Shown piece by piece: positions 1-64,000 of a stretch of 64,000 nt of DNA (positions are counted from its first letter, which is position 1; each line of letters starts with the position of its first letter). The notes below the pieces were generated by a model, which was given only the letters and a program-made list of their open reading frames with translations, did no database searches and was not told the origin of the DNA. This stretch comes from an uncultured Bacillales bacterium. GTDB lineage: Bacteria > Bacillota_I > Bacilli_A > RF39 > UBA660. The position numbers and the translations under genes are program-made. Where the stretch lies: NCBI GenBank assembly GCA_946539445.1, contig CAMNHK010000003.1:1746-65745 (forward strand), given 5' to 3'.

Positions 1-997
1 ATAATTCCGTAAAAACAAGAGGAAGACCTGCGGAACAAGCAAGTTCTACCAAATTAACAGAAATAGCTAATAAAGCCGCTCCTACCAACGCTAAAAGAAA
101 ACTTTTTTCACTTGTGAATTTACGAATTCTTTGAAAAATAGTTTTACGCTTCTTGTCATCCACCACTTCACAACCACTCTCTTGGGCATTGAAATAACTA
201 TATAAATTCCATAATCCACCAGCAAGAGCAACAACCGCAATAAGATTACGAACCCAAACAATAGTCGTAATTCTAACTGCAATTTGAATCCAAGATAACA
301 TAATAAACATATAAACAAGAGCAGAAGTAATTAAAAATGTAAGACCAATAGCCCACATTCTACGTCGATCTTTCATTCCGATTAAGATACTAATTAAAAA
401 TAATAAAATCCACATAGCACATGGATTAAATCCATCAATTAACCCAATAAGAACAGCAGCACTCATCAAAGAAATATTCTTTAAATTAACCGATCCAAAG
501 GTGGGAACATCAATAGTTAATTCTTCATCACTCTCTGCTTCTTCCTTAGAAAAACCACTTTCTTTTTCTTCCTCTATATCCACATATTCCAAAGTACCAT
601 CTCGAATGGGAATAATAACATCTTCATATTCATGAGAAGAATAATACTCAATAGCCCTCTCAATTTTACTAGCAGTACTACTTCCAAATCCAATAATAAC
701 CGTCTTTCCAATCACTGTAGTTGGCACCCCAGGTCGTGTAATTTGAAAGGCTTTTTCCACTTTTTGTAACAGTTCCGAATTATCTTCGTTATACCATACT
801 TCATATTCTTGTATTACTAAATCAGGATATTTTTCTTTAATATGCTCAAGATACTTTTCTTCCTCTGCACAATGAGGACAACCATCTCCATGAAAGAAAT
901 ATAAAATAATAGGATTTTTTTCTTTGGCAAGAGCCAAAAAAGGAGTCATAAAAACAAAGAAAGAAACAACGATTAGTTGTTTAATGATCTTCTTCAT
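1..997 (-). CDS. Thioredoxin-fold domain fused to a DsbD/CcdA-like thiol-disulfide membrane domain (N-terminus complete, C-terminus runs off the left edge)
   Basis: Absent from the ORF track because its stop lies outside the window. ATG at 997..995. I checked every minus-frame codon from 997 down to 2 and found no stop. Translation starts MKKIIKQLIVVSFFVFMTPFLALAKEKNPIILYFFHGDGCPHCAEEEKYLEHIKEKYPDL (anchor/signal, then a CPHC redox motif). Later TM segments include LIGLIDGFNPCAMWILLFLI, the membrane-embedded Cys motif of the DsbD/CcdA family. Track ORF 91..318 is an out-of-frame artefact inside it. Confidence 0.75.
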   Translation of the reverse strand, partial: MKKIIKQLIVVSFFVFMTPFLALAKEKNPIILYFFHGDGCPHCAEEEKYLEHIKEKYPDLVIQEYEVWYNEDNSELLQKVEKAFQITRPGVPTTVIGKTVIIGFGSSTASKIERAIEYYSSHEYEDVIIPIRDGTLEYVDIEEEKESGFSKEEAESDEELTIDVPTFGSVNLKNISLMSAAVLIGLIDGFNPCAMWILLFLISILIGMKDRRRMWAIGLTFLITSALVYMFIMLSWIQIAVRITTIVWVRNLIAVVALAGGLWNLYSYFNAQESGCEVVDDKKRKTIFQRIRKFTSEKSFLLALVGAALLAISVNLVELACSAGLPLVFTEL

Positions 998-1256
998 CAA
1001 CCTTCTCCTCTCTTAAAGGACGTGATAAATTTTCATAAGTCATTTCTCCAGTAAATCGAGCAATTTCTTGGTCTCCATCAAAGAATAGAAATACAGGTAA
1101 AATCTTTCCCGGATTATACTCTTGAACCTTTTCTTCATCCATATCATAATCAAATTCAACCGCTTCAAAAGAAAACTCTTTTTTTAGACGATTCCAGTGC
1201 TTATTCATAATCAAACAAGCTCCACACCAAATAGCACTAATTTTTACTACTTTCAT
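981..1256 (-). CDS. Thioredoxin-family protein
   Basis: 91 aa. ISAIWCGACLIM carries the WCGAC (CxxC) active site near the N-terminus. The 3' end overlaps the start of the DsbD-like gene by 17 nt. Confidence 0.75.
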   Translation of the reverse strand: MKVVKISAIWCGACLIMNKHWNRLKKEFSFEAVEFDYDMDEEKVQEYNPGKILPVFLFFDGDQEIARFTGEMTYENLSRPLREEKVDEEDH

Positions 1257-2380
1257 ACATTTCTCCTAAAATTCAATTTCTCCAAGCATTCACCGAAAGC
1301 CTCTGCAAAGATATCGATTTCCTCTTTCGTAGTTAGATGAGATAAACTAATACGCATACTAGTTTTGGCTCTTTCAACATCTTGAGTAACCGCAAAAACC
1401 GCTTTGGAAAGGTTACTCGTAGAGCACGCCGTTTGGGTAGAAACATAAATACCCTTTTCTTCTAAAGCATGCAACATAACTTCACTTTTTATATTCTTCA
1501 AACTAATATTCATAATATGAGGAATACAATAAGAATTACTATTAATCCATACATCCAAAGAAAAAAGTTTTGTTAGTAAATAATCATGTATATTTTGTAC
1601 CTTTTGAACTTTTTCATCAAAATCTTCATAAGCCAGTCTCAAGGCCTTGGCAAAAGATGCGATTAAAGGAGTAGCAGGGGTTCCACTGCGATAAATAGTG
1701 GTACTTTTTCCTCCATGTATCAAAGGCTCAATCACTAAGTTTTCTTTTTTGATAAGAGCTCCTATTCCCTTCATACCATAAAATTTTTGACAAGAGATAC
1801 TCGCCATATCTAGAACCGAAAAATCCACTTTCACTTTTCCAATACTTTGTGTAACATCACTATGAAAAATAGTTTTTGGATTAGTATGAACAATTTCACT
1901 AATACTTTTTAAATCCTGTTGAACTCCTACTTCACTATTAACAGAAGCAATGGTAACAAGAATCGTATCGTCTCTCATCAATTTTTTTAAAGCCTCTAAA
2001 TCAACCAATCCACCTTTATCCAATGGTACAAAGTCTACTTCAAATCCTAAAGAAGTTAAATAATTTAAAGGAGCAATAACAGAAGAGTGCTCTAACTCTG
2101 TCGTAATAATATGTTTTCCTCTATTTTGATACTTTAAACATACCCCTTTAATAGCGGTATTATTAGCCTCACTTGACCCACTTGTATAAATTATTTCACT
2201 TGGTTTTACTCCTAAAATAGAAGCAATTTGCTCCGTACTAGCATCGATTAATTTTTTAGATTGAATTCCTAACGAATGAAGAGAATTAGGATTTCCAATA
2301 AATTCTCTACATACTTTACTATAAGTTTCAATCACTTCTTCCGCAACCGGTGTTGTTGCACTATAATCTAAATAAACCAT
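1253..2380 (-). CDS. Cysteine desulfurase (class V aminotransferase, NifS/IscS-like)
   Basis: Track ORF trimmed to MVYLDYSATTP (ATG at 2380, GAAAGAAGG SD-like sequence just upstream). Motifs: TSGSSEANN, PLP-lysine context SCQKFYGMKGIG, and C-terminal active-site Cys loop STQTACSTS. Confidence 0.85.
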   Translation of the reverse strand: MVYLDYSATTPVAEEVIETYSKVCREFIGNPNSLHSLGIQSKKLIDASTEQIASILGVKPSEIIYTSGSSEANNTAIKGVCLKYQNRGKHIITTELEHSSVIAPLNYLTSLGFEVDFVPLDKGGLVDLEALKKLMRDDTILVTIASVNSEVGVQQDLKSISEIVHTNPKTIFHSDVTQSIGKVKVDFSVLDMASISCQKFYGMKGIGALIKKENLVIEPLIHGGKSTTIYRSGTPATPLIASFAKALRLAYEDFDEKVQKVQNIHDYLLTKLFSLDVWINSNSYCIPHIMNISLKNIKSEVMLHALEEKGIYVSTQTACSTSNLSKAVFAVTQDVERAKTSMRISLSHLTTKEEIDIFAEAFGECLEKLNFRRNV

Positions 2381-2438
2381 AGAATACCTTCTTTCAAAAT
2401 CATTATAATTATTTTTGCTTTTTATAACAAGAAACCTG

Positions 2439-2459
2439 AAGTTGAATCCATCAACTTCA
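2439..2459 (-). terminator. Possible hairpin downstream of the 90-aa ORF
   Basis: GAAGTTGA-tggat-TCAACTTC on the minus strand (8-bp stem), followed by only a weak T-rich stretch (AGGTTTCTTGTT). Confidence 0.3.
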
Positions 2460-2462
2460 AGT

Positions 2463-2735
2463 TTATTTATTGGTATTTTGATAATAATCTCTTTCTGAAA
2501 TACAACTAGCAATCCAATCTAATTCTTCATCTACAATATCCATATCTTCTATTAGTTCTTCAATTTGAAATAGAATTTCTTTTAAGTTATGACAACTACG
2601 ATATGGTATTTTATATTGATCTAAAACTTCAATTTCACGATTCGTAAGTTGAATACCATTTCCAACATCTTGAAACTGACCACTTACAAAATCCATTTCC
2701 CCAATTAAGGAATCAATATCATATTCTTTTTTCAT
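2463..2735 (-). CDS. Hypothetical small acidic protein
   Basis: Start moved to MKKEYDIDSL. The ATG at 2735 shares one nucleotide with the TAA of the upstream gene (TAATG), suggesting translational coupling. No recognisable motif. Confidence 0.5.
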   Translation of the reverse strand: MKKEYDIDSLIGEMDFVSGQFQDVGNGIQLTNREIEVLDQYKIPYRSCHNLKEILFQIEELIEDMDIVDEELDWIASCISERDYYQNTNK

Positions 2736-3256
2736 TATGTGCAACTATACCCCTCATTCTTCAACCGAATCATAAGTTCCCCTTCTGTATAAGAATCACC
2801 AACTTTTAAAGCAATTACTTCGCTACTTTTGGTATTAGAATTAATAACCATTTGATAATTGTTATTAGGATTAAAACGAATATTATCTAATAAAACCAAT
2901 TCATTATGATTTACAATGATTTTTACCACAATTCGATTCTCACCAATCGTATATTTAACAGAATCTCCTAAATACCCTAGGGTACGATTAAAAGAATCTA
3001 ATAGTTGATTTACATAAGTTGGATTAGATGCATACTTTTCTGGCAATGAAACAATTTTGGTAATCTCTAACGAATCAATTTTCTTTCCATCCACAACAGC
3101 TTCCACTTCTTCTTGAATTCGAGTATCCGAATCAAAAGAAGTAGTCTTCTCACAAAAAACTTTTGTTTGTTTAATAGAACTAAACAAATAAACCATAATT
3201 GCTAAAATAATAAAAGTAAAGATAATGGGTAACGTCATACTTTTTCGAGTAGCCAT
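2735..3256 (-). CDS. Membrane-anchored hypothetical protein
   Basis: 173 aa with a single N-terminal TM (LPIIFTFIILAIMVYLFSSI) followed by a soluble domain. No recognisable motif. Confidence 0.55.
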   Translation of the reverse strand: MATRKSMTLPIIFTFIILAIMVYLFSSIKQTKVFCEKTTSFDSDTRIQEEVEAVVDGKKIDSLEITKIVSLPEKYASNPTYVNQLLDSFNRTLGYLGDSVKYTIGENRIVVKIIVNHNELVLLDNIRFNPNNNYQMVINSNTKSSEVIALKVGDSYTEGELMIRLKNEGYSCT

Positions 3257-3315
3257 TTCATATCACCTCATCTAGATTATACTACGTTTTTTTAAAATTA
3301 AAAAGGACTTAAAGT

Positions 3316-5658
3316 CTAATCTTTAAATCCTTCCCATTTCCAATTCTGAATATAAGGCATATCTTCTCCATATTCACGAATATATTCTTGATGTTTCTTT
3401 AACATATCATTGCACCAATCCACTAATACTTTACTAGAATGACGATATCTAGGTATTTCCTGAAGTACAGCTTGAATTAAATGGAATCGATCAATTTCGT
3501 TTTGAACACGTATGTCAAAAGAAGTAGTAATCGTTCCTTCTTCTTTATAACCATGAACATGCAAATTACGATTTTCTCGTTTATAAGTTAATTGATGAAT
3601 CAAAGATGGATATCCATGAAAGTTAAAGATAATTGGCTTGTCCTTTGTAAAGATTTCATCATATTCTTCATCACTCATTCCATGAGGATGAGTATCTGGT
3701 GATTGTAATTTCATCAAATCCACAACATTAACAACACGAATACGAATTCCTTTTACACTACGTCTTAAAATATCCACAGCAGCTAATACTTCTAAAGTAG
3801 GAGTCTCTCCACAACACGCTAAAACAACATCCGGATTCCCTTCATCATTACTAGCAAAATTCCAAACTCCTAATCCTTTTTTACAATGAACTCTAGCCTG
3901 AGTTTTTGTCAACCATTGAGGTCTAGGATGTTTCGAAGCAACAATAACATTAACATAGTTTTTAGAACGAATACAATGGTCAAAGCAAGACAATAAACAA
4001 TTGGTATCAGGAGGTAAATACATTCGTACTACATCCGCTTTCTTGGTAACCAAATGATTCAAAAATCCTGGATCTTGATGCGTATATCCATTATGGTCTT
4101 GTTGAAAAACATGACTTACTAACAAATAATTCAAAGAAGCAATTGGTTTTCTCCATTCAATTTGATTGCAAACTTTTAACCATTTTGCATGTTGACTTGC
4201 CATAGAATCCACAATACGAATAAAAGCCTCATAACTGTGGAAAAAGCCATGTCTTCCTGTCAAAAGATAACCTTCTAGCATTCCTTCACATAAATGTTCA
4301 GATAAGAAAGAATCCATAATTCTCCCATCTTTTGACAAGAATTCATCTGTATCTTTTATTTCATAATTCCAAGTTCTTTTCGTCTCTTCAAAAATAGAAT
4401 AAAAACGATTGGATAAAGCTTCATCTGGCCCAAATACACGGAAATTTTTATTTTCTTTATTTAATTTAAAAACATCACGAATAAAAGCACTCAATTCTGC
4501 CGTATCTTGCGTTACAATAGAACCAGGTTTTTTCACCTCTAGACAATAATCTTCCCAATTGGGAACATTTAATTCCTTTAAAAGCAATCCCCCATTGGCA
4601 TAACTACTATATCCCATACATTTTGTTAAAGGAGGACATAAAGCTTTTAATTCTTTGATAAGTTTTCCTTTCTCATCAAAAAAGAAATCTATTTTATAAC
4701 TTTTTAACCAGTTTTCTAATAAAACTAAATTCTCTGGATGTTCCCGATTTACAAGAATAGGAACTTGATGAGAACGGAAACTACCCTCTACCTTTTTTCC
4801 ATCGACTTCTTTAGGACCAGTCCATCCTTTTGGCGTTGTTAAAACAATCATCGGATAGCGTCCTTCTCCACGAGCTTGAATTTTTTCAATTTCACGGATT
4901 ACTTTATCAAGGACTTTAGCCATCTCTTCATGCATTTTTAAAGAATTCGTTCCACTAACAAAATATGGTTTCCATCCACAACCGGAAAAGAAATCCGTCA
5001 ATTCTTCACGACTCATTCGACCAAAAATAGTTGGATTCGAAATTTTATAACCGTTACGATGAAGTATTGGTAAAACCACTCCATCAGTCTTTCGATTTAA
5101 AAATTTATTGATATGCCAACTAGTAGCAAGAGGTCCTGTTTCCGCTTCTCCATCTCCTACTACACATGCCGCAATTAGATTTTTATTATCCAATACCGCT
5201 CCTGCTGCATGAGCCAAACTATATCCCAATTCTCCCCCTTCATGAATAGACCCAGGAGTTTCTGGAGCTACATGAGAAGAGATTCCTCCAGGAAAACTAA
5301 ACTGCTTGCATAGTCTTTTAAGTCCTTCTTCATCTTCCGAGATAGTAGGATAAAATTTACTATAAACCCCTTCTAAATAATTATTCGCAACCATAGCTTG
5401 GCCACCATGACCAGGTCCCGAAATATAGATCATTTTTAAATTATTACGCTTGATTACACGATTTAAATGCATATAAATAAAGTTTTGTCCTGGAGTAGTT
5501 CCCCAATGACCAACTACATTTGGTTTAATATCATCAATCGTAAGTTTTCTACGTAGTAATGGATTATCCAATAAATACATTTGTGCCACACTTAAATAGT
5601 TCAATACTCGAAAATATTGATCCATTAATTTTGCTTCATTTCTTGATAATACCGCCAC
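3316..5658 (-). CDS. xfp: Xylulose-5-phosphate/fructose-6-phosphate phosphoketolase
   Basis: 780 aa, the length typical for the family. N-terminal YFRVLNYLSVAQMYLLDNPLL, GHWGTTPG, ThDP-binding region HEGGELGYSL and GDGEAETGP. GTG start at 5658 preceded by AGAGGTG. Confidence 0.92.
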   Translation of the reverse strand: MAVLSRNEAKLMDQYFRVLNYLSVAQMYLLDNPLLRRKLTIDDIKPNVVGHWGTTPGQNFIYMHLNRVIKRNNLKMIYISGPGHGGQAMVANNYLEGVYSKFYPTISEDEEGLKRLCKQFSFPGGISSHVAPETPGSIHEGGELGYSLAHAAGAVLDNKNLIAACVVGDGEAETGPLATSWHINKFLNRKTDGVVLPILHRNGYKISNPTIFGRMSREELTDFFSGCGWKPYFVSGTNSLKMHEEMAKVLDKVIREIEKIQARGEGRYPMIVLTTPKGWTGPKEVDGKKVEGSFRSHQVPILVNREHPENLVLLENWLKSYKIDFFFDEKGKLIKELKALCPPLTKCMGYSSYANGGLLLKELNVPNWEDYCLEVKKPGSIVTQDTAELSAFIRDVFKLNKENKNFRVFGPDEALSNRFYSIFEETKRTWNYEIKDTDEFLSKDGRIMDSFLSEHLCEGMLEGYLLTGRHGFFHSYEAFIRIVDSMASQHAKWLKVCNQIEWRKPIASLNYLLVSHVFQQDHNGYTHQDPGFLNHLVTKKADVVRMYLPPDTNCLLSCFDHCIRSKNYVNVIVASKHPRPQWLTKTQARVHCKKGLGVWNFASNDEGNPDVVLACCGETPTLEVLAAVDILRRSVKGIRIRVVNVVDLMKLQSPDTHPHGMSDEEYDEIFTKDKPIIFNFHGYPSLIHQLTYKRENRNLHVHGYKEEGTITTSFDIRVQNEIDRFHLIQAVLQEIPRYRHSSKVLVDWCNDMLKKHQEYIREYGEDMPYIQNWKWEGFKD

Positions 5659-5702
5659 TAAAAAACACCTCTATTCTTCTTCATTATATAATAAAAGGCT
5701 AG

Positions 5703-5729
5703 AAAAAAAAAGAGGTTTTTAAACCTCTT
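5703..5729 (-). terminator. Intrinsic terminator of htpG
   Basis: Minus strand AAGAGGTT..AACCTCTT stem overlapping the htpG stop codon, followed by a run of 8 T (plus-strand A-run 5703..5710). Confidence 0.5.
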
Positions 5730-7608
5730 ATTTAGAAATAACATCGCAAATTAATTTACTAATTTCAGTCGGATTATCAATTGGTAAACCAGCAATAATA
5801 CGAGCCTCACTATAAAGAATTTTCGTATAGGTTAAGAACTCCTCTTTATCCTTTTTATATAATTTCTTTAATTTTTCAGCAATAGGATGTTTTTCATTAA
5901 TTTCCAAAACCGTTTGAGCTTTAATTCCCATATCATTTGGCATTGCATCAAATACCTTTTGCATTTCAATGGAAACATCACCTTTCGTAGTTAAACAAAC
6001 GGGATGAGATTTTAATTTATTACTAAAACGAACTTCATTTACTTCTTTTATTTCATCACACATTGCTTTTAATAATTCTTCATTATCTTCATTTACTTTT
6101 TTAGTAGCTTCCTTTTCTTCTTCACTTTCTAAGTCTAAATTACCATCGCTAACATTAACAAATTTCTTACCTTCATATTCTTGAATAGCTGTAATACAGA
6201 ATTCATCCACATAATCCGTTAAATACAAAATATCATATTCCTTATCACGAACTTGTTCTACTTGAGGAAGTGCTTGAATCTTATCAACAGATGCTCCTGA
6301 AGCATAATAAATTGCTTCTTGTCCTTCTTTCATTTCTTGAACATATTCTTGAAGAGTAATAAGCTTTTCATGACGAGAAGAATAGAACATAACCAAATCT
6401 TTCAATTTATCTTTGTCTTGTCCAAAATTATTATAAACACCATACTTTAATTGAACACCAAAGGTCTTAAAGAAAGATATATAAGTCTCTCTCTCTTCCT
6501 TTAACATATTTTCTAATTCTTTACGAATCTTACCCTCAATATTTTTAGCAATTAGTTTTAAACTTTGAGATTCTTGTAACAATTCACGAGAAATATTTAA
6601 AGATAAATCCTCTGAATCCACTACTCCTTTAATAAAGCTAAAATAATCTGGTAATAAATCCGCACACTTTTCCATAATTAATACACCATTAGAATACAAA
6701 GCAAGTCCCTTTTCATATTCCTGAGTATAATAATCATAAGGCGCATGACTTGGAATAAATAATAAAGATTTATAAGAAGTTATACCTTCTACGGAAGAAG
6801 AAATAACACGCAATGGTTTATCATAATCACTAAATTTATCCATATAGAAATTATCATATTCTTCATCAGAAACATCACTCTTTTTCTTTTTCCAAATAGG
6901 AACCATACTATTAAGAACTTCTACTTCTTTATGATCTTCATATTCATGTTTTTCTTCATCTTTTAATTCATGATGAGTAACTTCCATTTTAATTGGAAAA
7001 CGAATATAATCAGAATACTTTGTAACCAAAGATTTTAATTCATATTCTTCTAAATATTTAGAATATTCATAATCATCCGTATCTTCCTTAATATGCAACG
7101 TAATTTCGGTACCATGGTCTTCTTTTTCTGCTTTTTTAATGGTATAGCCATCAGCCCCTTCACTTTCCCATAAATAAGCATCTTCTGCTAAAACACTCTT
7201 AGATAAAACTTGAATTTTATCACTAACCATAAAAGCAGAATAAAAACCAACTCCAAACTGACCAATAATGTCTATTTTTTCATCCTTAGTCATATTTTCC
7301 TTAAAAGATAAAGAACCACTTTTCGCAATAGTACCTAGGTTTTCTTCCAATTCTTCTTTTGTCATTCCACATCCATTATCTATAATAGATAAAAGACGTT
7401 TTTCTTTATCGTAAACGATTTGAATTGCCAAATCTTTACGTTTTACCTTAATATCCTTATTAGTTAAACTTTCGTAATATACTTTATCCAAAGCATCACT
7501 AGCATTACTAATTAACTCCCTTAAAAAGATATCCTTATTCGTATAAATAGAATTAATCATTAAATCTAGTAATCGCTTAGACTCAGATTTAAATTCTTTT
7601 TTTGCCAT
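5728..7608 (-). CDS. htpG: Molecular chaperone HtpG (Hsp90 family)
   Basis: Start set at MAKKEFKSESK (ATG 7608, AGGAGA 7 nt upstream). Hsp90 N-domain signature LRELISNASDALDK, then IGQFGVGFYSAFMV. Length about 626 aa. Confidence 0.93.
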   Translation of the reverse strand: MAKKEFKSESKRLLDLMINSIYTNKDIFLRELISNASDALDKVYYESLTNKDIKVKRKDLAIQIVYDKEKRLLSIIDNGCGMTKEELEENLGTIAKSGSLSFKENMTKDEKIDIIGQFGVGFYSAFMVSDKIQVLSKSVLAEDAYLWESEGADGYTIKKAEKEDHGTEITLHIKEDTDDYEYSKYLEEYELKSLVTKYSDYIRFPIKMEVTHHELKDEEKHEYEDHKEVEVLNSMVPIWKKKKSDVSDEEYDNFYMDKFSDYDKPLRVISSSVEGITSYKSLLFIPSHAPYDYYTQEYEKGLALYSNGVLIMEKCADLLPDYFSFIKGVVDSEDLSLNISRELLQESQSLKLIAKNIEGKIRKELENMLKEERETYISFFKTFGVQLKYGVYNNFGQDKDKLKDLVMFYSSRHEKLITLQEYVQEMKEGQEAIYYASGASVDKIQALPQVEQVRDKEYDILYLTDYVDEFCITAIQEYEGKKFVNVSDGNLDLESEEEKEATKKVNEDNEELLKAMCDEIKEVNEVRFSNKLKSHPVCLTTKGDVSIEMQKVFDAMPNDMGIKAQTVLEINEKHPIAEKLKKLYKKDKEEFLTYTKILYSEARIIAGLPIDNPTEISKLICDVISK

Positions 7609-7641
7609 AAAATCATCTCCTAATTTTCTATACACAAATTA

Positions 7642-7670
7642 CTTATACCACTTAAATTAGCAGTTGTCAA
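7642..7670 (-). promoter_or_regulatory. SigA-type promoter of htpG
   Basis: Minus strand reads TTGACA (7670..7665), a 17-nt spacer, then TATAAG (7647..7642), about 35 nt upstream of the htpG ATG. The -35 hexamer lies inside the CIRCE spacer. Confidence 0.5.
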
Positions 7671-7683
7671 TAGAGAGTGCCAA
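7657..7683. promoter_or_regulatory. CIRCE-like HrcA operator
   Basis: TTAGCAGTT-N9-GAGTGCCAA versus the consensus TTAGCACTC-N9-GAGTGCTAA (7/9 and 8/9 matches, exact 9-nt spacer). Overlaps the htpG promoter. Confidence 0.6.
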
Positions 7684-7709
7684 AACATTCAAAAAAAAGG
7701 AAGGACTCT

Positions 7710-8612
7710 TTAGTCCCTCACAGTTTTATAATATTCTTTGGCTTTGTCTTCCAAACCATTTTGAGATGAAATTTCAAAGGTAGATGGTTGCTCCAAATAA
7801 CCTTGAGAAGTTTGAACCCCTCGAATAATTGCGAATACTCTAAAAGCAATTTCTAACGGTATTTCTTCATCCGGATGATTTTGATAGAAAGAAGCAATCG
7901 AAAAAGCTGTATCGTAATCTAGTTCGATTATTTTTCGAACAAGTGCATTGGTACTATTCAAAAAACTTTCTTTCTCTTTTGTAGCATTAGCCTTTTGTTC
8001 TTGATACTGTTCTAAATCTCTCTCCATTTTACGACAATATGTATCAATATCTTCTTTCGTAAACATTTGAAGAATCGCATTTTCCAAAGCAAATTCTGGT
8101 CGATTTGGATCTGCTTTTCTAATTCTTAGAACAATAGGAGCCAATTTCGTATTAGACATAGTTTGTAACATTTCTTCTAATTCTTCTTCACAAGCTTTAA
8201 TATTAATTCCTAAACTTTTTAAAATTCGTTGAGACGTTAATAAAGATTGTTTTTCTTTCTCTAAAGATTCTAATAAATCAGCATGAATAAATCTAGAAAT
8301 AACATTTTTATTAAACAGTTGAATTGTTTTATCGACTTCTTCAATACGTTCATCCAAATGAGAATATTTATCTCCTTGTCGATCTGTTTTTAATTTTTGT
8401 AAGAAACGATAAAGAGATGCATATTGACGAATATTCATCGCCTGACTTTCTAATTCATCTTGATAAGAAAGAGCCTCTTGACAAACATCTATTTTATCTT
8501 GAAAATATTTTTCTCTCTCACAGAAAGAAACACCTTTCATGAATGAATCCATAAACTCTTTATTTTGAAATAAATCATTTACGGAACGAATAACTTCTTC
8601 ATTATTAACCAT
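7710..8612 (-). CDS. Hypothetical protein (charged, probably helical)
   Basis: 300-aa uninterrupted ORF rich in E/K/Q. No motif recognised. Confidence 0.5.
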   Translation of the reverse strand: MVNNEEVIRSVNDLFQNKEFMDSFMKGVSFCEREKYFQDKIDVCQEALSYQDELESQAMNIRQYASLYRFLQKLKTDRQGDKYSHLDERIEEVDKTIQLFNKNVISRFIHADLLESLEKEKQSLLTSQRILKSLGINIKACEEELEEMLQTMSNTKLAPIVLRIRKADPNRPEFALENAILQMFTKEDIDTYCRKMERDLEQYQEQKANATKEKESFLNSTNALVRKIIELDYDTAFSIASFYQNHPDEEIPLEIAFRVFAIIRGVQTSQGYLEQPSTFEISSQNGLEDKAKEYYKTVRD

Positions 8613-8645
8613 TTGTTAATCCCCTCTTTTAAATAATGATTGAAT

Positions 8646-9059
8646 CTATTTTTTATAATTTCTAGGAGAAACTACTCCACTTTTCACAAGTTGCTTTCCC
8701 AAATCAGGAGAAACCATACCTCTTAAATCATAAAAATTTCTAGCCCATTCTAGTTTTTCTAAAACAGAAGGCAGAACATCGACCATGCAATCCAAATCAT
8801 AATCAATCAATTCCTGTAAATTATGAATTTGGTAAAAATCCAACACTTTTAATTCCCATGAATCAAAGATATGTAATTTAACAAACATATCACGATCAAA
8901 CTTAATATTCGGATTTTCGCTTAAAACTTGTTCTTTCTTTTGAATGAATTGATTTAAATCCTTTTGAATATCTTCGATGGTTCGATATCCAGAAATTTCT
9001 TTTTGGATAACTTGTAATTCCGGTAAAGAAAAGTCTGACAACATCTTCTTTTCCTTCAT
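8646..9059 (-). CDS. Hypothetical protein
   Basis: 137-aa ORF, 33 nt upstream of the previous gene on the same strand. No motif recognised. Confidence 0.5.
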   Translation of the reverse strand: MKEKKMLSDFSLPELQVIQKEISGYRTIEDIQKDLNQFIQKKEQVLSENPNIKFDRDMFVKLHIFDSWELKVLDFYQIHNLQELIDYDLDCMVDVLPSVLEKLEWARNFYDLRGMVSPDLGKQLVKSGVVSPRNYKK

Positions 9060-9172
9060 ACCTATACCCCCTCAATTGGTAGACATATTATACCACAAAA
9101 CAACAAAAAAATCAATTTATATTTATTAACCACAAGGTTTTTAGTATAATGAAAATAGGAAGAAGGGATAAA

Positions 9173-9772
9173 ATGAATATGAACTTTCATTGGGAATTAG
9201 ATTTTAACTCTCCTGTTATTATCAGTTATTTAGGAATCAGTCTAATTGCCTGCATCTTAAACTATCTAACAAGAGGTGGTACTAATAAACTACTATTTTC
9301 TTGCTACAGAAGTTCCATCTGGAATCCCTTTACCTATATACGTATGTTCACCCATTGCATTGGCCACAAAGATTGGGAACACTTTGTAGGAAATTTCTTA
9401 TATATTCTCCTAGTAGGTCCCATGATTGAAGAAAAATATGGCAGCCTCAATCTCATTATTATGTTTGCCATAACTTCTCTCTTAATTGCTCTATATAATA
9501 TTATATTCAGCAATTATCGAATAACCGGAGCCAGTGGGAATGTCTATATGTTAATTGTCCTTAGTTCCTTCTCCAATATATCCGAAGGAAAAATACCAAT
9601 AACTCTTGTATTAATCTTTATTTTCTATGTAATGGGAGAAATTAGAAAAGGAATACTAGAAGGAAATCGAAAAATATACCATGATGGCCATTTAATCGGA
9701 GCCATTTGCGGGATTCTATTTGGATTCTTATTTCTATATTACCCAACCATTTTTACAAGTCTTATCCAATAA
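9173..9772 (+). CDS. Rhomboid-family intramembrane serine protease (short form)
   Basis: Start moved to MNMNFHWE (ATG 9173 after GAAGGGA), because a TATAAT box at 9145..9150 overlaps the track start. Polytopic. GASGNVYMLIV gives the GxSG catalytic Ser context and HDGHLIGAICGILFG the catalytic His helix. Confidence 0.7.
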   Translation: MNMNFHWELDFNSPVIISYLGISLIACILNYLTRGGTNKLLFSCYRSSIWNPFTYIRMFTHCIGHKDWEHFVGNFLYILLVGPMIEEKYGSLNLIIMFAITSLLIALYNIIFSNYRITGASGNVYMLIVLSSFSNISEGKIPITLVLIFIFYVMGEIRKGILEGNRKIYHDGHLIGAICGILFGFLFLYYPTIFTSLIQ

Positions 9773-9798
9773 AAAAGAAGTTCTAACTTCTTTTTTTA
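9773..9798. terminator. Bidirectional intrinsic terminator between convergent genes
   Basis: AAGAAGT-tcta-ACTTCTT hairpin flanked by an A-run on the left and a T-run on the right. Sits between the stops at 9772 (+) and 9796 (-). Confidence 0.5.
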
Positions 9799-10704
9799 TG
9801 GTTTAGAAGCTAGAACTTTTTGATATTGTTTCGAAAACTGTTCTTGATCCAAAGAACTACCTAAATAGGAAATCAGTTCCATAAAGCGTTCTGGTCTTTC
9901 CATAGAACGAAAATAATACATCATCTCATCAGGGCTTTGACGATCCTTCTCCATCTGTTCGGTTAAATAAGATAAATCAAATTTTCCTTCTTCAATAGCT
10001 TTTAATAATTTTAAAACAAAATTAATATTCGTTTGAATTGTCTCTTCCTGTAATGTTCCATTCGGATATCGAACTTCCATCAAGCCATCCGAATGCAATT
10101 TAAAAAAACTAACGCCATCTCTTAGTCGAAAACATTCCGTTTGAAAAATTAAATGATCCAAAAACTTTTCATGAGAAAAATCCACTTTAGCCAAATTTCT
10201 ACGTAAACGAAAATCCATATTAGCAGCATAATCATCTTTGGTTTTCCGCTTCAAAAAACAATCTCCCATAAAAAAGAAATTCATATCATTTTCATATACG
10301 CTGATTACTCTACTAAGAGTTTCAAAAAATACAGGATTATTTTTATACTTAGAAATATCAACCGTAATATGAGTAGAACTTTTATCGGAAGAACATGCCT
10401 TCATTTTTCGAAGAATTTGACATACTTTTTGAAGTTCTTCCCAAGAATCGAAATCATCCGAAAAAATACGACTGGATAATTCTCCACCAATATAATGATC
10501 TTCTCTTAATTCCGTTACAGTAGGATCAACATCCAAATACCAAACTTGATAATCTGGATGATGTGTTTTATGCTGCAACTGATAAAGAAAAGGAATATCT
10601 TCTTTTTCTAACCAATCGGAAACTTTCTCTAAATCAGCATTTGTAAATTCTAATTCGACTCCAAAAGAGTAATCTTTATTTGTACCAATTTGATTACGAT
10701 ACAT
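9796..10704 (-). CDS. Putative amidoligase-family (glutamine-synthetase-like fold) protein
   Basis: Start at MYRNQIG (ATG 10704 after GAGGGG). YSFGVELEFT, IGGELSSRIF, SSTHITVDIS and LMEVRYPNGTL resemble the conserved strand motifs of the Amidoligase_2 family (GxExEF, E-x-x-S, H-x-H/T-V, E-x-R...GT). Motif-level call only. Confidence 0.5.
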   Translation of the reverse strand: MYRNQIGTNKDYSFGVELEFTNADLEKVSDWLEKEDIPFLYQLQHKTHHPDYQVWYLDVDPTVTELREDHYIGGELSSRIFSDDFDSWEELQKVCQILRKMKACSSDKSSTHITVDISKYKNNPVFFETLSRVISVYENDMNFFFMGDCFLKRKTKDDYAANMDFRLRRNLAKVDFSHEKFLDHLIFQTECFRLRDGVSFFKLHSDGLMEVRYPNGTLQEETIQTNINFVLKLLKAIEEGKFDLSYLTEQMEKDRQSPDEMMYYFRSMERPERFMELISYLGSSLDQEQFSKQYQKVLASKP

Positions 10705-10811
10705 AAAACCCCTCATTTCAACTGCTTATTATAACAGGAAAGCAAGAAAATTGGAATTATTTTGTTTATTTTATAGTTCTATGATAAAATACTCTTTGAG
10801 GAGTGATTATT

Positions 10812-11816
10812 ATGAAGAAGACAATTCTTACCGGTTTAAGACCTACAGGAAACTTACATTTAGGCCATTATTTTGGAGCTGGTAAGACATGGCGTGATAT
10901 TCAAGATGATTACGACTTTTATCTAGAAATTGCAGATGTACAAGCATTAACAGACAATTTCAACAATCCAGAAAAAGTAAGAACAAATGTATATGAAATA
11001 ACAAAGGATTTATTAGCGATAGGACTAGATCCTGAAAAAGTTCATTTCTTTATTCAATCAAAAATTCCAGAGATTGCTGAATTAACCGTTTTTTATTCTA
11101 ATTTAGTAACTGTCTCTAGATTACAAAGAAACCCAACCGTAAAAACAGAAATTGCTCAAAAAAAAGAACTATTTGGAAATGATGGAGAATCCATTACCTA
11201 TGGATTTTTAGGATATCCAGTATCCCAAGCAGCTGATATTACTTGCTTTGGTGGAGAAGTAGTTCCCGTTGGAGAAGATCAATTGCCACTTTTGGAACAA
11301 TGTCGTGAAATTGTAAGAAAGTTTAACAATATCTACGGAGAAACTTTAATAGAACCACAACAATTATTAAGTAAATCTCCTAGAGTAAAAGGCTTGGACG
11401 GTAATGATAAAATGGGTAAATCTCTTGGTAATGCAATATACCTAGTAGATAATGAAGAAACGATTCGCAAAAAAATCATGGGTGCTGTAACCGACCCAAG
11501 TAAAATTCAAAAAGATGATCCTGCTAATCCAGATATTTGTATGGTTTATTATTATCACAAACTCGTAAATAAAGAAAACAACGTAGAAACGATTTGTTCC
11601 GAATGTAAAAAAGGATCTCGTGGATGTGTTCAATGTAAAAAAGAATTAATAGAAGCTATGAATGAATTCTTAAAACCAATTCAAGAAAAAAGAAAATTCT
11701 ATGAAGAACATCCAGAAGAAGTCGATAAGATTCTAGAAAAAGGAACATGCGAGGCTCGTGAAAAAGCCAAAGAAACTATGAACAAGGTAAGAAAAGCCAT
11801 AAGAATTGATTATTAA
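10812..11816 (+). CDS. trpS: Tryptophan--tRNA ligase
   Basis: ATG 10812 preceded by GAGGAG. Class I HIGH motif (TGNLHLGHYFG) and KMSKS variant (KMGKSLGN). Length about 334 aa. Confidence 0.93.
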   Translation: MKKTILTGLRPTGNLHLGHYFGAGKTWRDIQDDYDFYLEIADVQALTDNFNNPEKVRTNVYEITKDLLAIGLDPEKVHFFIQSKIPEIAELTVFYSNLVTVSRLQRNPTVKTEIAQKKELFGNDGESITYGFLGYPVSQAADITCFGGEVVPVGEDQLPLLEQCREIVRKFNNIYGETLIEPQQLLSKSPRVKGLDGNDKMGKSLGNAIYLVDNEETIRKKIMGAVTDPSKIQKDDPANPDICMVYYYHKLVNKENNVETICSECKKGSRGCVQCKKELIEAMNEFLKPIQEKRKFYEEHPEEVDKILEKGTCEAREKAKETMNKVRKAIRIDY

Positions 11817-11817
11817 A

Positions 11818-11841
11818 AAAGATAGGAAACTATCTTTTTTT
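11818..11841. terminator. Bidirectional intrinsic terminator after trpS
   Basis: AAAGATAG-gaaa-CTATCTTT hairpin followed by a T-run. Located between convergent stops. Confidence 0.55.
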
Positions 11842-12466
11842 ATTGCGTTAACATAAGAATATCATATAAAGATTCATATTTTTTAGAAAAATGATTTTGT
11901 ATTTCCTCAACTAGTAAAGAATACTCTTCTTTTGTAGATACTTTTTTAGAAAATATCTCTTGATATAAATAATGGATTACATCATAAGAATGACTATGAT
12001 AAAGAGAATGAATTCCCTTTAAAAGGCAAAACTGTATTTTCTTTTCTTGACGAGTTAAAAAAGGTTCATTTTTAGGATAAGATTCCCCCTTTTGATAAGA
12101 TAAAAAAATCATAGAATAATCTTCTGCTTCCTCTAAAATAGCATCTTCTTCGTCCAATAATAAACTACTTTTGCGAAGCAACAATCCATCTTTATTCCAT
12201 TCAAAAGCAAATACTCGATTAGAATCCGTAAGTAAACACATAAAAGGAGAACCAAAATCTCCTTCTACTTGATTTTCAATTTGTTTTAAAAAAGAATCAT
12301 CCATCCGACAATCATAATGACATATTTCCTGTAATTGAAAAGAAGAAATACAAAAAATAGGAATTTTAGAAACGGTTAAGATAGAATCTTTTTGATTCCA
12401 CTCATAAAAGTCCATATCCTCTTTCACTGAAAAAAAGTTCAATACCAAATCATAAATATAATTCAT
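11840..12466 (-). CDS. Hypothetical protein
   Basis: Start set at MNYIYDLVLNFF (ATG 12466 after AGGAG). This ATG overlaps the TGA of the upstream 73-aa ORF (ATGA). Confidence 0.55.
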   Translation of the reverse strand: MNYIYDLVLNFFSVKEDMDFYEWNQKDSILTVSKIPIFCISSFQLQEICHYDCRMDDSFLKQIENQVEGDFGSPFMCLLTDSNRVFAFEWNKDGLLLRKSSLLLDEEDAILEEAEDYSMIFLSYQKGESYPKNEPFLTRQEKKIQFCLLKGIHSLYHSHSYDVIHYLYQEIFSKKVSTKEEYSLLVEEIQNHFSKKYESLYDILMLTQ

Positions 12467-12684
12467 CGACAATCTCCTTTCAATAGAAAAATAAAAAGAA
12501 AAAAACCACCAAAAAAACAAAGACATTCAAATTGAGTAAATATAAATGATAAATAATCAATAATAGTATATCCAAAAGAAAAGAGATTTATGTACATCAA
12601 CATAAAAGTAAGTCCTGTAATCATCGTTAAAAAACTAATTCCATAAAAAAGAAATTTCCAAAACATACTAAATAATATGAACAA
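12463..12684 (-). CDS. Small hydrophobic membrane protein
   Basis: 73 aa with two or three TM-like stretches. ATGA stop/start overlap with the downstream gene suggests real, coupled translation. Confidence 0.45.
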   Translation of the reverse strand: MFILFSMFWKFLFYGISFLTMITGLTFMLMYINLFSFGYTIIDYLSFIFTQFECLCFFGGFFLFIFLLKGDCR

Positions 12685-12693
12685 AAAAAAGAA

Positions 12694-13776
12694 CTATTCC
12701 AGTTCTTTTTTATCTCCTATTTTCATATCCACTTGATTAATCGTTTCAAATTTCTTGTGAATTTTATCCGTTGTGATTGATACATTTTCAACATCTTTAT
12801 TGACGGCTTGAATACTTCGTGCTAGTTTATCCCATCTTTCTTTATAACGTGCAAACTCTAAACCAAGTTTATTTAATTCTTCATGAATAATAGAAGTATA
12901 CTTATCTCTTTCCATATTCTTGATAATCATCTGAATAACCGTTAAAGTAGAAATCAAAGTAGTAGGACTAGTAATCCAAACTCTTTTTCGATAAGCATAT
13001 TGAATAATATCCGTGTGGTAAGCATTAACTTCTGCAAAAATAGCTTCTGCTGGTAAAAATAGGATGGCCTGTTCTGCCGTCTCTCCAGGAATAATATATT
13101 TCGTATGAATTGCATCAATATGCTTTTTCATATCTTGTTTAAACATTTTCTCATACATTTCACGAGCTTCGATAGGTTGTTTTTTATCAACCATTAATTG
13201 ATAATGTTCCAAAGGAAATTTAGAATCAATACAAATAGTTCCAAGAGGCGCTGGCGCAAACAATACAGAATCCGCAATAACACCGGTACTCAAAGTATAT
13301 TGAAGTTGATAAATTGAATCATTTTTTTCTCCAAAAACACTCATTAATATATGATTTAAATTAACCTCACCAAATATTCCTCGTGTTTTTTTATCGGTCA
13401 AGATACTTTCCAAGCTAACAATATCCGTGGATAATGTTTCAATCTTCTTCTGAGCTTCATCAATTTTGGATAATCGTTCCATAACATTAACAAACGTTTT
13501 ATTAGTCTTTTCAAAATTTTGATCCAATCTCTCATTTACTTTCTCACTAATCATCAACAAGCGTTTTTCTACTTGTTCATTCAACTTGGAAAAGTCGTCA
13601 TTCATATTTCGATTTAAACTATTTTTAAACTCTCCCATTTCTTTCATCATATTAAGTTCCAATTTCCCCAAACGTTCTGTGATATTGGATTCATTAATAT
13701 TTTTCATTAAAGATAAAATGGTTAATACAATCAAAATAACCAACAATAAAATGATAATAATTTCTACTAACTCCAT
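12694..13776 (-). CDS. rmuC: DNA recombination protein RmuC
   Basis: 360 aa. N-terminal TM, then a long coiled-coil, then a C-terminal nuclease-like region (DSKFPLEHY, ILFLPAEAIF) with the layout typical of the RmuC family. Confidence 0.8.
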   Translation of the reverse strand: MELVEIIIILLLVILIVLTILSLMKNINESNITERLGKLELNMMKEMGEFKNSLNRNMNDDFSKLNEQVEKRLLMISEKVNERLDQNFEKTNKTFVNVMERLSKIDEAQKKIETLSTDIVSLESILTDKKTRGIFGEVNLNHILMSVFGEKNDSIYQLQYTLSTGVIADSVLFAPAPLGTICIDSKFPLEHYQLMVDKKQPIEAREMYEKMFKQDMKKHIDAIHTKYIIPGETAEQAILFLPAEAIFAEVNAYHTDIIQYAYRKRVWITSPTTLISTLTVIQMIIKNMERDKYTSIIHEELNKLGLEFARYKERWDKLARSIQAVNKDVENVSITTDKIHKKFETINQVDMKIGDKKELE

Positions 13777-13784
13777 AAATTCAC

Positions 13785-14363
13785 CTACTCAATACTCATT
13801 TTAATACTAACTATTTTGGATAAAACATAAGCTGCTCCTAGTGCCAAACAAATATAAAGAATGGAACTAAGATCGGTTAATTGATTTAAAAGACTACTTC
13901 CAATATATCCCCAAAAAACAATTGTAAAAACTTTTCCTATCAACAAAGCACTCAAAAACTTTTCCCTTGAAACACCTGCTATACCAGATATAACATTAAT
14001 CAAAAAAGAAGGAGTAAATGGTAATGTTATTAGTAAAACAAGCTGAGGTAACGTTATTTTTTTAAATTTTCGAATTCCTTTACGAATCTTCAAAATTGTT
14101 TTACGTTTAAAAATCTTTTGGCATACTTTTTCTTCTAAAAAAAGAAAAAATAAATAGCACAAAAAACACCCACTACAAGTTGCCAACCAAGAAATGAAGA
14201 CTCCTAAAAACAATCCATAAGCATTAACATTCAAAGTTACAAAAACACTAAGGGGTAACACTGGAATAAAGCATTCCATAAACACCCAAAAAAAACCGAA
14301 GAGAATTCCTCCGTTAGAGAGAATATTAGTACAATAATTTACAACGGATTGTATAGCATCCAT
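13785..14363 (-). CDS. DedA / TVP38-TMEM64 family membrane protein
   Basis: Start at MDAIQSV (ATG 14363 after GGAGGGTGG). Polytopic, with family-like segments FMECFIPVLPLSVF and LPFTPSFLINVISGIAGVSREKFLSALLIGK. Confidence 0.72.
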   Translation of the reverse strand: MDAIQSVVNYCTNILSNGGILFGFFWVFMECFIPVLPLSVFVTLNVNAYGLFLGVFISWLATCSGCFLCYLFFLFLEEKVCQKIFKRKTILKIRKGIRKFKKITLPQLVLLITLPFTPSFLINVISGIAGVSREKFLSALLIGKVFTIVFWGYIGSSLLNQLTDLSSILYICLALGAAYVLSKIVSIKMSIE

Positions 14364-14396
14364 GTAACCACCCTCCAACTTTATTATAGTATAATT

Positions 14397-14681
14397 CTAT
14401 GGGCGAGACAAGTAATTATGATATCCTCCTAGGACATTGACAGTAGAATAACCCCTTTGATTTAAAGCCTCTACTACTCGCCTACTTTGGTTTCCAAATT
14501 CACAATATATATAATAAGTATCCAATCGATTTAAGATAGAATCTGGTTGATGAATTAAGTCAGAAACAGAAACCCATTTAGCCCCTCTTATATGTCCAGA
14601 AGAGTAACGAGAAAAAGAACGAATATCCAGAATTTTTGGATTTGATAATCTCATTAAATCATCTACAGAAATAGACTTCAT
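14397..14681 (-). CDS. Rhodanese-domain protein
   Basis: 94-aa single rhodanese fold: ILDIRSFSRYSSGHIRGA plus active-site loop YIYCEFGNQSRR (C-x5-R). Confidence 0.75.
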   Translation of the reverse strand: MKSISVDDLMRLSNPKILDIRSFSRYSSGHIRGAKWVSVSDLIHQPDSILNRLDTYYIYCEFGNQSRRVVEALNQRGYSTVNVLGGYHNYLSRP

Positions 14682-14706
14682 TTTTTCACCTCCATCTTAT
14701 TAGATG

Positions 14707-14737
14707 AAAAAAAAAGAATCTATTCTATAATAGATTC
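14707..14737 (-). terminator. Intrinsic terminator closing the T4SS/Tad block
   Basis: Minus strand GAATCTATT-atag-AATAGATTC (perfect 9-bp stem) immediately after the TAG at 14738, followed by 9 T. Confidence 0.6.
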
Positions 14738-15949
14738 CTATCGAACTTTAAACGGATCTTCTTTGGTACCTTCTCCACCATTATATAATACTTTACTATT
14801 AATATAAATAACAGGTCGAACAATAGAATATGTACTAGCATTATCCGTTACCGCTACACCATTATTATCAATCTTAAAGACTGTAGAATTATCATCTTTA
14901 TTTGCAGTTACTAACCACCAATCAAAATCTTTCGTTAAATAGTTATAATTTTGACAAGATTTCGTTTCAGATGATTTACAATTTGGATCAATACTTGCAT
15001 ACATATAATCTGATAAAGTTAACAATCCCATCTTTTGATCTTTCAAAACTTCAGTACACTCTTCCGAATTGTTCTTACTTTCACTAGATACAGTTCTCTT
15101 AGCAGTACAAACATTATAAGGAACCATTCTAGTTTTATCAACGGTTGAGATGATATCTTCACCATCATCCTTAGAAGGATTGTTATAAATTTTATCTAAG
15201 TATTCTTTTACACGACTAGCACTATATTGATTAATACCAGATTCATAAAAACGTTCTTCATTATAACGATCATCCCAAGGTTGAGAATATGGAGTTCCTT
15301 CTTCACTAATTAATACCAACTCATTATTAGCTGTAACCTTTACAATTCTCCATAAACTATTATCAAGTTGTACATAATTTGCAACATCTTCTCCACGGAA
15401 AACATAAGTTCCATTGTTAGAATACAAACCATATCCAGAAGTAACAATTTTATCTTGAGAAACAACTTTTCGATATAATTCAATCGTTGCATAAGTATCT
15501 CCACAATTTAAATAAGGAGTATATAAATATTCAGCTCCAGATTTTTCTACCAAAACCTTACCAGTACAAACAACGCCTTCTTTGGTATATTCTGTCAAAG
15601 CTTTCATTTTTCCATCCACAACAAGATTACTAGAATCAACTTCCACAATCATACCAGTTTCTGTTGGTAAATATTCTGGATGATCTTGAAAATAAGCAAT
15701 AGCAGCGTCTCTCATAACCTCTTCTATATCCGAATAATCATAACTACGATTAGTAGATAACAAAGATATCAAATAAAGAATAAACATAAAGATTATAATT
15801 ACCACTACTATAATTCCCATAAAACGGAACATTTTTTTCTTAGCATCTTGATCAGAAGAATGGTTATCATCATCCTCATCTATTTCTTCTGCATACAAAT
15901 ATTCATCTTTCTTTTTCGGTTTTTTTACTAAATTATATTTGGCACTCAT
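14738..15949 (-). CDS. Membrane-anchored surface protein, paralog of 37754..39553
   Basis: 403 aa. Charged N-terminus, one TM (FMGIIVVVIIIFMFILYLISLL), then an extracytoplasmic Cys-containing domain. Shares with the 599-aa protein an N-terminal module ending in Y-x-Y-L-x-CG and a C-terminal module RPVIYINSKVLYNGGEGTKEDPFKV. Confidence 0.6.
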   Translation of the reverse strand: MSAKYNLVKKPKKKDEYLYAEEIDEDDDNHSSDQDAKKKMFRFMGIIVVVIIIFMFILYLISLLSTNRSYDYSDIEEVMRDAAIAYFQDHPEYLPTETGMIVEVDSSNLVVDGKMKALTEYTKEGVVCTGKVLVEKSGAEYLYTPYLNCGDTYATIELYRKVVSQDKIVTSGYGLYSNNGTYVFRGEDVANYVQLDNSLWRIVKVTANNELVLISEEGTPYSQPWDDRYNEERFYESGINQYSASRVKEYLDKIYNNPSKDDGEDIISTVDKTRMVPYNVCTAKRTVSSESKNNSEECTEVLKDQKMGLLTLSDYMYASIDPNCKSSETKSCQNYNYLTKDFDWWLVTANKDDNSTVFKIDNNGVAVTDNASTYSIVRPVIYINSKVLYNGGEGTKEDPFKVR

Positions 15950-15963
15950 ACGAACCGTCCTTT

Positions 15964-18303
15964 CTAATTATCGAAGAAATCATCAAAGAAATCTTCATCA
16001 TCACTATCATCCTCTAAACGTAAATCATTTTCTTTAGCAGGAGTTGGTGGAGGAGAAACCATTTTTTCTTCCTCATACAATTCATGAATACTAGGTGCTG
16101 TATTAGAGGTAGGAGTAACTGGCTCCGTATCCAAATGAGCAACCATTTCTGTTTTTTTCTTCTTCTCTTCTTCTTCTTTTTCACGTGCTTCTTCTGCTTC
16201 CAATTCAGCAATTTTAGCATCAATTTTCTTAACTAATTCATCCACGTCAAATCCCAAATCATCTTCCTCTTCTACTTTCTTAGAAGTCTCCGTAAAAGTA
16301 GGAGCTGGGGGAATAACAAATTCTTCTTGCTCTTCCTCTTTTTTAGGAGCAGGTCCAAAAGTAGAAACCGTTGGTGGGAATGATGGAACATCTCTTATAA
16401 AATCATCTTTTTCCACAACTGGTTCTTTTGGCATAGAACGTGTTAGAAAGTCAGGGATAGGAGAAGAATTTTTTCTTTCTCTAATAGCTTGTAACTCTGG
16501 AGGCAAATCACTAGCAAATTCATTGCGGTGACCAAAACCAGGCATAGATGCATTCTCACGATCCTTTTCATCAGCTGCATTCATCATTTCTAACAATTTC
16601 TTTTTCTTTTGATTTTTAACATATTCTTTAATATCAAAAGTATGAACTGCTTTTTTCTCACGAGTTGGATACTTAGCAGGAGGATATTTAAATCCCCAAT
16701 TTAATTTAAAGAATGGTGTAAATTTGGTTTTAAAAGGTTGTTTTCTCATTCGCAAAATAATAACTTCAAATTGTTTCATACGTTGCAAATCAGAAACCGT
16801 AACCAAAGGAGTAGAAGCAGTCTTATCATCTTTCTTAGATTTTACTTCTCCACACATTTTAGATATTTCTTCCAAAGCCTTTAACTCTGTTGTAATCAAA
16901 TAAATAATATTTCCACAGTTACCACGAATGGTTTCTGCCTCTTCTTTTCCATATACATCATCTAATTGAGCAAAGTTTTGAATAATCATCGTAAAACGGA
17001 TCTTACGAGAACGAGCCGCCGTAATCATAGTCGTAACATCTTTCAGTGGTGGCATATTAGCAAACTCATCCAAAATAAAGTTTGTACGAATTGGTAATTT
17101 TCCACCATGCTTTTGAGCAGATGAAATCAATGTTTCATAAATTTGCTTTAATAAAATGGTAACTAAAGAATGATACGTTTTCTTTTCATCTTGAATAACA
17201 ATAAATACAGCAGTTGGTCTTTCACCAATAGACTCCAAATTGATATCACTATAACTTAACATCTCAGATAAATTTTCACGAGATGCAAATAATTTAACTT
17301 TTTGTTTAAATACGGATAAAATACTACCTTTGGTCTCACTTGGAGCCATAATAGTACTAGAAGCATTAATAGAGGCAGCACTATTTGGATCCTTAGCAGC
17401 AAAATACTCTTTAATGTAAGTAGAACCACCAAACTTTTCTTCTCCTACAGTAGTAGCCAAAGAAATACTATTAATATTAATTTCATTCGGTTGTGCGTCT
17501 TCAAACAAACCAAGAGCAACTCCCGAAAAGTAATCAGCAGAAGTCTTTTCCCAGAATGGATCCGCATTCTTATTAGAATCATCATATAGAATATTTAATG
17601 CCAAGTCATCTAATAACTCGATAGCTTTATCTTGATTTCCAGATTTATACATTTGATAAGGCAAAGTCATTGGATTCCAAGCATTACCATTTTGTGGATC
17701 ACGGAAATTTAATAATAATATTTGATATCCACGAGCACGTAGCATGTTACTGGTTTTTTCATAGATTTCACCTTTTGGATCGGTAATAATCATAGATTCT
17801 CTAGCTTTAGCCAAACTATACACCTGTGGTAATACAACCGTCTGAGTTTTACCAGAACCAGTAGCTCCGATAACCAAAGAGTGATACTCTCCATTATCAA
17901 CCCACATTTCTTTTTCATTTAGAATTAAAGGAACTCCTGCCTCTTTCGAATTCTTAGCAGTAATAGATACACAAGATAATTCTTCTTGCATTTCTTTATC
18001 CTTTGCCCATCTAGAATATCCCTTATCTTTTTTATCAGTTGTAATTCCAAATCCTTTTTCTCTTTCAAAGAACATAGAACTAACACTTGCAAATAAACCA
18101 AGTAAAGCTAAAAGATATAAAAATAACGTAGAAAAGAAATAATCTGGTCCAAAAGCAGGAAACGGATTTAAACCGGACAAATGACCTTCCGTTGCAAATG
18201 TATGTACATTAACAACACAAATAGCCACAATATATAATAAAAACGCTGCAAAAATACCAAAAATCATTAAATCTTCTGGATCTGCTCTTAATTTAAATTT
18301 CAT
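15964..18303 (-). CDS. Type IV secretion coupling protein (VirD4/TraG family)
   Basis: Start at MKFKLRADP (ATG 18303 after AGGAGAG). Two N-terminal TMs, Walker A VIGATGSGKTQ and Walker B-like FILDEFANMP. A roughly 190-aa acidic/lysine-rich low-complexity C-terminal tail ends DDSDDEDFFDDFFDN. Confidence 0.88.
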   Translation of the reverse strand: MKFKLRADPEDLMIFGIFAAFLLYIVAICVVNVHTFATEGHLSGLNPFPAFGPDYFFSTLFLYLLALLGLFASVSSMFFEREKGFGITTDKKDKGYSRWAKDKEMQEELSCVSITAKNSKEAGVPLILNEKEMWVDNGEYHSLVIGATGSGKTQTVVLPQVYSLAKARESMIITDPKGEIYEKTSNMLRARGYQILLLNFRDPQNGNAWNPMTLPYQMYKSGNQDKAIELLDDLALNILYDDSNKNADPFWEKTSADYFSGVALGLFEDAQPNEININSISLATTVGEEKFGGSTYIKEYFAAKDPNSAASINASSTIMAPSETKGSILSVFKQKVKLFASRENLSEMLSYSDINLESIGERPTAVFIVIQDEKKTYHSLVTILLKQIYETLISSAQKHGGKLPIRTNFILDEFANMPPLKDVTTMITAARSRKIRFTMIIQNFAQLDDVYGKEEAETIRGNCGNIIYLITTELKALEEISKMCGEVKSKKDDKTASTPLVTVSDLQRMKQFEVIILRMRKQPFKTKFTPFFKLNWGFKYPPAKYPTREKKAVHTFDIKEYVKNQKKKKLLEMMNAADEKDRENASMPGFGHRNEFASDLPPELQAIRERKNSSPIPDFLTRSMPKEPVVEKDDFIRDVPSFPPTVSTFGPAPKKEEEQEEFVIPPAPTFTETSKKVEEEDDLGFDVDELVKKIDAKIAELEAEEAREKEEEEKKKKTEMVAHLDTEPVTPTSNTAPSIHELYEEEKMVSPPPTPAKENDLRLEDDSDDEDFFDDFFDN

Positions 18304-18359
18304 GCTACAACTCTCCTTCACCCTTTATTATAACGTAACTTTTAAAAACTGTCATTATA

Positions 18360-19139
18360 TTATTGATTAGAAATTAACATTTTAAAAGCCCCATTTTCAT
18401 ATTTATAAAGCATATCAACTTGTTTACTAATACTGTATCTTCCACAACTTAATAGTAACTCATAAGAATGATCCTGATCGACATCTAAAAAACTCGTAAC
18501 AAATGGTTTACAACCATTAAAATATTGTCCTTGATCAACTTTTTGATAAATCATAGATACTTTTCCCTCTTTAACCATAAACACAAAGGAAAAAACAGAA
18601 TCTGGCACGTAATCCATAGAAAAGACATTACTAACCAAATAGAACTCCTCTTCTACTCCATCTTGATCCATATCAAAAGATATTTGATAAAAAGAAGTAA
18701 ATTCACTTGAAAGACTGATTCCATTTTCTGATAAAACAGCATCTACATACGTACGATCCACAATATCTTCTAACTCAAAAGATGCAATCGTAATTGGATA
18801 ATTTCCTTGATAAGCAAGTAATTCTCCCTCATAGGGAATTGCATTTTTATCGGCGTCAAAAAGATACCATTTATCATCATGCCAAACATAATAATTTCCT
18901 AAAGATTGATTATCCACATACACTTGAAACTCTTGCCAATTATAAGATTGAATTGAGGTAGTATCCCGAAGATTCATCCAACTTTGATTCTGAAAAGTCC
19001 ACACACTAGAATCTCCCACAAGAATCGTTGTAGCCGTATTCCCTTTTTTGATATTTTGAAGTCCAAATACTAGAAACATCACTACAAAGAAAACAAAAAT
19101 ACAAATTAATAATACAATATAAACCTTTTTATCTCTCAT
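18360..19139 (-). CDS. Membrane-anchored extracytoplasmic protein (positional candidate for a VirB8-like scaffold)
   Basis: Start at MRDKKVY (ATG 19139 after AGGTGA). One N-terminal TM followed by about 230 aa outside. No motif; the VirB8-like idea comes only from size, topology and position. Confidence 0.35.
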   Translation of the reverse strand: MRDKKVYIVLLICIFVFFVVMFLVFGLQNIKKGNTATTILVGDSSVWTFQNQSWMNLRDTTSIQSYNWQEFQVYVDNQSLGNYYVWHDDKWYLFDADKNAIPYEGELLAYQGNYPITIASFELEDIVDRTYVDAVLSENGISLSSEFTSFYQISFDMDQDGVEEEFYLVSNVFSMDYVPDSVFSFVFMVKEGKVSMIYQKVDQGQYFNGCKPFVTSFLDVDQDHSYELLLSCGRYSISKQVDMLYKYENGAFKMLISNQ

Positions 19140-19143
19140 AGAA

Positions 19144-21447
19144 TCACCTAACAACCCGGAAATAAGCCAAAATAGTTGTATTTCCCCACGGATAATGTTG
19201 CCATAAATTAGTAGAATGACTACCAGGATCCATCATATTAACAGTATCTCCTGATACAGAGTCAATAGCAACCCAGTGTTGACCAGTATTTCCTTTTACT
19301 TCTGCAACTACATATACATCTTTTTGACTAACTAGTTCTTTAATTTTATTTAATTTTTCTTCCCTAGACATAGTAGCTACATTGATTCTTCCTTGAAATT
19401 GGAAGTTAGGAGCAATTTCGGAAACAGATCTCCATACAAAATTTCCTCCAGCAAAACCACCATGACTACTTAAATATTCTACAAAAGTCCCTGGATTAAA
19501 ATTGGCTACTTTTGTAGGTACTCCACTTTTCGCAACCAAAATAGCGACAGAAGTTGCTAAACAACCAATTTGATGAATCGTATAACCACTAGATCCAATT
19601 TTTACTTCTGACCAAGGTCCTTCAAATTGTTTCCATTCCGCATATTCTCCACTAGAAACACCACAATATGTATTATCCGCTTTACAACTAGCTTTATCGA
19701 CACTAGAAGCTCCATAGTTTCGAGTTCCTTGATTATAAACTTGGAGTAAGATTTGTTTATATTTTAAACCACTATTAGCAAGAGAAATAAACTGATTTAC
19801 TTCTGCTTGTTGATAACCAGTATAAACAATATATCCGTCACTATTGGTAACAACTTCCCCACTGGTTTGACTAGAATATGTACGAAGAATAGAAGTAAGA
19901 GGAAGCGGATTCTTGTGATATCCATTATCATGATCTAATCCACTATATATTTGCCCCCATTGTGCCGAAGAACCAGAACAACCTTTATCCGGGTCACAAT
20001 ACACTTGATCCTGCGAACAAGCTGCTACTTGAAGAATCCATTTATCATCACTCTTCTCTAAAGTTCTCCAACCACCAACATCTGCATGACGTGCTAAGAT
20101 ATAACTTCTAGCTGCTACCATTTGCGCTTTAACAGCATCTTCTGGAGCATCTTCTCCCATAATATTATAAGTAACTCCTAAAATATATTTTTCAAAAGGA
20201 ACTAAATCTTCACCTTCCAATGGTTGACCAAATACTCCACCATAGTTGTGACCACTAGCAGTACCACATTGCATAAGACGAACATATAAATCCGACACTT
20301 GAATACTTTCGGTAACATTTCCCTTACCACGAATCGCATACCCTTTTATATCATAAGCACAATTATTAGCCGCACAATATGTAGTACTTTTATCAGAACT
20401 TTTTCCAATTAAATCATAATAATCCTCTACATAATCCAAAACCTCTTGAGCAATTCTCTCTCTTTGATCACTGGTTGTTTTAGGTAAATAACGCGGAATA
20501 ATCGTTTGAATCAAATTATCCTTGAATGTATATTCACTATAAGTACCATCACGAAGCATAGCCTCTGCAAACTCACGAATCACCGCATCCGTCATATCAT
20601 TATAATCGAGATCAGCACCATTATTTTTTAGCACATGATAAACAGCTACTAGCTTCAAAGGGTCAATCTCTACTCCTTGAGCTTGATAAGCTAATTTAAT
20701 ATCATTAACCCGATCATAAAAGGCTTGTTGTTCCTTGGTAGAAGCTTTAAAATAAAGATTTCCTGTATCTTCCCCAGTGGTTTGACTAATACCAAAAGCA
20801 TCTTCATAAGAAGAAATAACACCTGTAACACTAGCAAAAATGACAACAAAAACTAACAAAGCAAGTAAGAATGGTGCAAAAACAAATAAAACAACATTCA
20901 TAACTCCACCAAGAGCTAATCTTCCAAGAAGTCCTCCTCGTTTTTTTTCTTTTTCCTCATCATTCTCTTTTGGTTTATTCTCTTCTTCTGTAATAGAAGA
21001 TTTTTTCTCACGAGAAGAAGGAAGAGAACTACTTGGTTCTCCTCCTGAAACATTACTAGCATTTGGTTGATTGACAACATTAGGATCTTTTTTAGGAAAG
21101 GTATCTCCCTGTCCTTGACTCCTATTATACATAGCAGCAGCATTTCCTATAGCGTCACTAGCACCACTTTCATTTAGACGATTAGATGCATTTTGTAAAG
21201 ACTTACCAACCGGAGAAACTTTATTAGCTGTAGACACAGCTTTTCCTAAAGCTTCACTACTAGCTCCTCCAGTTGCTTTATCGAGTCCTTTCACAACCGC
21301 TCCTGCCCCTACTGCATATGGATTACCAGAGGCAATCGCAACATCAGCAGCATTACGAATATTATTCGCATTATTTGCATCATTACGAGCTTTTTCTAAT
21401 TCCGGATCATCATATCGATTTGCCTCATATGCCACTGATATCACCAC
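19144..21447 (-). CDS. Multidomain T4SS-associated cell-wall hydrolase (SpoIID-like plus papain-like Cys peptidase domain)
   Basis: 767 aa. G/A/N/S-rich cytoplasmic N-terminus, one TM (VVLFVFAPFLLALLVFVVIFASV) and a SpoIID-like signature DAVKAQMVAARSYILA. The C-terminal domain has nucleophile context YTIHQIGCLATSVAIL, then GQHWVAIDSV and MMDPGS (Cys-His-Asp, C39/CHAP-like). Confidence 0.7.
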   Translation of the reverse strand: MVISVAYEANRYDDPELEKARNDANNANNIRNAADVAIASGNPYAVGAGAVVKGLDKATGGASSEALGKAVSTANKVSPVGKSLQNASNRLNESGASDAIGNAAAMYNRSQGQGDTFPKKDPNVVNQPNASNVSGGEPSSSLPSSREKKSSITEEENKPKENDEEKEKKRGGLLGRLALGGVMNVVLFVFAPFLLALLVFVVIFASVTGVISSYEDAFGISQTTGEDTGNLYFKASTKEQQAFYDRVNDIKLAYQAQGVEIDPLKLVAVYHVLKNNGADLDYNDMTDAVIREFAEAMLRDGTYSEYTFKDNLIQTIIPRYLPKTTSDQRERIAQEVLDYVEDYYDLIGKSSDKSTTYCAANNCAYDIKGYAIRGKGNVTESIQVSDLYVRLMQCGTASGHNYGGVFGQPLEGEDLVPFEKYILGVTYNIMGEDAPEDAVKAQMVAARSYILARHADVGGWRTLEKSDDKWILQVAACSQDQVYCDPDKGCSGSSAQWGQIYSGLDHDNGYHKNPLPLTSILRTYSSQTSGEVVTNSDGYIVYTGYQQAEVNQFISLANSGLKYKQILLQVYNQGTRNYGASSVDKASCKADNTYCGVSSGEYAEWKQFEGPWSEVKIGSSGYTIHQIGCLATSVAILVAKSGVPTKVANFNPGTFVEYLSSHGGFAGGNFVWRSVSEIAPNFQFQGRINVATMSREEKLNKIKELVSQKDVYVVAEVKGNTGQHWVAIDSVSGDTVNMMDPGSHSTNLWQHYPWGNTTILAYFRVVR

Positions 21448-21460
21448 CTAACTGATTGCT

Positions 21461-23251
21461 TTAGAATCCTCCACCAATTCCGAAGGAATCTAATTCTTCT
21501 TGCGTAACCGCAACATTAATTCTCATACGTCTATTTCCACATACAAATAGAGCTTCTCCTTGAGAATAATGTTTAATACTTTCTTTCTCACTTTCATTTA
21601 AATCAATTAATAAAGATAAATCTTCTACTGCTTGCTTACGCAAACCCATAATTAAATAATAAGAAGAGTTATCAAAGATTGCTTTTCCTTGCGTAATAAC
21701 TGCAGGATCAGAAAAATCACTAGGTTGTTGAGTAATAATAACCGTACCAGTATTATACTTACGAGCACGTCTTTGTACTTGTGCTAAGAAATCTGCTCCA
21801 AGAGCATTATTATCTCCTAACAAGACATGCGCCTCATCAACCATTAATACCGTATCTACATTAAAATCTAAGCATAATCCCCAAGCATATTTCAATACAT
21901 TAAAGAATAATGCATTTTTAATAGTAGAATCACTATTCATAAGTTCTTTAATATTAAATACCATGAAGTCACTACCCTTTTTAATCGTAGTATGACCATC
22001 AAAATAGAACTTTAATTCTTTTACAATAGGACGAACCTTTAACTCAAGTCTTTCCATTATATCTCTCTCTTGAGTTTGTTCTGTCATAGACATAAGTCTT
22101 CCTCGTATCGTTGCATAAACATCACTAAAGGTTGGATAATCTTGTGAAGTATAACGAGAAAAATCAGTATTAAAATCAATTCCAAATCTCTTATAAGTAT
22201 CTTGTACAATCTCAGAAAACATCGTTAAAACATCTTCTTCAATAGAAGGATCATAATACTTCATAAAAGCCTTTAAAAATTGTAAGGTTCTTGTTAAAAC
22301 TGTATAACCAAGACCTTGTTTAATCTCTTCTTCATCCGCATCGATAACAATTTCAAGTGGATTGATTAATCCAAACTCTCCACCTTTACCTATATCCACA
22401 GTATCTCCACCATAAGCACGAGTTAATTCTCTAAACTCATCTTCTGGATCAATAATAACAATTTGACAACCATTACGAATATGAGTTCTAAGTAACAACT
22501 TAGCAGCGGTAGATTTTCCAGAACCAGAAGTACCAAGAATAATCATATTAGCATTGTTACGGTTGTTTTCTTTTCGTATTTTATATAAAAATTGATTAAA
22601 TAAGATAACACCACCAGAGAAATCTACTCCTAATAAAGTAGAAAGTCCTGGATCTTTAATACTATCAAAAATGAATGGATACATAGCAGACATTGTAATA
22701 GATGGAATTGGCGTACCAATTCTTTGTTCAATATCTTGAGCTGGGAAAATAGGAAGAATAGACTTCAATACTTTTTCTTGTTCAAAGCGTAGAGATATAG
22801 CACGTAATTCCATGGCATCCAAATAATTTTTAACATTTAATTTTTTTAATTCCAAATCTTCTTTTGTATCAGCTGTAATCATAATATGCATTTGAAAATC
22901 AAAGTTACGAGCTTGAGACCCTGCAATCATGGAAGTAAAGTACTCCAAACTTTCAGCATCTTGACGAATTCTTTCACGAACCGTCTGGTCTCTTTCATCT
23001 TGATAACGTTGTTTTAATTCAGCAACCTGCTTATTTAACATCTTTTGCATATCTTGAGCAGGCACAGGAATATGTTTAACAACAACTTTAATACCAGACA
23101 TATTTGTTAAAGAAGATAAATAACCTGGTGTAATATACTTAGGATAAGAAACAACAGTTAAGATAGTCGCATACTTATCGCTAATAATAAAATCACTTGG
23201 TGAGAAATGTAGTCCCTTAGGAGCTAACTGACTTCTTAAACCTGTACTCAT
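21461..23251 (-). CDS. VirB4-family T4SS ATPase, C-terminal (ATPase) part
   Basis: 596 aa. Walker A MIILGTSGSGKSTAAK and Walker B VLMVDEAHVLL. The N-terminus (LAPKGLHFSPSDFIISDKYATILTVVSYPKY) matches the middle region of Firmicutes VirB4/TrsE-like proteins. ATG overlaps the TGA of the upstream ORF (ATGA at 23248..23251). Confidence 0.88.
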   Translation of the reverse strand: MSTGLRSQLAPKGLHFSPSDFIISDKYATILTVVSYPKYITPGYLSSLTNMSGIKVVVKHIPVPAQDMQKMLNKQVAELKQRYQDERDQTVRERIRQDAESLEYFTSMIAGSQARNFDFQMHIMITADTKEDLELKKLNVKNYLDAMELRAISLRFEQEKVLKSILPIFPAQDIEQRIGTPIPSITMSAMYPFIFDSIKDPGLSTLLGVDFSGGVILFNQFLYKIRKENNRNNANMIILGTSGSGKSTAAKLLLRTHIRNGCQIVIIDPEDEFRELTRAYGGDTVDIGKGGEFGLINPLEIVIDADEEEIKQGLGYTVLTRTLQFLKAFMKYYDPSIEEDVLTMFSEIVQDTYKRFGIDFNTDFSRYTSQDYPTFSDVYATIRGRLMSMTEQTQERDIMERLELKVRPIVKELKFYFDGHTTIKKGSDFMVFNIKELMNSDSTIKNALFFNVLKYAWGLCLDFNVDTVLMVDEAHVLLGDNNALGADFLAQVQRRARKYNTGTVIITQQPSDFSDPAVITQGKAIFDNSSYYLIMGLRKQAVEDLSLLIDLNESEKESIKHYSQGEALFVCGNRRMRINVAVTQEELDSFGIGGGF

Positions 23252-23808
23252 ACTGGCATCACCGTTCCAAACTCTGTAGTATTTCCACCATTTAGGAAAT
23301 TCTCAAGAACTAATCGTAAATCGGAATTACTTACCAAAGAAGCATTCAATCCACAAGTAGCTAATCCATTGATCATTTGACGAACTCTCTTTTGAAGTAA
23401 GTCCGTATCCTTTGTTTTAAATAAGAAATAATATTCCGTATCAACAACATTATTTCGTATAAAAGTCTCTCCTTTTTCAATATCTTGCATAATTAATTTT
23501 CGAATAGCAGGAGAACTCGTTTCATTTAATAATAATTGCATTTGTGACATATAAACAGAAATGTCAACAGGTCTATCAGCAACAATTAACCAAAATTCAT
23601 AATCAATTGTATTATAAAAATTACGAAGTCCAATTAATATATTATCTTGTGTATCAGGGTCTAAGATAAAAATATTTCTTGGAGTAATTTTTACACCACT
23701 CACTTTAAATCCATCGCGAGTGATAATCATATTATTCTGAATGGCTCTTACAGGTAACCAATCTTCTGTAAAACCACTACTACTTCCTTTTTGTTTTTGT
23801 GATGACAC
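23248..23808 (-). CDS. VirB4 N-terminal domain encoded as a separate ORF
   Basis: 186 aa. FTEDWLPVRAIQNNMIITRDGFKVSGVKITPRNIFILDPDTQDN resembles the N-terminal region of Gram-positive VirB4 homologs. 186 + 596 aa adds up to the usual length of about 780-830 aa. Confidence 0.6.
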   Translation of the reverse strand: MSSQKQKGSSSGFTEDWLPVRAIQNNMIITRDGFKVSGVKITPRNIFILDPDTQDNILIGLRNFYNTIDYEFWLIVADRPVDISVYMSQMQLLLNETSSPAIRKLIMQDIEKGETFIRNNVVDTEYYFLFKTKDTDLLQKRVRQMINGLATCGLNASLVSNSDLRLVLENFLNGGNTTEFGTVMPV

Positions 23809-24106
23809 TTCTATAACACCAACCTTTCCATCTATATGTTTGACGTTCTGTCAAAAACTCATATAATTCAATAACAATATTTAACATATTATGATAATAA
23901 GGAACCGGCATTACTAGGAATCCAGTAATTAAAGCCGGACTTAATATCAAAATAGTTACAAACGTACTCGATAGTGGAAGAAAAGCTAACAGAATTACTG
24001 TCACTAAAATTCCACTTCCAAATAATGCTAAATCAAAAGGTCGGAACAATCCTAATATCAATTGCCCCCTTTTGGTATTAGCTGGAATTAAATATTGATT
24101 ATACAC
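23780..24106 (-). CDS. VirB3-like / PrgI-TcpE-like small membrane protein
   Basis: 108 aa. Short N-terminus (IPANTKRGQLILGLFRPFDLALF) followed by two TMs. Located immediately upstream of VirB4, as in other T4SS loci. Confidence 0.5.
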   Translation of the reverse strand: MYNQYLIPANTKRGQLILGLFRPFDLALFGSGILVTVILLAFLPLSSTFVTILILSPALITGFLVMPVPYYHNMLNIVIELYEFLTERQTYRWKGWCYRSVITKTKRK

Positions 24107-24126
24107 TAACTATCACACTCCTGTTT

Positions 24127-26256
24127 TTATTTCTTTGCTTGATCATTTGCATTACGCATTCTCTGACGCATATCATTTTGTTGATTAGCAATGACATTAT
24201 TAGCAGCTCCAATAGCTTTACCGTATGTATCAATACGATCAACATCGTAATTTCTGAAGTTTTGAGCAACAGCTGCATCTTGTAATCCAGAAACATCCAC
24301 ATCTTTGGCTTTTGTAAAGGCATCGGAACGTTTTTTGTATAGTTTTCCACCGGCTTTAATGTTATCGGCATAACTAGTTCCACCAGATTTAAAGCTACCA
24401 ACACCACCAGCTTGGTAAGCACGAACTTGTGCTTTCAAGTTGTCATCCATAATAGATTTCGTGAAGATATTGGCATCATAATCCACTCCAGCAATCGTAA
24501 CTTTACCATCATGAGCAGAAGCAACTGCACGTTCAACTTCTTCGTAACGAGCATTGAATAAAGTATTACCAGCAGCATCTTTAAATGCAAATGCACCACC
24601 TTGAATCTTTGCCTCATCTTCCAAAGCAGTTTTCCAATCTCCTTGAGCCTTAACCCAATCTTGAGCACCTTTTGCAATATTATTACCTTTCGTAGATAAT
24701 GAACGTCCTGTAAATAATCCATAACCCGTACTTCCTAAACGACCTAAAGCAGTTGAATGGGCAGCACGCATAGCATTTCTTTGATTTTGAGCTTGAATTA
24801 CACTCTTAGCAGAAGCATCTTTTCCAAGTAAAGCGCCTGCTCCAGCAATTCCTCCACTAATTCCTCCAAGTAAAGCAGACCCTGCATTACGAGCAAAATT
24901 AAATCGACTATTTGGATGCAACTCAGCATTTTCTTCCTTGGCAGCACGCCAACCTGTCGCAGCAGAACCAATCGTTCCAAGTCCCGCAGCTCCAACAGCT
25001 AAAATATCTCCAAATCCACCAAATAGTTTTCCACCATCGTCTTTTAAACCTAAAACCTGTTTAATAAACTTAGGTGCTTGTTTGGCAAATACAAATAATC
25101 CAATAAAGATTAAGATAGCTGTCATTGTACCTAAAATTCCAGAAGAATGTAAAATTGGTAATCCATTGGTACAAATATCTTGAATAATAAAGATAACAAA
25201 ATATACAGTTGCTAAACGAATAAATAAATCCAAATAAGTAGAAGATAAAACTTTTACCCACGAACTAAATGCATTATCTTTTGATCCTTTAGGATCCATA
25301 TAACTAATAATTGGAATTGGTGCAATTAAACGTAAAACAGCAAGTTTTACAGAACGAACAGCAATATCCACCGTAAAACTCAATAAAATAAAGACAAAGA
25401 TAAATCCAACTAAAGTAGACCAAAAAGGAATATAAGCCAAGATATAACGATCATTTCCAGAAAAATGAGAAGTAAAACGATTGGCTACTCTCTCAATGAA
25501 AGTCTCCGTTCCATCCGAATTACAAGTTAGAGTAACCATACTTAAGATTTCTCCTGGTTCCGCATCAACTCTTGTATAAGCGGATAACAATTCATCATCA
25601 ATATCTTTACAAACACGGTTATCATTGAAGACTGCATCATCTTTTCCATCCTCATGTTTCGGTCTTTGACCTTCTGGTAATAAATTAATACGATAAAAAC
25701 CTTTCAAAATAGTAGCCGTAAAAATTCTAGAAGATTTTTTCAATTCATTTTCATTCGAATCCGATGACAAATAATCCATAGAATCCGCATCACTACCTAA
25801 AATTAATCGACCAATTGTATTATTACTTAAAATACGGTGTTGCAAAGAATACAAAGTACCAAATAACAAACCATTGTTATTGATTTGCATTTCATATTCA
25901 TTTCTAGGAGAACCAAAATTAACAGGAACTAATACCGTTAATAATACCAAAGAAGTAATAATTCTAGTAATTAAATTACCAGCTCCTGATTTAGAATCCG
26001 TAAAGGTATCCGGATTCATAATTCCCTTTAAAATCGTCATAGCAAGTTGAAACATCATAAAAACTCCAATGATTAATTGGACTCTTCCATAAAAATTCAT
26101 AATAGTTTCATTGGCGAAAAGATCGGCAGAAGCTACATTGAAAAACAATTGATAAACCAACGTTAATAGCCAATAGACTCCTCTATCAAGGAAAGAGAAT
26201 AATCCTCGAAACAAGTCTTGGGTCACGCTGGCAGGTTCAATAAAAGACTCACCCAT
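24127..26256 (-). CDS. VirB6-like polytopic T4SS channel protein with long G/A/N/K-rich tail
   Basis: 709 aa. About 6-8 TM segments in the first ~430 aa, then a ~280-aa hydrophilic low-complexity tail. Position between the VirB2-like and VirB3/VirB4 genes. Confidence 0.6.
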   Translation of the reverse strand: MGESFIEPASVTQDLFRGLFSFLDRGVYWLLTLVYQLFFNVASADLFANETIMNFYGRVQLIIGVFMMFQLAMTILKGIMNPDTFTDSKSGAGNLITRIITSLVLLTVLVPVNFGSPRNEYEMQINNNGLLFGTLYSLQHRILSNNTIGRLILGSDADSMDYLSSDSNENELKKSSRIFTATILKGFYRINLLPEGQRPKHEDGKDDAVFNDNRVCKDIDDELLSAYTRVDAEPGEILSMVTLTCNSDGTETFIERVANRFTSHFSGNDRYILAYIPFWSTLVGFIFVFILLSFTVDIAVRSVKLAVLRLIAPIPIISYMDPKGSKDNAFSSWVKVLSSTYLDLFIRLATVYFVIFIIQDICTNGLPILHSSGILGTMTAILIFIGLFVFAKQAPKFIKQVLGLKDDGGKLFGGFGDILAVGAAGLGTIGSAATGWRAAKEENAELHPNSRFNFARNAGSALLGGISGGIAGAGALLGKDASAKSVIQAQNQRNAMRAAHSTALGRLGSTGYGLFTGRSLSTKGNNIAKGAQDWVKAQGDWKTALEDEAKIQGGAFAFKDAAGNTLFNARYEEVERAVASAHDGKVTIAGVDYDANIFTKSIMDDNLKAQVRAYQAGGVGSFKSGGTSYADNIKAGGKLYKKRSDAFTKAKDVDVSGLQDAAVAQNFRNYDVDRIDTYGKAIGAANNVIANQQNDMRQRMRNANDQAKK

Positions 26257-26269
26257 TCTGCATCACCTC

Positions 26270-26704
26270 TTAACGTATACCACAAGTTGGATCAGAAACC
26301 AATCCAAAAACATCTAATAAAACTTGAACAATAGTTGGAATAAAGAATAAACTAGCAGCTAAAATTAAACGCATTCCTAGTTTTTTCTGAGCCTTGGCCA
26401 TAGAATCATCATCACTTTTAATAATAACTTTGGCAAAGTCTACACTACTCAAAACCACAACAAGAAGTGGTCCAACTACTTTAATAAAATTCAAAATTTG
26501 TTGTAATAACCAAGCCACAGAATTCTCATCACTTGGATTACCCAAAGCTCCATCGCAACTCATTACAAGTCCAGAAAAAGAGCTAATATTTAACACTGGA
26601 TTTACTTGCTGAATACTATCAACAGTAATTGTTTTAGCAGACACAACTGGTCCCATCATAAATAAAACAATAATCAATAGTATCATAAACCATTTTTTTG
26701 CCAT
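26270..26704 (-). CDS. VirB2/TrbC-like hairpin membrane protein (with signal peptide)
   Basis: Start at MAKKWFMILLIIVLFMMGPVVSAKT (ATG 26704 after GGAGTG). Two TMs separated by the loop KVIIKSDDDSMAKAQKKLGMR. Paralogous to 26792..27121. Conserved Cys before TM1 (MSCDGA) and at the C-terminus (DPTCGIR). Confidence 0.45.
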   Translation of the reverse strand: MAKKWFMILLIIVLFMMGPVVSAKTITVDSIQQVNPVLNISSFSGLVMSCDGALGNPSDENSVAWLLQQILNFIKVVGPLLVVVLSSVDFAKVIIKSDDDSMAKAQKKLGMRLILAASLFFIPTIVQVLLDVFGLVSDPTCGIR

Positions 26705-26748
26705 AAAATCACTCCGCAAAATATTATATCATAATAAGTATATCAAAA

Positions 26749-26777
26749 CAAAAAAAAAATAGCAATGAAATTACTAT
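26749..26777 (-). terminator. Intercistronic hairpin + T10 (terminator/attenuator) between the two VirB2-like genes
   Basis: Minus strand ATAGTAAT-ttc-ATTGCTAT (8 bp including one G-U) followed by 10 T, 15 nt after the stop at 26792. Confidence 0.4.
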
Positions 26778-26791
26778 TTTTAAAAAGCACT

Positions 26792-27121
26792 TTACCCTGC
26801 TGCTCTCCAGCAACTTTCCCAACTAGTAGTATTACCTTCTCCACCTTGAGCAACCATATTCATTAATACAGTTACAAGAGTAGTGACAAAGAATACAAGT
26901 GCCGCATAAATAAATCTTTTAATTAATCTACTTTGTGCAGCTTTAACTTCTTTTTCATCACTGGCAATAACGGCTTTACCTAAGTCAATCGTTCCTAAAA
27001 TAATCAAAATAATAGGAATTCCTAATTGAACCAATGGGAACAATCCTTTTTTAATAACTCTTACGATAGGTAATAAACCTCCACAGCTATCAATAGCACC
27101 AATTTGAAATAAATTTGCCAT
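26792..27121 (-). CDS. VirB2/TrbC-like hairpin membrane protein
   Basis: Start at MANLFQIGAIDSCGG (ATG 27121 after AGGAGAGG). Two TMs separated by KAVIASDEKEVKAAQSRLIKR. Cys before TM1 (DSCGG) and near the C-terminus (WESCWRAAG). Confidence 0.45.
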   Translation of the reverse strand: MANLFQIGAIDSCGGLLPIVRVIKKGLFPLVQLGIPIILIILGTIDLGKAVIASDEKEVKAAQSRLIKRFIYAALVFFVTTLVTVLMNMVAQGGEGNTTSWESCWRAAG

Positions 27122-27176
27122 AACAACCTCTCCTTCACTAAAAATTATAATATTATCCACGAAATTTGTCAATTCA

Positions 27177-28193
27177 TTAACGCCTAAATAAGCCAAATAT
27201 TTTACTACTTACACCAATAGAAGAAGTATTATTTCGATTCAAAACACCCAACTTGGATAAAAAATCTCCAATGATAGCATTTCTCTTTCGCTCATCTAAT
27301 GGTGGCATATTATAAAACACTTTAATACCAGCTTCACTTTCAAAATCAAATACATCTGTATTTAATAATAAACTCTTATTTAGAATAACTTTACGATTTA
27401 AAAGTTTATTAAATATAATACGATTTCTTTTAACCAATTTATTCAATTTAATAGTACTAGGTTCTAATAAGTAAATAACATCTCCACAAAAACTATCATC
27501 TTGACTATTATTTAAATCCACCAAAATAACATTAGCAGAGGTATACTTTTGAATCACACTTTTTACTTCTACATCTCTAGCAGAAATCATATTTTTTTCA
27601 TTAAAGAACGAAAAATCATTTTTCCCAACTTCAATAGCTACTACTTTATCTTGTCCAAGTAAAATCGATAATTCCTTTTTTAACATATAAATAAGCGTAG
27701 TAGCACCAGCTTGCTCCGTAACATTTTTAAATCCAATGATCATAGCACTATTATGAACATTGGGACTAACGGTAGTAACACTAGCTCCCGTTTCAGCAGA
27801 AAGTTCCGCATTTGCCATTCCACGAATGTGCTCTACATCTTTTAAAGTATTTGATTTTTTAATCAAATACTTAACTCCATTCATATTCGTAGTAAAGTTA
27901 TAAATACCCATCGATATCAAATGGCTTAAAAAGTTAGGAGTACATAACTGAGTACCCTCAGGAAGTAATAAGATTAATTTATCTGGATCCAATCCCTTCG
28001 ATAAAATATCATACGTTCTTAATTCTTGATAATTCTTAAGGGCGGTAACATCCAAAATCATTTTATTATAAAAAAAACTTTTGAACATTTCTACTAATTC
28101 AAGAGCATCAAAAGAACCACTGATACTTTTTATAATATCAATGTCTAAATTTGATAAAGCATTTTGTTGCTCATTTGCTACGATTACATTCAT
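27177..28193 (-). CDS. TadZ/CpaE-like protein (pseudo-receiver plus degenerate ParA/MinD-like domain)
   Basis: 338 aa. The second half has a P-loop-like segment IIGFKNVTEQAGATTLIYML lacking the Walker lysine, as reported for atypical TadZ proteins. The call rests on this segment and on position next to the Tad genes. Confidence 0.35.
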   Translation of the reverse strand: MNVIVANEQQNALSNLDIDIIKSISGSFDALELVEMFKSFFYNKMILDVTALKNYQELRTYDILSKGLDPDKLILLLPEGTQLCTPNFLSHLISMGIYNFTTNMNGVKYLIKKSNTLKDVEHIRGMANAELSAETGASVTTVSPNVHNSAMIIGFKNVTEQAGATTLIYMLKKELSILLGQDKVVAIEVGKNDFSFFNEKNMISARDVEVKSVIQKYTSANVILVDLNNSQDDSFCGDVIYLLEPSTIKLNKLVKRNRIIFNKLLNRKVILNKSLLLNTDVFDFESEAGIKVFYNMPPLDERKRNAIIGDFLSKLGVLNRNNTSSIGVSSKIFGLFRR

Positions 28194-28209
28194 CGCTCAT
28201 CAACACCCT

Positions 28210-28692
28210 TTAATCTTTTACTTCAAATGTTTTTGTATCCCCCGAAATATAGAAAAGTCCAAAATCAAATATATTACTAATAATAGGTAATTCAATATTA
28301 ATTTTAGTTACGATCGTATAATAATGCTTTGCCCGTACATCCGAATAACGACTATCAGAATTCTTAATATGAGAAATACTAGAATCTCCCCTATCCCCTT
28401 GAACAACCGTTTCACGAACACAATACATGTCATCAACCGGAATAAAAGAAGAATTCAAAGTACCACAATTTAGATTTCCTAATCGATATCCAATTTTTCT
28501 AGCATAATTATGAATAACCGTTTTACAATCATTTCCACAATCTCCATCATAATCTTCATATACCGCAATAATTTTATCACGCATACGAAAAGCTTTAGTA
28601 TAATTGACATTAAATGCCAAATACCCTAAAGCAATTACGATAAAAACAACAATAATTATAATAGAAACAGATCCTCCTATGGCATCACGCAT
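28210..28692 (-). CDS. TadE-like pseudopilin (minor pilin)
   Basis: 160 aa. MRDAIGG followed by a hydrophobic helix SVSIIIIVVFIVIALGYLAF, then NYTKAFRMRD. Four Cys in the globular part. Paralog of 28707..29141. Confidence 0.5.
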   Translation of the reverse strand: MRDAIGGSVSIIIIVVFIVIALGYLAFNVNYTKAFRMRDKIIAVYEDYDGDCGNDCKTVIHNYARKIGYRLGNLNCGTLNSSFIPVDDMYCVRETVVQGDRGDSSISHIKNSDSRYSDVRAKHYYTIVTKINIELPIISNIFDFGLFYISGDTKTFEVKD

Positions 28693-28706
28693 AGTCTATC
28701 ACCCTC

Positions 28707-29141
28707 TTACTTTTTAACAATTCCTCTAGTATCTCCATGTACTTGAAAAATAGAGATACCCATAATCTTATTAATAATTGGAATATTAAGATCAACTTGA
28801 GTAATAACAGAATACACAGTGTATTTACCAGAATCAGAAGATGAATCTTTATAACAAAACAAATCAATATTATTTTTATACCCAGAAGGACATGACAAAG
28901 AAGTTGGAGAATACCCAAGCCCCTTTGCCCCATCGATTATACGATTTCTGCAAGCAGTATCAGCCGATACTTCATCTTTAAAGCATCCAGCTCCTTCATA
29001 CTGCTCAATCGTCGATATAACAATGTTTTTCATTCGAAATGCTTTGCTATAACAAACAATGAAAGATAAAACGCCTTCAACTATAATCAAAAATATGGCT
29101 ATTAATATTAAGTTTAAAATTCCACCAAACGCATCTTTCAT
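28707..29141 (-). CDS. TadE-like pseudopilin (minor pilin)
   Basis: 144 aa. MKDAFGG followed by ILNLILIAIFLIIVEGVLSF, then CYSKAFRMKN. Four Cys in the globular part. AGGAG 8 nt upstream of the ATG. Confidence 0.5.
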   Translation of the reverse strand: MKDAFGGILNLILIAIFLIIVEGVLSFIVCYSKAFRMKNIVISTIEQYEGAGCFKDEVSADTACRNRIIDGAKGLGYSPTSLSCPSGYKNNIDLFCYKDSSSDSGKYTVYSVITQVDLNIPIINKIMGISIFQVHGDTRGIVKK

Positions 29142-29157
29142 TTATAAAACTCCTAGA

Positions 29158-29307
29158 TTATTTATTATTATAAGTTGAAATATTATTCCATTGAGTATTA
29201 ATAGAATTTTTAATATTTGGCCACATAATCCAGAAAAATCCGATTACTGCACCAATGGCAATAAGAGTAATTACAGTTAAGTTTAATTCTCCTGTAGCTG
29301 CTTTCAT
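29158..29307 (-). CDS. Flp-like major pilin candidate (49 aa, not in ORF track)
   Basis: Hand-translated: ATG 29307..29305 preceded by AAAGGATGGG, TAA at 29160..29158. Product is MKAATGELNLTVITLIAIGAVIGFFWIMWPNIKNSINTQWNNISTYNNK: a short charged leader ending in Gly, a hydrophobic helix and a short polar tail. Located between the TadC-like and TadE-like genes. Confidence 0.6.
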   Translation of the reverse strand: MKAATGELNLTVITLIAIGAVIGFFWIMWPNIKNSINTQWNNISTYNNK

Positions 29308-29341
29308 GAACTATCCCATCCTTTCTAACATATACAAATTC

Positions 29342-29370
29342 ATTATAACAAAATATTTTATAAATAACAA
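29342..29370 (-). promoter_or_regulatory. Internal extended -10 promoter in front of the pilin gene
   Basis: Minus strand TTGTTA, 17 nt, then TGtTATAAT (TATAAT at 29347..29342) in the 86-nt gap upstream of the 49-aa ORF. AT-rich background makes chance matches possible. Confidence 0.4.
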
Positions 29371-29393
29371 CTAACAAAACATACACTTTACAA

Positions 29394-30197
29394 TTAGAAC
29401 ATCATCATCATAGAAATCAAGATTACAAGCATTACACCAACACCGGTAACTACTAACATAACCATTGTCTGACTTTCCATATGATTCAAACGCTCTTTGT
29501 ATTTCGTTTCACGTGCTTTATTTTGCAAACTTGATACTGTTTTTGAAAACATCATCAAACGCTCTTGTTTTCTCTCTTGAGAACCAATTCCTAAACGATA
29601 AAGCAAACGCATCATACGCATAGAGTCCCTTACTGGATAAGTATTGGCAAATTCCATATAAGGATCTACTGTTGCATCTCCAGCATTAATACGATCAATC
29701 ATTTTACGAAGCCCTGGTTTAAAAATATCTGGAGCATCTCCAATCGATTTACCTATCGCAACAGGAACGGTATAGTGTTGAATTAAAATTTCCAAACTCT
29801 TTAAATAATAAGGCAACATAACATCGATTTCATGTAAATGTTGTTTATAATAACTCTTTAATTGTGTATAAGGCATTTTAAAAACAACCACCGCAACAAC
29901 AATTGCCAAAACTAAATTCAAGAAAAACTGTGAATTGATAATTTCAACGGAATTATTATTGGTAATTGTCAATACTAATACTACTAAAAAAGTAATAAAA
30001 GCATAAGTAATTCTCTTAGAATATAACTGATCAATATCTACATCTTCTCCATAACGAGCATATACTAAGAATTGATAATCATCTTCTTTAAAAGCCTCTA
30101 AATATTTTTGATTATCGGCAAAGAACTTATCTTTATCAATCGTATTATTATAGACTAAGATAAAGATAATGATTGCACCAACAACTAATATCTCCAT
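29394..30197 (-). CDS. TadC-like (T2SS-F family) pilus platform membrane protein
   Basis: 267 aa. TMs at the N-terminus, middle and C-terminus flank a cytoplasmic helical domain (IQHYTVPVAIGKSIGDAPDIFKPGLRKMIDRINAG). ATG shares a base with the stop of the upstream paralog. Confidence 0.6.
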   Translation of the reverse strand: MEILVVGAIIIFILVYNNTIDKDKFFADNQKYLEAFKEDDYQFLVYARYGEDVDIDQLYSKRITYAFITFLVVLVLTITNNNSVEIINSQFFLNLVLAIVVAVVVFKMPYTQLKSYYKQHLHEIDVMLPYYLKSLEILIQHYTVPVAIGKSIGDAPDIFKPGLRKMIDRINAGDATVDPYMEFANTYPVRDSMRMMRLLYRLGIGSQERKQERLMMFSKTVSSLQNKARETKYKERLNHMESQTMVMLVVTGVGVMLVILISMMMMF

Positions 30198-31099
30198 TAC
30201 TCAGCACCTACATTCTCATTATAATATTTTTCCCCTTTTAAAAGGAAATACGTATTGATAATTAAAACTCCATGCATCAATAATTGAATATACCATCTTT
30301 CCAACAAAATCAAATACGTTTCACGTCCAAGTAAGTATTGTACTAACATAACCATTAAATACAACATAATACCGAATTGTAAAAAGGATTTATGGAAAGA
30401 AGCTCTTTCAATACGGTCACGATATACACTTTCAACCAGCATATCGATATCTAACTGCATATTTTCCAATGAGTCAGCAGAGTTTTGAGCACCTTCCTTA
30501 GTAATTTGTAAGAATAATTGATGCATATTCTTAACAATGTAATAAGGATATAACTTACTCATATAATCCAAAGCTTCATCAATCGTACCATTATCGTAAC
30601 TCATCGTAATCATTTGTTGAACATCACTTAATACAGGATCTTCCAAAACACCAGAATTAGCAACACCTTCCAATGCTTTAACAAAGGACTGAGTCGTAGC
30701 AAATTCCATAATAGTATTAGAAGTATAAACTTGTACTTGCTCAAATAAGAACTCAGAATAAACTCTTTTACATCTTAAATAAGTTAAATATGGTACAAAG
30801 GAAACAGCAATTAATGCATAAATAATACTAATAATTAAATTATAGAAATACAAATAGGTAACAACCGCTGCAAAACTTGCAAACAAAGTAACTTGAATAG
30901 CATATTGCTTTGGAGTATACTCTTGACCTAATTGTTTTGTTTTCTCACGAACTACTTTAAAAGAATAAGGAGCAAATTTATCGTACATACCTTGTACTTG
31001 TCCAAGAACATATTTTCCAACATTTTCACCCTTGTAGTTACGATATAAGTAAATCGCAATTACAAAACCTAAAATTATAAATAATTCTTCTAAATACAT
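30197..31099 (-). CDS. TadB-like (T2SS-F family) pilus platform membrane protein
   Basis: 300 aa with the same topology as its neighbour. Helical domain with NGTIDEALDYMSKLYP. Directly downstream of the CpaF-type ATPase. Confidence 0.6.
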   Translation of the reverse strand: MYLEELFIILGFVIAIYLYRNYKGENVGKYVLGQVQGMYDKFAPYSFKVVREKTKQLGQEYTPKQYAIQVTLFASFAAVVTYLYFYNLIISIIYALIAVSFVPYLTYLRCKRVYSEFLFEQVQVYTSNTIMEFATTQSFVKALEGVANSGVLEDPVLSDVQQMITMSYDNGTIDEALDYMSKLYPYYIVKNMHQLFLQITKEGAQNSADSLENMQLDIDMLVESVYRDRIERASFHKSFLQFGIMLYLMVMLVQYLLGRETYLILLERWYIQLLMHGVLIINTYFLLKGEKYYNENVGAE

Positions 31100-31114
31100 A
31101 CAATCAACTCCTTT

Positions 31115-32617
31115 CTATTGTGCCAATTTTGCAATTCCTGCCAATCCTGGATTAGCTACGGGAGCGGCAACCGGAACAGTCTGAGGAGTCGCAACAGGCG
31201 CTTGAACAGTCGCTACTGGCGTTGAAGCAGGTACTACTGCTTGAGCATTAGTAGCAGGTGCCACTGCAGTAGGTTGACTAACAGCTGGTGTAGGATTAAC
31301 TTTTGGTGGTACAGCAACCGCAGGGGTTGCAACCGAAGTTGGTACACTGACCTGTGAAGCAACAACTGGTGCTTGCAATGGAACATTCTGAGGAGGATTA
31401 GGTGAACTTACAGAAGCCACTTTAGAAACAGGGGCAGCCGAAGTTGCCACTGCTGGAGTAGATGGTGCTTCACCAACACTTTCTTCCTTCTTAGTCTCCT
31501 CTTCTGTATCATTTGACTCTTCTTGCTTAATAGATTCTCTTAAAGGTAACTCATCTGGTAAATCTCCAATAATACTTTGAACCTCAATATTTTGATTCTC
31601 CAAGTACTCCACTAAATGAGCACTTGGTTTACACATGATAGGTTTACCAAATAATTTTTGATAAATAATCCTAGATCTAGGAACATTATCATCATCTACA
31701 TAAAATTCAGAAACTTCATCTACCTCACGGTGAAACTTACCATACTCTTTACTATAGAAAGCCTTTATATGTACACCTAATTGAATATAACGATAAATCG
31801 TTGATAAGAATTGGTGAACATCCAAATCCGTTTCCATCAAAGAATAAAGACGATAAGGAATAGCCGAAGCTTTATCCGCATGGATAGTAGATAAAATATT
31901 GTGTCCAGAAGAAATAGAGTTACGTACAGCCGAAACCGCTTCTGCTGAACGAACCTCGGAAAGTAGAATCCATTTTGGATTCTGACGCATACAAGTAACC
32001 AATACATCCGAATAACTAGCTACATTGTTCGTCTTCATTGCCACAATATCTCTTTGTGGAAATATTTTATCTAAGTGAAGTTCCAAAGTATCTTCAATAG
32101 TAATAATTTTTTCATTGGTCTTGGTATGGCTTGCCAAATACTTAACAAACTCTGTTTTACCAGAACCAGTTTCTCCAGCAACCATTATATTACAGTGACC
32201 TTCAACACACTTAATTAAAAAGTCATGTATCGCTGGAGTAAAATAATCTTCTTGAATTAATTTTTCCTTTTCAAGACGAATTTTAGCGGGAGTCTTACGA
32301 ATAACCAAAGCAATACCATTCGTCGCAATTGACTGATGTACAAAGTTCATACGTAACTCAGCGCTTTCAGCATCCAAAAATGGCTTTGCATTGTTAAAAG
32401 TAGTTCCCATAACGTTAGAACATTGGAAGGCCAACTTCTCAACAAATTCTGGAGTCGCTCCTTCCACTTCTACTCTTAAAGATCCTTGAGTTAAGGAACG
32501 AATCCAAATTTGTCCACCATTATCATAAGAGATATCGGTAATATCATCATTATCTAATAAGGAACGAAAAGGTCCAAAATCTAACTTATCAAAAATGTTT
32601 TCGTTCACATAACTCAC
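31115..32617 (-). CDS. CpaF/TadA-type secretion ATPase (VirB11/T2SS-E superfamily) with P/A/V-rich tail
   Basis: 500 aa. GIALVIRKTPAKIR, Walker A VAGETGSGKTEFVKYL, Asp box ITIEDTLEL, Walker B ILLSEVRSAEA and His box LSTIHA. The last ~130 aa are P/A/V/T/S low complexity. Confidence 0.88.
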   Translation of the reverse strand: MSYVNENIFDKLDFGPFRSLLDNDDITDISYDNGGQIWIRSLTQGSLRVEVEGATPEFVEKLAFQCSNVMGTTFNNAKPFLDAESAELRMNFVHQSIATNGIALVIRKTPAKIRLEKEKLIQEDYFTPAIHDFLIKCVEGHCNIMVAGETGSGKTEFVKYLASHTKTNEKIITIEDTLELHLDKIFPQRDIVAMKTNNVASYSDVLVTCMRQNPKWILLSEVRSAEAVSAVRNSISSGHNILSTIHADKASAIPYRLYSLMETDLDVHQFLSTIYRYIQLGVHIKAFYSKEYGKFHREVDEVSEFYVDDDNVPRSRIIYQKLFGKPIMCKPSAHLVEYLENQNIEVQSIIGDLPDELPLRESIKQEESNDTEEETKKEESVGEAPSTPAVATSAAPVSKVASVSSPNPPQNVPLQAPVVASQVSVPTSVATPAVAVPPKVNPTPAVSQPTAVAPATNAQAVVPASTPVATVQAPVATPQTVPVAAPVANPGLAGIAKLAQ

Positions 32618-32644
32618 TTCCCTTTTATTCTTCTAATTCTTTTT

Positions 32645-33448
32645 TTAATCTGTCCAGTATGTATGCATGTTAATCCATTCTTTTAATTGCTCACTCGATA
32701 ATTCTAGTTCTCCTGGTTCATCTTTAATACTTTCATTCGTTGGAACCAACTCAATAGAAGTATCATAAGTTCTCATGTAATTTGCTTTACGAAGTAATAC
32801 GAAGTATTCTTCTGGTAAAGCAAATACAACCATGGCAGGAGTTCTATTTTCATCCAAATTTTGGAAAACAGGTTGACCATTTCCATCTTTTACAGCTAAA
32901 ACTTGAATATTAGAGATTAGTTTACCATACATAATCTTATCAGCATCAGGATTCAAAACTTGATTTCCATCAACCTTATTAACAGCTTTTAGCCAAATAT
33001 CAATATAGTTACCAGGATATACAGAGTTACCATAAGTAGAATTAATATCTACTGGTAAGTTGTATAATACATATCCTTTTGGATATTCCAAAATAATATT
33101 CGTTGGTAATTGTTCTTTTTCTACGACAGCTCTACGATAGAATAAACTACCCTTTGGTATAACCGTATCAGCCGCAGAATATTTATCAATAATTTCTCCT
33201 ACGTTTAAGATTACATCTCCTTCAAGCATAGAAGGAGGAACTTCTCGTGTCGAAATCATAGATTCTGTAATCTGAACACCAGCTTTAATTTGTTCAGCAG
33301 CATAAGGAACAACTACAGGATTAATAGCGGAATTAACACGCATCGTATAAGCAAAATACAATACAATAATAGCTAGAATAACACCAACCACAGTAACAGT
33401 ATTTTTATTCTGCATGAATTTTTTCAAACTTGTTACTAAATTACCCAT
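32645..33448 (-). CDS. CpaB/RcpC-like pilus assembly protein (SAF domain)
   Basis: 267 aa. N-terminal TM (VTVVGVILAIIVLYFAY), then a SAF-like segment VVVPYAAEQIKAGVQITESMISTREVPPSML...IPKGSLFYRRAV. Confidence 0.65.
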   Translation of the reverse strand: MGNLVTSLKKFMQNKNTVTVVGVILAIIVLYFAYTMRVNSAINPVVVPYAAEQIKAGVQITESMISTREVPPSMLEGDVILNVGEIIDKYSAADTVIPKGSLFYRRAVVEKEQLPTNIILEYPKGYVLYNLPVDINSTYGNSVYPGNYIDIWLKAVNKVDGNQVLNPDADKIMYGKLISNIQVLAVKDGNGQPVFQNLDENRTPAMVVFALPEEYFVLLRKANYMRTYDTSIELVPTNESIKDEPGELELSSEQLKEWINMHTYWTD

Positions 33449-33463
33449 CTTAATCCCCTCTTT

Positions 33464-33976
33464 CTAATTTGCTTGTTTACTTAATAAATCTTTACAAGTA
33501 CTTAATGTTTGATATAAATAAGCTTCTTCTACAGCTGGATCACTCTTATAAGTAGTTTCCAATATTAAATCGTAACTAGTAGTAATATCAGCAGCTTGAG
33601 AATCATAATCTTTTTGATCAGATCCATGTCCACCAGCATTGAAAGCAAGTACTGTTAAAGAATCAACTTTAATACTTACTTTTGGTGGAACTTCATTTAT
33701 ATCATAAAACTTAATATTGTAATTTCTTGTTGCATCAACGTTGTTGGCGAATCGATAAATGAAGTTCTCTACGAACTTCTCTTTATCGATTCTGTAAATA
33801 CCACACGTTCTTAAATAATTCATATCAATAGAATCTTCCATTGCAGCATCCGCTGTTTCTTTTACTAGGTAGTAATCTAATTCACTTCCGGTAGAAAAGT
33901 TAGTTAATACGTTAATTAACAATAAAGCAATAATACTTAATAGAATAATTCCAACCGTTAACATTCCTTTATTCAT
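33464..33976 (-). CDS. Pilin-like protein
   Basis: 170 aa. MNKG followed by MLTVGIILLSIIALLLINVLTNF resembles a class III (prepilin) signal, KG then hydrophobic helix, but has Gly rather than Glu at +5. Confidence 0.4.
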   Translation of the reverse strand: MNKGMLTVGIILLSIIALLLINVLTNFSTGSELDYYLVKETADAAMEDSIDMNYLRTCGIYRIDKEKFVENFIYRFANNVDATRNYNIKFYDINEVPPKVSIKVDSLTVLAFNAGGHGSDQKDYDSQAADITTSYDLILETTYKSDPAVEEAYLYQTLSTCKDLLSKQAN

Positions 33977-33979
33977 ATG

Positions 33980-36922
33980 TTAATTTGCACCTCCACCAAA
34001 GTATTCACAATTTTTACGTTCACGAATATTGTTACATCCTAGAGCATTAGCATCTGGATAAGTTGAATATCCTTTAAGAATAGCATCATTACCACGGAAC
34101 AATGGACTGTAGTAAGATGTTACGGTACCAGTTTCATCAACTTTTCCTTCAAAAGCCGTATAATTACGATCTTTATTTCTTAACTTAGAAATCATATCTT
34201 TTGTTAAAGTAACTTCATAGTCAAGCTGTTCATCTGTATAGATAGAATATCCTCTTCCTTGAACTCCATTATATAAGTAATCAGAAGGTTCAATTACATA
34301 TTTACCAGATTGAACATTAATAGCATATTCACTCCAGTTAAATCCAGGTACTCTACCAGTAGTTTTTTCACTAGCTAATGTCTCTCCAGTCTCAGCTGGG
34401 AACACATTTGACAAATCTATAGAACGAATTCTCATTTCATCCGTACCTTCGGGACTATTACGATCAGTAGGAGTACAATAAGAATTTAAAGCATAGAAAC
34501 ATGAAATATCAATATTCCATCCGAATTGTCCAAACTTTCTAGCTTTTGCATTAATGTTATATTTAATATTCTTAACATCTGCTTGAGTAAAGGTTGCATC
34601 CTTGAAACTTTCTCCAGGACATAACGCAGCACTGAAGTTCTCAGAATTAATAGAGAATCTTTCATCAGTTTGATAACGTTGACCATAATAATAAGTCCAC
34701 CATTTATCATTTACATCATTTGCATCAAGTGGGATACAGAATGATTTAATATATGGAATCCAATCATTTTTAGGAACATAAGAAATTTCTCCAGTCTTAT
34801 TATGCATCCAAGTTCCGGGGAATCCCCATTCTGTTTGATAGAATCTCTTATTTTTAACATCCGTAGATCCACATTCATAGCATCCATTTGATTTGTAAAT
34901 AACAGAACTATCTTTATTAGATCCTTGGCAAGTAACACTATTAGCACCATTTTCACTATTGTAAGTAATGGTATTCTTAGAATCTACACGATTCTCATTT
35001 GTATATGGGAAGTAAATCGTAGTAGTAGTATTATCACTACCATAACTATAATCCGTTGAAATTGAGAATTCTGAAGTTGTAGTGGTACATTTAGAGAATG
35101 CATCACATTTATCTACCATATCTTTATAAACTTCCATATTACGTTTATAATCATCAGCAGCTTCTCCAGGGTTCAAATATCTCTTACCGGTACATCCATT
35201 CCATCTACATACAGCCCAGCATCCACAGATAGATAACATACCTCCACCTTCAGCTTCGGTTTTTAAACATCCATGAGATCCATTTTGTCCATGTTCAACA
35301 TACCATCTACCTAAGTGATTAGCAGGTTTCCAAACAATTGCCTTATATTGAGGATCATAAATGTAGTATCCAACACCATCTTTACTAAAGTCACGGTCAA
35401 CTGTATTATGGCCATAGAAAGCAAGTAAAGTAGCCATATCCGTTATACTATCATAAGGATTCGTTGTTTTCTTAGCACTAGTAGAAGAACCATAAACTTG
35501 TTTATAACATTGACGAGTACATGCACTAGTATATTTTCCACCATCACAAATTCCTACACAAGAATCAAATTCTTCAGCAGGTCCAGCACCTAAATCGATA
35601 AATCCAGATCCATGGTTACATCCAGGAGATGGAGAACAATAAGATAAGTCACTTCTAGGAAGATCAGGTTTCTTAATCGTTTTACAGTTTACACGACTAG
35701 TTACTTGAACTTTATATTCAAAACATAATCCAGCTTTAGAAGCAACTGGAGGTCCGTATTCAATAACAACAACTTCATCACATTGAATTTGGCAACTTAC
35801 ACTTTCAGTATCAGGATAAGCACCAGGTCCATAAGAAATAGTACCATCTGCATTAGTAGTAGGAACACGTCCACCATAGTTATAAGTATAAGTTCCAGCA
35901 GGAACGTCATACACAATTGTACCTAATAAATAATTTGTATTAGAATAATAATTACTATCTTTAATCTTTCTAGTAGAAGTTACATCAAATGCATTACAAG
36001 CATAAGAAGCAGTTTGATTTGGAAACTTACTAGAATAATCAGGAGTAGCATTAGAATAATGAACTTCTTCAACTCCACTATCCAAAGCTAATTGTCTAGT
36101 ATGACAATACAAGTATTCGAAAGAATTATGATCAGTAAACTTCGTAGCATAATTTTCACATTCAATATATCCAGAAGATGCAGGAGGTTGAGGAATATCA
36201 ATATTAACTGTATCTTGTCCACCACCTGGATCACCATACCAGGAGTATTGAACAACTGCTAAGAAAGTAGCATTCTTTCCACAAGCATCTGTTAATTCAG
36301 AATCTTTAAAATCAACAGGAGCAAGAACTACGAAGAATTTTAAAGAGCGATCATCTCCACCAACTCTATTAATTTTAGTATTAGAAATAGAAGAGGTAGC
36401 TCTAGAGATAAAAGTAACTGTCTTACCATTGGTAAGTTCATTACTAGTTAATCCATGAAATCTCTTTAATTGTTCTTCAGAAGTAATATCACTATAAGTA
36501 GATATTACACCAGCAACTTTATCTGAATAAGTATTATCATATGTAACTGTTTTACCATCTTTAGGTACATCACGAGAAATATCAGTTGCAAATATTTCAA
36601 CGATTTTAAATTTTATAGATTTTGATTTTGATTTTAATTCATCTGGTAAATCCATTTTAACAACGAAAGAACCATCGGTACTTCCACCAGTTGGAGGTAC
36701 ATAATCAATGGATAAACCATATTTTTCTGCAAAGTTATAAGAAGCAGCTTTCTTACATTGAATGGTTTCCTCTTGTTTCTCCTCCGTATCTTTATCATCT
36801 TTTTTCTTATCATCCTTTGCCAAAGCAGTAGGCGTTAAAAATGAATAAACGGCAAATACAGTAACGAAAAGAACTAACAACCCCAAAATCTTTTTATTAA
36901 GCTTCTGCACTTTCATCATCAC
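33980..36922 (-). CDS. Large secreted Cys-rich protein (adhesin / pilus-associated candidate)
   Basis: 980 aa. Signal peptide ILGLLVLFVTVFAVYSFLTPTALAKDD. About 31 Cys by my count, many in close pairs (SICGCWAVCRWNGC, CYEC, CVGIC). Rich in Y/G/N/S/T. No C-terminal sorting signal (ends CEYFGGGAN). Confidence 0.7.
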   Translation of the reverse strand: MMMKVQKLNKKILGLLVLFVTVFAVYSFLTPTALAKDDKKKDDKDTEEKQEETIQCKKAASYNFAEKYGLSIDYVPPTGGSTDGSFVVKMDLPDELKSKSKSIKFKIVEIFATDISRDVPKDGKTVTYDNTYSDKVAGVISTYSDITSEEQLKRFHGLTSNELTNGKTVTFISRATSSISNTKINRVGGDDRSLKFFVVLAPVDFKDSELTDACGKNATFLAVVQYSWYGDPGGGQDTVNIDIPQPPASSGYIECENYATKFTDHNSFEYLYCHTRQLALDSGVEEVHYSNATPDYSSKFPNQTASYACNAFDVTSTRKIKDSNYYSNTNYLLGTIVYDVPAGTYTYNYGGRVPTTNADGTISYGPGAYPDTESVSCQIQCDEVVVIEYGPPVASKAGLCFEYKVQVTSRVNCKTIKKPDLPRSDLSYCSPSPGCNHGSGFIDLGAGPAEEFDSCVGICDGGKYTSACTRQCYKQVYGSSTSAKKTTNPYDSITDMATLLAFYGHNTVDRDFSKDGVGYYIYDPQYKAIVWKPANHLGRWYVEHGQNGSHGCLKTEAEGGGMLSICGCWAVCRWNGCTGKRYLNPGEAADDYKRNMEVYKDMVDKCDAFSKCTTTTSEFSISTDYSYGSDNTTTTIYFPYTNENRVDSKNTITYNSENGANSVTCQGSNKDSSVIYKSNGCYECGSTDVKNKRFYQTEWGFPGTWMHNKTGEISYVPKNDWIPYIKSFCIPLDANDVNDKWWTYYYGQRYQTDERFSINSENFSAALCPGESFKDATFTQADVKNIKYNINAKARKFGQFGWNIDISCFYALNSYCTPTDRNSPEGTDEMRIRSIDLSNVFPAETGETLASEKTTGRVPGFNWSEYAINVQSGKYVIEPSDYLYNGVQGRGYSIYTDEQLDYEVTLTKDMISKLRNKDRNYTAFEGKVDETGTVTSYYSPLFRGNDAILKGYSTYPDANALGCNNIRERKNCEYFGGGAN

Positions 36923-37730
36923 CTTTCAATTTTGTTTCAATTTCATCATAATTAGCAGATTTGCTAACTCGATAAGACTGAGCTTTCTCACCGTCTCTTA
37001 ACAGACGACCATATACAGAGAATTGATATTGGTCCTCCAACCCAAAGAAACGAGTACATGTAGACAAGGAAGCAATACTATCACTACTATTAACATCCAC
37101 ATCATATTTGTAAAGATTGTGTTTTAAAACACTGTCTAAATACTTCTGCATCTCTTCCGTACTATAATCATCACCCAATGGATAGAAATACAAATCAATC
37201 TTTGGAATAAATGCAACAGCAAAGATTTTATAAACATAATCTTTACCATCCAAAGTCAATTGGAAATATTGATTCTTTTGAGCAAAATCGTAATAAACGA
37301 AATCCATTAATTGCTCAAAACGATCAAAGTCTTCGGATTCTAATTCCGGTTTAGAAGATAAATTGAAAATATTATGTCCTTCTATTTTCAAATTATTATG
37401 GAAGGATGGTTTATAATTGGTTAACCATGTATATCCATCTAATTCTACAGGATAATCTTCCACATCCTCATCCGCATTTTTTATGACCGGCAAATCAATA
37501 TCGGTACCTTGTACTTGAATCCAACCAACCGTATCATAAGCATTTTCAGCTCCTGTAATATCCGTCATTTGAACCATATCCACTCTTGACTCTGCTTCAA
37601 AAGTATGACTAGGACGGAACAGCTGAACTAGTAATAGAATGGTGAATAAAACCACAAAGCTGCATCCTATAAAGAGATACAAAATTGAGTTACCATTCAT
37701 TTTGCGTTTTTTCTTCTTTAATTCACTCAT
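36897..37730 (-). CDS. Class B sortase-like transpeptidase
   Basis: 277 aa. N-terminal TM, then TVGWIQVQGTDIDLPVIKNADED (SrtB-type GWI..GT.IDYPV motif), catalytic His context KIEGHNIF, catalytic Cys context IASLSTCTRF and a downstream Arg (VYGRLLRDG). Confidence 0.7.
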   Translation of the reverse strand: MSELKKKKRKMNGNSILYLFIGCSFVVLFTILLLVQLFRPSHTFEAESRVDMVQMTDITGAENAYDTVGWIQVQGTDIDLPVIKNADEDVEDYPVELDGYTWLTNYKPSFHNNLKIEGHNIFNLSSKPELESEDFDRFEQLMDFVYYDFAQKNQYFQLTLDGKDYVYKIFAVAFIPKIDLYFYPLGDDYSTEEMQKYLDSVLKHNLYKYDVDVNSSDSIASLSTCTRFFGLEDQYQFSVYGRLLRDGEKAQSYRVSKSANYDEIETKLKGDDESAEA

Positions 37731-37753
37731 ACAACTAACTCTCCTTATCTAAT

Positions 37754-39553
37754 TTATTTGATAACATATGGAGAGTCAAATGTACCTTCTCCACTGCTAA
37801 CAACCGCATCTTTTTTGAGATATCCAACTACACGCACATGTAATCTCATATACTCTGGAATTTCCTGATTTAGAGGAACCCCAATATTATAAATAGCTCC
37901 AATCGTTCGAGGACCTTGAGAAGCATTAATGGTCCAGAACGACTCACACCACGAATTTCTTTGAGGTTGGGCCGCAAACATTTCAAACATATTTGGTGCA
38001 CTAAGTTTTACTTTATATTTTTCAGTTTTAATCTCTTCCCCATAAATAATCTTATCTTTATAAACAGGAACTTCAATTTCATGGCTTACAAACAAGGATG
38101 TATTGATGTACTTACTGATTCGGTTATTAATATAATAAGCAACACTTGTACTATCTTTTGGATCATAAGTAATGACTGGATCAGCACCATTAGCAGAACA
38201 TACTACATTATCAGAAGAATTTCCAACCGTTCCTTCCGAAATAATACGAGTTGTTCCATCTTTTAAAGTATCTACAATTCGGTAAACAAAACTATTAATG
38301 GACAAGTACTCACCAGTAAATCTTTCATTTACAGGAGTACCACCCTTAGCTTTCTTAACATCTCCTATTACAAAAGGATTGGTTATCGTACCATTTCCCC
38401 CCGTTAATAAAGTATCACCCTTGATAGTCATCATAGGACGAACTCCATAATAATGTTCTGGGTCATATGGTAAATATACTTTTCCAAGATCTTCTCCAAA
38501 GAAGAAATTTCTTGTAATATAAGCCGTAGATTTATCTTGAGCATTTGCAATCCATGACATTGTAAAGGCTCTCATAAAGTTGTCATCTCCAGCCTGTGCT
38601 TTATTGATTTCAATAACAGATGGAACCGTCAACTTCTTAGCCTCAGAATAAGAAGTACACTCGACACTTCCAAGTGTTTCAGGGGTAACATTCATATTAC
38701 AATACTTAGTTGGAACAATTAAATCTTGAACTGTTGAATTTAAATGGTCGTAGAAATAATCCATCCAATCATCAATCTTTGTATAATTGACATTTGCTAT
38801 ATCCTCATCCGTTACTAAGATTACATTCTTATTATCATCAATTCCATAAATTCTAAATAAAATATTAGATAGACGAATATAATTATTATCAGGATTACCA
38901 ACATAATTAGTAGCATCTCCTAGACTCTTGGAAACAAAAGTATATAAAGTATTAACTACTTTAACCGTTCTCGTTTTAATCGTTCGATTGCTCAAACTAT
39001 CTAACGCCGTATATTGAATTTGATAAGATCCAACTTTTGAAGTATCAACTTCACCTTTAATAGTTACATTCTCAACTTTTAACTTACCATCAACATTATC
39101 GACAACGCTCTTAACACCAGGATCTTCAAAACTCTCTCCCACATCAAGCGTTACCGCATCTTCTCCATTTAATGTTATTTCAGGTCCTTTATGATCAACA
39201 TTGGAAGTAAGCATTCCACATTCTAGATAAACGTAGTATTTATATTCATTATTTTCTTTGCGAACTTTTACCCAACTATTATCAACCGAACAAGTCTTTT
39301 TTGTTAATGGAATAAATAAGTCTTTCTTTAAAAAAGATTTATGATACAACGTATTTAAAGAAAGAGTTTTAACTCTCTCTCCTGTAGGCAATTCATTTTG
39401 ATTTAATTCAAAATATCTTCTGGCCGCCTCCTCTAATGTCCTTTCATTATCATGAAAGGTAAGCATAGGTGATATTATCAAAAACCATACAAAGCAAAAA
39501 AGAATGGCAAGAGTAACCACCAATTTTAAATTTTTAACCACTTTTTTATTCAT
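37754..39553 (-). CDS. Membrane-anchored surface protein with Ig-like (DUF5011-type) domain, paralog of 14738..15949
   Basis: 599 aa. N-terminal TM. GPEITLNGEDAVTLDVGESFEDPGVKSVVDNVDGKL...SKVGSYQIQYTALDSLSN...RTVKVV fits the bacterial Ig-like DUF5011 pattern. Two copies of a module ending in G-x-G-T-x-x-x-P-[FY]-V-I. Confidence 0.65.
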   Translation of the reverse strand: MNKKVVKNLKLVVTLAILFCFVWFLIISPMLTFHDNERTLEEAARRYFELNQNELPTGERVKTLSLNTLYHKSFLKKDLFIPLTKKTCSVDNSWVKVRKENNEYKYYVYLECGMLTSNVDHKGPEITLNGEDAVTLDVGESFEDPGVKSVVDNVDGKLKVENVTIKGEVDTSKVGSYQIQYTALDSLSNRTIKTRTVKVVNTLYTFVSKSLGDATNYVGNPDNNYIRLSNILFRIYGIDDNKNVILVTDEDIANVNYTKIDDWMDYFYDHLNSTVQDLIVPTKYCNMNVTPETLGSVECTSYSEAKKLTVPSVIEINKAQAGDDNFMRAFTMSWIANAQDKSTAYITRNFFFGEDLGKVYLPYDPEHYYGVRPMMTIKGDTLLTGGNGTITNPFVIGDVKKAKGGTPVNERFTGEYLSINSFVYRIVDTLKDGTTRIISEGTVGNSSDNVVCSANGADPVITYDPKDSTSVAYYINNRISKYINTSLFVSHEIEVPVYKDKIIYGEEIKTEKYKVKLSAPNMFEMFAAQPQRNSWCESFWTINASQGPRTIGAIYNIGVPLNQEIPEYMRLHVRVVGYLKKDAVVSSGEGTFDSPYVIK

Positions 39554-39562
39554 AAATGCCTC

Positions 39563-41110
39563 CTACGCAATTTGATATTGATAATGCTTATTACGAACAA
39601 TGAAATCCAAATATAATTCTTTAGCCGTTTCCAATTCAACAGGAACCTTAAAGAAAACAGACTTTCCATAATAGGATTTAGGAATCGCATTTACCAACTC
39701 TATCGTATCTTCCTTATCATTAGCATCCTTATAATTAAGTTTACCATAGTTCACTAAAAAGTCAACCATATTTTTAGCCTCATAAACGTCCGAACTGAAC
39801 ACTATTTCAAGGAAACGGAAGTCCTCACCAGCCGCTAAATAATGCTCTGAAAAAGAGCAACTTCTAGAATTACATTCTTGGGTCGTATAAGTAACATCCG
39901 GATTTACTAAAGCGTACTCAAAACGTATAACATCACTCTTATATTGGAATCCTAAATCCAATTCATCTCCCATTGTTAACTTCTCAATTTCTCCAATTTT
40001 ACTGACATCTTTAACATTTAACTTAATTTTTCGCAAATATCCACCATTTTCCTGATAATAAAGAACAAAACGGTCTTTCTTCAAATCTTTATTTACTTTA
40101 TAAATAATAATACAATTTAAGACTTCCCCATTTTTTAAATTTCTAGCGGATTCATAAGACATACCTAAATCTTGAAACTCTTTGGCATAAGTCTTATTCG
40201 TTGTAATAGAATCAAAAGATCCATTACGAATATGAAAGTTTTCCAAATAAACCGTTCTCAACCCAGCATGATTCTCTATCGTAAGATCTATAATAACAAA
40301 ACTGCTATTCTTCTCTATCACGTTACCAGCAAAATCTTTATCCGTATAATAGGCTTTATTAATTTTAAATGTAAAACCATTAATTTGATAGGAATCTCCT
40401 TCACTATAACTTTTATGTGTGACAAAGATTAATTGATATAAATTGAATAAAAGAACAATTCCTAAAATTGCCACAATTCCTTGGCATATTCTTTTATGTT
40501 CTTCATAGAAATACATCGCATGTCGTTTGTGTTTACGGAAAACTCTAAGAAGCGTGTTTTTATCGAAACTGATTCCAATTTCTATTTCTTCACGGTCTTC
40601 TTCACTTAATTCCAAGAATTCTTTATCCGAATTAAAATCAAACTTTTTAAAATCAAGCCCAAATACACGCATAATATACACGGCAATAACCGGTAACTGA
40701 GCAATGATAAAAATCATCAATAAGTCTCGGGACAATCGTAAATCCGTAGTTTCAACATCATTAGAAAATCCATTAAAGAAACTTCGAATCATCATTAGCA
40801 CTAAGAATAATACAAAATACTCTACTACTGGTACTAAATATAGTTTCCAAGGTTTTTTCTTATGCAACAATAAGAATAGTAAAGAAACGCTTCCTACAAT
40901 CAACAAAAAAATAGAAAACATCAACCAACCAGTAATATGTTTCGTAATAGGATCTTTATATAAATCATAAGTTCCTAGTCTCATAAATTCATTAACAAAG
41001 GAGCTAACATCAAAAAGTTTATAAGCAACAAATAAACTTAAAAGAAGTAAGAATACATGAATTTTACGAAAGTTCTTAATTAAAAAGGCATATGGCTTTC
41101 TAATAATCAT
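39563..41110 (-). CDS. Polytopic membrane protein with large extracytoplasmic C-terminal domain (first gene of the block)
   Basis: Start set at MIIRKPYAF (ATG 41110, AAGGGAG 10 nt upstream). About 5 TMs in the first 160 aa, one more near residue 215, then a ~290-aa beta-rich region. No catalytic motif recognised; in particular no GxGD prepilin-peptidase motif. Confidence 0.6.
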   Translation of the reverse strand: MIIRKPYAFLIKNFRKIHVFLLLLSLFVAYKLFDVSSFVNEFMRLGTYDLYKDPITKHITGWLMFSIFLLIVGSVSLLFLLLHKKKPWKLYLVPVVEYFVLFLVLMMIRSFFNGFSNDVETTDLRLSRDLLMIFIIAQLPVIAVYIMRVFGLDFKKFDFNSDKEFLELSEEDREEIEIGISFDKNTLLRVFRKHKRHAMYFYEEHKRICQGIVAILGIVLLFNLYQLIFVTHKSYSEGDSYQINGFTFKINKAYYTDKDFAGNVIEKNSSFVIIDLTIENHAGLRTVYLENFHIRNGSFDSITTNKTYAKEFQDLGMSYESARNLKNGEVLNCIIIYKVNKDLKKDRFVLYYQENGGYLRKIKLNVKDVSKIGEIEKLTMGDELDLGFQYKSDVIRFEYALVNPDVTYTTQECNSRSCSFSEHYLAAGEDFRFLEIVFSSDVYEAKNMVDFLVNYGKLNYKDANDKEDTIELVNAIPKSYYGKSVFFKVPVELETAKELYLDFIVRNKHYQYQIA

Positions 41111-41192
41111 ACTGTACACACTCCCTTATTATTACTATAAATTAGTATACAGTATTTTCTAGTTTTTTAAAAGTATCTTTTCAAAAAAAGGC

Positions 41193-41221
41193 AAAAAAAA
41201 ATAACTTATATTATAAGTTAT
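41193..41221 (-). terminator. Weak A/T-rich hairpin + T-run after greA
   Basis: ATAACTTAT-att-ATAAGTTAT (9 bp, only one G-C pair) overlapping the greA stop, then 8 T on the minus strand. Confidence 0.3.
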
Positions 41222-41688
41222 TTAATTTCAACAATCTCTACGTCATAGCTTCCATTAGGGCTATTAACAGTAACGATGTCTCCTACTTTGTGATCAAATA
41301 AAGCTTGAGCAATTGGGCTTTCATTAGAAATACGACTTTCAAATGGATCAGCTTCTTGACTTCCAACAATCTTATATTCTTCTTCATCATCATCATCGAC
41401 ATACTTAATAGAAACTGTATTACCAATTCCAACCGTATCCGTTTGAACATCCGTAATGATAGAAACATTTTCTAACATTTTCTCTAATTGCTTAATACGA
41501 TTTTCAATTTGAGCTTGTTCATTTCTAGCAGCATCATATTCTGCATTCTCAGATAAATCTCCTAAAGCTCTAGCTTCTTTAATAGCTTGAACATTTTCTG
41601 GACGACGTACATTAATTAAATCATCCAATTCTTTCTTTAAATCATCTAAACCTTCTTGAGTTAAATAAACAGTATTTTTATTTCCCAT
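41218..41688 (-). CDS. greA: Transcription elongation factor GreA
   Basis: Start at MGNKNTVYLTQEGL (GAGGTGA 5 nt upstream). DLSENAEYDAARNEQ is the conserved coiled-coil tip motif. 156 aa. Confidence 0.92.
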   Translation of the reverse strand: MGNKNTVYLTQEGLDDLKKELDDLINVRRPENVQAIKEARALGDLSENAEYDAARNEQAQIENRIKQLEKMLENVSIITDVQTDTVGIGNTVSIKYVDDDDEEEYKIVGSQEADPFESRISNESPIAQALFDHKVGDIVTVNSPNGSYDVEIVEIK

Positions 41689-41777
41689 ATTCATCACCTC
41701 ATAATTTTTGATAAGTCATAACTAGACTAACTTGACATAATATATCATACTTTTTTAAGAATTTCAATATGCAATTT

Positions 41778-42221
41778 TTATTTCGTTTTTTTCTTCTCGT
41801 AAACCGTATGTCCTTGATTTATTTGATTCGTAACAGCTGTTAACTCATTATAATCACTAACGGTTTTATTCAAATGAAGATAAGCAGGTAACGCACCTAA
41901 AATGGTAATAGTTCCAATTCCTACCGTTGCTACAACAGCTCCTGGAACAGAATAAGGAATACCACCAACAATTAAACTACCAGCAGCACAAGCTGTAATA
42001 CCAGAAGCATAAAGACCAACACAAGCTCTTTTATACTTTTTATGAGTATCCTCTAATTCACCCGTAATAGCTTGTCTTTGTTGTGCTTGAATCGAACGAA
42101 TACGTTCAATATTCTCAGAAGTACATCGAATATTATTCAAACAAGTACCATCCGCATATACGACCGTTAATGTTTGATTGGCCGCCATCTTAACATCAAC
42201 AATAATTTTTTCTTTTTTCAT
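41778..42221 (-). CDS. Hypothetical membrane protein
   Basis: 147 aa. Soluble N-terminal half, then two Gly/Ala-rich TMs (GITACAAGSLIVGGIPYSVPGAVVATVGIGTITILGALPAY). Confidence 0.5.
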   Translation of the reverse strand: MKKEKIIVDVKMAANQTLTVVYADGTCLNNIRCTSENIERIRSIQAQQRQAITGELEDTHKKYKRACVGLYASGITACAAGSLIVGGIPYSVPGAVVATVGIGTITILGALPAYLHLNKTVSDYNELTAVTNQINQGHTVYEKKKTK

Positions 42222-42289
42222 AAATAAAACCCCCTTTTTTTATGAAACACTCTCTTCCAAAGAAGTAGCCATATTATACCACAAAAAGC

Positions 42290-42313
42290 AAAAAAAAACA
42301 AGTAAAACTTGTT
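42290..42313 (-). terminator. Intrinsic terminator after the HD-domain gene
   Basis: Minus strand AACAAGT-ttt-ACTTGTT followed by about 9 T. Confidence 0.45.
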
Positions 42314-42314
42314 T

Positions 42315-43442
42315 TTAAACGCCTGCATTCTCGATTTCACGAATAAACAATTCATCGGTCATACCAGCAATAAAATCAATAACCATTCTCTTAGGATTGG
42401 TATTTTGAAGATATTCCTCATTTTGAGAATCCAAAAAGATAGAATAAATAATACTATCATGATTCTCTTCTTCAATATCCTTTAAGTATTGAGAATAGAT
42501 TTTCTCCATTCCTTCCCTATATCTCTTTTTTTCTTGCTCAGTCATACTAAAACGATAAATATGTTCCATATTAAAACGTTTAAGAGCAAACAAAGCTTTA
42601 TAGACTTTATCACTCATCTTGATATAAGGTTGATCCATACTATTCTCAATAATATCCAAAATAATGGTATTAACAATTTCTTTATTCGTAGAACCTAATA
42701 CTTCTTGAATCTCCTTAGGTAATTCTTCTCTTTTGATTTTCCCAATCATAATAGCATCTTCAATATCACGACCAATATATCCAATAATATCACTAATACG
42801 AACAACGCATCCTTCTAAGGTCATAGGATGATTTTGATTCGATTTTTTTAAATCATGATAAGAATCTTCAAATTCTCTTAAAAATTCTTTTGAATCTTTT
42901 GGAACAGGTACATAAGTAGAATTTAACATTTCCCCATTATGGCACATAATACCATCATAAACTTGTACACAAAGATTTAATCCTTTTCCATGATTTTCAA
43001 CAATCATCAAGTGACGAACACTCTGAATATTATGAGCAAAGTATTCTCCTAATTCTCGAAGAGATATTTCGTTAAGCATTGCCTCTCCTTCATGTCCCAA
43101 AGGAGTATGGCCAATATCATGTCCCAAAGCAATAGCTTCAATCAAATCCTCATTTAAGGATAAAGCCCTACCAATCGTCCTAGCAATCTTACTAACCAAC
43201 TGTACATGGGTAATACGCTTACTAATATGATCGTTCTCACTTCTAGTAAATACCTGTGTTTTATCCAAATAACGAGTATAAGACAAAGAATGAATAATTC
43301 GATCAATATCATGAAAATAAGGAGGTCTCATATCTTCCTCATCTTCCCTTAATCGAACGGCATCACTACTCTTACAAGCATAAGGACTTAAATTTTTTTC
43401 ATTATTTAAAAAATTATTCTTTGCTTTTTCAAATACATCCAT
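42315..43442 (-). CDS. HD-domain dNTP triphosphohydrolase-like protein (dGTPase family)
   Basis: Start at MDVFEKAKNNF (AGGAG upstream). RPPYFHDIDRIIHS, RITHVQLVSKIAR and the metal site LGHDIGHTPLGHEGE. Confidence 0.8.
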   Translation of the reverse strand: MDVFEKAKNNFLNNEKNLSPYACKSSDAVRLREDEEDMRPPYFHDIDRIIHSLSYTRYLDKTQVFTRSENDHISKRITHVQLVSKIARTIGRALSLNEDLIEAIALGHDIGHTPLGHEGEAMLNEISLRELGEYFAHNIQSVRHLMIVENHGKGLNLCVQVYDGIMCHNGEMLNSTYVPVPKDSKEFLREFEDSYHDLKKSNQNHPMTLEGCVVRISDIIGYIGRDIEDAIMIGKIKREELPKEIQEVLGSTNKEIVNTIILDIIENSMDQPYIKMSDKVYKALFALKRFNMEHIYRFSMTEQEKKRYREGMEKIYSQYLKDIEEENHDSIIYSIFLDSQNEEYLQNTNPKRMVIDFIAGMTDELFIREIENAGV

Positions 43443-43452
43443 ATAAATTCTC

Positions 43453-43863
43453 CTATTTCTTAGTACCAAAAACCGATTTTACTTTTTGCTCAACTTCTTT
43501 TTCTTTTTCTTTTGATTGAACTTTCATATCATCATAGATTTTCTTCCATGGAGATCCCTCATAAGAATCAATATATAAATCCAAATCTTCTGAATTAATA
43601 TGATTCCGAGGAACCAAATCACTCTTTTTAATCACTAAATGATACCCATATTTTAGCATTTTATCACAATTTCGAGAAAAACCATCTAATGCTCCATTCT
43701 TAATATCTCCATCGGAAATAATATCAATCATAGAATATCCTGTTAATATTTCTTTTACTGTAAAAAAATTTTTTTGAACAATAACATGACCAACACATAC
43801 AAGTTCGCCATATTTTGGATAACGATACAATACTTTATACAAAGGAACTTTAAACAATTTCAT
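43453..43863 (-). CDS. Hypothetical protein
   Basis: 136-aa ORF that overlaps the 3' end of the U32 gene by 14 nt. No motif recognised. Confidence 0.45.
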   Translation of the reverse strand: MKLFKVPLYKVLYRYPKYGELVCVGHVIVQKNFFTVKEILTGYSMIDIISDGDIKNGALDGFSRNCDKMLKYGYHLVIKKSDLVPRNHINSEDLDLYIDSYEGSPWKKIYDDMKVQSKEKEKEVEQKVKSVFGTKK

Positions 43864-45043
43864 CTTTTCTTCGAACCACCTTTATCATAGAATACTCTGG
43901 TATTTCTATAGAAGTTTCATATTTTAAATAATAAATATTATCTGGATGTCTAGCAACATCTACCGAATTTTTATCTTCATCCAATAGTTCTTGAACAGCA
44001 AACTCAAGATGATCTCCTCTTGGAGTAAATAGCTCAACTACATCCCCTACTTCAAAATAATTACGTTCATAGAACTGAATCCAGCCATTTTCACAAGAAA
44101 TAACTTGTCCTAAATAATCTTGATTAGAAACTTCACTACGTCCACTATAATACTGATCCGTATAATCTGCTTCCTTCATAAAATAATGAGTGGAAGTTTC
44201 ACGGTTTGCTACACGATCTAGTCTTTCCTGAAATACCTTCATATTTTCTTCATCCAAAGTATGATCATAATAACGATCAATAATCTCTCGATAAGTTCCA
44301 ATAACCGTTGCCAAATAATAAAGAGAGCGCATTCTTCCTTCCACTTTTAGGCTACGAACTCCAATATCAATTAAATCTCCAATATACCGAGACATATTCA
44401 TATCTTTTAGAGCCATTGTAAATTCTTTATCTTCTCCTGTATCAAAAGAAAAGCGACAAACTTGAGCGCACCCTCCACGATTGGCATCCCGATTGGTTAC
44501 ATAATTTGATAAAGCACATCTTCCACTAAAGCAAGTACACATAGCCCCATGAATAAACACCTCAATACTAACATTTACTTTTTGAATAATCTCAGCAATT
44601 TGTTTTTTAGAGAGTTCACGAGCTAAAACAACACGATCCACTCCTTCTTTTTGAAAAAACTCAATTGCTTTATAATTACTCGTAGAATTTTGAGTAGACA
44701 AATGAACTTCCACTTGTGGATAATTCGATTTAATATAAGAAATAATAAAAGGATCACTAACAATAAAAGCATCAATTCCAGCATCTACGACTTGACCAAT
44801 ATACTCTTCTACTTCTCCCATATCTTCATTATGAAAAACAATATTTAAAGTCAAATGAACTCTTTTTCCTAAAGCATGAGCAAATTGACACCCTTCTCGA
44901 ATTTCATCCAACGTAAAGTTATTAGCATTTGCCCTTAAACTATATTTTTCTCCTCCAATATATACGGCATCTGCCCCATATAAAAGAGTTACTTTTAAAC
45001 GTTCTAAATCTCCAGCTGGAGATAATAATTCAATCTTATCCAT
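43850..45043 (-). CDS. Peptidase U32 family protein (YrrO/TrhP-like)
   Basis: 397 aa. ELLSPAGDLERLKVTLLYGADAVYIGG and the Cys cluster HGAMCTCFSGRCALSNY...GGCAQVCR typical of U32. Sits in yrrM-yrrN-yrrO-like order. Confidence 0.85.
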   Translation of the reverse strand: MDKIELLSPAGDLERLKVTLLYGADAVYIGGEKYSLRANANNFTLDEIREGCQFAHALGKRVHLTLNIVFHNEDMGEVEEYIGQVVDAGIDAFIVSDPFIISYIKSNYPQVEVHLSTQNSTSNYKAIEFFQKEGVDRVVLARELSKKQIAEIIQKVNVSIEVFIHGAMCTCFSGRCALSNYVTNRDANRGGCAQVCRFSFDTGEDKEFTMALKDMNMSRYIGDLIDIGVRSLKVEGRMRSLYYLATVIGTYREIIDRYYDHTLDEENMKVFQERLDRVANRETSTHYFMKEADYTDQYYSGRSEVSNQDYLGQVISCENGWIQFYERNYFEVGDVVELFTPRGDHLEFAVQELLDEDKNSVDVARHPDNIYYLKYETSIEIPEYSMIKVVRRKDEIV

Positions 45044-45893
45044 TTTTCTTCACCCTATAGATTGTTTTCCTAAAAAAGAAATTCGTACTATCCCCAATCT
45101 TTTTATATTTTTCAACATATTTATCATCCATACATTGATCTTGAATATATTGATAAGTATCTGTTAATAATTCTTCAAAGTTATCTTCTAATCCAAACTC
45201 ACGAATAATTACATATGGACAACCAGCTTGATATAAAGGCTTTAGAATACTAGTACCATTAGTTACCACATCCAAAAAGAAATTCGTTCCATTAGTATCT
45301 TCCCTTAATTGATAATTGGTATCCGTCATCTTTTCGTGAATGGTAAGAGAATCCTTTGCCTTTTTTCCCAAATCTTGATAATAATTCGTAATTAGTTTTC
45401 TCTTAGAAAAAGCCACACTTGGTTTACTAATAACTTCCACCATACAAGTAATAGAACTATTCTGAAGAATCTCTAAAATCTCTTCTAACGTAATTTCCTT
45501 TCCAAGTAAAGCAAACTCTACTCCTTTTGAATGATAATAATTACATGTTTTATAATTATTAACCATATGAGTTTGAGCCCAAACCAAATCAAAAGAAAGA
45601 TCGAGTTCCGTCTTTAATTCCAAAACAGCCAAATCATAAAAGAAAACACCCTTAATAGAATAAGAAGATAATTCTAATAAAACTTTCTTTAAAGCATCAA
45701 TCTCTTCGTTCATAAAATTCTTATTGATTTTTACAAAGATTTCCTTATCGGAATGAGAAACAATATCATGAATCTCTTCCATAGAAAAATAACAAGTACT
45801 TTCCACAGAAAATCCCTCTAAAGCTAGAATAATCCCATCACAAGAATTCAAGTAAACATCTTTTTTATTAGAAACTTCCATTAATAATTTCAT
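45036..45893 (-). CDS. Peptidase U32 family protein, short paralog (YrrN-like)
   Basis: 285 aa, overlapping the downstream U32 gene by 8 nt. TIM-barrel-like N-terminus. Called mainly from synteny with the B. subtilis yrrN-yrrO pair. Confidence 0.65.
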   Translation of the reverse strand: MKLLMEVSNKKDVYLNSCDGIILALEGFSVESTCYFSMEEIHDIVSHSDKEIFVKINKNFMNEEIDALKKVLLELSSYSIKGVFFYDLAVLELKTELDLSFDLVWAQTHMVNNYKTCNYYHSKGVEFALLGKEITLEEILEILQNSSITCMVEVISKPSVAFSKRKLITNYYQDLGKKAKDSLTIHEKMTDTNYQLREDTNGTNFFLDVVTNGTSILKPLYQAGCPYVIIREFGLEDNFEELLTDTYQYIQDQCMDDKYVEKYKKIGDSTNFFFRKTIYRVKKNG

Positions 45894-45952
45894 AAGACAC
45901 CTCTCACATATTATATAGCAAACAAAAAAAAAAGAAAAGATTACACTTTTCT

Positions 45953-46546
45953 CTAGGCAATTTTATGACTAACCGCTATACCATCACCAACATCTAAGAA
46001 TTCTGTTTCATAGGCATAATGGTTTTCCAAAAACGTATGATAGTCTTTTACTTTACGAACCAATTGTCTTAAATCACGACTCTTAATTTCTTCCAAGTTT
46101 TTTTCCACCAATCCATGAAAATTCATATTATCGGTAATAATGGTTCCTTCCGGAGCAAGATTTCTTTCAAAGCGTTCAAATAATCTTTGGTTTTGAGCCT
46201 TAGCAGCATCAATAAAAATCAAATCAAATTGTTCATCAAAACTAACATCAAAAGCATCCTTATAAATTAAATGAATTCTCTCTTCTAATTTCATTTTTTT
46301 AATATTTTTAATAGCTTCCAAATAACGTTTTTCATCTCTTTCAATCGTCGTTACAACTACATCTGGATGAACGCTACATAACATAATAGCAGAATACCCA
46401 ATAGCAGTTCCAATTTCTAAGATATTACGAACCGAATGTTTATCAACATAGTTCATCAAATAACGCATACTACTATCTGCCATAATAGGAACATTATTCA
46501 TATCGGCATAATTCTTAATTTCACGTATTATATTTTCATCAAACAT
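45953..46546 (-). CDS. SAM-dependent O-methyltransferase (class I family 3, YrrM/TrmR-like)
   Basis: Start at MFDENIIREI (ATG 46546 after AGAGGAA; the longer track ORF would overlap mltG). SAM motif ILEIGTAIGYSAIML, then IFIDAAKAQN. Confidence 0.8.
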   Translation of the reverse strand: MFDENIIREIKNYADMNNVPIMADSSMRYLMNYVDKHSVRNILEIGTAIGYSAIMLCSVHPDVVVTTIERDEKRYLEAIKNIKKMKLEERIHLIYKDAFDVSFDEQFDLIFIDAAKAQNQRLFERFERNLAPEGTIITDNMNFHGLVEKNLEEIKSRDLRQLVRKVKDYHTFLENHYAYETEFLDVGDGIAVSHKIA

Positions 46547-46559
46547 TTTCTCATTCCTC

Positions 46560-47624
46560 TTACCAAATCCAATCACCATTTGCTTTGATTTCTTGGATTT
46601 TTTTATTATGTTCTTCTTTTGTTTTTGTAAAATAAATCTTTCCATGCTTATCTGCTACGAAATAATAGTAATCCGATGCAGTAGGAGCAACGCTAGCTTG
46701 AACACTTGAATCACTTGGATTACAAATTGGTCCAACTGGCATCTTACCTGCCATACTATCTAATCGAGTATTATAGGGATTAACATCTTTTAATTGTTGA
46801 TCCGTAATATCATTCTTCATAGAAGCTTGTACCCCATAATATGCAGTAACATCACTTCCTAAATTCATATGAGCCTTTAAACGATTTTCAAATACTCCAA
46901 CAATTAACATACGATTATCGGTATTAGTTCCCTCTAAATCCGCCATAGAAGCCATCGTCAAATAATAATGTGGATCCTTTTGCATAGTCTCCTTATAAGG
47001 CTCTAAACGTTTCTCATTTTGCTTTAATAACGTTTCAATAATATCTTTAACATCCACATCGGCATTCATAAAATGATAAGTCTCAGGCGCTAAATATCCT
47101 TCTAATGGATAATACAACTCTGGATTTAAAATATCATCGGTCAAAAACCAATACTTTCCTACCAATGTTTTTGCATAATCCACATCTTGAAATACCGCTA
47201 AAACTTCTTCATAAGTGTGATTTGTTTTTTCAGAGATTGCTAAAGCATAAGAAGTAATTCTTTCCCCTTCACGGAATGTAATACGAACTTCATCCGGATT
47301 ATAAGAATTTCCTTTTTCCAAAGTTTCAATAATTTCATTCAAATTCATAGACTTATTTAAAACATAAGTAGAAGCTTTCAAAGAACCTACATGATTCATT
47401 TTCAAATACACTTTAAACAAAAGTTCACTATGAATTAATTGTTTTTCTTTTAAAATACTACCAATCTTACTAGACGTCGATCCACTTGGAATCACAACTT
47501 CAATATCTGCTTTATCTTTAGAATCAACTGGTCCTGCTAGATAAATCCATGTTCCACCTGCCGCTAAACAAAGAATGGCTAATAATATCAAAATATATAA
47601 TAGTGGTTTTGCTTTTTTCTTCAT
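46560..47624 (-). CDS. mltG: Endolytic murein transglycosylase MltG (YceG-like)
   Basis: 354 aa. N-terminal TM. ASMADLEG (catalytic Glu context) and NPYNTRLDSMAGKMPVGPICNPS, typical of the YceG family. Confidence 0.88.
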   Translation of the reverse strand: MKKKAKPLLYILILLAILCLAAGGTWIYLAGPVDSKDKADIEVVIPSGSTSSKIGSILKEKQLIHSELLFKVYLKMNHVGSLKASTYVLNKSMNLNEIIETLEKGNSYNPDEVRITFREGERITSYALAISEKTNHTYEEVLAVFQDVDYAKTLVGKYWFLTDDILNPELYYPLEGYLAPETYHFMNADVDVKDIIETLLKQNEKRLEPYKETMQKDPHYYLTMASMADLEGTNTDNRMLIVGVFENRLKAHMNLGSDVTAYYGVQASMKNDITDQQLKDVNPYNTRLDSMAGKMPVGPICNPSDSSVQASVAPTASDYYYFVADKHGKIYFTKTKEEHNKKIQEIKANGDWIW

Positions 47625-47648
47625 ACTTCCTCCAGAAAAAATAAAGAG

Positions 47649-47945
47649 CTATTGCTCATTATTTTCTTCATTTTCCCGTTTTTTACGAACTTCTTCTTGT
47701 AATGTTTCCAAGATAGTTTCAATCACTTTCCACTCTTTTTCCGTCTTGATAGCCTCTAATCTACTTTGAGGATCTTCTGGATCATAAATGGAAGCATAAA
47801 CTTCAATATTTCCTTTTTCATCTCTTGTATTATCCGTGTAGACAATATAGTTTTTCCCAGTTTCATCACTCTCAAAAGTAAATAAAACATCATATACTAC
47901 TTCTACACCATTTTCATCTAACATAGAAAATGTATTTTTTTTCAT
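47649..47945 (-). CDS. DUF1292-family protein
   Basis: 98 aa. LDENGVEVVYDVLFTFESDETGKNYIVYTDN pattern. Conserved position next to ruvX. Confidence 0.7.
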   Translation of the reverse strand: MKKNTFSMLDENGVEVVYDVLFTFESDETGKNYIVYTDNTRDEKGNIEVYASIYDPEDPQSRLEAIKTEKEWKVIETILETLQEEVRKKRENEENNEQ

Positions 47946-48361
47946 TCTCTTTCTCTCCTATCTAAATATGTTTGTAAAATAATTGTTGCCGCCACACTAT
48001 CTACTACCTTTTTACGATCCTTTCTTCGAACATTTCCTTGGATCAATAAATCCGTAGCACTTTTCGTCGTAAGTCTTTCGTCCTGTAAAATTATAGGAAT
48101 AGAAACTCTCTCTTGCAATTTCTTTTGAAATTCCAAACTAAGTTTCCCTTTAGGACCTATCGTATTATTCATATTTTTAGGGAAACCAAGTACAACAGCC
48201 TCAATTTCTAATTCCGAAATAATACTCAAAACTTCCTCCAATAAGCGATCATATTCCTCCTCGTGACGAATCGTTTTATAACTACTCGCAATCATCCCAG
48301 TTGGATCACTAACCGCAATTCCTAAAGTACGACTTCCTAAATCTAAACCTAAATATCTCAT
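47942..48361 (-). CDS. ruvX: Putative pre-16S rRNA nuclease / Holliday junction resolvase-like RuvX (YqgF)
   Basis: 139 aa. MRYLGLDLGSRTLGIAVSD N-terminus and QDERLTT motif. Confidence 0.9.
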   Translation of the reverse strand: MRYLGLDLGSRTLGIAVSDPTGMIASSYKTIRHEEEYDRLLEEVLSIISELEIEAVVLGFPKNMNNTIGPKGKLSLEFQKKLQERVSIPIILQDERLTTKSATDLLIQGNVRRKDRKKVVDSVAATIILQTYLDRRERE

Positions 48362-48612
48362 TGATGATTCTCTTGAAATTCTGTTAATAATATTTCGACA
48401 ATTTTAGCACGATCAATATTTTGAATTTTATTTCTAGCATCTTTATAGTTCGAAATATATCCAGGATCCCCACTAATCAAATATCCTACGATTTGATTAG
48501 TTGGATTATAACCTCTTTCTTTTAAAGATTCATATACTTCTTTCAAAGTAGTTCTAGTTAATTCTGCATCAACCTCATGAAGATCAAATAAACTTGTTTG
48601 TTCTTGTGGCAT
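48358..48612 (-). CDS. IreB-family regulatory protein (UPF0297/DUF965)
   Basis: 84 aa. YESLKERGYNPTNQIVGYLISGDPGYISNYKDARNKI is the family core. Confidence 0.8.
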   Translation of the reverse strand: MPQEQTSLFDLHEVDAELTRTTLKEVYESLKERGYNPTNQIVGYLISGDPGYISNYKDARNKIQNIDRAKIVEILLTEFQENHQ

Positions 48613-48675
48613 ACTCTCACCTCACATAATTCTATACTCTTTTATTGTATCATTCAAAAATAAGAAAAACAATCA

Positions 48676-49827
48676 CTAAGCGCTATAGACAAACGCTAAA
48701 TATCCAATAAATGCAGTAAATATCGCAACAATAATCCAGCCGTTTACTTTTTCAAAAGTAGAAGTTTTATCTTTTACCCCAAGAGCCATCGTAATCATAG
48801 CTCCACCAATTAAACCACCAATATGAGCAAAATTATCAACTCCACCCATAAAGAATCCTAATCCTAAATTTAAAGCAATTAATGGAATAATCTGACTCTT
48901 TAAAACATTTCCTAAATAAACACGATAATAATATCCAAAATAAACCAAAGCTCCCATTAATCCAAAGATGGCTCCACTTGCTCCAACAGAAGCTGCGGAT
49001 GCATTAAAAGTCATAGAAAACAATGCACCTATAAATCCAGAAAAAAGATAAATAATAGGATACTTAATTTTTCCTAAAAAGTTCTCAATTTGCGAACCAA
49101 TTACATATAAGGCATAACAGTTAAACAATAAGTGGAAAAATCCACCATGTAAAATAGTTCCAGTAAATAGTCGATAATATTGTCCGGCACGAATACTTGG
49201 ACCATGAACACAAAAATCATTAATAACATTTTGATATTGTCCAAGTAATAAAGGAACAAGATAAAAAATAACATTAACAGCTATAAAGAAATACGTAACG
49301 TAAGGTCCTTTATTACGAAATAATTTTGCCATTTTACTAGCATCCTCTCGATTGTGTTGATTAATATCATTCGTTATTTTAGCAAATAATTCAACACCCT
49401 CTTCACTATATTCCATCTTACTACTTAAATCTGGAAAAAGTTTTTTAATAATCTCACTCTTTTCAATATCTTCCTCATCTTTTACACTAATAGCCATCAA
49501 ATTTGGATCTTCGTTAATCTCTTTTTTGACATTTTCTCCCATATCTAAAAAGATACTCATTACATTTAAATGAAAAGAAAAAGTTTTCTTTTTAATTTTT
49601 TTCACAATTCTTTTCGTTTTAAATACATCAAAACTATATTGTTCATCATTATGAATATAATTTGAAACAATACGGACAACTTTACAATCTTCTTCTAAGT
49701 TTTCTAGCCAAATTTCATTATCTACCCCTTGTAAAATAATAGGATTATAATTTTTTTCGGTTATAAAATAATGAAGCAATTTCATCGTTATAACACTTTT
49801 GTCATCTTGCATGAACTCTGTTTCCAT
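48676..49827 (-). CDS. Rhomboid-family intramembrane serine protease with N-terminal cytoplasmic domain
   Basis: Start at METEFMQDD (ATG 49827 after AGGAGG). YRLFTGTILHGGFFHLLFN, catalytic GASGAIFGLMGAL and HIGGLIGG. Confidence 0.8.
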   Translation of the reverse strand: METEFMQDDKSVITMKLLHYFITEKNYNPIILQGVDNEIWLENLEEDCKVVRIVSNYIHNDEQYSFDVFKTKRIVKKIKKKTFSFHLNVMSIFLDMGENVKKEINEDPNLMAISVKDEEDIEKSEIIKKLFPDLSSKMEYSEEGVELFAKITNDINQHNREDASKMAKLFRNKGPYVTYFFIAVNVIFYLVPLLLGQYQNVINDFCVHGPSIRAGQYYRLFTGTILHGGFFHLLFNCYALYVIGSQIENFLGKIKYPIIYLFSGFIGALFSMTFNASAASVGASGAIFGLMGALVYFGYYYRVYLGNVLKSQIIPLIALNLGLGFFMGGVDNFAHIGGLIGGAMITMALGVKDKTSTFEKVNGWIIVAIFTAFIGYLAFVYSA

Positions 49828-49897
49828 AAAATTTCCTCCTAAAAAACTAATAATATTATAATATAAAACATAAAATAAGAAAAGAGGAGATGAAAAA

Positions 49898-50356
49898 ATG
49901 ATAAAAAAGTTATTTACATTTGCATTATGTTTACTACCTTGGTTTATAAACAATTTATTCCCAGTAGATTATAGTTACTATGACAAAATTAAATTACCAT
50001 TCTTTGCTCCACCCCAATTATTTTATCCAATTGCCTGGACAATTATTTACATCTTGATAGCCATTACCATCTATTATGTTATAAACTCCTATTCAATGAA
50101 GAATATTCCGATTCACTATAAAATAACGCTCCTAGTAAATTATCTATTTAACCAAAGTTATACGTTAGTATTCTTTGGATTAAAAAATCCATTCTTAGGA
50201 TTTGTTTCATGTTTAGGAACATTCTTAAGTACTCTATTTCTTTATGAAGAAACTACTCTACTTCATAACAAAATATCCAAACTACTCTACTTCTATATTG
50301 CCTTATCTCTATTTGCCACAATTCTTTCTCTTTCTATCTATGTATTAAATATATAA
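49898..50356 (+). CDS. tspO: TspO/MBR family tryptophan-rich sensory protein
   Basis: 152 aa, five TMs. YDKIKLPFFAPPQLFYPIAWTIIYILIA matches the TspO N-terminal signature. Confidence 0.75.
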   Translation: MIKKLFTFALCLLPWFINNLFPVDYSYYDKIKLPFFAPPQLFYPIAWTIIYILIAITIYYVINSYSMKNIPIHYKITLLVNYLFNQSYTLVFFGLKNPFLGFVSCLGTFLSTLFLYEETTLLHNKISKLLYFYIALSLFATILSLSIYVLNI

Positions 50357-50383
50357 AAAAAGAAACAAATTTGTTTCTTTTTT
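50357..50383. terminator. Bidirectional terminator between tspO and the histidine kinase gene
   Basis: AGAAACA-aatt-TGTTTCT palindrome flanked by an A-run and a T-run. Confidence 0.5.
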
Positions 50384-52880
50384 ATTCTGCAATTGGATTA
50401 TGTTCAACGTAGGTTCTCGCAATTTCCAACACTTTATGATATTCCTCTTCTAAACGAGAAAAATTATTCATAACAAAATCAGAATCATTATCTTTACTCT
50501 TTAGTTCATGTTCATAAGCAATATCCGCAAGACTCATAAATCCTAAATATTTACAATCACTCTTCAAAGAATGAACCTCAATCGCATAATTTGGCATATC
50601 ATTTTTTTCTTTATACTCTAGAATTCGATTCCATTTTTCATCCACTTCATTCATAAAATCATGAATTGTCATATTATACATATCCATATCTCCAAGTAAT
50701 TCCAAAGCATGATTAATATCCGCACCATTCTTTTCTAAATAAGTACGATCATATACTTCTTCAGAATTAGGAACTTGAATATCCACAACTGGAATTAAAT
50801 CAACTTTTGGAACCATTTGTGGTTCTTCTTCTAACTGCTCTATTTCAGGAAGCGTATCCACTTCAATTGGATTCATGGAAATCGTTTTTTCCTTATAATT
50901 ACGCTCAACTTGATCTCCTAAAAGGTCTTCAATATTATCTTCTACTGGAATGATTCCATTCTTCTTTCTCTCTTCCTCAGCTTTATCATAATCCTCTGGA
51001 TTAGGAATTTCTTCACTTCGAATCGCCTCATTGGAAACACTTTCAGATGGAATCGGAATATCTTCTGTTACACTTCTTCCTAATAATTGATTAATAACTA
51101 GAATCAACTGTTCTTTTTCAATTGGTTTGGCTAAATAATCATCAAACCCTTCGGATAAGTATTTCTCTCTCATTCCCGTAACAGCATTAGCGGTTAAGGC
51201 AACAACTGGTGTTTTAAAATCAGCTATCTCTTTTAATTTTTTAAGAGTTTCAACTCCACTCATCTTTGGCATCATATCATCCAAAAGAATCAAATCGTAA
51301 ACCTCACCTCTTTGAATTCTCGCAACACAATCGAATCCACTATCACTAGTAACCAAACAATTTGCATTATAACGTCCTAATAACTTACAAGCAACTTTCA
51401 AATTTAATGGAGTATCATCTACTAACAAAATACGTACATTGTGTAAATCCAAAGTAGTTTTGACTTTCTTAGTTTCTTGAGCCGTTGACTTCTCAATTCT
51501 TTGATTTAAAACAACTGTAAATTTAGATCCTTCTCCATAAACCGTATGAACAATAATTTTTCCACCCATTAATTCAATTAACTGTTTTGTAATGGCAAGT
51601 CCAAGTCCCGTACCTTCAATCGTAGTATTTCGGTCTTCATCCAAACGTTGAAACTTCGTAAACATTTTATCGATACTTTCTTTCTTTATTCCTCGTCCAG
51701 AATCTTCAACTGAAATAATAAGCTTAGACACATCTTTTGTATTAATACAATTTACCTCATAATGAACAAAACCCTTATCCGTATATTTAGAAGCATTCGA
51801 AAGTAAATTCGTAACAATTTTTTTAAGATTAGCATGATCTCCAAATAAGGTTTGCGGTAAATCAGGCGCAATCTTATAAGTAAAATCAAGTCCCTTTTCA
51901 TTCATCTTAGGAGTAATCAATTTTGCAAGTTCCAAGAATGTTTCAGGAGCATTATATTTCGAATTAACAATTTCAATCTTACCGGCTTCTATTTTAGAAA
52001 TATCCAAAATACCATTAACAATCTCTAATAAAGTTTGACTAGCATTAACAATATCTTTCGCATTTTCCTGAGCCTCATCTAACGTATTAGCATCCATAAT
52101 ACAATCACTAAAACCAACAATAGCATTTAATGGAGTACGAATTTCATGAGACATACTAGATAAGAAATCTGTCTTAGCACGATTAGCCTTATCAGCCTGC
52201 TCACGAGCTACTTCCAATTCTTGAATCATCTTAACATCAGGATTTTCAATAGTAAAGTACATAACATAATTAATAAATGTCAAAGAAATTGAAACAACCA
52301 CTAAATATGGATTATATGAAAATATAAAAAATAACAATACAATTAAACAAGTTGTAGCAATAACAGGTATATGGCGAAGAGTAATTCTTTTATAATTAAT
52401 CAACGTAACTACAATTGAAGCAACGATAAAAATAGCACAAATAAAATAATTGATAGTTACTGACAAACCTTCAATACTAAAATTTCCATTTTGTGATATC
52501 ACATTGATATCGGTGAAAAAAATAGCCAACATAAATAACACATTGCTAAATATTAATGGATACTTAATTTTTCTAATAATATCAGTTAATGAAGAATAAT
52601 TTATTAAAACATTATATAGCAAAAAGCAATTTGCAAAAACAATCAAACAGCAAAAATCAATTTTATTAAAAAGTTGTATATAAAACAAATGCTTTTCAGG
52701 GCCACTTATGATAGCAATAGAATGAACTGTAGTAACCAAAATGCTATCTATGACACTACAAATCAACATAATAGAATATATTTTATTCTCAACCAAATCT
52801 ATTCTTTCTTTTGAAAAGTAAACAAATAAAAGCAATAATGAAAAAACTATCGAACAAATTGGCAATAAAACACCAGACAC
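50382..52880 (-). CDS. Hybrid sensor histidine kinase (TM sensor - HisKA - HATPase - REC - HPt)
   Basis: 832 aa. About 6-7 N-terminal TMs, H-box SHEIRTPLNAI, G-boxes DSGRGI and GTGLGLAI. Receiver domain ILLVDDTPLN...DLILLDDMMPKMSG...ALTA...K, and a C-terminal HPt-like EVHSLKSDCKYLG. Confidence 0.88.
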   Translation of the reverse strand: MSGVLLPICSIVFSLLLLFVYFSKERIDLVENKIYSIMLICSVIDSILVTTVHSIAIISGPEKHLFYIQLFNKIDFCCLIVFANCFLLYNVLINYSSLTDIIRKIKYPLIFSNVLFMLAIFFTDINVISQNGNFSIEGLSVTINYFICAIFIVASIVVTLINYKRITLRHIPVIATTCLIVLLFFIFSYNPYLVVVSISLTFINYVMYFTIENPDVKMIQELEVAREQADKANRAKTDFLSSMSHEIRTPLNAIVGFSDCIMDANTLDEAQENAKDIVNASQTLLEIVNGILDISKIEAGKIEIVNSKYNAPETFLELAKLITPKMNEKGLDFTYKIAPDLPQTLFGDHANLKKIVTNLLSNASKYTDKGFVHYEVNCINTKDVSKLIISVEDSGRGIKKESIDKMFTKFQRLDEDRNTTIEGTGLGLAITKQLIELMGGKIIVHTVYGEGSKFTVVLNQRIEKSTAQETKKVKTTLDLHNVRILLVDDTPLNLKVACKLLGRYNANCLVTSDSGFDCVARIQRGEVYDLILLDDMMPKMSGVETLKKLKEIADFKTPVVALTANAVTGMREKYLSEGFDDYLAKPIEKEQLILVINQLLGRSVTEDIPIPSESVSNEAIRSEEIPNPEDYDKAEEERKKNGIIPVEDNIEDLLGDQVERNYKEKTISMNPIEVDTLPEIEQLEEEPQMVPKVDLIPVVDIQVPNSEEVYDRTYLEKNGADINHALELLGDMDMYNMTIHDFMNEVDEKWNRILEYKEKNDMPNYAIEVHSLKSDCKYLGFMSLADIAYEHELKSKDNDSDFVMNNFSRLEEEYHKVLEIARTYVEHNPIAE

Positions 52881-52922
52881 ATTATCACACCCTTACTATA
52901 TATAAATATAACATATTTTTTC

Positions 52923-52951
52923 AAAAAAAAAAGAAGAATTAAAATCTTCTT
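52923..52951 (-). terminator. Intrinsic terminator of the acyltransferase gene
   Basis: Minus strand AAGAAGA-ttttaat-TCTTCTT spanning the stop codon, followed by 8 T. Confidence 0.45.
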
Positions 52952-54006
52952 TGAAAATCTTCTCTTTTTTTTACTTTAACTCTTTCTTTTGCATTAATTA
53001 CGTCGGAAACATTCAAAGCATTAACATTATCAATACTTGCTATACTTGCAAACACATCCTCTTCTCTCACCTTATCTTTAGGTCGAAAATCAGCACTCAG
53101 TTCAATTTCACTATCATAACGATCAGCAGTAGCTACTCGTTTTATTAATTCTTCTTCCCAACGTTCACTGAAACTTTTTCCTTGAAGTATTTCTTCTCTT
53201 GTAGATTTTCCATATTTCTCCATCATCAAATAATACCAAGAAGAAATAGTATCTCTAATATAAGATAATCCTTCTTGCTCACTCATACCTTCAATAGAAA
53301 TAGGTTCATCAATAACAGTATGAATTACATTATTATTTTCATCTAGATAATGACAAATAGGAACAATTTTAGATTTGGTTTTGCTTGCAATACGATAGAT
53401 ACCAGGCCATAAATCAATCATCAACAAATTAGGGCTCTTATTCCAAACACCTTCAGGAAAAATAATCAAATCAGTAGTCCCTTTTTCTAATAATTTAATA
53501 CTTTTAAGTACCGTGGAATTCCTAGAAGGTTTAAATTTACGGTTTCCCATTATTACACCATTTGCATACGCTGTAATTCCATCAAAAGTATTATAGAATT
53601 GTGGAACACTACCAAACAAAATATAAGCATGTCTCTTAGCAGCCAAAACAGTGGCCAAAACATCATCCTTAAATCCATGGTTAGCAGCAAAGATAACAGG
53701 CTCATTAGGCAATTGAATGGTCGTTCGTTTTTCTCCTTGAAGACCTATCAATTCATTTTTATCTTCTATAACTTGCCTGCTAGACAAAAACAAAGGACCT
53801 AATTTATCAATAAGAATATGAATTCTTTTTCGAATAGCAATTCTATTATCCTTCAAATCAAGTTCATCTTCTGGATTTAATAAATATCCAAAATGATTCA
53901 TCAAAAAATAAAATAGTTTAGATGGATCATCATCACCAATTAAATCGTGAATATTTATAATATAATCACCATATTTTTTCTCAATATATTCAATACTATT
54001 CTTCAC
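52939..54006 (-). CDS. PlsC-family acyltransferase
   Basis: 355 aa. GTG start after GAGGGGG. HX4D motif in FAANHGFKDD and a second motif IIFPEGVWN. Confidence 0.7.
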   Translation of the reverse strand: MKNSIEYIEKKYGDYIINIHDLIGDDDPSKLFYFLMNHFGYLLNPEDELDLKDNRIAIRKRIHILIDKLGPLFLSSRQVIEDKNELIGLQGEKRTTIQLPNEPVIFAANHGFKDDVLATVLAAKRHAYILFGSVPQFYNTFDGITAYANGVIMGNRKFKPSRNSTVLKSIKLLEKGTTDLIIFPEGVWNKSPNLLMIDLWPGIYRIASKTKSKIVPICHYLDENNNVIHTVIDEPISIEGMSEQEGLSYIRDTISSWYYLMMEKYGKSTREEILQGKSFSERWEEELIKRVATADRYDSEIELSADFRPKDKVREEDVFASIASIDNVNALNVSDVINAKERVKVKKREDFQRRF

Positions 54007-54032
54007 AAAAGTACCCCCTCAAAATTGGCTAT

Positions 54033-54061
54033 ATAATACCACATTTTCACAAATTTTTCAA
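54033..54061 (-). promoter_or_regulatory. SigA-type promoter of the acyltransferase gene
   Basis: Minus strand TTGAAA (54061..54056), 17 nt, then TGgTATTAT (TATTAT at 54038..54033). Confidence 0.45.
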
Positions 54062-54121
54062 GTCTAACATAAGCATAACGGATTTTGAAAAGAAATGTCA
54101 ATTTACTTAACGAAAGTTGAC

Positions 54122-54148
54122 AAAAAAAAAAAAGACTAAAAAGTCTTT
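54122..54148 (-). terminator. Intrinsic terminator after the C39-like gene
   Basis: Minus strand AAAGACT-tttt-AGTCTTT directly after the stop at 54149, followed by 9 T. Confidence 0.45.
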
Positions 54149-54517
54149 TTATTTTTCTAATCGATACAAAGAAATTACATTCATTTTCCAAAATCGATCC
54201 GATTTATCAAAAGCTACTCGATCAATGACTGGGAATAAATGATAATCTTCATCACGGTAACAAAAAATACCATACTTTCCACCATCTAATGATAAATCAT
54301 TTACTATAACAGGTTCTTCCTCTATTTTGGTGTACCCGTTTTTTTCAAAATACTTTTCAAAAACTTCTGTTACATTATAAGAGTCATATCCTAAGGATTC
54401 CGCTATTGATAGTAAGTCTCTTCGAACAGTCAAATAATCCTTTTCGAGTAGTTTCATAAAGGTTCGAATCACACAATCACAGTTCTTAATAGCTGGATTG
54501 TATTCTTGAAACTTCAT
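54149..54517 (-). CDS. Small papain-fold protein resembling a standalone C39-type peptidase domain
   Basis: Start at MKFQEYNP (ATG 54517 after AGAGGTGA). 122 aa. Q-x8-CDCVIRTFMKLL (Gln then Cys nucleophile context), then DYHLFPVIDRVAFDKSD (His then Asp). Spacing and size resemble bacteriocin-leader C39 domains. Motif-level inference only. Confidence 0.35.
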   Translation of the reverse strand: MKFQEYNPAIKNCDCVIRTFMKLLEKDYLTVRRDLLSIAESLGYDSYNVTEVFEKYFEKNGYTKIEEEPVIVNDLSLDGGKYGIFCYRDEDYHLFPVIDRVAFDKSDRFWKMNVISLYRLEK

Positions 54518-54607
54518 ACTATCACCTCTATCACTATTTATCATAATGAATAATCATTTCTTTTTCAAGTAAAAAGTGCTAAAATAAGAAACTAAAGAAG
54601 GGATACT

Positions 54608-56197
54608 ATGGAAGAGATTAGAAAAGACGCCAATCCAAAAGATACCATAAAAAGAATTAAAAAAATATTAAAATCCTTATCCATTCAAACAACCGAGAAA
54701 AAAATCAAAAACATTCATAAAAAATTCTATTCCGTTCGCCTCGAAATCAAAGGCTTTTATCATATGGGAACCAATGGTAAAGGATTAACCAAAAATCTAG
54801 CCAGAGCGTCAGCTTATGCAGAATTAATGGAACGCCTATCTTCTAGAATTTTAATAAATACCTATTATCTTGGAAAAGAAAAGAATCTTTATAGTTTTAC
54901 AGATGAAACAGAAAAGAAAACATCCCAATTACCTTTAACATCCTTTTTAGAAAAAGATTTTTCTCTAGATTCGAAAAAATATCAAATTACTTCTACATTT
55001 CATAATGTTTTTCAAAATAAAGAAGAATATTTACCAATTAAATTAATCAATGCAACATCTTTCTCAAATGGACTATGTGCAGGAAATAGCTATCAAGAAG
55101 CAACATCACAAGGAATTTGTGAAGTATTAGAACGTTTTTGTTACCGAACAATTTTGGAAGAAGAAAAACCTCTTAGTACCATAACACTCGATGAGACAAT
55201 ATCCATCAATAAAAGAATTCAATACTTAGAATCTCTGGGATATACCATAAAAGTAAAAGATTGCAGTCTAGGAAAATATCCAGTGATTGGAGTTTTAATA
55301 TTAGATCATACAAAAGAAAACTATATTTTTACCGTTGGAAGTGATGCCAACATAAATATAGCCATTCAAAGATGTTTAACCGAAGCTTTTCAAGGACTTA
55401 AAAATGAAAAACAATTAAATCAAAAAATGAAACCAATAAAGAATAATTTCTCAAATCTAACAGAGTCTGAAAAAAAGACAAACTGGTTAAAATGCTATGC
55501 CAGCAATAACGGAATACATCCACAAATACTATGGCAAGAAAAAAAGACTCTTTCCTATAAAACAATAAAAGTATTTCAAGAGAAAAAAGATAATACATCA
55601 AACTATGAATATCTATTATCAATCTTAAAGAAAAATCATTTAGACTTATATATAAAAGATTATTCGTATTTAGATTTTCCAGTCTACAAAGTATTTATTC
55701 CTCTTTTATCCAATGTAGACTGTCCTCAAAAAGAAGAATCTTCCCTACTAAACCATCAAGAAAAAATACGAGATATTTATTTTGATCTAACAAAAGAATA
55801 TTCCAAAAAAGAAATACAGGAAGCGATAAACTCCATAAAACCAGTTTTATCGAATGAAAAATATAAATTTATGAATATGGGAAACTATTTTCATTCTTCT
55901 TATTTCTTAAAAACAAACTATAATACCATTTCATTTGAATTGTTCTATCTACTATTAAATTATAAAATCCATACATCCATAAAAGATCTATCATGGATAA
56001 GCAATCCTGTATTAAAAGAATACATTCAAAAAATAGATAGTCAAAGGATAGATAATAAGTTTTCTTATATCATAAAGGACTTAAACTTAAAGACACCAAC
56101 TTGTCCAAACTGTGAAGACTGTCCATGTCGTAGAAATTGTAAATATAAGAATTGGAAAAAAATCAATGAATCATTAAAAAAGAAAGAAACCAATTAA
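54608..56197 (+). CDS. ycaO: YcaO-domain protein (standalone) with Cys-rich C-terminal tail
   Basis: 529 aa. GTNGKGLTKNLARASAYAELMERLSS and SNGLCAGNSYQEATSQGICEVLERF are the two hallmark YcaO ATP/Mg-binding segments. Tail is TPTCPNCEDCPCRRNCKYKNW. Confidence 0.85.
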   Translation: MEEIRKDANPKDTIKRIKKILKSLSIQTTEKKIKNIHKKFYSVRLEIKGFYHMGTNGKGLTKNLARASAYAELMERLSSRILINTYYLGKEKNLYSFTDETEKKTSQLPLTSFLEKDFSLDSKKYQITSTFHNVFQNKEEYLPIKLINATSFSNGLCAGNSYQEATSQGICEVLERFCYRTILEEEKPLSTITLDETISINKRIQYLESLGYTIKVKDCSLGKYPVIGVLILDHTKENYIFTVGSDANINIAIQRCLTEAFQGLKNEKQLNQKMKPIKNNFSNLTESEKKTNWLKCYASNNGIHPQILWQEKKTLSYKTIKVFQEKKDNTSNYEYLLSILKKNHLDLYIKDYSYLDFPVYKVFIPLLSNVDCPQKEESSLLNHQEKIRDIYFDLTKEYSKKEIQEAINSIKPVLSNEKYKFMNMGNYFHSSYFLKTNYNTISFELFYLLLNYKIHTSIKDLSWISNPVLKEYIQKIDSQRIDNKFSYIIKDLNLKTPTCPNCEDCPCRRNCKYKNWKKINESLKKKETN

Positions 56198-56216
56198 AGT
56201 TTCTTTCTTTTTGTTT
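56176..56216. terminator. Bidirectional terminator built from the overlapping 3' ends of two convergent genes
   Basis: Perfect 10-bp inverted repeat AGAAAGAAAC (56181..56190) / GTTTCTTTCT (56199..56208). It brackets the overlapping stops (TAA 56195..56197 on plus, TAA 56196..56194 on minus), with an A-run on the left and a T-rich stretch on the right. Confidence 0.6.
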
Positions 56217-57939
56217 TATCAATCTCTACAGTACCCTGATTTCCATCTACGGTTAATACATCCTCTTCCCATAGTTTTTTCATAGCTTTTGGTCCAACAC
56301 CAATAACACATGGAATTCCTAATTCACGAGCAATAATCGCCGCATGACATAAGAATCCACCAACTGTCGTAACAATAGCAGAAGATTTCGATAAAATGTG
56401 CATCCATTCTGGATCCGTAAACCAAGCAAGTAAAATATCTCCTTCTTGCCAATCCGTTACTTGATTAATCTTACGAGCATTTACAAAGCGAGCAGGCGCC
56501 GTAACTCTACCAGGAGAAGCCGGAATACCAGAGAATACTTCCTTATCAGAAGACTCTACTTGATCCAAAATATCAATCTTAGAAGTAACAGGACGATACT
56601 GTAACATAACAAGATGTCCATCTAATATCATCCATTCAAAATCAGCTACTTCGGAAGAATGATTCGTTACCATATCTTGATACTTTAGTAACAATTCCCC
56701 AACAACTCCATCTTTACAAGTCAAAGACTCTTCTTTACAAACACCATTTTCCCAAATCTCACATTTTGGAGTCATACGTCCGGATACAAGTTTCTCACCA
56801 TTTCCCCTTACATGCTCCAAATAACCACTCTTGTCATCTTTTCCAATCCAAACACCAGCATATTCTGGTTCTACATATTTTTGAATGACAACAGCCATAT
56901 TAGGCTGCTCCAAATGATTGGTAACAATATATTGTTGAAGTCTAGAATTATTCTTAGAATCAATTACTTTTTTCGTTTTCTTTAATAAATTATCATAAGT
57001 AACATCCAAATAAGAATCAAACATTCCTGCAAAAGAATTCTTTTCACCATCTTCAATATCAGCAGAACTACGAACCGAATAATGAATATCCAAATCTAAA
57101 TCAGCAAACAAATCCCAGTTTACCTCATTCGAATTAACAGGAATGACATAACTCTCAGGGATTGGTAAATTATGGGCAGATAATACCGCTAATCCATAAG
57201 CTTTTCCCCCTACTAATTTTATCATTTCACGGTCTAATCCAGCCAAATAGTATTTCTTTAATTCTTCCATCGAGATGAGAGGTTTTTTCGACAAATCATA
57301 AAAAGCACGATATAAAATTGGATCTTCAATTTCCACATCTACTGGTAGTGGTTTTTCTTCTCGATATACTTCATCCATTTTCATTAAAACTGGCTCAATA
57401 ACACTTTGATAATATCCATGTTGTTTGTCTTGCCATTTCTTTAATATTAAATATTTTTGAAGCAATTCATCCTGATCATCGATCGATCCATCTTTTTCTT
57501 CTTGCAATACCTTCTTACCATCTACGGATAAATTCCCTTTATCGAAGGAAGCAATAACATCCAAATAAGAATCTCCATATTTTTCTCTTATTTTTTGAAT
57601 TAAATTCGTAGCAAAAGAAGCAAGTTCATCTAACGATTCCAATAGTCCATAATAAACCAAAGCTTTCTCAATCATTTCATAATAATGATCAGACTCTTGC
57701 GCTTGTTGCAAATAATAATTTGTCTTATCCCTTAACTCTTGCATCGTTTGATCTAATTCCTCGGCCGAAATATCATTCGAAATATCAACATATTTCAAAA
57801 CATCTTCTAATAAGTCTTCATCATTCATACATTCAAGTAGAATTCTACTAGACCAAGTAGTTAAATCTTCCGGGAAAAATCGATCACAATGATTTTTCTT
57901 AAAATCATAAAACTTTTCAAAACTAACACTTTTTTCCAT
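56194..57939 (-). CDS. PEP-utilising enzyme family protein (PPDK-type ATP-grasp N-domain plus swivel phosphohistidine domain)
   Basis: 581 aa. VGGKAYGLAVL (PPDK_N nucleotide-binding motif) and C-terminal TDPEWMHILSKSSAIVTTVGGFLCHAAIIARELGIPCVIGV (mobile His domain). Confidence 0.85.
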   Translation of the reverse strand: MEKSVSFEKFYDFKKNHCDRFFPEDLTTWSSRILLECMNDEDLLEDVLKYVDISNDISAEELDQTMQELRDKTNYYLQQAQESDHYYEMIEKALVYYGLLESLDELASFATNLIQKIREKYGDSYLDVIASFDKGNLSVDGKKVLQEEKDGSIDDQDELLQKYLILKKWQDKQHGYYQSVIEPVLMKMDEVYREEKPLPVDVEIEDPILYRAFYDLSKKPLISMEELKKYYLAGLDREMIKLVGGKAYGLAVLSAHNLPIPESYVIPVNSNEVNWDLFADLDLDIHYSVRSSADIEDGEKNSFAGMFDSYLDVTYDNLLKKTKKVIDSKNNSRLQQYIVTNHLEQPNMAVVIQKYVEPEYAGVWIGKDDKSGYLEHVRGNGEKLVSGRMTPKCEIWENGVCKEESLTCKDGVVGELLLKYQDMVTNHSSEVADFEWMILDGHLVMLQYRPVTSKIDILDQVESSDKEVFSGIPASPGRVTAPARFVNARKINQVTDWQEGDILLAWFTDPEWMHILSKSSAIVTTVGGFLCHAAIIARELGIPCVIGVGPKAMKKLWEEDVLTVDGNQGTVEIDKTKRKKL

Positions 57940-57943
57940 ATAA

Positions 57944-59464
57944 TCACTCCTTATTAATACTAAAACATTTTTTATCTAGAAATAGATAATCACATCGATT
58001 TAAAATCGATGGTTTGATAACTTGCAATTTACGAATCTTAGGAATCCAATAAAACATTTTTAAAAAAAATGTTAAAGTCCTCCTTCGATCCCCTGGAAAT
58101 CTAGAAATTAACCCTATTCCTGGATAAGAAATATTTTTCTCATGTGCCAAGCAAGAATTACGAACTAATTGAAATAAGTTCAAACCAAATAAATCCAAAT
58201 AAGGACAATGCTGAATAAACCACAAAGTTCGCATAATAGCAAAAATGGGTTCTTTAGGATATCCTATCATAAAGGTAGCCGATACGGTAACATTTTGTTG
58301 AGAAAAATTCTTTAAAACTGGTTTAATACTGTCTAAAGATATTCCTTTCCTCATGTCTTGTAATATTTTTTTATTATAACTTTCAATTCCAAAAGATACA
58401 AAAGAACAACCACTTCGAACCAATAATGAAACTATTTCAGGATCCTGATATTTTCCATCGATTCTGGTTTCCATCATCCACTTTAAAGAAATAGAATGAT
58501 CCACAAAGTATTGTGCAACTTCCACAATTTGATCAACCGGAATGCACTCATCTAAAAATACAATGACATCCATTTTATTTTCCTGATACATTTTTCGAAT
58601 CATTTGACAAATCTTTTTTGTATGGAGCTGTTTATAATTTCCATAATAGTAATAATGGGCACAAAACTTACATTGATGGTGATAGCAACCATAATTTAGG
58701 ATAAGTGGTAATATTCTTTCACGGGATAGATAATGATCCAATGAAAGAAACGAAAAATCAACTGGATAATGAAATACATCATCATCAATATCAGAAGTAA
58801 CTTCAAGGAAATCCTCTTTCCATAAAATCGTATTTTTCAAAGAAACTTTCTTGCCCTGAAAAAACTGAATACACTGATAAATCGTAATTAAATGACCAAA
58901 TAATACAATAGCATCCACACATTGAATTTTATCTAACAGTTCTTTCCCATTTTGATGAATTTGCGTAACATAATTACCACCCCAAATAATAATTACTTGA
59001 GGATTTTTTTCTTTGATTTTTTTTGCGAATCTTATCGCAAAAGGAATTTGATAACCAAAAGGAATTTCCATAAAAACAATATCTTGATCTTGATAATTCT
59101 CCATTGGAAATAAATCAACAAATGGATGTATATCTCGACTAACTTCTAAAAAATCATCCATAGACTGAATCTTCTTATCATAAGAAAACTGACGATGAAA
59201 AGACATATGAAAAGGTTTTAAAAAATCCTGAAATGCCTTTAAAAAATGTTGATTGGCTTCTAATAAATCGATTTTAGAATCTCGAATTTGACTCATCGCA
59301 GAGCATAATGCCTCATCATGAATCGCAATCGAATTTAAAAAATAACCCGTCAAATCCACAAACACATTTTCAACATTCTTTTGATCCAAATAGTTTTTCA
59401 ATAAAACATTACGGACATCTGGATATTGTAAGTTCTCACTTGGAAGAGTATAAATATATATCAT
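57944..59464 (-). CDS. B12-binding-domain radical SAM protein
   Basis: Start at MIYIYTLPSE (ATG 59464 after GAAAGGTG; ATGA overlap with the upstream stop). N-terminal Rossmann-like segment IVFMEIPFGYQIPFAIRFAKKIKEKNPQVIIIWGGNYVTQ. Cluster motif NYGCYHHQCKFCAHYY (Cx4Cx2C). Confidence 0.72.
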   Translation of the reverse strand: MIYIYTLPSENLQYPDVRNVLLKNYLDQKNVENVFVDLTGYFLNSIAIHDEALCSAMSQIRDSKIDLLEANQHFLKAFQDFLKPFHMSFHRQFSYDKKIQSMDDFLEVSRDIHPFVDLFPMENYQDQDIVFMEIPFGYQIPFAIRFAKKIKEKNPQVIIIWGGNYVTQIHQNGKELLDKIQCVDAIVLFGHLITIYQCIQFFQGKKVSLKNTILWKEDFLEVTSDIDDDVFHYPVDFSFLSLDHYLSRERILPLILNYGCYHHQCKFCAHYYYYGNYKQLHTKKICQMIRKMYQENKMDVIVFLDECIPVDQIVEVAQYFVDHSISLKWMMETRIDGKYQDPEIVSLLVRSGCSFVSFGIESYNKKILQDMRKGISLDSIKPVLKNFSQQNVTVSATFMIGYPKEPIFAIMRTLWFIQHCPYLDLFGLNLFQLVRNSCLAHEKNISYPGIGLISRFPGDRRRTLTFFLKMFYWIPKIRKLQVIKPSILNRCDYLFLDKKCFSINKE

Positions 59465-60453
59465 TGTACACCTTTCATTCTTTCCACAACTATCTGTGAA
59501 AAACGCAAATCTGCAATCCATATTTTAATAAAATAAACATCTTGAAGATGAAAACTTTGAATACCAGGTAATCCTCTTAAAGCATCAGAATATTTTTTAT
59601 AATAAAATTCATTGGCAACAACAAAGGTAATAAAATTAGCTTCACTCGCATAAATTGTAAGATTCTTTTCATCTTTTAAAGCTTCATAAAGATAATTTCT
59701 ATTATTCTTCATATACTCAATGGTATTGGAAAAGATATTCAAAATCTTTTCATCTTGAAGTAAGGCAACACAAAACCTTGAAGAATAAGTAGAAATAGAA
59801 TGTGGTGGAAGAAGAGTATTTCGAAAATCTTTCATATCTCGTATAGTAACAAGATAACCAACTCTTAATCCAGATAAGAAGTATTTTTTCGAAAAACTTC
59901 TTAAAATCATGATACGCTCATTTTCTTTTGCCAAGTTGATAAGACCATCCGGCTCATTAGAAAATGATATATAGGCTTCATCGATTAAAATGACACCAGA
60001 AAAACAATGAAGAATGGTATCAATTTGTTCCATTGAGAATTTCTCTCCACTAAACCATCTAGGAGATGAAATACATAAAAAGTCATTTTTGCTGCTTTTA
60101 TAATTTGCTAACTTTTCCACAAAATCGTGACAAGATAAACTAGGAATTTCCACAATATCTTTCTTGTCTTTATAGCAAGATACTCCCCTCGTGTAAAGGC
60201 CAAATTCCGGAGTAGCTAAGAAAACTCTATTCCAACACTTTAACGATAATAAAGTAGGAATAAATTGACTGCTTCCAGCCCCTACATAAATATAATTTTT
60301 GTCTACTCCAATTTTTTTGGATATTTCTTCTAATAATGGATCTGATAATTGATCCATCATATCAAAATTAAAATTCCCGTCAAAAAACTTTTTTTGATTT
60401 TTCAAAACCCATTTTCTTAATATTTTGTTATCATTCCAAACAGATGAAGCCAT
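59461..60453 (-). CDS. Class I/II PLP-dependent aminotransferase or decarboxylase (HisC/CobD-like)
   Basis: Start at MASSVWNDN (ATG 60453 after GGGAGGTG). IDEAYISF and PLP-lysine motif LRSFSKKYFLSGLRVGY. Confidence 0.85.
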   Translation of the reverse strand: MASSVWNDNKILRKWVLKNQKKFFDGNFNFDMMDQLSDPLLEEISKKIGVDKNYIYVGAGSSQFIPTLLSLKCWNRVFLATPEFGLYTRGVSCYKDKKDIVEIPSLSCHDFVEKLANYKSSKNDFLCISSPRWFSGEKFSMEQIDTILHCFSGVILIDEAYISFSNEPDGLINLAKENERIMILRSFSKKYFLSGLRVGYLVTIRDMKDFRNTLLPPHSISTYSSRFCVALLQDEKILNIFSNTIEYMKNNRNYLYEALKDEKNLTIYASEANFITFVVANEFYYKKYSDALRGLPGIQSFHLQDVYFIKIWIADLRFSQIVVERMKGVQ

Positions 60454-60467
60454 ATATACACCTCCCA

Positions 60468-60608
60468 TTAGCAAGAATCAGAACAGTAGTTTCCTCCCAA
60501 TTCAGCTAAAACCACTTTATTATTTGGGAATAAAGTTGTTACTTTTTCTTTAGAGAACAAATTCTTAAAGAAATTGGCAATCTTTTTCGTACTATCACCT
60601 CCTTTCAA
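60468..60608 (-). CDS. Candidate precursor peptide B (46 aa if TTG start; not in ORF track)
   Basis: Hand-translated. TTG at 60608 (AAGGGGA 10 nt upstream) to TAA at 60470..60468 gives (M)KGGDSTKKIANFFKNLFSKEKVTTLFPNNKVVLAELGGNYCSDSC. No in-frame ATG or GTG. A very strong AAAGGAGGTGA lies just inside, so the true start is uncertain. Fills the 171-nt gap between the radical SAM and PLP-enzyme genes. Confidence 0.45.
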   Translation of the reverse strand: MKGGDSTKKIANFFKNLFSKEKVTTLFPNNKVVLAELGGNYCSDSC

Positions 60609-60624
60609 TCTAATTAGTTCCCCT

Positions 60625-61806
60625 TTAGCGTTCCATTCGTCTTTTAACAGCTAGACAAACTCGGCTATTATTATTTTCTTTAGCAATCAGTTTTAAAAAC
60701 TGAAATCTTTTTTTGCTAGACCATACAGTAGCAAAATCTTCTTGTAACAAATTTCCTAAACAGTACTCGGTAATAAAAGGACAGCAGAATACATTTCCAT
60801 TATAGTCAATCGTACATTTACCAATTCCAGCAGAACACTTCCACTGTTCTTTTTGTAAATGTTTTTGTCCATCTTTTCCGAGCAGAAATACTTCACTACT
60901 TTCTCCCTCATCTGGCATCTCTGCATATAACAGCTTAGCGCCAGAATCTAAAGAAGAAAGAACTTCTCTTAATTTTTCCATAAATACTTTATGTTCTTCG
61001 GTATCTAATTTCATATCACTAGTAGCATTTCCAGAATCAATTAAATTCGATATTTGAATTTTATAGACTCCCATTTGATATAGAGTTCGATATAACTCAG
61101 GAATTTGTAAATAATTCATTCGAGACAATACAGAGTTTGTAGTAATTCGATATCCCTTATCAATCATTTTTTGAATATTTCGAATGGTCTTTCGATAATT
61201 CCCTTTTCCACGAATGAAATCATGCGCTTTTTCATCCCCATCAACACTGATAAAGAAATCGAGTTGCTTCGATGGAATCATTCCTAATTCTTTTTCCAAT
61301 TTCTTAGAAAAAGAATCTAACAATATAGCATTCGTAAAAATATTAACTTTAATGTCGTTTTTCAAAAGTTTCGCAACAATCTCCGGTAAGGAAGCAACAA
61401 CCAATGCTTCTCCTCCTGTAATCGTAACTTCCAAGACATTACTATCAATAATTCTATCCGCGATTTTCATTAAATCATTTCTTGGCAATTCCGTAAAATC
61501 CAAATCACCTAAGTAGCAATGTTTGCAATGTAAATTGCAACGATTCGTTACCTTCCATTGAACTTTCAAAGGAAAATCTAGAGAAATATTATCATCATAA
61601 TATTCAATGTTCTGAATTTCTTTTCTCAACATGTGAAGTTCTCTACGCAAAGAAAACGAATTACGATTTAACACTCTCGCCATTTCTCCAATAGTAGTAT
61701 TTTCAAAATAAGCATTTAATAAATCAAAAGTATATTCATTCACAACATAATACTTATTATCATGTTGAATAATATATTGATCATTTCCAATCGATCTTTT
61801 TCTCAT
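60625..61806 (-). CDS. Radical SAM enzyme with N-terminal RRE/PqqD-like domain and partial (twitch-like) auxiliary-cluster domain
   Basis: 393 aa. WKVTNRCNLHCKHCY (CxxxCxxC) and TGGEAL. C-terminal WKCSAGIGKCTIDYNGNVFCCPF without the full CX2CX5CX3C. N-terminal ~70 aa (YYVVNEYTFDLLNAYFENTTIGEMARVL) look like a winged-helix peptide-recognition element. Confidence 0.88.
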   Translation of the reverse strand: MRKRSIGNDQYIIQHDNKYYVVNEYTFDLLNAYFENTTIGEMARVLNRNSFSLRRELHMLRKEIQNIEYYDDNISLDFPLKVQWKVTNRCNLHCKHCYLGDLDFTELPRNDLMKIADRIIDSNVLEVTITGGEALVVASLPEIVAKLLKNDIKVNIFTNAILLDSFSKKLEKELGMIPSKQLDFFISVDGDEKAHDFIRGKGNYRKTIRNIQKMIDKGYRITTNSVLSRMNYLQIPELYRTLYQMGVYKIQISNLIDSGNATSDMKLDTEEHKVFMEKLREVLSSLDSGAKLLYAEMPDEGESSEVFLLGKDGQKHLQKEQWKCSAGIGKCTIDYNGNVFCCPFITEYCLGNLLQEDFATVWSSKKRFQFLKLIAKENNNSRVCLAVKRRMER

Positions 61807-63062
61807 AACCGTACCTCAATAATTCCATCTAAATATAAAGTAATGATAAAATCTTTCATATTAGATATTTTAGGATAAAGAGCAAGTATTTCTTCTCCCG
61901 TTTTTTCCCCATTAAGAGAAGATAAAGTATGATATCCAATAGAATTGATTTTCCTTAGTGGAACACTTATAAGCAAATAATTCTTTTTTTCTTTTCGAAT
62001 CATTACATTTTTCATTATTAATTTTTGATTATGAATCTTTTCCCAAACCTGCTCTTCTTTTTGTAGTAGCAAAGCATCACATGTATGAAGAAAGAACTTC
62101 CCATCTCCTTCCGCATGACATCCACCCTTACACTTTAAGAAAGACTTACAAATCTGACAAGTATTTGGTAGCCAATTCAATTGATAAAATTTTCTTAGTT
62201 CAGGACCATGTAATAGTTTAGAAAGCTTCGTTTGAAAAACATTTCCCAATATATAATTAGAAGATGGACAGATTTTTACATCCCCATTTGCTTCTATCGC
62301 AAACATAGTCTGCCCTGCCCCACAAGAATGAGTTAAATACTGATACTTAGGATCACAACTGCAAGGACTAATACAATTACTAATCGAAATCTTAGAATAC
62401 TCTTGCTTAAGTTTATGGATTTTTTCTAAATAAAGATTAGGATTAATTACTTCGTCTTCTTTTGCATTTCCTAAATAATTAAGTCTTCCAAAACAAACTT
62501 CTAGGTTTCTTTTTTTGGCAAATTCCACTACATATTCCATATTCTTCCCGTGAATCGTATTGAAACTTAAAGTACAGTTAAGTAAAAGAGAAAGATTAGG
62601 ATAATCTTTTAGAAGAATATCAATACTTTTTTGAACACGAGAAAAAGTATGATTCACTCCACATAATGCATCATGACATTTAGGTGTACCATGTAAGGAT
62701 ATTCCAATCGTTTGAACCATTGATAAAATATCCACATCATCCAACAAATGAACTCCATTCGTAACTAACGTTTGATGAAATCCTAGTTCCTGACCATATT
62801 TTAATAATGGTTTAATAGAAGGATATAGTAATGGTTCTCCTCCCGTATAAGTAATGGATACAACACCCATCTGTTTTAATTCCGTTAATAAATTTTTAGC
62901 CGATTCAAAATCCATATGCCGTCTAGAAGCATATGCTTGCGAACAAAAGGAACACTTCAAATCACAAGCTCCTGTTACTTTTAAATAAACATTTACAGGC
63001 GCCATTAAAGTATTCAATGAATAAAAACTATCTACGTTAACCGACTCTACCAAAGCTTCCAT
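61803..63062 (-). CDS. Radical SAM/SPASM enzyme with C-terminal RRE/PqqD-like domain
   Basis: 419 aa. LKVTGACDLKCSFCSQ (CxxxCxxC) and TGGEPLL. SPASM region SCGAGQTMFAIEANGDVKICPS plus CQICKSFLKCKGGC (CX2CX5CX3C). C-terminal YHTLSSLNGEKTGEEILALYPKISNMKDFIITLYLDGIIEV is PqqD-like. ATGA overlap with the next gene. Confidence 0.9.
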   Translation of the reverse strand: MEALVESVNVDSFYSLNTLMAPVNVYLKVTGACDLKCSFCSQAYASRRHMDFESAKNLLTELKQMGVVSITYTGGEPLLYPSIKPLLKYGQELGFHQTLVTNGVHLLDDVDILSMVQTIGISLHGTPKCHDALCGVNHTFSRVQKSIDILLKDYPNLSLLLNCTLSFNTIHGKNMEYVVEFAKKRNLEVCFGRLNYLGNAKEDEVINPNLYLEKIHKLKQEYSKISISNCISPCSCDPKYQYLTHSCGAGQTMFAIEANGDVKICPSSNYILGNVFQTKLSKLLHGPELRKFYQLNWLPNTCQICKSFLKCKGGCHAEGDGKFFLHTCDALLLQKEEQVWEKIHNQKLIMKNVMIRKEKKNYLLISVPLRKINSIGYHTLSSLNGEKTGEEILALYPKISNMKDFIITLYLDGIIEVRL

Positions 63063-63063
63063 A

Positions 63064-63180
63064 TTACTTCACCTTTTTGTCCACTAAAATAAGTCGACAC
63101 TGAGTCATATCAGGACGTAATTCTTTAATAAAAATTTTCTTTCGTTTTCGACGAAAGATAGAAAAAAGTTTTTGAAACAT
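63064..63180 (-). CDS. Candidate precursor peptide A / small basic leader ORF (38 aa; not in ORF track)
   Basis: Hand-translated. ATG 63180 (AGGAAGATAGGTG upstream) to TAA 63066..63064, one nt before the ATG of the SPASM gene. Product is MFQKLFSIFRRKRKKIFIKELRPDMTQCRLILVDKKVK. An in-frame upstream ATG at 63210 would add MIPQEDRCIV. Confidence 0.4.
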   Translation of the reverse strand: MFQKLFSIFRRKRKKIFIKELRPDMTQCRLILVDKKVK

Positions 63181-63226
63181 AACGATACACCTATCTTCCT
63201 GAGGTATCATATTCCTTCGAGTTTAT

Positions 63227-63255
63227 ACTATAATCATGTTCGAACATTCTGTCAA
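63227..63255 (-). promoter_or_regulatory. SigA-type promoter of the radical SAM operon with palindromic spacer
   Basis: Minus strand TTGACA (63255..63250), 17 nt, then TATAGT (63232..63227). The spacer contains the perfect 12-bp palindrome ATGTTCGAACAT (63236..63247). Confidence 0.55.
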
Positions 63256-63288
63256 CCTCTATCATAAAAAAAAGAACAAAAAGACTAA

Positions 63289-64000
63289 TTAGCCTCTAAG
63301 TTCCTCTAATTTTTCTTGAAATTCTTGTGGAGCATCCACTTGAAAAAACAATTCTTTTCCTGTTCTTGGATGCTGGAAACGAATAGAATAAGAATGCAAC
63401 ATTTGCCCAAACTCCGTACACTTTCCCCTTCCATATAAAGGATCATTTAAAACAGGATAACCAATATAAGCCATATGAACACGAATTTGATGAGTTCTTC
63501 CGGTTTCTAGCCTACACTCAATATATGTATGATTTTGAAATCTTTCTAAAACTCTAAAATGAGTGACAGCTTCTTTTCCATGAACATCGGTAACTGCCAT
63601 CTTTTGCCGATTATTAGAGTCTCTTCCGATAGGAGCATCTATTTCTCCTGTATCATGCTTAATAACCCCCTCAACAATTGCCACGTATTTTCTTTCAACT
63701 TCTTTAGAAGCAATCATTTCGGATAGTTTTTCATGAGTCCACTCATTTTTAGCAACTAGCATCAATCCACTTGTATCCTTATCCAAACGATGAACAATTC
63801 CAGGGCGACTTGCTTCACCACTTGTTAATTTATAACGATATAGTAAAGCATTTACCAAAGTTCCTGTATAATGACCAGGAGCTGGATGAACAACCATTCC
63901 ACTGGCTTTATTCAAAACAATTAAATCATCATCTTCATAAACAATATCAAGAGGTAAATCTTCTGCGACAACATGTAACTCATAATCCAAATCCTCTTCC
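63289..64000 (-). CDS. RluA-family 23S rRNA pseudouridine synthase (RluD-like), N-terminus outside the window
   Basis: VNKASGMVVHPAPGH and the catalytic motif HRLDKDTSGLMLVAKN, then GRTHQIRVHMA. The frame stays open to position 64000. Confidence 0.88.
   Translation of the reverse strand, partial: EEDLDYELHVVAEDLPLDIVYEDDDLIVLNKASGMVVHPAPGHYTGTLVNALLYRYKLTSGEASRPGIVHRLDKDTSGLMLVAKNEWTHEKLSEMIASKEVERKYVAIVEGVIKHDTGEIDAPIGRDSNNRQKMAVTDVHGKEAVTHFRVLERFQNHTYIECRLETGRTHQIRVHMAYIGYPVLNDPLYGRGKCTEFGQMLHSYSIRFQHPRTGKELFFQVDAPQEFQEKLEELRG

What the first reader, a model, noticed from the sequence alone, without database searches (positions are those of the whole stretch)
60468..60608. Hidden short ORF ending in a double-glycine-like motif followed by a 7-residue Cys-containing core (NYCSDSC)
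The 171-nt gap between the second radical SAM gene and the PLP-enzyme gene is fully occupied by a minus-strand frame encoding ...STKKIANFFKNLFSKEKVTTLFPNNKVVLAELGG-NYCSDSC-stop. VVLAELGG resembles the L-x-x-E-L-x-x-x-GG end of double-glycine leaders cleaved by C39 peptidases, and a C39-like protein is encoded 6 kb away. The short core has two Cys, two Ser, Asp, Asn and Tyr. These are donor and acceptor residues for sactionine/ranthionine thioethers, YcaO heterocyclisation or thioamidation, and phosphorylation. Oddity: the frame has no ATG or GTG. The only canonical start is TTG at 60608 (AAGGGGA upstream). One of the strongest SD sequences in the window (AAAGGAGGTGA, 60590..60600) lies just downstream of that TTG, with only ACG (7 nt) or ATT (16 nt) following in frame. 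The stop overlaps an ATG (TAATG).
Basis: seen in the sequence. Interest (0 to 1): 0.7.

Follow-up and report, generated by a model that had tools for sequence, protein, structure and literature searches.

The report
Unannotated RiPP precursor peptide with mutated start
The short hidden reading frame is a real, evolutionarily conserved gene for a small peptide that neighbouring radical-SAM enzymes almost certainly modify, belonging to an undescribed family from gut and rumen bacteria, but in this species its normal start codon has mutated to ACG.

Summary
The ORF is real. It belongs to a small, uncharacterised family of 37-42 aa peptides: 17 clusters at 90% identity, and 20 representatives among 1.84 billion proteins. 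Close members end in ...GGNYCxDxC-COOH. Remote members end in ...GNGNCSDCC or ...LQCTECC, so the invariant part is C-[ST]-[DE]-x-C at the very C-terminus. In the last 11 codons pS is about 0.87 and pN about 0.085, which shows strong purifying selection on this frame. Every related locus examined keeps the peptide beside the same pair of radical SAM/SPASM enzymes. One of these has a predicted N-terminal RRE and resembles SkfB, SuiB and CteB. A HisC-like aminotransferase and a B12-radical SAM enzyme usually accompany them. The Bacilli-type loci also carry a PEP-utilising enzyme, a YcaO and a second conserved peptide (KELRPDMTQCR). Relatives start at ATG or GTG just after the GGAGGTGA Shine-Dalgarno. 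All six assemblies of this species have ACG there. The upstream TTG is only the Shine-Dalgarno read in frame. A sister species has deleted the cluster. The double-glycine/C39 reading is weak: motif spacing is wrong, GG is not invariant, and no PCAT transporter is present. However, the 131-aa neighbour has a weak papain/C39-like fold and recurs beside one distant cluster. The chemistry is unknown.

The parts
60468..60590 (-). Peptide B: the precursor ORF as defined by homology (40 codons plus TAA). Its first codon is ACG, where relatives have ATG or GTG.
   Evidence: it aligns end to end with called 37-42 aa genes P0121-P0137. All six assemblies of this species carry ACG.
60471..60491 (-). Conserved C-terminal core NYCSDSC. 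The family invariants are Y-C-x-D-x-C-COOH, and in remote clades C-[ST]-[DE]-x-C-COOH.
   Evidence: pS about 0.87 against pN about 0.085 over the last 11 codons.
60595..60605 (-). Strong Shine-Dalgarno AAAGGAGGTGA serving the homologous (ACG) start, with 7 nt between GGAGG and ACG.
   Evidence: the same SD and spacing precede ATG or GTG in L084, L087, L089, L090 and L094. The region is unstructured (z = +1.0).
60591..60608 (-). Possible N-terminal extension (M)KGGDS from the in-frame TTG 60608. This is the SD region read in frame.
   Evidence: the KGG[DE] reading is also seen in L089, L090, L094, L096 and L005. L084 has an in-frame TAG upstream of its ATG, so it is not a conserved start.
60619..60625 (-). 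AAGGGGA, a weak SD-like element 10-11 nt upstream of TTG 60608. It is specific to this lineage.
   Evidence: alignment: L089 and L090 have A/T-rich sequence here. A compensatory role is only an inference.
60625..61806 (-). Radical SAM/SPASM enzyme 2 with an N-terminal RRE-like domain (residues 3-66, beta3-alpha3).
   Evidence: Pfam Radical_SAM and SPASM. AF2 pLDDT 85. Top PDB matches are SkfB, SuiB and CteB.
61803..63062 (-). Radical SAM/SPASM enzyme 1, with a C-terminal extension of about 90 aa and unknown fold.
   Evidence: It is always adjacent to enzyme 2 in related loci.
63064..63180 (-). Peptide A: a second conserved small ORF, MFQKLFSIFRRKRKKIFIKELRPDMTQCRLILVDKKVK. It lies directly upstream of rSAM1.
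   Evidence: present in all Bacilli-type loci, with P-[DE]-M-T-Q-C-R invariant. Absent from L006.
63227..63255 (-). Best sigma-70-like promoter match (TTGACA-17-TATAGT), upstream of peptide A. Likely operon start.
   Evidence: 11 of 12 matches. This is a consensus match only.
59461..60453 (-). HisC/CobD-like PLP aminotransferase. The SFSK lysine motif is present.
   Evidence: Present in all related loci except L092/L093, including the remote L006.
57944..59464 (-). B12-binding radical SAM enzyme.
   Evidence: Absent only from L089 and L092/93.
56194..57939 (-). PEP-utilising-family enzyme: PPDK_N ATP-grasp domain, swivelling His domain, and an unknown 270-aa N-terminal domain.
   Evidence: The catalytic His context GGFLCHAAIIARELGIP is visible in the sequence.
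54608..56197 (+). Stand-alone YcaO, convergent with the operon.
   Evidence: Conserved in all Bacilli-type loci. A bidirectional terminator lies at 56177..56212.
54149..54517 (-). Small protein of 122 aa from its conserved Met. It has conserved Cys/His/Asp and a weak papain/C39-like predicted fold. Its link to the cluster is uncertain.

Best explanation
The ORF encodes a genuine ribosomal precursor peptide ('peptide B', 40 aa from the homologous start) of an undescribed RiPP-type gene cluster family. The family occurs in uncultured gut and rumen Bacilli/Clostridia.

Shown:
- The reading frame, a basic amphipathic N-terminal leader (M-x-K-[IL]-[IF]..K..[ILV]-F..K...L-F) and an invariant extreme C-terminus (Y-C-x-D-x-C-COOH here, C-[ST]-[DE]-x-C-COOH family-wide) are kept under purifying selection.
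- The gene always travels with the same pair of radical SAM/SPASM enzymes. At least one of these carries an RRE-type peptide-binding domain.

Inferred:
- The leader docks on the RRE.
- The two SPASM enzymes act on the C-terminal Cys/Asp motif. The likeliest reaction is Cys-to-Asp (or Asn) thioether cross-linking of the ranthipeptide/QhpD type, and/or oxidative processing of the obligatory C-terminal Cys as MftC does for a C-terminal Tyr.
- The near-universal HisC-like aminotransferase then interconverts an amine and a carbonyl on the peptide. In several lineages it is fused head-to-tail with a SAM methyltransferase. The precedents are MbnN at an N-terminus and the daptide enzymes at a C-terminus.
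- The B12-radical SAM enzyme adds C-methyl groups.
- The YcaO and PEP-utilising enzymes, found only where the second peptide (peptide A) is present, perform ATP-dependent activation on one of the two peptides.

In this species the ancestral ATG has become ACG. The peptide can therefore only be made at a low level from ACG behind the strong SD, or as a 6-residue-longer form from the upstream TTG with a weak SD.
For: - Family and frame conservation.
- Synteny with rSAM1/rSAM2 in all 20+ loci spanning 29-100% rSAM2 identity.
- The remote cluster L006 (cultured Clostridiaceae bacterium M8S5) has a precursor ending QCTECC next to homologous rSAM1, rSAM2, aminotransferase and B12-rSAM, plus an ABC-2 exporter and an M16 peptidase. 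This is a complete RiPP cluster architecture.
- RRE topology and SkfB/SuiB/CteB as best structural matches.
- Start-codon homology.
- ACG can initiate at about 0.1-1% of AUG in E. coli: bioRxiv 10.1101/063800.
- Aminotransferase precedents: PMC8788703 and PMC10036551.
Against: - No product, transcript or translation data exist.
- The chemistry is inferred only from enzyme families. All NCBIfam hits are far below the family cut-offs.
- No protease or exporter is conserved across the Bacilli-type loci.
- The ACG start, together with loss of the whole cluster in a sister species, may mean the peptide is no longer made here.
- Which of the two conserved peptides each enzyme uses is unknown.
- The link of peptide A to YcaO and the PEP-utiliser rests on a single contrasting locus (L006).
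Confidence: 0.8

Rival explanations
1. The peptide gene is being silenced in this species. ATG to ACG is a start-loss mutation, the precursor is effectively not made, and the cluster is in early decay.
For: - ACG sits at the homologous start in all six assemblies.
- ACG initiates at 1% or less of AUG in E. coli.
- Gene callers skip the ORF in these assemblies.
- A sister species has deleted peptide A through the PEP-utiliser and keeps only a YcaO relic lacking residues 174-354.
- Within-species polymorphism in the B12-rSAM is mostly non-synonymous (2-4 synonymous against 5-7 non-synonymous).
Against: - The ORF, its strong SD and every conserved residue are intact.
- All enzymes are full length.
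- rSAM2 (6 synonymous, 0 non-synonymous) and the PEP-utiliser (10, 0) are still under purifying selection within the species.
- An in-frame TTG with a lineage-specific AAGGGGA lies upstream.
- The initiation region is unstructured.
Confidence: 0.3
2. This is a double-glycine-leader bacteriocin or pheromone. The leader is cut after ELGG by a C39-type cysteine peptidase (the 131-aa neighbour), and the 7-residue NYCSDSC product is exported.
For: - GG precedes the conserved core in most members.
- The 131-aa protein has conserved Cys/His/Asp and weak fold matches to Josephin-2 (E 0.011) and to the C39 domains of PCAT1, ComA and LahT150 (E 0.018-0.9; TM 0.43-0.53).
- A homologue sits next to the cluster in L004.
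Against: - The motif spacing is wrong. E-L abuts GG, and positions -4 and -12 are E and P, not hydrophobic.
- GG becomes SG or GC in close family members, and the remote clade has MAGNG.
- No PCAT or C39-ABC transporter is present in any locus.
- The 131-aa gene is absent from L084, L087, L089, L090, L092, L094, L096 and L104 within the fetched flanks. It persists in the sister species that lost the cluster.
- It has no Pfam, NCBIfam or PDB-sequence match.
Confidence: 0.12
3. Peptide B is a disposable scaffold for an intracellular small molecule or cofactor, as PqqA and MftA are. Only the C-terminal residues are transformed and then excised.
For: - Very short, extremely conserved C-terminal motif with an obligatory terminal residue.
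- No conserved exporter, immunity gene or protease in the Bacilli-type loci.
- The best NCBIfam similarities of the two SPASM enzymes include MftC and PqqE.
- An aminotransferase is typical of small-molecule tailoring.
Against: - The MftC and PqqE scores are far below cut-off (100.9 against 265; 74 against 381).
- The remote L006 cluster has an ABC-2 exporter and an M16 peptidase, as for a secreted peptide.
- The clusters are patchily distributed and easily lost, which is unlike an essential cofactor.
Confidence: 0.2
4. Peptide A (KELRPDMTQCR) is the principal substrate. Peptide B is a secondary substrate or partner in a two-peptide system.
For: - Peptide A is first in the operon and abuts rSAM1 in every Bacilli-type locus.
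- Its 20-residue block is more conserved than the enzymes.
- In L005 and L096 it is in frame with the B12-rSAM ORF.
Against: - L006 keeps rSAM1, rSAM2, the aminotransferase and B12-rSAM with only a peptide-B-like precursor and no peptide A.
- Peptide B is equally universal.
- The two readings are not mutually exclusive.
Confidence: 0.15
5. It is a chance ORF or a non-coding spacer.
For: No canonical ATG at the expected start. Not called by gene finders in this species.
Against: - Frame, length and C-terminal motif are conserved across loci whose enzymes are only 29-66% identical.
- pN/pS is about 0.1.
- There are 20 family representatives in an exhaustive HMMER search.
- No Rfam family matches.
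Confidence: 0.01

Closest known systems
Ranthipeptides / SCIFF and sactipeptides (maturases CteB, PapB, SkfB, AlbA; also QhpD)
   Same: - A short precursor lies next to RRE-radical SAM-SPASM maturases.
- The core is Cys-rich with Asp/Asn as possible acceptors. PapB and QhpD make Cys-Asp thioethers (established knowledge).
- SkfB and CteB are among the best structural matches of rSAM2.
   Different: - NCBIfam scores are far below cut-off (PapB 64 against 340, SkfB 65 against 300, AlbA 74 against 850).
- Two SPASM enzymes are present, together with an aminotransferase, B12-rSAM, YcaO and a PEP-utilising enzyme.
- The conserved motif must be at the extreme C-terminus.
- A second conserved peptide is present.
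Mycofactocin (MftA/MftB/MftC) and PQQ (PqqA/D/E)
   Same: - A tiny precursor is modified at its conserved C-terminal residues by an RRE-dependent SPASM radical SAM enzyme.
- Most loci have no dedicated exporter.
- MftC and PqqE are among the top (sub-threshold) NCBIfam hits.
   Different: - The C-terminus is C-x-D-x-C, not G-V-Y, and there is no E...Y pair.
- MftB/D/E/F and PqqB/C are absent.
- Scores are well below cut-off.
Daptides (C-terminal Thr converted to ketone, then amine, then N,N-dimethylamine)
   Same: - An invariant C-terminal residue.
- An aminotransferase, with an adjacent methyltransferase in L005, L096, L104 and L006.
- The same logic of C-terminal carbonyl formation followed by transamination and methylation (PMC10036551).
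   Different: - Daptide aminotransferases are class III (PF00202). Here the enzyme is HisC-like class I/II (PF00155).
- The terminal residue is Cys, not Thr.
- The oxidative decarboxylase would have to be a radical SAM enzyme, and there is no DapB/DapC.
Methanobactin MbnN (repurposed HisC aminotransferase)
   Same: A HisC-family PLP enzyme inside a RiPP cluster for a Cys-containing peptide. MbnN deaminates the N-terminal residue of the core (PMC8788703; Park et al. 2018 as cited in PMC10352776).
   Different: No MbnB/MbnC (DUF692/MNIO), no TonB-type uptake genes, and a Firmicutes host. The direction and site of transamination here are unknown.
Double-glycine leader peptides with C39 peptidase-ABC transporters (PCAT/AMS; ComA, LahT)
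   Same: GG lies immediately before the conserved core in most members. A small neighbour protein has a weak C39-like predicted fold.
   Different: The leader consensus spacing is not met, GG is not invariant, and no PCAT transporter is present. The putative peptidase is not a conserved part of the cluster.

Membership tests
RiPP precursor recognised by RRE-radical SAM/SPASM maturases (generic class) | Short ORF genetically linked to, and co-conserved with, the maturase genes | tested here: met
   Present beside rSAM1/rSAM2 in every related locus examined, from 29 to 100% rSAM2 identity.
RiPP precursor recognised by RRE-radical SAM/SPASM maturases (generic class) | Maturase carries an RRE (PqqD-like winged helix, beta3-alpha3) | tested here: met
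   The AF2 model of rSAM2 has strands 3-7, 10-15 and 18-22, then helices 24-35, 39-45 and 50-66. The best full-length PDB matches are the RRE-bearing SkfB, SuiB and CteB. The Pfam PqqD model does not hit. The C-terminal domain of rSAM1 was not modelled.
RiPP precursor recognised by RRE-radical SAM/SPASM maturases (generic class) | Radical SAM core plus SPASM auxiliary-cluster domain | tested here: met
   PF04055 and PF13186 are above their gathering scores in both enzymes.
RiPP precursor recognised by RRE-radical SAM/SPASM maturases (generic class) | Peptide is actually bound and modified | not testable with these tools
   Needs co-expression with mass spectrometry, or binding assays.
Double-glycine leader / C39-PCAT system | Leader consensus with hydrophobic residues at -4, -7 and -12, E at -8, and GG at -2/-1 | tested here: not met
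   In the window leader the positions are -1 G, -2 G, -3 L, -4 E, -7 V, -8 V and -12 P. E-L abuts GG.
Double-glycine leader / C39-PCAT system | GG (or GA/GS) cleavage motif invariant in the family | tested here: inconclusive
   GG is found in most members. SG (P0163, P0166) and GC (P0173) also occur, and the remote clade has MAGNG.
Double-glycine leader / C39-PCAT system | ABC transporter with an N-terminal C39 peptidase domain in the cluster | tested here: not met
   None in window 48-64 kb or in any related locus.
Double-glycine leader / C39-PCAT system | A C39-fold cysteine peptidase encoded nearby | tested here: inconclusive
   For the 131-aa protein there are no sequence-family hits. The AF2 model has pLDDT 81. 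Foldseek gives Josephin-2 at E 0.011, PCAT1 C39 at E 0.018, ComA at E 0.12 and LahT150 at E 0.9. It recurs in L004 but is retained after cluster loss in L100/L101.
Ranthipeptide (SCIFF/PapB-type) | Maturase reaches the NCBIfam equivalog threshold (PapB NF047865, cut-off 340) | tested here: not met
   50 and 64 bits.
Mycofactocin system | MftC equivalog score (TIGR03962, cut-off 265), an MftA with C-terminal GVY, and MftB/D/E/F | tested here: not met
   66.5 and 100.9 bits. The C-terminus is CSDSC, and no MftB/D/E/F-like genes are present.
Daptide | Invariant C-terminal Thr, class III aminotransferase (PF00202), and DapB (DUF-RRE) plus a DapC oxidative decarboxylase | tested here: not met
   C-terminal Cys. 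The aminotransferase is PF00155. No such partners are present.
TOMM / azoline-forming YcaO system | SagD-type YcaO (TIGR03604, cut-off 219) with an E1-like/ocin-ThiF partner and a dehydrogenase | tested here: not met
   The YcaO domain is present (PF02624 152 bits; TIGR00702 104 against 75.65), but TIGR03604 scores only 65.7. No partner genes are present.

The most novel reading that the evidence does not exclude
This may be a new RiPP class built from two co-conserved small peptides.

Peptide B's obligatory C-terminal C-[ST]-[DE]-x-C would be rebuilt by two SPASM radical SAM enzymes, possibly including radical-SAM oxidative processing of the terminal Cys. A repurposed HisC-type aminotransferase would then act on it, with N-methylation and B12-dependent C-methylation in some lineages.

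Peptide A (PDMTQCR) would be handled by a stand-alone YcaO and a PEP-utilising 'swivelling-histidine' enzyme. To my knowledge, and in the literature searches run here, that enzyme type has not been described in RiPP maturation.
Probability: 0.25. Interest if true: 0.8.

Novelty: new variant of a known kind. Interest (0 to 1): 0.62.

Why it matters
- **Missed annotation.** Automatic annotation misses this precursor in this species because of its non-canonical start. Without it the cluster looks like an orphan set of radical SAM enzymes.
- **Anchor for an unstudied family.** Recognising the peptide, its partner peptide A and the invariant C-terminal C-x-[DE]-x-C defines a rare enzyme set in herbivore and human gut Firmicutes. 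That set has two SPASM radical SAM enzymes, a B12-radical SAM enzyme, a HisC-like aminotransferase, a YcaO and a PEP-utilising enzyme. No Pfam or NCBIfam model and no paper in the searched library describes the family.
- **Direct experimental handle.** The work supplies a defined substrate sequence, a defined start, and a cultured carrier of a related cluster (Clostridiaceae bacterium M8S5). These could be used to look for new peptide chemistry.
- **Natural case of start-codon change.** It also shows ATG-to-ACG replacement behind an intact strong Shine-Dalgarno, in a lineage where a sister species has already deleted the cluster.

Tried and rejected
- Rfam scan of the whole window gave no hits, so no riboswitch or RNA element explains the gap.
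- Pfam and NCBIfam scans of peptides A, B and the L006 precursor at E up to 10 gave nothing.
- Full-text search for ELGGNYC, GGNYCSD, NYCSDSC, NYCSDCC and MTQCR gave no relevant paper. Searches for RiPP clusters combining YcaO, radical SAM/SPASM and PEP synthase or PPDK-like enzymes also gave none.
- Profile-profile comparison of peptide A against peptide B found only an 11-column N-terminal match (E 0.09). Homology of the two leaders is not demonstrated.
- The Pfam PqqD model on the rSAM2 N-terminus and the rSAM1 C-terminus gave no hit. The RRE call rests on the predicted structure.
- The metagenome scan with the L006 enzyme gave no further L006-type loci. The inference that peptide A goes with YcaO and the PEP-utiliser therefore rests on one contrasting locus.
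- RNA folding of the initiation region shows no significant structure (z = +1.0).
- I first noted the aminotransferase as absent from L004 and L005.
- The TTG 60608 start was rejected as the ancestral start. ATT was rejected because it lies 16 nt from the SD and does not correspond to the first codon in the DNA alignment.
Full report
**1. The observation**

The minus strand of 60468..60608 carries a 46-codon ORF. It translates to MKGGDSTKKIANFFKNLFSKEKVTTLFPNNKVVLAELGGNYCSDSC. It lies in the 171-nt gap between a radical SAM/SPASM gene (60625..61806) and a HisC-like aminotransferase. The aminotransferase's real start, by homology and by gene calls in identical contigs, is ATG 60453.

ACG follows GGAGG after 7 nt (60590..60588) and ATT after 16 nt. 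The statement that the frame has no GTG is slightly wrong: an in-frame GTG sits at 60515..60513, and there are internal TTGs. None of these is a credible start.

**2. The ORF is a conserved gene**

The adjacent radical SAM enzyme (rSAM2) has 163 relatives at E <= 1e-10, nearly all from gut or rumen metagenome assemblies. In loci where rSAM2 is 64-66% identical, gene callers already predict a 37-41 aa gene in the same gap:
- L084: MKKIIVAVKNIFAKNKTVELFATNKEATLSELGGNYCSDCC
- L087: (V)SKIISKVKSLFAKKRIVDLFENDNNATLAELGGNYCSDSC
- L089: MIKFIKNLLKRNKVTNLFPNNKVSLAELGGNYCQDSC
- L090: MVKFIKKIFSRKKIANLFSDKEVQLAELGGNYCSDSC

A profile search of 5.8 billion proteins found 17 clusters of such peptides. An exhaustive HMMER search of 1.84 billion representatives found 20. 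So the family is real but rare.

Over the last 11 codons of seven loci, synonymous sites are saturated (mean pS 0.87) while pN is 0.085. For the nine conserved codons pN is 0.034. The chance-ORF and RNA-element readings are excluded. Rfam also finds nothing in the window.

**3. What is conserved**

In the close clade the invariant residues are L20, F21 in the leader and E-L-G-G-N-Y-C-x-D-x-C at the C-terminus. The wider set relaxes this:
- EL can be QM, EM, QT or EC.
- GG can be SG or GC.
- N can be D or G.

That leaves Y-C-x-D-x-C-COOH as the invariant part of this clade.

In loci where rSAM2 is only 41-42% identical (L004, L005, L096/97, L104-106), the peptide sits after the PEP-utilising gene. 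There it reads M-I-K-F-L-K-K-L-F-K-K-D-S-N-V-L-I-N-L-N-N-V-N-K-T-L-S-M-S-M-A-G-N-G-N-C-S-D-C-C.

In the cultured Clostridiaceae bacterium M8S5 (L006, rSAM2 29% identical) the cluster contains two B12-radical SAM genes, a homologous HisC-like aminotransferase, and rSAM1 and rSAM2. It also contains an ABC-2 exporter, a methyltransferase and an M16 peptidase. Its precursor is MDEKKKNSKVAETTSVEELEVKIFEAEFENIETLSVNYGSVLQCTECC.

The family-wide invariant is therefore C-[ST]-[DE]-x-C, with the last Cys always the terminal residue.

**4. The start codon**

DNA alignment shows the same GGAGGTGA followed 4-5 nt later by ATG (L084, L089, L090, L094) or GTG (L087). The window has ACG at exactly that position. 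Five other assemblies of the same species carry it too: L001-L003, L098 and L099. They come from different samples and are about 0.5% divergent elsewhere in the cluster. ACG is therefore fixed in the sampled population and is not a sequencing error.

The TTG at 60608 lies 3 nt upstream of GGAGG, so a ribosome held by that SD cannot use it. The 'KGG[DE]' it encodes is simply the SD read in frame, and the same reading is visible in L089, L090, L094, L096 and L005. L084 has an in-frame TAG upstream of its ATG.

An AAGGGGA (60619..60625) lies 10-11 nt upstream of the TTG. It is absent from L089 and L090. It could be a weak replacement SD, but this is only an inference.

The initiation region is unstructured. 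In E. coli, ACG initiates at roughly 0.1-1% of AUG and TTG at 10-100% (bioRxiv 10.1101/063800). Expression here is probably much lower than in relatives. It comes either from ACG or, as a form 6 residues longer, from TTG.

**5. Context and likely mechanism**

The operon on the minus strand has its best promoter match at 63227..63255. Its gene order is:
- peptide A (63064..63180)
- rSAM1/SPASM
- rSAM2/SPASM
- peptide B
- HisC-like aminotransferase
- B12-radical SAM
- PEP-utilising-family enzyme

A convergent stand-alone YcaO lies behind a bidirectional terminator.

The AF2 model of rSAM2 (pLDDT 85) has an N-terminal beta3-alpha3 domain, which is the RRE topology. Its best PDB matches are the RRE-bearing RiPP maturases SkfB, SuiB and CteB.

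Peptide A (..I-[YF]-[IL]-K-E-[LV]-[RK]-P-[DE]-M-T-Q-C-R-[IVL]-[IV]-x-[VI]-[DN/E]..) precedes rSAM1 in all Bacilli-type loci. It is more conserved than the enzymes. It is missing from L006, which also lacks the YcaO and the PEP-utiliser. That suggests two modules, though the contrast rests on one locus:
- rSAM1, rSAM2, aminotransferase and B12-rSAM acting on the peptide-B type.
- Peptide A together with YcaO and the PEP-utiliser.

The aminotransferase is present in every locus except L092/93. A SAM methyltransferase abuts it in L005, L096/97 and L104-106, and one is present in L006.

Two precedents exist for PLP aminotransferases in RiPPs. The HisC-like MbnN deaminates the N-terminal residue of methanobactin (PMC8788703). 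The daptide pathway converts an invariant C-terminal Thr, through a ketone, to an amine that is then dimethylated (PMC10036551).

My best mechanistic guess has these steps, all of them inference from enzyme families:
- The leader binds the RRE.
- SPASM-catalysed Cys-Asp/Asn thioether formation and/or oxidative processing of the terminal Cys.
- Transamination, with methylation in some lineages.
- B12-dependent C-methylation.

Every NCBIfam similarity is far below the family cut-offs.

**6. The double-glycine/C39 idea**

The canonical leader has E(-8)L(-7)xxI(-4)xG(-2)G(-1). Here E-L sits at -4/-3, and positions -4 and -12 are E and P. GG is not invariant. No C39-ABC transporter occurs in any locus.

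The 131-aa neighbour has its conserved start at Met10, giving 122 aa. Its features are mixed:
- It has no Pfam, NCBIfam or PDB-sequence match.
- It has invariant or near-invariant Cys22/Cys24, His102 and Asp108.
- Its AF2 model (pLDDT 81) gives weak papain-fold matches: Josephin-2 (E 0.011, TM 0.53), PCAT1 C39 domain (E 0.018), ComA (E 0.12) and LahT150 (E 0.9). None reaches E <= 0.001.

The sister species (L100/L101) is clearly related: RluD is 83% identical and the histidine kinase 67%. There the gene survives (83% identity in the tblastn alignment), although peptide A through the PEP-utiliser are deleted. Only a YcaO relic lacking residues 174-354 remains.

The gene is also absent from the flanks fetched for L084, L087, L089, L090, L092, L094, L096 and L104. 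However, a 38%-identical homologue (E 2e-20) sits immediately upstream of the aminotransferase in L004. It is therefore at best an optional accessory. A leader-peptidase role cannot be excluded.

**7. Novelty**

No Pfam or NCBIfam model covers either peptide, and no paper in the searched library mentions them. No paper was found describing a RiPP cluster with this enzyme combination.

It is best classed as a new variant of a known kind: a RiPP precursor with RRE-radical SAM/SPASM maturases. There is a fair chance of new chemistry.

The within-species polymorphism pattern says that at least part of the cluster is still under selection. rSAM2 shows 6 synonymous and 0 non-synonymous changes and the PEP-utiliser 10 and 0, while the B12-rSAM shows 2 and 5. 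The ACG start and the deletion in the sister species keep the incipient-decay reading alive.

Noticed in passing
window 63064..63180 (-); also L004 6633-6779, L084 5634-5744, L089 7626-7742, L104 3968-4099: A second conserved small ORF, peptide A (MFQKLFSIFRRKRKKIFIKELRPDMTQCRLILVDKKVK), lies directly upstream of rSAM1 in every Bacilli-type locus. P-[DE]-M-T-Q-C-R is invariant, and the block is more conserved than the enzymes. It may be a second substrate or a partner peptide.
   Followed up: partly
L100 8874-9925 and L101 1975-3090 (sister species; syntenic with window 54149..63990): A related species keeps HSP20, RluD, the 121-aa protein and the hybrid histidine kinase. It has lost peptide A through the PEP-utilising gene. 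Only a YcaO relic matching residues 1-173 and 355-529 remains, so the cluster is being lost in this lineage.
   Followed up: yes
window 54149..54517 (-); L004 3467-3832: A small protein family has conserved Cys/His/Asp, a weak papain/C39-like predicted fold and no database family. It lies next to the cluster in two distantly related versions, but it also persists after cluster deletion.
   Followed up: partly
L005 4968-6737; L096 6010-7779: In these loci peptide A is in frame with the B12-radical SAM ORF and no stop separates them (589 aa in total). In L004, L104-106 and the window the two are separate genes.
   Followed up: no
L006 9485-9631 (Clostridiaceae bacterium M8S5, CP118523): A cultured isolate carries a remote version of the cluster: two B12-rSAM genes, HisC-like aminotransferase, rSAM1, rSAM2, a precursor ending LQCTECC, an ABC-2 exporter, a methyltransferase and an M16 peptidase. 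It has no YcaO, PEP-utiliser or peptide A. It is a tractable organism for experiments.
   Followed up: partly
L092 3080-10745: This variant cluster sits next to a phage-type integrase. It lacks the aminotransferase and B12-rSAM. Instead it has a hexapeptide-repeat acyltransferase and a metallo-beta-lactamase-fold gene. Peptide B lies after the MBL gene.
   Followed up: no
window 57944..59464 (-) compared with L001-3, L098, L099: Within-species polymorphism is mostly non-synonymous in the B12-radical SAM gene (2-4 synonymous against 5-7 non-synonymous). It is purely synonymous in rSAM2 (6 to 0, window against L001-L003) and in the PEP-utiliser (10 to 0). The counts are too small to conclude that constraint is relaxed.
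   Followed up: partly
window 56177..56212: A 14-bp A/T-rich hairpin flanked by T-runs on both strands lies between the convergent YcaO and PEP-utiliser genes. It is likely a bidirectional terminator.
   Followed up: no
window 50382..52880 (-); L104 13291-15171; L100 12593-15103: A hybrid histidine kinase/response regulator recurs just beyond the YcaO end of the cluster in the window lineage and in the distant L104 clade, often with an AMP-binding enzyme. It could reflect backbone synteny or a regulatory link.
   Followed up: no
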